Source of the DNA: a virus
Taxonomy: Duplodnaviria; Heunggongvirae; Uroviricota; Caudoviricetes
Virus record (IMG/VR): IMGVR_UViG_2639763115_000005
Length of the DNA: 2,751 bases
Strand: one strand, 5' to 3'
Part shown: positions 1 to 2,751 of the stretch, in pieces
Layout: each line of letters opens with the position of its first letter
How positions within the stretch are numbered: the stretch's first letter is position 1
Notes under the pieces: generated by a model
Told to the model about the DNA's origin: nothing
Databases searched by the model: none
Seen by the model: only the letters and a program-made list of their open reading frames with translations
Program-made: the position numbers and the translations under genes

Positions 1-216
1 GACTGGCTCCTGATTTAAGTAAGGAGTGCAGTCTGATTTAGAAAAACAGATAAATAAAATAATGTAAACTTCAGGCGGGATAAAATTATTTATATCTAAT
101 GCAAAGATTCAATATTCCCACAGCACACAGAAGTTTTCTGTCTTCAGGGAGAGGAGCTTCGAAAGTTCAGACGAAAAATTCCTGCGGCCCCTTTAAGAGT
201 CAGTTGGCCGGGTTTG

Positions 217-240
217 GTCCGCTCCTCGCTCAAAGCGGAC
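217..240 (+). other. Perfect 7-bp inverted repeat (GTCCGCT / AGCGGAC) with a 10-nt loop in the GC-rich part of the leader
   Basis: GTCCGCT at 217-223 pairs with AGCGGAC at 234-240. It is not followed by a T-run, so it is not a canonical intrinsic terminator. Confidence 0.3.
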
Positions 241-282
241 TAGAAGGTTAGCTTGCGTCGGACTTGGCGTATTTAAAGAAGT

Positions 283-290
283 GCTGGTGG
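283..290 (+). other. Chi recombination hotspot octamer 5'-GCTGGTGG-3' (top-strand orientation), in the non-coding leader
   Basis: Exact octamer read directly at 283-290. Activity depends on a RecBCD host and is not shown by sequence. Confidence 0.6.
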
Positions 291-353
291 TGACTGGTTG
301 TTGTGTTCCATTTCTACAGAACAAAATCACAGAAACTATACCCAATAGTTATA

Positions 354-382
354 TTGAATCAATGATGAGACAGCCTCATATT
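354..382 (+). promoter_or_regulatory. Weak sigma70-like promoter candidate (TTGAAT, 17-nt spacer, CATATT) upstream of the DUF968 gene
   Basis: TTGAAT at 354-359 and CATATT at 377-382, each 4/6 to consensus, with a 17-nt spacer. Expression could equally come from read-through of an upstream phage promoter. Confidence 0.15.
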
Positions 383-487
383 TATCAGAACTGGTGTACG
401 TCCAATATCGTCACTGGATAATCTCCGTCAGGCTTCCTTACTCCGAACGATCACCGCGTCCGTCCCGCACATTCCAGCAACGCATCT

Positions 488-493
488 GGAGGT
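488..493 (+). promoter_or_regulatory. Shine-Dalgarno (GGAGGT) for the DUF968 gene
   Basis: GGAGG at 488-492, 4 nt upstream of the GTG start at 497. Confidence 0.5.
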
Positions 494-496
494 AAC

Positions 497-1546
497 GTGC
501 GAGTATTACTTCGACCTGTTCTGGTACCGGAACTCGGGCTGGTGATCGTTAAGCCGGGCCGTGAATCCATGCCGGTATTCCACAATACCCGGGTACTGGT
601 GGAGCCGGAACCGAAAAGCATGCGTAATCTGCCGTCCGGGGGCGTTCCTGCCGTTCGCCAGCCGCTGGTGGAAGACAAAACATTGCTGCCGTTTTTCAGT
701 AACGCACGGGTGATTCGTGCTGCTGGTGGTGCTGGTGCATTGTCTGACTGGCTGTTGCGCCATATTAAATCCTGCCAGTGGCCACACGGCGATTATCATC
801 ACAGCGAAACCGTCATTCACCGTTATGGTACCGGCGCAATGGTGTTGTGCTGGCACTGCGACAACCAGTTGCGTGACCAGACCTCCGAATCACTTGAGCA
901 ACTTGCTCACCAAAACTTGTCAGCATGGATGATTGACGTCATTCGTCACGCAATGAATGGCACACAGGAGCGGGAATTATCGCTGGCTGAATTATCCTGG
1001 TGGGCGGTCCGCAATCAGGTGGCGGACGCGCTACCGGAAGCGGTATTACGTCGTTCGCTGGGGTTGCGTGCGGAAAAAATCCGCTCAATGTACCGTGAAA
1101 GCGACATCGTACCGGGAGAGCAGACCGCCACCAGCATACTGAAACAGCGCACAAAAAATCTTGCGCCGCTGCCTCACGCCCACCAGCAACAGAACCCACC
1201 ACAGGAAAAGACGGTGGTCAGCATTGCCGTTGATCCTGAGTCTCCGGAATCTTTCATGAAACGACCTAAACGTCGCCGCTGGGTTAACGAGAAATACACA
1301 CGCTGGGTGAAGACACAGCCGTGTGCGTATTGTGGTAAGCCAGCCGACGATCCCCATCACCTGATTGGTCATGGTCAGGGCGGAATGGGGACAAAATCTC
1401 ACGATATTTTCACGCTACCGCTGTGTCGGGAGCATCACAACGAGCTTCATGCGGATCCTCTGGCGTTCGAAGAAAAGCATGGTTCTCAGGTTGATTTAAT
1501 TTTTCGTTTTCTTGATCACGCCTTTGCAACTGGCGTGCTTGGGTAA
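497..1546 (+). CDS. DUF968-family (YdfU-like) prophage protein, with a C-terminal HNH-like Cys/His motif; function uncharacterised
   Basis: 1050-nt ORF (349 aa) from GTG 497 to TAA 1544-1546. GTG is the only start codon in the open frame after the in-frame stop at 419-421, and it has a GGAGG SD. C-terminus reads CAYCG...DPHHL...SHD...LCREHHNELH, which resembles an HNH/His-Me finger pattern; a second cluster (CQWPHGDYHH...CWHCDN) lies at residues 93-122. Length and position (upstream of Q) match my recollection of YdfU-type DUF968 proteins. Confidence 0.8.
   Translation: MRVLLRPVLVPELGLVIVKPGRESMPVFHNTRVLVEPEPKSMRNLPSGGVPAVRQPLVEDKTLLPFFSNARVIRAAGGAGALSDWLLRHIKSCQWPHGDYHHSETVIHRYGTGAMVLCWHCDNQLRDQTSESLEQLAHQNLSAWMIDVIRHAMNGTQERELSLAELSWWAVRNQVADALPEAVLRRSLGLRAEKIRSMYRESDIVPGEQTATSILKQRTKNLAPLPHAHQQQNPPQEKTVVSIAVDPESPESFMKRPKRRRWVNEKYTRWVKTQPCAYCGKPADDPHHLIGHGQGGMGTKSHDIFTLPLCREHHNELHADPLAFEEKHGSQVDLIFRFLDHAFATGVLG
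664..671 (+). other. Chi octamer GCTGGTGG (top-strand orientation) inside the DUF968 CDS
   Basis: Exact octamer at 664-671, spanning codons for P-L-V-E. Confidence 0.6.
722..729 (+). other. Chi octamer GCTGGTGG (top-strand orientation) inside the DUF968 CDS, within a tandem near-repeat
   Basis: Exact octamer at 722-729, in the tandem 9-mer TGCTGGTGG / TGCTGGTGC (721-738) that encodes the Gly/Ala-rich stretch AAGGAGA. A 7/8 near-Chi follows at 731-738. Confidence 0.6.
1128..1135 (-). other. Chi octamer on the bottom strand (top strand reads CCACCAGC)
   Basis: CCACCAGC at 1128-1135 is the exact reverse complement of GCTGGTGG. Confidence 0.6.
1180..1187 (-). other. Chi octamer on the bottom strand (top strand reads CCACCAGC)
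   Basis: CCACCAGC at 1180-1187 is the exact reverse complement of GCTGGTGG. Confidence 0.6.
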
Positions 1547-1552
1547 AAGAGG
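1547..1552 (+). promoter_or_regulatory. Shine-Dalgarno (AAGAGG) for the RusA-family gene
   Basis: AAGAGG at 1547-1552, 6 nt upstream of ATG 1559 and immediately after the DUF968 stop (1544-1546). Confidence 0.55.
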
Positions 1553-1558
1553 TGAGTG

Positions 1559-1933
1559 ATGCTCATAGATTTGGTTTTACCTTACCCGCCGACGGTGAAC
1601 ACTTACTGGCGACGCCGTGGCAGCACATATTTTATCTCGGAGGAGGGAAAGCGTTATCGCCGGGCTGTGGCGCTTATTGTTCGCCAGCAGCGGCTGAAAT
1701 TAAGCCTGTCCGGAAGGCTGGCGATAAAGGTGATTGCAGAGCCACCGGATAAGCGTCGTCGCGACCTGGACAATATCCTGAAAGCACCGCTGGATGCGCT
1801 GACGCATGCGGGAGTGTTAATGGACGATGAGCAGTTTGATGAAATCAATATCGTTCGTGGTCAGCCAGTATCTGGTGGACGTCTGGGGGTGAAGATTTAC
1901 CCCATAATGCATGAAGAGCAGGTCAAAAAATGA
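1559..1933 (+). CDS. rusA: RusA-family Holliday junction resolvase (crossover junction endodeoxyribonuclease)
   Basis: ORF ending at TGA 1931-1933. The ORF track starts at GTG 1556, but ATG 1559 has better SD spacing, so I place the start there. The protein contains PDKRRRDLDNILKAPLDALTHAGVLMDDEQF, which closely matches my recollection of the E. coli RusA core (RRRRDLDNL...DALT...DD) that carries the catalytic acidic residues. Size (about 124 aa) fits the family. Confidence 0.85.
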   Translation: MLIDLVLPYPPTVNTYWRRRGSTYFISEEGKRYRRAVALIVRQQRLKLSLSGRLAIKVIAEPPDKRRRDLDNILKAPLDALTHAGVLMDDEQFDEINIVRGQPVSGGRLGVKIYPIMHEEQVKK

Positions 1934-2751
1934 AACTGGAAGATTTACCGAAATACTACTCCCCAAAATCCCCTTGCCTGACCGATGCATCGGCCTCAAC
2001 GTCAAAAGATGCGCTGAGTATCACTGATGTGATGGCCGCGCAGGGCATGACACAGAATCGGGCTGAGATGGGGTTTTCTGCGTTCCTGGGGAAAATGGGC
2101 ATCAGTATGAATGACAGGGCGCGGGCAACAGAATTACTGGCAGATTATGCACTCAGTCGGTGCGATCGTGTGGCGGCGTTGAGAAAACTTCCGGCAGAAA
2201 TAAAACCGGTAGTGATGCGCATTATGGCTTCGTACGCTTTTGAGGATTATGCCCGCAGCGCAGCGAGTAAAAAGCAGTGCCCTTGTTGCTATGGGGAAAA
2301 ATTTATTGAAAGCGTAGTTTTTACAAACAAGGTCCAGTATCCGGATGGTAAGCCGCCGGTATGGGCAAAGTGTACGAAAGGTGTGTATCCGTCTTACTGG
2401 GAAGAATGGAAAAAAGTCAGGGAGGTGGTAAAAGTTGCCTGTCCGGAGTGTGGCGGAAAGGGTGAGGTTTCCACCGCCTGTAAGGATTGCCGTGGGCGTG
2501 GTGTCGCCATTCACCGTGAAGAGTCGGTAAAACGTGGTATGCCTGTTATCAGAGACTGCCAGCGTTGTGGTGGTCGTGGCTATGAAAGACTACCATCAAC
2601 GGAGGCATTTAATGCTATATGCGAGGTGACAAACCAGATAACACGCGCGTCATGGGAAAAAACAGTTAAGAAATTCTATGATGCGCTGGTGACCCGGTTT
2701 GATATTGAAGAAGGATGGGCTGAGCGGCAGTTAAAAAAGGTAACTAGGTAA
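1930..2751 (+). CDS. Late-gene antitermination protein Q (phage 82 / QuuQ-type), with a cysteine-rich CxxCxGxG zinc-ribbon region
   Basis: 822-nt ORF (273 aa) from ATG 1930 to TAA 2749-2751. The ATG overlaps the RusA stop (ATGA at 1930-1933). N-terminal motifs (KYYSPKSP, DVMAAQGM) and the C-terminal end (YDALV...VTR) match my recollection of Q82-family antiterminators. Four Cys motifs are read directly: CPCC, CPECGGKG, CKDCRGRG, CQRCGGRG. The position after a RusA gene is typical for Q. Confidence 0.8.
   Translation: MKLEDLPKYYSPKSPCLTDASASTSKDALSITDVMAAQGMTQNRAEMGFSAFLGKMGISMNDRARATELLADYALSRCDRVAALRKLPAEIKPVVMRIMASYAFEDYARSAASKKQCPCCYGEKFIESVVFTNKVQYPDGKPPVWAKCTKGVYPSYWEEWKKVREVVKVACPECGGKGEVSTACKDCRGRGVAIHREESVKRGMPVIRDCQRCGGRGYERLPSTEAFNAICEVTNQITRASWEKTVKKFYDALVTRFDIEEGWAERQLKKVTR

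Follow-up and report, generated by a model that had tools for sequence, protein, structure and literature searches.

The locus described here raises the question of why a short interval of one prophage should carry five exact copies of GCTGGTGG, the octamer used as Chi by E. coli (PMC12315714), and whether these copies reflect selection or the coding content and history of the region. The window (the whole stretch of DNA analysed, 2,751 nucleotides in length) is 99.96-100% identical to E. coli chromosomes, has matches in 4659 of 5426 genomes at no more than nine places per genome, and represents the nin/Q part of an E. coli lambdoid prophage of the Qin/Tritos type. The host is one that uses the octamer as Chi, a point on which a preliminary description of this DNA had made its reading depend. 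Three genes in the window are assigned by Pfam:

497-1546, top strand: DUF968/YdfU gene (HNH/His-Me finger nuclease family), PF06147, with a weak HNHc_6 match
1556-1933, top strand: RusA Holliday-junction resolvase gene, PF05866, context only
1930-2751, top strand: antiterminator Q gene, PF03589, context only

The first of these scores 254.9 bits against PF06147 (cut-off 27.8, E=5e-76), and this score above the gathering cut-off, together with a C-terminal HNH-like Cys/His motif, places its product in the DUF968/YdfU/PdcB family; the same ORF is called by PGAP in identical genomes. Pfam gave no match for the small ORFs at 99-251 and 281-421, and Rfam (E up to 1) and ARAGORN yielded no RNA gene in the window, the sole match being a chance lncRNA. 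The Q gene shows which way is rightward (late) on the phage map, and in an intact relative Q, lysis and terminase genes lie in series. The prophage to which the window itself belongs is defective, being without cos, terminase and structural genes, and sits near the terminus.

The exact Chi octamers and the sites that match Chi at seven of eight positions are as follows, slots being numbered by their position in the DUF968 gene:

283-290, top strand: exact Chi by octamer match, between genes, upstream of the prophage hok/rem region
538-545, top strand: seven-of-eight match GCTGGTGA, slot s42; exact Chi in 6 close homologues
595-602, top strand: seven-of-eight match ACTGGTGG, slot s99, V-L-V-E motif; exact in 10 homologues from 5 lineage clusters
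664-671, top strand: exact Chi by octamer match, slot s168, P-L-V-E, in the frame ccG CTG GTG Gaa
722-729, top strand: exact Chi, slot s226, A-G-G, GCT GGT GG; exact in 12 of 28 homologues
731-738: seven-of-eight match
996-1003, top strand: seven-of-eight match CCTGGTGG, slot s500, family motif C-W-W, with Cys changed to Ser in the window copy
1128-1135, bottom strand: exact Chi, slot s632, A-T-S, GCC ACC AGC; exact in 12 of 28 homologues, in 4 lineages
1180-1187, bottom strand: exact Chi, slot s684, A-H-Q-Q, in a poorly conserved linker; present in 8 of 8 members of the Escherichia/Shigella clade
1871-1878: seven-of-eight match inside rusA, from the octamer scan

The five exact octamers, three on the top and two on the bottom strand within about 900 bp (905 bp), are where the preliminary description had reported them, as are the near-matches it named at 538-545 and 731-738; four of the five do lie in the DUF968 ORF, which also holds three of the seven-of-eight slots. 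The strong local excess that it claimed is also upheld. Dinucleotide-preserving shuffles of the window contained on average 0.13 Chi (maximum 2), with 0 of 200 reaching five, and sites with at most one mismatch number 13, as against 2.4 expected. At the K-12 density of 1008 Chi in 4.6 Mb (PMC12315714), a genome would be expected to hold about 0.055 clusters as tight as this one (five Chi in 905 bp). The most repeated octamers of the window are Chi itself and an octamer overlapping it. Duplication was rejected as the source of the copies, since these do not lie within longer repeats: the exact repeat shared around them, direct or inverted, is at most 11 nt. Along the window the order is convergent, three top-strand sites being followed by two on the bottom strand. 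Judged by gene order, the former face the right (cos) end of the phage map, and the latter face left, a side without a defined known DNA end. RecBCD arriving from either side must therefore first cross the opposite set of Chi, an order that differs from the arrangement preserving most DNA.

The concentration of sites in one ORF invites the explanation, already allowed for in the preliminary description, that they are a by-product of coding, in which conserved motifs (C-W-W, A-G-G, V-L-V-E, A-T-S) are spelled in common E. coli codons and Chi itself is under no selection. Part of this account stands. All in-gene Chi map to contexts of common or preferred codons, and the C-W-W, A-G-G and V-L-V-E motifs predispose some slots to Chi; from protein motifs alone about 0.7 top-strand Chi per kb are expected, a baseline raised two- to three-fold over the genome average. 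The C-W-W slot (TGC TGG TGG), a major one in the family, is largely protein-driven, and preferred codons are a possible explanation for it. Moreover, a non-Chi octamer, CGCTGGGT, belonging to a conserved R-W-V motif, occurs 16 times against a permutation mean of 7, a comparable fold excess which argues that part of the codon conservation is unrelated to Chi. As a pure cause, however, coding falls short of the counts. Synonymous shuffles of the DUF968 ORF, a check suggested in the preliminary description, predict 0.54-0.58 Chi (about 0.55) where 4 are observed (P about 5e-4). Across 13 DUF968 lineages, in which 4-fold sites are saturated (mean identity 0.36), top-strand Chi number 21 against 9.3 expected and bottom-strand Chi 9 against 0.99, or 30 against 10.3 for both strands, and 0 of 5000 permutations reached the count of either strand. 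(Three genes, L028, L029 and L031, are frameshifted pseudogenes and were excluded from codon tests; their low "identity" is an artefact of the frameshifts.) In the same lineages Chi is the commonest coding-strand octamer and the one with the biggest excess, first among about 10,000 observed, and its reverse complement has a z of about 9.

Individual codons argue in the same direction. At s226, 10 of 13 lineages use GCT for the Ala residue, a rare codon that makes up 11% of those at the remaining conserved Ala columns (P from 5e-8 to 3e-6 for its fixation), a contrast on which we rejected preferred codons at conserved residues as the explanation for that slot; at s632 the Ser codon is AGC, which is used at 3% of other conserved Ser columns. 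The number of Chi is kept despite turnover of slots, and the site at 283-290, which lies outside any gene, is also retained, where the sequences align, by phage Tritos and by a prophage of E. ruysiae (it is deleted in mEp460_ev081). Taken alone, a coding by-product is therefore an unlikely explanation of the cluster.

Comparison among homologues, which the preliminary description had raised as a check, bears out conservation at the level of the family and fails to do so at one site. Chi recurs at homologous slots, and the near-matches at 538, 595 and 996 in the window are exact Chi in relatives. The best conserved top-strand slot is s226; the C-W-W motif of s500 is exact Chi in 15 homologues, in pdcB of P1 and in the Vibrio phage Her. 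On the bottom strand, s632 stays exact even though flanking synonymous sites vary among homologues, and is found also in ST64B, cdtI, SfV and Stx2a_WGPS2, while near s684 other lineages have different bottom-strand slots. Genes of the Escherichia clade carry 1-3 top-strand Chi each, in slots that differ between genes. The exception is s168 (664-671), exact in only 2 of 28 homologues and replaced by GCTGGCGG or GCTAGTGG in close relatives; the Chi at 664 is a recent gain. Weighted by lineage, Chi density in the gene is 1.6/kb on the top and 0.76/kb on the bottom strand, as against 0.53 and 0.09/kb in the flanks (P = 8e-5 and 4e-5, respectively). A literature search on ydfU/DUF968 returned no report of Chi in a DUF968 gene, and the standing of the DUF968/PdcB family as a recurrent Chi hotspot appears to be new, as does the conservation of opposite-strand Chi within it. 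Among phages, 186 records match this family.

What selects for these sites is suggested by the biology of the phages that carry them. The organisation is lambdoid (int, xis, early left, repressor, replication, nin with DUF968 and RusA, Q, lysis, terminase, head, tail), with an early-left region of the Tritos type (int, xis, large exonuclease, ydfD, dicB), the exonuclease being a DnaQ-like exonuclease fusion. Nine annotated genes, beginning after int and xis with the large exonuclease and ending with DUF977, were searched against Pfam, and no Gam or strand-annealing protein was detected; the families matched were DnaQ-like exonuclease, DicB, DUF1482, DUF1391, YdaT_toxin and DUF977, and three proteins were without a match. 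The PGAP annotation agrees in listing no anti-RecBCD gene, both results covering annotated genes only, and among the phages examined we found no DUF968-bearing phage with an annotated Gam. In the intact relative AR_452 (48.9 kb), there are 6 top-strand and 2 bottom-strand Chi, all of them confined to the rightmost 44% of the map; the left 27 kb are Chi-free, and the top-strand sites span map fractions 0.56-0.92 (K-S P=0.029), DUF968 lying at 0.85. The absence of a Gam-like inhibitor or annealing protein, combined with this right-sided distribution, assigns the phage to a described class of Chi-rich lambdoid phages without anti-RecBCD functions (classes A/B of Zheng et al. 2025, PMC12315714), for which at least four top-strand Chi clustered at the right end (K-S P<0.1) are diagnostic, as found in AR_452. 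The resemblance extends to the Tritos-type early-left region and to the orientation of the top-strand Chi toward the right map end, which is the active one for RecBCD entering at the right cos. The differences are a modest Chi total, mostly in one gene; a conserved pair of opposite-strand Chi, sites of a kind that PMC12315714 deems inactive and leaves out of its analysis; and the defective state of the prophage in the window. Similarly, lambdoids without RecBCD inhibitors were previously found to concentrate Chi in the interval from ori to cos (Bobay, Touchon and Rocha 2013, PMC3784561). The position seen here, between replication genes and terminase with the inhibitor absent, conforms to that pattern, although the earlier analysis used 5% bins and ignored strand and gene, where ours rests on homologous DUF968 codon slots and a synonymous-site test. 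The link drawn in the preliminary description to phages without Gam is accordingly sound, both in this prophage and in the literature (PMC3784561, PMC12315714). From sequence comparison, then, the cluster is probably a selected set of Chi sites for RecBCD, carried in its nin/Q region by a lambdoid prophage that encodes no RecBCD inhibitor, a gene-level case of the known ori-cos enrichment.

Two other sources of selection or bias have to be weighed against this reading. Host-driven amelioration could be entertained for a copy that resides in a defective prophage near the terminus, with top-strand Chi co-oriented with the expected leading strand (as deduced from the K-12 map and gene order), and it is a caveat raised for prophage data sets in PMC12315714. 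Against it, the same cluster is present in the functional phages Tritos and mEp460_ev081, the same slots hold Chi in phages of Salmonella, Shigella, Hafnia and Vibrio, and the gene has more than 10 times the chromosomal average density of Chi while the remaining prophage is Chi-poor; amelioration is thus highly improbable. The octamer might also be the target of some other factor, such as the DUF968 HNH nuclease or a regulator, its identity with Chi being coincidental, and the gathering of sites of both orientations in and around one nuclease gene would suit such a role. The sequence, however, is exactly the E. coli Chi octamer, its excess extends over whole phage genomes and is biased between strands as expected of RecBCD entering at cos (PMC12315714), and there is no evidence for an alternative binding factor, so that we consider this explanation extremely unlikely.

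Under the favored reading of a selected RecBCD cluster, the action of the top-strand sites can be proposed by inference from established RecBCD/Chi biology and the literature. Once terminase has cut cos, RecBCD would load at the free right end and run leftward through the lysis genes and Q, meeting the top-strand Chi at 722, 664 and 283 from their 3' side. Since recognition of a single Chi by RecBCD is not assured, a series would raise the odds of the switch from degradation to RecA loading, and the ensuing RecA-driven recombination would yield the concatemers required for packaging. Engineered tandem Chi arrays, and the protection by Chi of linear or rolling-circle DNA, are reportedly the subject of work by Dabert et al. 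in 1992 and Kuzminov et al. in 1994. Like those arrays, serial Chi here would raise the odds that RecBCD is switched off before the DNA beyond is degraded; the arrays differ in being artificial and in having all Chi in one orientation toward a DNA end, whereas these lie within coding sequence and face each other. The conserved motifs of DUF968 would accommodate Chi at little cost, and their numbers would then be held by selection on synonymous positions, with about 2-3 top-strand and 1-2 bottom-strand copies kept while single slots turn over.

The bottom-strand sites are less readily accommodated, being in the inactive orientation under the cos-entry model. More speculatively, only rightward-moving RecBCD would respond to the Chi at 1128 and 1180, and we propose that such enzymes would load at DNA ends near ori, a few kb leftward, on rightward rolling-circle tails or broken rightward forks. 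Unidirectional replication of lambda, rightward and leftward, does occur, and favors the sigma mode (PMC3985674). In seven phages, 27 of 27 bottom-strand Chi lie between the immunity/replication genes and cos; in Tritos and mEp460_ev081 those in DUF968 are the only bottom-strand Chi of the genome, and DUF968 is the densest or co-densest 1-kb Chi window in 5 of 9 phages. The enrichment of both orientations in one interval could instead arise by transmission drive, whereby, in regions of frequent recombination, an allele that lacks Chi is degraded after breakage and replaced by a copy of its partner while one that has Chi survives, so that Chi of both orientations would build up in the mosaic nin region although neither phage nor host gained by it. 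The 27 bottom-strand sites, the turnover of slots and the many co-resident prophages sharing the region (up to nine places in each of the 4659 matching genomes of 5426) are consistent with such a process, which is nevertheless purely theoretical, leaves the strong top-strand bias unexplained and offers no account of the correlation with absent anti-RecBCD functions (PMC12315714); we regard it as very unlikely.

A more distant parallel is found in P1, a Chi-rich, RecBCD-dependent phage (Subramaniam and Smith 2022, as cited in PMC12315714). Its pdcB, a DUF968 homologue of 27% identity, has three top-strand Chi in about 1 kb, situated beside pac at a distance of 0.9-1.9 kb. P1 differs in that it is not lambdoid, packages by headful from pac, and has no bottom-strand Chi in pdcB. 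As a tentative extension, which we think possible but doubtful, DUF968/YdfU/PdcB genes may serve RecBCD-dependent temperate phages as a conserved bidirectional Chi "landing pad" between ori and the packaging site, the opposite-strand Chi being positively selected to stop rightward RecBCD from ori-proximal ends. If so, Chi-using phages would guard two entry points for DNA ends, not cos alone. In any case, opposite-strand Chi fall outside the current model of entry at cos only, and could point to a second RecBCD entry during phage replication.

In the window copy this phage-level rationale cannot operate, because cos, terminase and structural genes are absent, and the cluster is probably a relic that is now merely a chromosomal Chi hotspot. 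The functional reading in the preliminary description, of Chi as a shield from both directions, is accordingly only partly supported, in view of the protein-motif baseline, the defective prophage, the recent gain at 664, and a shielding action that we infer. The use of Chi in place of a RecBCD inhibitor is a phage strategy published in 2013 and 2025, of which the cluster is a local example; since the general principle is already published, the advance lies only in detail. It is a concrete case, small enough to be amenable to experiment, in which the building of Chi into genes by temperate phages that have no RecBCD inhibitor can be followed codon by codon. For annotation, it also implies that where Chi sites crowd the nin region of a prophage they mark a phage lifestyle and are not noise. 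At the level of single slots, the seven-of-eight match in rusA (1871-1878) was considered as the counterpart of the exact Chi at rusA +303 of SfV, cdtI, ST64B and WGPS2 and rejected as such: the motif at +303 is R-M-L-V-E and that at the window site V-S-G-G-R.

The window carries five exact copies of GCTGGTGG, on the strands and at the positions assigned to them in the preliminary description, four of them lying, as it had placed them, within the DUF968 (YdfU) gene, which is followed by two further long ORFs. RNA families and tRNAs were also searched for in the window, and none was found.

283, + strand: exact Chi
497-1546, + strand: long ORF, DUF968/YdfU protein (Pfam E=5e-76), C-terminus HNH-like
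664, + strand: exact Chi
722, + strand: exact Chi
1128, - strand: exact Chi
1180, - strand: exact Chi
1556-1933, + strand: long ORF, RusA
1930-2751, + strand: long ORF, antiterminator Q

Chi is the most repeated octamer of the window. Dinucleotide-preserving shuffles contain 0.13 copies on average, none of 200 reaches five, and sites with at most one mismatch number 13 where 2.4 are expected. Because the copies share no more than 11 exact bases with one another, they can be ruled out as remnants of longer repeats. The base directly 5' of Chi is T in four of the five, giving TGCTGGTGG (282-290, 721-729, 1128-1136, 1180-1188), and TGCTGGTG ranks second in over-representation among octamers of the DUF968 lineages, which together hint at a preferred 5' flank; TGCTGGTG is likewise reported to rank second in abundance among the octamers of phages LLS and P1 (PMC12315714). 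At the density of Chi in K-12 (1008 in 4.6 Mb; PMC12315714), a genome should contain about 0.055 clusters of five within 905 bp. Such a cluster is rare, but by itself not decisive when many genomes are scanned, and independent evidence was therefore sought in relatives.

The octamers had also been suggested to be a by-product of codon content. Those inside the gene occur in the following contexts.

Top strand: P-L-V-E, ccG CTG GTG Gaa
Top strand: A-G-G, GCT GGT GG
Bottom strand: A-T-S, GCC ACC AGC
Bottom strand: A-H-Q-Q, gcC CAC CAG Caa

This suggestion holds in part, in that the Chi density expected from the protein sequence is roughly 2.5-fold that of the chromosome (0.55/kb vs 0.22/kb). Yet only 0.58 copies are expected in the ORF when its synonymous codons are permuted, and 0.54 when codons are sampled at the frequencies seen in 17 genes nearby, against the four observed, with at least four arising in 0.05-0.06% of trials under both nulls. 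Four sites are thus more than the protein sequence accounts for, even though it lifts the expected number.

A scan for homologues, restricted to one genome per species, yielded 32 loci, in records titled Escherichia, Shigella, Enterobacter, Citrobacter, Kosakonia, Phytobacter, Pantoea, Rosenbergiella, Buttiauxella, Superficieibacter and Symbiopectobacterium and in a few with non-enteric titles. Four loci (L005, L009, L014, L032) are filed under Veillonella, Geobacteraceae, Caulobacter or Leifsonia; L005 and L032 encode proteins 86% and 91% identical to E. coli DUF968, L009 and L014 pattern with enterobacterial homologues, and all four are probably contaminating or mis-binned contigs. Across the loci, Chi density is 2.65/kb in the gene and 0.51/kb in 3-kb flanks. 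Three frameshifted pseudogene loci were excluded, and a codon alignment of the window with the remaining 27, an orthologue comparison of the kind proposed, shows Chi recurring at homologous slots: gene positions 42, 99, 168, 226 and ~500 on the top strand, and ~151, 632, 684 and 700 on the bottom strand. The 7/8 sites of the window at 538, 595 and 996 correspond to slots 42, 99 and 500, which hold exact Chi in other family members.

Clustering at 80% amino-acid identity gave 13 lineages that have essentially reached saturation at 4-fold degenerate sites (mean identity 0.36) and can therefore be regarded as approximately independent in their synonymous changes. When each lineage is represented once, the top-strand Chi add up to 21 where synonymous permutation predicts 9.3, and the bottom-strand Chi to 9 where it predicts 0.99; neither count was attained in 5000 permutations. 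When octamers were ranked blind to Chi over the 13 lineages, GCTGGTGG was both the commonest on the coding strand and the one in largest excess, its reverse complement scored z ~9, and the remaining top octamers overlap one or the other. Lineage-weighted densities in the gene and its flanks are 1.6/kb and 0.53/kb for the top strand (P 8e-5), and 0.76/kb and 0.09/kb for the bottom strand (P 4e-5).

For the Ala of slot 226, 10 of the 13 lineages use GCT, a codon that accounts for 11% at other conserved Ala columns (P between 5e-8 and 3e-6), and slot 632 reads xCC ACC AGC in all four lineages with A/T-T-S, while neighbouring Pro and Ile codons vary. Every gene of the Escherichia clade has one to three top-strand Chi, in the slot sets {168, 226}, {226}, {42, 168, 226}, {42, 99} and {42, 226}, a pattern that looks like turnover under selection for Chi number. 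The C-W-W slot is largely set by the protein, Chi arising whenever Cys is TGC. Part of the codon conservation in DUF968 is unconnected with Chi, as CGCTGGGT, which encodes an unrelated R-W-V motif, occurs 16 times in the 13 lineages against a permutation mean of 7. In nucleotide sequence, this octamer and its extension TGGGTTAA (R-R-W-V-N-E motif, window 1269-1290) are kept from lineage to lineage well above what synonymous permutation predicts.

Chi in whole phages and prophages, with the contribution of DUF968
Tritos: 9 top, 2 bottom; DUF968 holds 3 top and both bottom
mEp460_ev081: 7 top, 2 bottom; DUF968 holds 2 top and both bottom
AR_452 prophage, an intact relative: 6 top, 2 bottom; K-S P=0.029
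ST64B: 17 top, 3 bottom; DUF968, two top then one bottom
cdtI: 12 top, 5 bottom; DUF968, two top then one bottom
Stx2a_WGPS2 (first 50 kb): 9 top, 5 bottom; DUF968, two top then one bottom
SfV: 17 top, 5 bottom; DUF968, two top then one bottom
Hafnia yong2: 13 top, 5 bottom; DUF968, one top then one bottom
Vibrio Her (41 kb): 11 top, 4 bottom; DUF968 (31% identity), two top then one bottom

Five of nine phages have their highest Chi density per 1050 bp, alone or jointly, at DUF968, and in Tritos and mEp460_ev081 the genome has no bottom-strand Chi beyond the two in this gene. All 27 bottom-strand Chi of seven enteric phages fall between the immunity/replication genes and cos. The left 27 kb of the AR_452 prophage is free of Chi, DUF968 lying at 0.85 of its map. 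No Gam, Bet or Exo is annotated in the lambdoid phages examined. The P1 homologue pdcB (27% identity; P1 record L045, 2905-3948) has three top-strand Chi in ~1 kb, one at the same C-W-W motif, at 0.9-1.9 kb from the pac cleavage site (L045 4850). In the Vibrio anguillarum phage Her (L044, 41 kb analysed, 43% G+C), Chi far exceed our compositional estimate of ~0.3 per strand, which suggests that GCTGGTGG is used and selected in its Vibrio host too. A top-strand Chi also occurs at rusA position 303 (R-M-L-V-E) in SfV (L040 30889), cdtI (L037 39737), ST64B (L036 33519) and Stx2a_WGPS2 (L038 12801); the 7/8 site at 1871-1878 in the rusA of the window was rejected as this slot, its motif being different.

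The phenomenon belongs to a published class. Chi is enriched in lambdoid (pro)phages without a RecBCD inhibitor, chiefly in the stretch from ori to cos (Bobay et al. 2013, PMC3784561); these Chi are mainly top-strand, clustered at the right end and not accounted for by codon usage, and growth of phage LLS is aided by RecBCD (Zheng et al. 2025, PMC12315714). Judged by its sequence, the present prophage has every sequence-testable feature of the 'Tritos' type defined in the latter study (nuclease only, no anti-RecBCD). Neither paper mentions ydfU/DUF968 or analyses bottom-strand Chi; what appears to be new here is the DUF968/PdcB family as a recurrent gene-level Chi hotspot, and the conserved opposite-strand Chi within it. 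The cluster first noted in the window is borne out as a whole, and both the sequence statistics and the comparison with relatives support a putative functional role for it.

Chi is recognised by RecBCD solely on approach from the 3' side, and in lambda the enzyme enters at the right cos end freed by terminase. RecBCD would thus enter the right end of the element, pass the lysis genes and Q, and reach the top-strand Chi at 722, 664 and 283 serially, which would raise the chance of a switch to RecA loading and thereby promote recombination-dependent concatemer formation. The bottom-strand pair could act only on RecBCD moving rightward. Lambda replicons replicate unidirectionally either way, and also bidirectionally, the unidirectional mode favouring rolling-circle replication (PMC3985674); on this basis, rightward RecBCD might, speculatively, start from DNA ends near ori, a few kb left of the pair.

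A phage-level role cannot operate in the window's own prophage, which is defective. The window differs by one base from E. coli 2017-02-2CC (NZ_AP027764.1, L039 19672-22422), where it sits in a ~25 kb remnant between rspB and ydfJ, the Qin site (L039 4341-29000), that retains int, xis, early, replication, nin, Q and lysis genes and lacks terminase, head and tail genes. Its Chi would serve merely as chromosomal Chi; from the K-12 map and gene order, we infer that the top-strand copies are co-oriented with the expected leading strand. The AR_452 prophage (48.9 kb) occupies the same site. In the early-left region lies the gene for an 823-residue protein that contains a DnaQ-like 3'-5' exonuclease domain, and among the nine annotated genes scanned from this exonuclease to DUF977 none matched Gam or a strand-annealing protein; the early-left gene order is shared by the functional phages Tritos and mEp460_ev081, according to record annotation.

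In many other genomes this DNA is longer by 825 bp that include hokD, and the window junction at 406-407 is present in one of 5426 complete genomes, that of strain 2017-02-2CC. The 825 bp, missing from the window when it is compared with most E. coli genomes, comprise hokD, a toxin gene, and the 5' portion of a rem-like ORF (locus L001, 20408-21232), of which window 406-496 is the leftover truncated 3' end. Inside the prophage, a cargo island separates the replication genes from the hok/nin region (L039 13420-19671, L001 13750-20000), ending just left of window position 1 (L039 19671). Its genes code for a BCCT transporter, DUF2254, a LysR regulator, a gamma-glutamylcyclotransferase and an MFS transporter; in strain 2017-02-2CC the MFS gene is broken up into two ORFs.

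Follow-up and report, generated by a model that had tools for sequence, protein, structure and literature searches.

A ydfU-type DUF968 gene directly upstream of rusA and Q in a lambdoid prophage codes for a candidate HNH nuclease with two predicted zinc sites

Gene content of the prophage window

The window, the whole stretch of 2,751 nucleotides that was analysed, originates from a Qin/DLP12-like lambdoid prophage of Escherichia coli and has 100 % identity to several complete chromosomes. All features of the window described here are located on the plus strand. A 3' remnant of a rem-like gene (406..495) is followed by a ydfU-type gene for a 349-aa DUF968 family protein (497..1546), by rusA coding for a Holliday junction resolvase (1559..1933; Pfam RusA, E 2e-17; PHROG 34) and by the gene of a Q-type late antiterminator (1930..2751; Pfam Antiterm, E 3e-54; PHROG 127). 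The ATG of rusA at 1559 is also the start in RefSeq. The start codon of Q overlaps the stop codon of rusA in an ATGA at 1930..1933, which suggests translational coupling. The 273-aa Q protein had weak matches to the DnaJ CXXCXGXG zinc finger, below threshold (Pfam E 1.9e-6), which span its four CxxC pairs at residues 158-218. In the prophage, tRNA-Ile and tRNA-Arg follow Q, and the lysis genes essD, rrrD and rzpD, nohD and the terminase are located downstream. A consensus scan of the window for promoters and terminators gave signals not above those of shuffled sequence, and an Rfam search yielded nothing useful. The Pfam matches and the direct adjacency of the genes bore out the first-pass annotation, which had placed a DUF968 gene immediately upstream of a RusA resolvase and Q.

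The open reading frame at 497..1546 starts with GTG and has 349 codons. A Shine-Dalgarno sequence, GGAGG, was read at 488..492, 4 nt 5' of the GTG. The open reading frame is a real one; in the two genomes inspected, RefSeq has the identical start and stop under the label 'DUF968 domain-containing protein'. The Pfam family DUF968 (PF06147) matched residues 160-346 over the profile positions 1-171 of 171 with 254.9 bits (E 5.2e-76), far above the gathering threshold of 27.8 bits, confirming the family that had been proposed for this frame. PHROG 96, 'HNH endonuclease', spans the whole protein (E 1.3e-175). YdfU of the Qin prophage in E. coli K-12 (b1560) is 85 % identical without gaps. A comparison with K-12 ydfU gave a dN/dS of 0.12 overall, with 0.13 for the N-terminal domain, 0.13 for the middle part and the lowest value, 0.09, for the C-terminal domain. 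The gene is therefore kept by selection and not decaying. No NCBIfam model matched the protein, and among the PADLOC defence-protein models 0 families were obtained at E <= 0.1. The open reading frame is an intact, ordinary ydfU allele coding for a two-domain protein of lambdoid prophages.

A rare deletion upstream of ydfU

The rem-like remnant was recognized by blastn comparison with the locus L001 and by the annotation of L001 and L002. It consists of the last 30 codons and the stop of a gene for a 92-aa 'hypothetical protein'; the TAA at 493..495 ends 1 nt 5' of the ydfU GTG. At the junction in positions 405-407, about 825 bp are absent in comparison to most E. coli genomes, corresponding to L001 9408..10232. 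The missing segment carries hokD and the 5' two-thirds of the rem-like gene. The junction has a microhomology of 1-3 nt, and the deletion leaves ydfU without a translationally coupled upstream open reading frame. A two-piece match in most genomes raised the possibility of an artificial splice. This was rejected: the exact junction is present in one of 5426 complete genomes, NZ_AP027764.1 (strain 2017-02-2CC, Viet Nam), and it is therefore a rare natural deletion rather than an artefact. In L001, non-phage cargo is located between replication-region genes and the hokD/ydfU/rusA/Q module (2750..9000), with genes for a BCCT transporter, a DUF2254 protein, a LysR regulator, a gamma-glutamylcyclotransferase and an MFS transporter; three of these genes are encoded by the opposite strand.

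Distribution of ydfU

Of 5426 complete E. coli genomes, 4544 had a match to ydfU with at least 80 % nucleotide identity, and a single genome could contain as many as 9 copies; 3529 of the 4544 genomes had a coverage of at least 80 %. Protein homologues occurred in 186 phage records, including phages of Escherichia, Shigella, Klebsiella, Salmonella, Yersinia and Vibrio, Stx-converting phages, P1 and P7. Of the representatives in a library of 1.84 billion proteins clustered at 50 %, 3042 matched with E <= 1e-3 and 100 with E <= 1e-30. Many database entries (P0125, P0142, P0150, P0154, P0168, P0185, P0188, P0190, P0244 and H90) joined the first 100-270 residues of YdfU to foreign fragments of portal, capsid, tail-fibre, J tip-attachment or Q proteins. 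These were considered as a functional clue and rejected as truncation chimeras of decaying prophages, not true fusions. They have the appearance of in-frame deletions in such prophages, with ydfU as a site where deletions repeatedly end.

The C-terminal HNH domain

Residues 249-349 (1241..1543) form the putative HNH/His-Me finger nuclease domain, which includes a basic lead-in with P257 and K258 and C-terminal helices with E325, G329 and Q331. The core motif lies at 1322..1450 and reads C276-x2-C279, D285-P-H287-H288, H302-D303 and C310-R-E-H313-H314-N-E-L-H318. It has the C-R-E-H-H-x3-H motif in common with the PhiNM1 protein Gp16 and is supported by the sequence, the modelled strands and helix, and a conservation in 28-32 of 32 homologues. 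The first-pass annotation had read the spacing of an HNH/His-Me finger nuclease at residues 276-318; all residues were found in these positions and proved to be conserved.

Conservation was evaluated in an alignment of 32 full-length homologues with 26-84 % identity. C93, C118, K258, C276, D303 and P308 were invariant, and K258, P257, K300, E325, G329 and Q331 were invariant or nearly so. The catalytic set H288-D303-H314-H318 was intact in 28 of the 32 proteins, with D303 present in all of them, H288 in 29, and H314 and H318 in 28 each. After removal of the branch resembling PdcB of phage P1, H288 was present in 29 of 29. Four proteins lacked the full catalytic residues, three of them PdcB-like, and all four retained the zinc site. 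The zinc ligands C276, C279, C310 and [C/H]313 were intact in 26 of 32. Six proteins (P0157, P0181, P0204, P0208, P0230 and P0240) had replaced the zinc ligands of the HNH domain and retained H288-D303-H314-H318. The changes affected the same sites: position 279 was T, N or S and position 313 was E, S or A in all six, and C310 was lost in five. Judged from the alignment, these proteins apparently represent a zinc-free, catalytically intact sub-lineage.

The AlphaFold2 model of the whole protein, based on a 79-sequence alignment, had a mean pLDDT of 90.9 and a pTM of 0.63. In the C-terminal part, strands were modelled at 285-288 and 306-309 and a helix at 311-319, followed by three more helices. 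H288 ends the first strand, and H314 and H318 are located on the helix, as in the beta-beta-alpha-metal topology. The features of the His-Me finger/HNH group are thus present in the prediction: the beta-beta-alpha-metal fold, a histidine at the end of strand 1, metal residues on the helix and an Asn/Asp/His position in the middle. The alignment to YbcO, Ref and Gp16 suggests H314, H318 and D303 as metal ligands. In profile-profile comparisons, the C-terminal domain alignment matched YbcO (probability 80 %, E 1.3e-5) and the Ref protein of P1 (probability 77 %, E 2e-5), the latter aligning PC..C, HH, LPLCR.HH and the next helix. Among the PDB sequences, YbcO matched in an HMM search at only E 0.093. 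Foldseek gave no significant match of the modelled protein in the PDB, and phmmer against the PDB gave only chance matches to C2H2 zinc fingers.

Among the Pfam families of such nucleases, HNHc_6 (PF16784) scored below its cut-off of 26.6 bits on residues 271-319, with 22.2 bits for the whole protein and 23.9 bits for the C-terminal half; the protein is related to this family and not a member. RecA_dep_nuc/Ref (PF16786) reached 11.3 bits (E 0.41) against a cut-off of 26.9 bits, outside of membership; Ref provided the best structural and profile-profile similarity obtained, despite this sub-threshold score. The protein did not belong by sequence to DUF1364/YbcO (PF07102). NinG/Rap (PF05766) gave no match at E <= 1, and the superfamily and the genomic region are all that is shared with it. 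The modelled fold, the profile matches to YbcO and Ref and the conservation of the Cys/His residues in the 32 homologues were observations on which the nuclease proposal could have failed, and it withstood them. Taken together, the last about 100 residues very probably adopt a zinc-stabilised HNH fold, as modelled.

The N-terminal domain and the linker

The N-terminal domain extends from residue 1 to about 190 (497..1066) and comprises a small beta region, helices, a zinc beta-hairpin with a helix and a helical bundle. Residues 1-159 are outside of any Pfam family. A separate model of residues 1-226 (pLDDT 88.8) showed helices at 56-89, a hairpin of the strands 105-110 and 113-118, a helix at 119-125, a long helix at 131-152 and more helices. 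A search of solved structures found no relative of this domain.

A second Cys/His cluster had been noted at residues 93-122. It is present at 773..862 and reads C93, H97, H101, H102, H108, C118, H120, C121 and D122, of which only C93, positions 101, C118 and 121, and D122 are conserved. The pattern C93-[C/H]101-C118-[C/H]121 was intact in 30 of the 32 homologues, with C or H in position 101 in 30 and H or C in position 121 in all 32. Q94, W119 and D122 were conserved in at least 90 % of the homologues; H97, H102, H108 and H120 were not conserved. In the model, C118 ends the strand 113-118 and C121 is located at the start of the helix 119-125. Conservation and model agree on a predicted four-ligand zinc site of C93, H101, C118 and C121. 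The cluster lacks a conserved catalytic histidine and is most likely structural or involved in targeting. Judged on sequence conservation, the second cluster is a zinc site and not a second active site. The N-terminal domain is best viewed as a family-specific, zinc-containing module, probably with a role in targeting. Two other assignments were tried. A second, degenerate His-Me finger was unsupported, with an hhalign probability of 5 % for an in-register alignment to the C-terminal domain and of 0.3 % for YbcO. A NinB/Orf-like domain, as in the Orf-HNH proteins of Gram-positive bacteria, was rejected, as no similarity to NinB (1PC6) was detectable.

The two domains are connected by a flexible, Pro/Gln-rich linker at residues 224-248 (1166..1240), with pLDDT values of 49-77 and indel-rich alignment columns; its length and sequence vary across the family. 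The stretch PLPHAHQQQNPPQEK...KRPKRRR, found at residues 224-261, had been described as a Pro/Gln/basic linker between two domains. A flexible linker is indeed present at about residues 225-248; the basic end with the conserved P257 and K258 belongs to the nuclease domain.

The genomic slot upstream of Q

In three loci with distant homologues (identities of 36, 30 and 42 %), the gene is likewise located at the end of the early-right region, in the nin region or shortly before Q and lysis genes. The contexts were a position between lambda-P-type replication genes and lysis genes, a position two genes upstream of Q, and a neighbourhood of RusA, Dam and ANT. Because these loci vary, the adjacency to RusA is frequent and not obligatory. 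In the Qin prophage of K-12, ydfU abuts the Q gene ydfT without rusA in between. The gene order in DLP12 of K-12 is ybcN(orf)-ninE-ybcO-rusA-ylcG-quuD. YbcO of DLP12 thus occupies the slot of YdfU, which supports the positional argument for a nuclease. Several His-Me finger nucleases alternate in the slot before rusA/Q: NinG/Rap in lambda, according to the published classification, YbcO or YdfU. The proposal of a candidate nuclease from motif and position gained support from the conserved catalytic set, the predicted fold and the presence of YbcO in the equivalent slot.

The nuclease classification and the recombination hypothesis are already known. Jablonska et al. 2017 assigned DUF968 together with DUF1364 to group 7 of the His-Me finger proteins, naming YdfU and YbcO (3g27), described RusA, Q and antirepressor as neighbours and fusions to Erf and Rad52, and proposed a recombination or repair nuclease like NinG and the RecA-dependent nucleases (PMC5714182). 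Curtis et al. 2014 described DUF968 proteins of Gram-positive bacteria as an Orf-like N-terminal domain with a zinc-finger HNH (PMC4118853). Xu et al. 2026 characterized Gp16 of PhiNM1, with a NinB-like N-terminal domain and an HNH domain containing CxxC and C-R-E-H-H-x3-H (PMC12817073). In vitro, Gp16 acts as a nickase, and RecA is both its binding partner and its stimulator (PMC12817073). A literature search found no experimental paper on YdfU and no biochemical or genetic data on any protein of the YdfU family. The earlier remark that the family has no established function holds for YdfU itself; the related HNH proteins Ref of P1 and Gp16 of PhiNM1 have been characterized (PMC12817073).

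Proposed function and alternative explanations

We consider it reasonably probable, as an explanation of the whole, that YdfU is an HNH nuclease whose targets in lytic growth are intermediates of recombination or replication. The protein is probably an active DNase; the role on recombination intermediates is tentative. In this mechanism, C276, C279, C310 and H313 would be the ligands of a structural zinc. H288, which ends strand 1, would serve as general base activating a water molecule, and H314 and H318 on the helix, with D303 at the 'N' position, would hold the catalytic divalent metal, so that YdfU would nick or cut DNA. The basic lead-in RPKRRR and the N-terminal domain of about 190 residues with the zinc ligands C93/H101/C118/C121 may supply the recognition of substrate or partner. 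The genome position and the closest relatives suggest an action on branched DNA and D-loops in lytic growth. YdfU would be expressed together with RusA just before Q, in the place taken by YbcO in DLP12 and by NinG/Rap in lambda. RecA may stimulate YdfU, as it does Ref and Gp16.

Rather than resolving branched phage DNA, YdfU may be a host-directed, RecA-dependent nuclease of the Ref/Gp16 type, binding to RecA filaments and nicking host or phage DNA at D-loops, with a shutdown of host replication or a boost of recombination as consequence. We regard this as unlikely: the RecA_dep_nuc profile gave E 0.41 and 11 bits versus a cut-off of 26.9, and the N-terminal domain differs from the NinB/Orf-like one of Gp16. 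Since Ref occurs in P1 together with PdcB, a homologue of YdfU, Ref and YdfU are not simple equivalents. PdcB (L010 2905..3948) is a full-length homologue with 27 % identity over 91 % of the protein. It shares both conserved zinc sites with YdfU, while H287/H288, H314 and H318 are replaced. On its sequence, PdcB is predicted to be catalytically dead, a pseudo-nuclease. The gene pdcB is located directly upstream of lpa, the late-promoter activator gene of P1, mirroring the position of ydfU before Q. A branch that lost the catalytic histidines and kept both zinc sites implies that the scaffold has some nuclease-independent role.

This branch, having lost H288, H314 and H318 with both zinc sites and the scaffold in place, is also an argument for a mainly non-catalytic zinc factor that binds DNA or protein in a regulatory or architectural function, the HNH domain being vestigial or used for binding only. 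An Arsenophonus homologue annotated as transcriptional regulator and an N-terminal domain as conserved as the C-terminal one (dN/dS 0.13) fit the same idea. The catalytic tetrad, however, is present in 28 of the 32 homologues and was retained by the proteins without the structural zinc site, a sign of selection on catalysis, and the C-terminal domain has the lowest dN/dS (0.09). A mainly non-catalytic function of YdfU appears quite improbable. HNH domains of phages often belong to homing endonucleases or packaging factors (general knowledge; PMC12817073), and ydfU is often a deletion or recombination endpoint yielding chimeric open reading frames, as might be expected if YdfU were a free-standing homing endonuclease of the HNH group, a selfish element, or an HNH packaging factor associated with the terminase, like gp74 of HK97. 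Either role is highly improbable in view of the conserved synteny of the gene within the early-right operon, remote from the terminase genes, and of the purifying selection on a full-length protein present at a coverage of at least 80 % in 3529 genomes. The terminase of the prophage in the window is of the lambda Nu1/A type, and the locus L003 has a separate PF01844 HNH gene beside the terminase, with the DUF968 gene near the lysis genes.

A more speculative combination, which we rate as doubtful, would see in the N-terminal domain an undescribed zinc fold for a DNA structure or a host partner such as the RecA filament or SSB, in YdfU the enterobacterial counterpart of Ref and Gp16 as RecA-guided nickases of phages, and in the dead PdcB a nuclease-free scaffold function beside late-gene activators.

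Most E. coli genomes carry genes of the ydfU type, frequently more than one; they also occur in temperate phages of Shigella, Klebsiella, Salmonella and Vibrio as well as in Stx-converting phages. As an active nuclease, structure-specific or stimulated by RecA, YdfU would be one more phage enzyme, besides Rap, RusA, YbcO and Ref, that processes recombination intermediates; if true, it could affect prophage induction, the recombination between prophages and the mosaicism of Stx phages. The hypothesis as such is already published, and the value of the present analysis is a confirmation at the level of residues. Modestly new are the definition of both zinc sites by residue, the N-terminal domain without solved relative that is not Orf-like, and PdcB as an inactivated member of the family.

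Comparison with known systems

K-12 YdfU resembles the protein of the window in its length of 349 aa, the DUF968 domain and the location of its gene before the Q gene; in Qin, rem and hokD precede ydfU. The loci differ in rusA, present in the window only, and in hokD and most of the rem-like gene, which are deleted in the window. YbcO of DLP12 and phage 82 (DUF1364, PDB 3g27) is with 96 aa the nuclease domain alone, without N-terminal zinc domain or linker, and its first zinc knuckle is C-x7-C in contrast to CxxC in YdfU. Ref of P1, a RecA-dependent HNH nuclease (PDB 3plw), has an unstructured basic N-terminus in place of the folded zinc domain of YdfU. The motif CxxC ... C-R-E-H-H-x3-H is shared by YdfU with Gp16 of PhiNM1 and the Orf-HNH proteins (HNHc_6) of Listeria and Staphylococcus. 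Proteins of the Gp16 type also have the two-domain layout of a recombination-linked N-terminal domain and a C-terminal HNH domain; the N-terminal domain of Gp16 is NinB/Orf-like, that of YdfU is not. Like the putative nuclease YdfU, NinG/Rap of lambda belongs to the His-Me finger nucleases and is encoded in the nin region, which separates the replication genes from Q (PMC5714182, PMC4118853). The domain architectures differ, and the specificity for branched DNA is a feature of Rap.

What the first reader, a model, noticed from the sequence alone, without database searches (positions are those of the whole stretch)
2278..2568. Q antiterminator carrying four Cys motifs (CPCC plus three CxxCxGxG), resembling a DnaJ-type two-zinc module
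Read directly from the translation: CPCC at residues 117-120, CPECGGKG at 171-178, CKDCRGRG at 185-192 and CQRCGGRG at 210-217. Three consecutive CxxCxGxG repeats is the signature of the DnaJ cysteine-rich domain. From memory, Q82-type proteins are shorter and carry fewer such motifs, which would make this an expanded metal-binding insertion (about residues 120-180) that could change RNAP or qut recognition. That comparison is from memory and is uncertain.
Basis: partly seen in the sequence, partly recalled or inferred. Interest (0 to 1): 0.45.

Follow-up and report, generated by a model that had tools for sequence, protein, structure and literature searches.

The report
Long-form lambda-Q antiterminator, two zinc ribbons
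The four cysteine motifs are real, but the gene is an ordinary, already annotated prophage late-gene antiterminator of the phage lambda Q family, in the common long form (also seen in phage phi80) that most likely carries a second zinc-binding hairpin next to the one seen in lambda Q.

Summary

- The protein belongs to the lambda-Q family (Pfam PF03589, 181.6 bits; lambda Q structures 7UBM/7UBN/4MO1), not the Q82 family.
- Relative to lambda Q (207 aa) it has 68 extra residues (114-181) at the junction between the lambda Q "body" and its zinc-ribbon "arm". Motifs 3 and 4 correspond to the lambda Q zinc site; motifs 1 and 2 are extra.
- The long form is not unusual. Phi80 Q, ES18 gp73, mEp460 Q and the ydfT-type E. 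coli prophage Q all have four motifs, as do about 29 of 58 long family representatives. Ten have two, and several of those are lambda-like variants.
- The exact DNA occurs in RefSeq E. coli genomes, annotated "antitermination protein".

AlphaFold topology and a clean natural deletion of motif 1-hairpin-motif 2 favour two tandem zinc ribbons, not the nested DnaJ wiring. This pairing is inferred, because no model coordinates were available. Resemblance to DnaJ is weak, sub-threshold, and shared by lambda Q itself. The role of the second module is untested. Low interest.

The parts
1930..2751 (+). Q antiterminator gene, lambda-Q family, long form (273 aa plus stop). Its ATG overlaps the rusA stop codon as ATGA.
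   Evidence: PF03589 at E 2.9e-54 and 181.6 bits. phmmer to lambda Q 7UBM_Q at E 1.8e-40. Foldseek of the AF2 model to 7UBN_Q at E 2.9e-13, TM 0.71 normalised to the target. Identical DNA in RefSeq is annotated WP_000762868.1 'antitermination protein'.
1930..2268 (+). Residues 1-113: the N-terminal segment (which forms the nozzle in lambda Q) plus the first half of the helical body.
   Evidence: Aligns to lambda Q 1-113. AF2 predicts helices 31-108, with low confidence for residues 1-25. Domain limits for lambda Q come from PMC9388147.
2269..2472 (+). Residues 114-181: the extra module absent from lambda Q (knuckle 1, long beta-hairpin, knuckle 2). It is predicted to be a second zinc ribbon.
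   Evidence: It is the gap in the alignment to lambda Q. AF2 places strands 125-136 and 159-170 between the two knuckles, at pLDDT 74-86. The module is cleanly absent in P0164 compared with its close relative P0133.
2278..2301 (+). Knuckle 1, CPCCYGEK (C117, C120; the extra C119 is conserved only among close relatives).
2302..2439 (+). Hairpin between knuckles 1 and 2 (residues 125-170). Its length varies from 6 to 55 residues across the family, and its aromatic/proline-rich tip is shared with phi80 Q.
2440..2463 (+). Knuckle 2, CPECGGKG (C171, C174).
   Evidence: C171, C174 and G176 are invariant in the 108-sequence alignment.
2479..2502 (+). Knuckle 3, CKDCRGRG (C184, C187). It corresponds to lambda Q C118/C121.
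   Evidence: HMMER alignment to 7UBM_Q and 4MO1. Invariant in the alignments.
2557..2580 (+). Knuckle 4, CQRCGGRG (C210, C213). It corresponds to lambda Q C144/C147.
2473..2589 (+). Residues 182-220: the lambda-type zinc-ribbon arm (strand, helix, strand between knuckles 3 and 4).
   Evidence: AF2 predicts E192-194, H196-202 and E207-209, matching the B1-H3-B2 arm of lambda Q described in PMC9388147.
2590..2748 (+). Residues 221-273: the second half of the body, carrying the helix-turn-helix that reads the Q binding element in lambda Q.
   Evidence: Aligns to lambda Q 155-207. AF2 predicts helices 223-233 and 239-272.
1556..1933 (+). rusA (Holliday junction resolvase), the upstream neighbour.
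   Evidence: PF05866 at E 2.2e-17; RefSeq annotation.
497..1546 (+). DUF968 protein with an HNH-like C-terminus, a typical nin-region neighbour.
   Evidence: PF06147 at E 5.2e-76; RefSeq annotation.

Best explanation
The gene encodes the late-gene transcription antiterminator Q of a lambdoid prophage of E. coli. It belongs to the lambda-Q family.

By homology to lambda Q, it should work as follows (inferred, not tested here). It binds a Q binding element in the late promoter through a helix-turn-helix body and a zinc-ribbon arm. It docks on RNA polymerase paused at a sigma-dependent pause site. With NusA, its N-terminus refolds into a nozzle on the RNA-exit channel, so that the polymerase reads through terminators.

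This protein is the long form of the family. Between the body (up to residue 113) and the lambda-type arm (knuckles 3 and 4: C184/C187 with C210/C213) it carries a 68-residue module. In that module, knuckle 1 (C117/C120) and knuckle 2 (C171/C174) most likely close a second Cys4 zinc site at the base of a long two-stranded beta-hairpin. The arm region would therefore be two zinc ribbons in tandem (1+2, then 3+4), not the nested DnaJ arrangement (1+4 around 2+3). The pairing is inferred from the predicted strand pattern and from evolution, not from measured distances.

The conserved part of the module is the zinc site itself. The hairpin varies from 6 to 55 residues across the family. The module sits exactly where lambda Q touches the zinc-binding domain of the RNA polymerase beta' subunit (lambda residues 110-112, 117 and 122-126). 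My best guess, which is inference only, is that it acts as a structural brace at the base of the arm and adds or reshapes a contact with RNA polymerase or promoter DNA in the loading complex.
For: Family membership:
- PF03589 scores 181.6 bits against a cut-off of 26.7, and no other Q family is hit.
- phmmer to the lambda Q structures gives E 1.8e-40, in two blocks that flank residues 114-181.
- The AF2 model (pLDDT 81.8) matches 7UBN_Q at E 2.9e-13, TM 0.71 normalised to the target.
- PHROG 127, 'anti-termination protein Q-like', is matched over 1-273. Its profile is 253 positions long, that is, long-form.

Genomic context (outside the window, in an otherwise identical genome):
- Six bases after the Q stop lies TTGATT-16 nt-TGgTAAATT, followed by catcat-AACGATGGG. 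Lambda PR' has TAAATT-tgactc-AACGATGGG.
- A terminator-like hairpin follows, as annotated for phi80.

The long form is common:
- phi80 Q (269 aa), ES18 gp73 and mEp460 Q (whose gene is labelled ydfT in some E. coli genomes) all have four knuckles.
- Of the 58 representatives of at least 180 aa, 29 have four or more motifs, 11 have three (mostly truncated or with a degenerate knuckle 1) and 10 have two.
- Close E. coli clusters hold 3,739 and 4,648 member sequences.

Tandem pairing:
- Lambda Q residues 114-152 form a single zinc ribbon in the crystal structures (PMC9388147). Its two CxxC motifs (C118/C121 and C144/C147 in the sequence) align to knuckles 3 and 4 here.
- Spacing from knuckle 3 to 4 is constant (25/26) and from 2 to 3 is constant (12/13). 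Spacing from 1 to 2 varies from 14 to 63, with the indels in the middle of the segment.
- AF2 predicts two 12-residue strands (125-136 and 159-170) directly flanked by knuckles 1 and 2, and the lambda-like strand-helix-strand between knuckles 3 and 4. The full-length and arm-only models agree.
- P0164 (200 aa) is nearly identical in its flanks to P0133 (269 aa) (BLOSUM distance 0.12) but lacks exactly knuckle 1-hairpin-knuckle 2 and keeps the knuckle 3 sequence CRCNGTG.
- Two-knuckle forms sit at three or more places in a neighbour-joining tree.
- Mutual information gives a few weak pairs within each unit (Q136-E159, S128-V169, K185-R208) and essentially none between the units.
Against: - No coordinates were returned for the models, so Cys-Cys distances and tetrahedral geometry could not be measured. 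The pairing rests on the secondary-structure pattern and on evolutionary argument.
- The alignment used for AF2 had only homologs of at least 54% identity, and pTM was modest (0.64 for the full protein, 0.39 for the arm alone).
- Knuckles 2 and 3 are spaced as in anti-TRAP, where two adjacent motifs share one zinc (phmmer E 0.031). A 2+3 site is therefore not excluded.
- Zinc binding, antitermination activity and any role of the extra module are untested.
- The tree is a crude neighbour-joining tree built on about 180 columns.
Confidence: 0.75

Rival explanations
1. The four motifs form a true DnaJ-type cysteine-rich domain. Zinc site I would be made by motifs 1 and 4, and zinc site II by motifs 2 and 3, nested inside.
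For: - There are four CxxCxGxG-type motifs.
- PF00684 gives E 1.9e-06 over residues 171-218, and TIGR02349 (DnaJ) gives E 1.1e-05.
- Anti-TRAP aligns over motifs 2-3.
- One homolog is even named 'chaperone protein DnaJ' by its source.
Against: - Lambda Q, with only two motifs forming one zinc ribbon, gives a similar sub-threshold PF00684 hit (23.1 bits).
- In the Pfam alignment, knuckles 2, 3 and 4 align to DnaJ motifs 1, 2 and 3. Knuckles 3+4 therefore take the place of DnaJ zinc site II, and knuckle 2's partner lies upstream rather than downstream.
- The natural loss of knuckles 1 and 2 together, leaving 3+4, would orphan both sites under nested wiring.
- The AF2 strand pattern pairs 125-136 with 159-170.
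- There is no J domain or other DnaJ C-terminal domain.
Confidence: 0.12
2. The 68-residue segment is a recent, lineage-specific insertion that gives this Q a new promoter or RNA polymerase specificity.
For: - It is absent from lambda Q and P22 gp23.
- It sits at residues that contact the beta' zinc-binding domain in lambda Q.
- The hairpin tip differs between subfamilies.
Against: - The four-knuckle form is the commonest form across the whole family, down to about 30% identity, and is present in phi80.
- Two-knuckle forms are scattered in the tree, and one of them is a very close relative of a four-knuckle protein. This favours repeated loss.
- The late promoters after this Q and after phi80 Q have the same layout as lambda PR'.
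Confidence: 0.08
3. Only the lambda-type site (knuckles 3+4) binds zinc. The cysteines of knuckles 1 and 2 are vestigial or serve another role, such as redox sensing or a disulfide.
For: - No metal data exist for any long-form Q that I could find.
- Knuckle 1 is degenerate in a few representatives: P0127 has CxxxxC and P0144 lacks the Gly.
Against: - The C171/C174 pair is invariant and C117/C120 nearly invariant in 108 close homologs. All four are kept in almost all diverse long forms while the residues between them change freely. This is the pattern expected of metal ligands.
- The protein is cytoplasmic.
Confidence: 0.05

Closest known systems
Phage lambda Q (Q-lambda, 207 aa; PDB 4MO1, 7UBJ-7UBN; Pfam PF03589)
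   Same: It is homologous over residues 1-113 and 182-273. It shares the helical body with its helix-turn-helix, the zinc-ribbon arm with two CxxCxGxG knuckles 26 residues apart, and the gene position just upstream of a PR'-type late promoter carrying the same AACGATGGG pause element.
   Different: Lambda Q lacks residues 114-181 and therefore has one zinc site instead of the two predicted here. Identity is about 29% over the full length and about 40% over the shared blocks.
Phage phi80 Q (gp17, 269 aa), a long-form member with an annotated Q binding site in pR'
   Same: It has the same four-knuckle architecture and the same 46-residue hairpin, with a shared YPxGKPPxW...PSxWExW tip. Its late promoter and terminator have the same layout.
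   Different: Identity is 41%. Knuckle 3 is CxC rather than CxxC. The spacer sequence at the Q binding site differs.
The 250-aa ydfT-type Q of E. coli prophages and phage mEp460 Q (I take this to be the QuuQ type of the K-12 Qin prophage; that identification is from memory)
   Same: It is in the same family, has four knuckles, and lies next to a DUF968/HNH-type gene.
   Different: Identity is about 39%, and the first hairpin is shorter (27 residues against 46).
DnaJ/Hsp40 cysteine-rich domain (Pfam PF00684) and anti-TRAP
   Different: The scores are below the family thresholds. The predicted wiring is tandem (1+2, 3+4) rather than nested (1+4, 2+3). There is no J domain and no chaperone context. 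Lambda Q shows a similar weak resemblance with only two knuckles.

Membership tests
Lambda-Q family of antiterminators (Pfam PF03589) | Profile match above the curated threshold | tested here: met
   181.6 bits against a cut-off of 26.7, E 2.9e-54.
Lambda-Q family of antiterminators (Pfam PF03589) | Homology to both halves of the solved lambda Q structure (body with helix-turn-helix, zinc-ribbon arm) | tested here: met
   phmmer gives E 1.8e-40, aligning 1-113 and 182-273. Foldseek of the AF2 model to 7UBN_Q gives E 2.9e-13, TM 0.71 normalised to the target.
Lambda-Q family of antiterminators (Pfam PF03589) | Four Cys at the positions of the lambda Q arm's CxxC pairs (C118, C121, C144, C147) | tested here: met
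   C184, C187, C210 and C213 align to them and are invariant.
Lambda-Q family of antiterminators (Pfam PF03589) | Gene lies directly upstream of a late promoter with a sigma-dependent pause element and a terminator | tested here: met
   The window ends at the stop codon. In an otherwise identical genome (L001) the next 100 bases hold TTGATT-16-TGgTAAATT, then AACGATGGG as in lambda PR', then a terminator-like hairpin.
Lambda-Q family of antiterminators (Pfam PF03589) | Q-dependent antitermination activity | not testable with these tools
   This needs a reporter or an in vitro transcription assay.
Q82 family (Pfam PF06323, by the assignment in PMC7171158) | Profile match to the family model | tested here: not met
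   No hit at E <= 0.1; only PF03589 and PF00684 were returned. The family-to-Pfam assignment was read.
DnaJ cysteine-rich domain (Pfam PF00684) | Four CxxCxGxG repeats | tested here: met
   Motifs lie at 117, 171, 184 and 210. Motif 1 ends in K here and in G in most homologs.
DnaJ cysteine-rich domain (Pfam PF00684) | Profile match above the curated threshold | tested here: not met
   28.4 bits against 32.7 for PF00684, and 25 bits against 377 for TIGR02349. Lambda Q scores 23.1 bits.
DnaJ cysteine-rich domain (Pfam PF00684) | Nested zinc sites (motifs 1+4 and 2+3) | tested here: inconclusive
DnaJ cysteine-rich domain (Pfam PF00684) | Embedded in a J-domain co-chaperone | tested here: not met
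   No J domain or DnaJ C-terminal domain was found.

The most novel reading that the evidence does not exclude
Lambda Q, the only member of its family with solved structures, would be a reduced outlier. Most of the family, including this protein and phi80 Q, carries a second zinc ribbon with a long, subfamily-specific hairpin, placed exactly at the lambda Q surface that contacts the RNA polymerase beta' zinc-binding domain. That second arm would make a distinct contact with RNA polymerase, sigma region 4, NusA or promoter DNA, so that loading of long-form Q proteins would differ in geometry from the published lambda Q complexes.
Probability: 0.3. Interest if true: 0.45.

Novelty: already known. 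Interest (0 to 1): 0.17.

Why it matters
It matters little as a discovery. The protein is identical to an annotated RefSeq antitermination protein found in many E. coli genomes, and its architecture is that of phi80 Q.

The useful points are corrective:
- The family is lambda Q, not Q82.
- The extra segment is a family-wide module, not a peculiarity of this gene.
- The DnaJ likeness is a motif-level resemblance, and it has already caused at least one probable mis-annotation as "DnaJ".

One modest open point remains. No long-form member has a solved structure, and I found no paper describing the second zinc site. The structural model for the family therefore rests on its minority short form.

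Tried and rejected
- **Internal duplication of the arm.** The local alignment of residues 114-181 against 182-222 scores 38, against 21.7 +/- 4.3 for shuffles (0.5% of shuffles reach it). The match is carried by the Cys/Gly motif and the strand before it, so it is suggestive at most.
- **Mutual information with APC** on 137 long-form sequences (effective number about 49). The result is dominated by gaps and shared ancestry in the hairpin tip, and gives only a few weak within-unit pairs.
- **Net charge of the first hairpin** across the family ranges from -1 to +4 (mean +1.5). This gives no clear sign of a nucleic-acid-binding surface.
- **Reading Cys-Cys distances from the AF2 models.** This was not possible, because the model files are not exposed.
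- **Literature.** Guo & Roberts 2004 (PMC415771), Vorobiev 2014 (PMC3951671) and the phi80 genome paper (PMC3510586) are not held. Searches for CXXCXGXG with antitermination, and for QuuQ/ydfT, found nothing relevant. One search was badly chosen and returned noise.
- **Antisense ORF 2134-2514 (-)** has no Pfam match.
- **Rfam** found nothing in the window.

Full report
**What is in the window.**
- The 2751-base window carries three co-oriented genes of a lambdoid prophage nin/late-control region:
  - a DUF968 protein (497-1546);
  - RusA (1556-1933);
  - a 273-aa ORF (1930-2751) whose ATG overlaps the rusA stop.
- The whole window is 100% identical to many RefSeq E. coli chromosomes, where the third gene is WP_000762868.1, "antitermination protein".

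**Check of the observation.**
- The translation contains CPCCYGEK (residues 117-124), CPECGGKG (171-178), CKDCRGRG (184-191) and CQRCGGRG (210-217).
The nucleotide span 2278-2568 runs exactly from the first to the last of the eight Cys.
- CPCC is a CxxC followed by xG, and in most homologs it reads C[DP]CCxGxG. All four motifs are therefore of the same type.
- Four CxxC arise in 0.1% of shuffles of this protein. The Cys are also kept in relatives down to about 35% identity. The feature is real.

**Which Q family.**
- Pfam gives PF03589 (Antiterm) at 181.6 bits and nothing for the other Q families.
- PMC7171158 assigns PF03589 to the lambda Q family, PF06530 to Q21 and PF06323 to Q82.
- phmmer against solved structures finds lambda Q (7UBM, 4MO1, 7UBJ) at E 1.8e-40, in two blocks. 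Residues 1-113 align to lambda 1-113 and residues 182-273 to lambda 116-207.
- So this is a lambda Q relative, not a Q82 relative, with 68 extra residues (114-181).

**Where the extra residues sit.**
- In lambda Q the body is residues 61-113 plus 153-207, and the arm is a zinc ribbon at 114-152.
- The arm reads positions 11-13 of the Q binding element, and its tip touches sigma region 4.
- Residues 110-112, 117 and 122-126 touch the beta' zinc-binding domain (PMC9388147).
- The extra module therefore sits exactly at the body-arm junction.
- Knuckles 3 and 4 align to the two CxxC motifs of the lambda Q arm (C118/C121 and C144/C147 in the lambda sequence).

**How common the long form is.**
- phi80 Q (269 aa, 41% identical), ES18 gp73 (254 aa) and mEp460 Q (250 aa; its gene is labelled ydfT in some E. 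coli genomes) all have four knuckles. Lambda Q and P22 gp23 have two.
- A search of 1.84 billion cluster representatives found only 236 relatives. Of the 58 that are at least 180 aa long:
  - 29 have four or more motifs;
  - 11 have three, mostly truncated or with a degenerate first knuckle;
  - 10 have two, several of them lambda Q variants.
- The PHROG profile for the family is itself 253 positions long.
- Close E. coli clusters hold thousands of member sequences.
- The "insertion" is thus the usual state of the family.
- On a crude neighbour-joining tree of the shared regions, two-knuckle proteins fall in at least three places.
- P0164 (200 aa) has flanks nearly identical to P0133 (269 aa) (BLOSUM distance 0.12). 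It lacks exactly knuckle 1-hairpin-knuckle 2 and keeps the knuckle 3 sequence CRCNGTG. This favours repeated loss of a self-contained module.

**How the zinc sites are wired.** Several lines of evidence favour tandem sites (1+2 and 3+4).
- Lambda Q forms a single zinc ribbon from the two knuckles that align to 3 and 4 here.
- Spacing is constant between knuckles 2-3 (12/13) and 3-4 (25/26). It varies from 14 to 63 between knuckles 1-2, with the indels in the middle of that segment. This is what a hairpin closed at its base would show.
- AlphaFold2 with a 108-sequence alignment (pLDDT 81.8) predicts two 12-residue strands, 125-136 and 159-170, directly flanked by knuckles 1 and 2. Between knuckles 3 and 4 it predicts the lambda-like strand-helix-strand. 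An arm-only run gives the same pattern.
- Mutual information adds only weak support.
- I could not read coordinates, so the geometry of the Cys4 sites is inferred, not measured.

**The DnaJ resemblance.**
- PF00684 scores 28.4 bits, below its 32.7 cut-off, aligning knuckles 2-3-4 to DnaJ motifs 1-2-3.
- Lambda Q scores 23.1 bits with its two knuckles aligned to DnaJ motifs 2-3.
- There is therefore a consistent but weak, family-wide likeness to DnaJ-type zinc knuckles.
- In DnaJ the first motif pairs with a fourth motif downstream (from my own knowledge of the DnaJ structure). Here knuckle 2 most likely pairs with knuckle 1 upstream, so the wiring is tandem rather than nested.
- One homolog is named "chaperone protein DnaJ" by its source, probably because of these motifs.

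**How it most likely works.**
- The mechanism is taken from lambda Q by homology, and the context supports it.
- In an otherwise identical genome, six bases after the stop codon lies TTGATT-16 nt-TGgTAAATT-catcat-AACGATGGG. This is the same arrangement as lambda PR' (TAAATT-tgactc-AACGATGGG).
- A terminator-like hairpin follows, as annotated for phi80.
- The role of the second zinc module is not shown.
  - Across the family the conserved part is the zinc site. The hairpin ranges from 6 to 55 residues and carries no consistent charge.
  - The tip is well kept between this protein and phi80 Q.
  - Given its position at the beta' zinc-binding-domain contact, I favour a structural brace at the base of the arm, with a subfamily-specific extra contact in the loading complex. 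This is inference.

**Verdict.**
- The protein and its architecture are already known and annotated.
- The only open point is that no long-form member has been characterised structurally.
- Interest is low.

Noticed in passing
window 406-407: Most E. coli genomes carry 825 more bases at this point, holding hokD and the start of a small hypothetical ORF. The window's junction is found contiguous at 100% identity in one listed genome (NZ_AP027764.1), and only 9 genomes cover at least 80% of the junction probe. The window therefore comes from a natural deletion variant.
   Followed up: partly
window 1930-1933: The rusA stop and the Q start overlap as ATGA, which suggests translational coupling of the two genes.
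   Followed up: no
window 497-1546: The DUF968 protein has a weak HNH-nuclease-like match (PF16784, 22.2 bits) at its Cys/His-rich C-terminus. The neighbouring gene in phage mEp460 is annotated as an HNH endonuclease.
   Followed up: no
L001 9584-9680 (just beyond the window's 3' end): A PR'-like promoter (TTGATT-16-TGgTAAATT) is followed by the same AACGATGGG pause element as lambda PR', then a terminator-like hairpin about 45 nt downstream, then tRNA-Ile and tRNA-Arg genes.
   Followed up: partly
protein P0032 (Serratia quinivorans homolog): This Q homolog is named 'chaperone protein DnaJ' by its source. It is probably a mis-annotation caused by the CxxCxGxG motifs.
   Followed up: no
protein P0034 (Logan assembly): It differs from the E. 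coli Q cluster P0003 by systematic S>F, P>L/F, T>I/M, A>V, R>C/W and H>Y changes. That is the pattern expected from C-to-T conversion of the coding strand, for example an assembly of bisulfite-type reads.
   Followed up: no
knuckle 3 in L002 (phi80), L005 (ES18) and about half of the diverse representatives: The third motif is CxCxGxG rather than CxxCxGxG, an unusual one-residue spacing for a zinc knuckle. The spacing to knuckle 4 shifts from 26 to 25 with it.
   Followed up: no
proteins P0126, P0141, P0156: These are minimal long forms with only 6 residues between knuckles 1 and 2. They show that the conserved element is the second Cys4 site, not the hairpin.
   Followed up: partly
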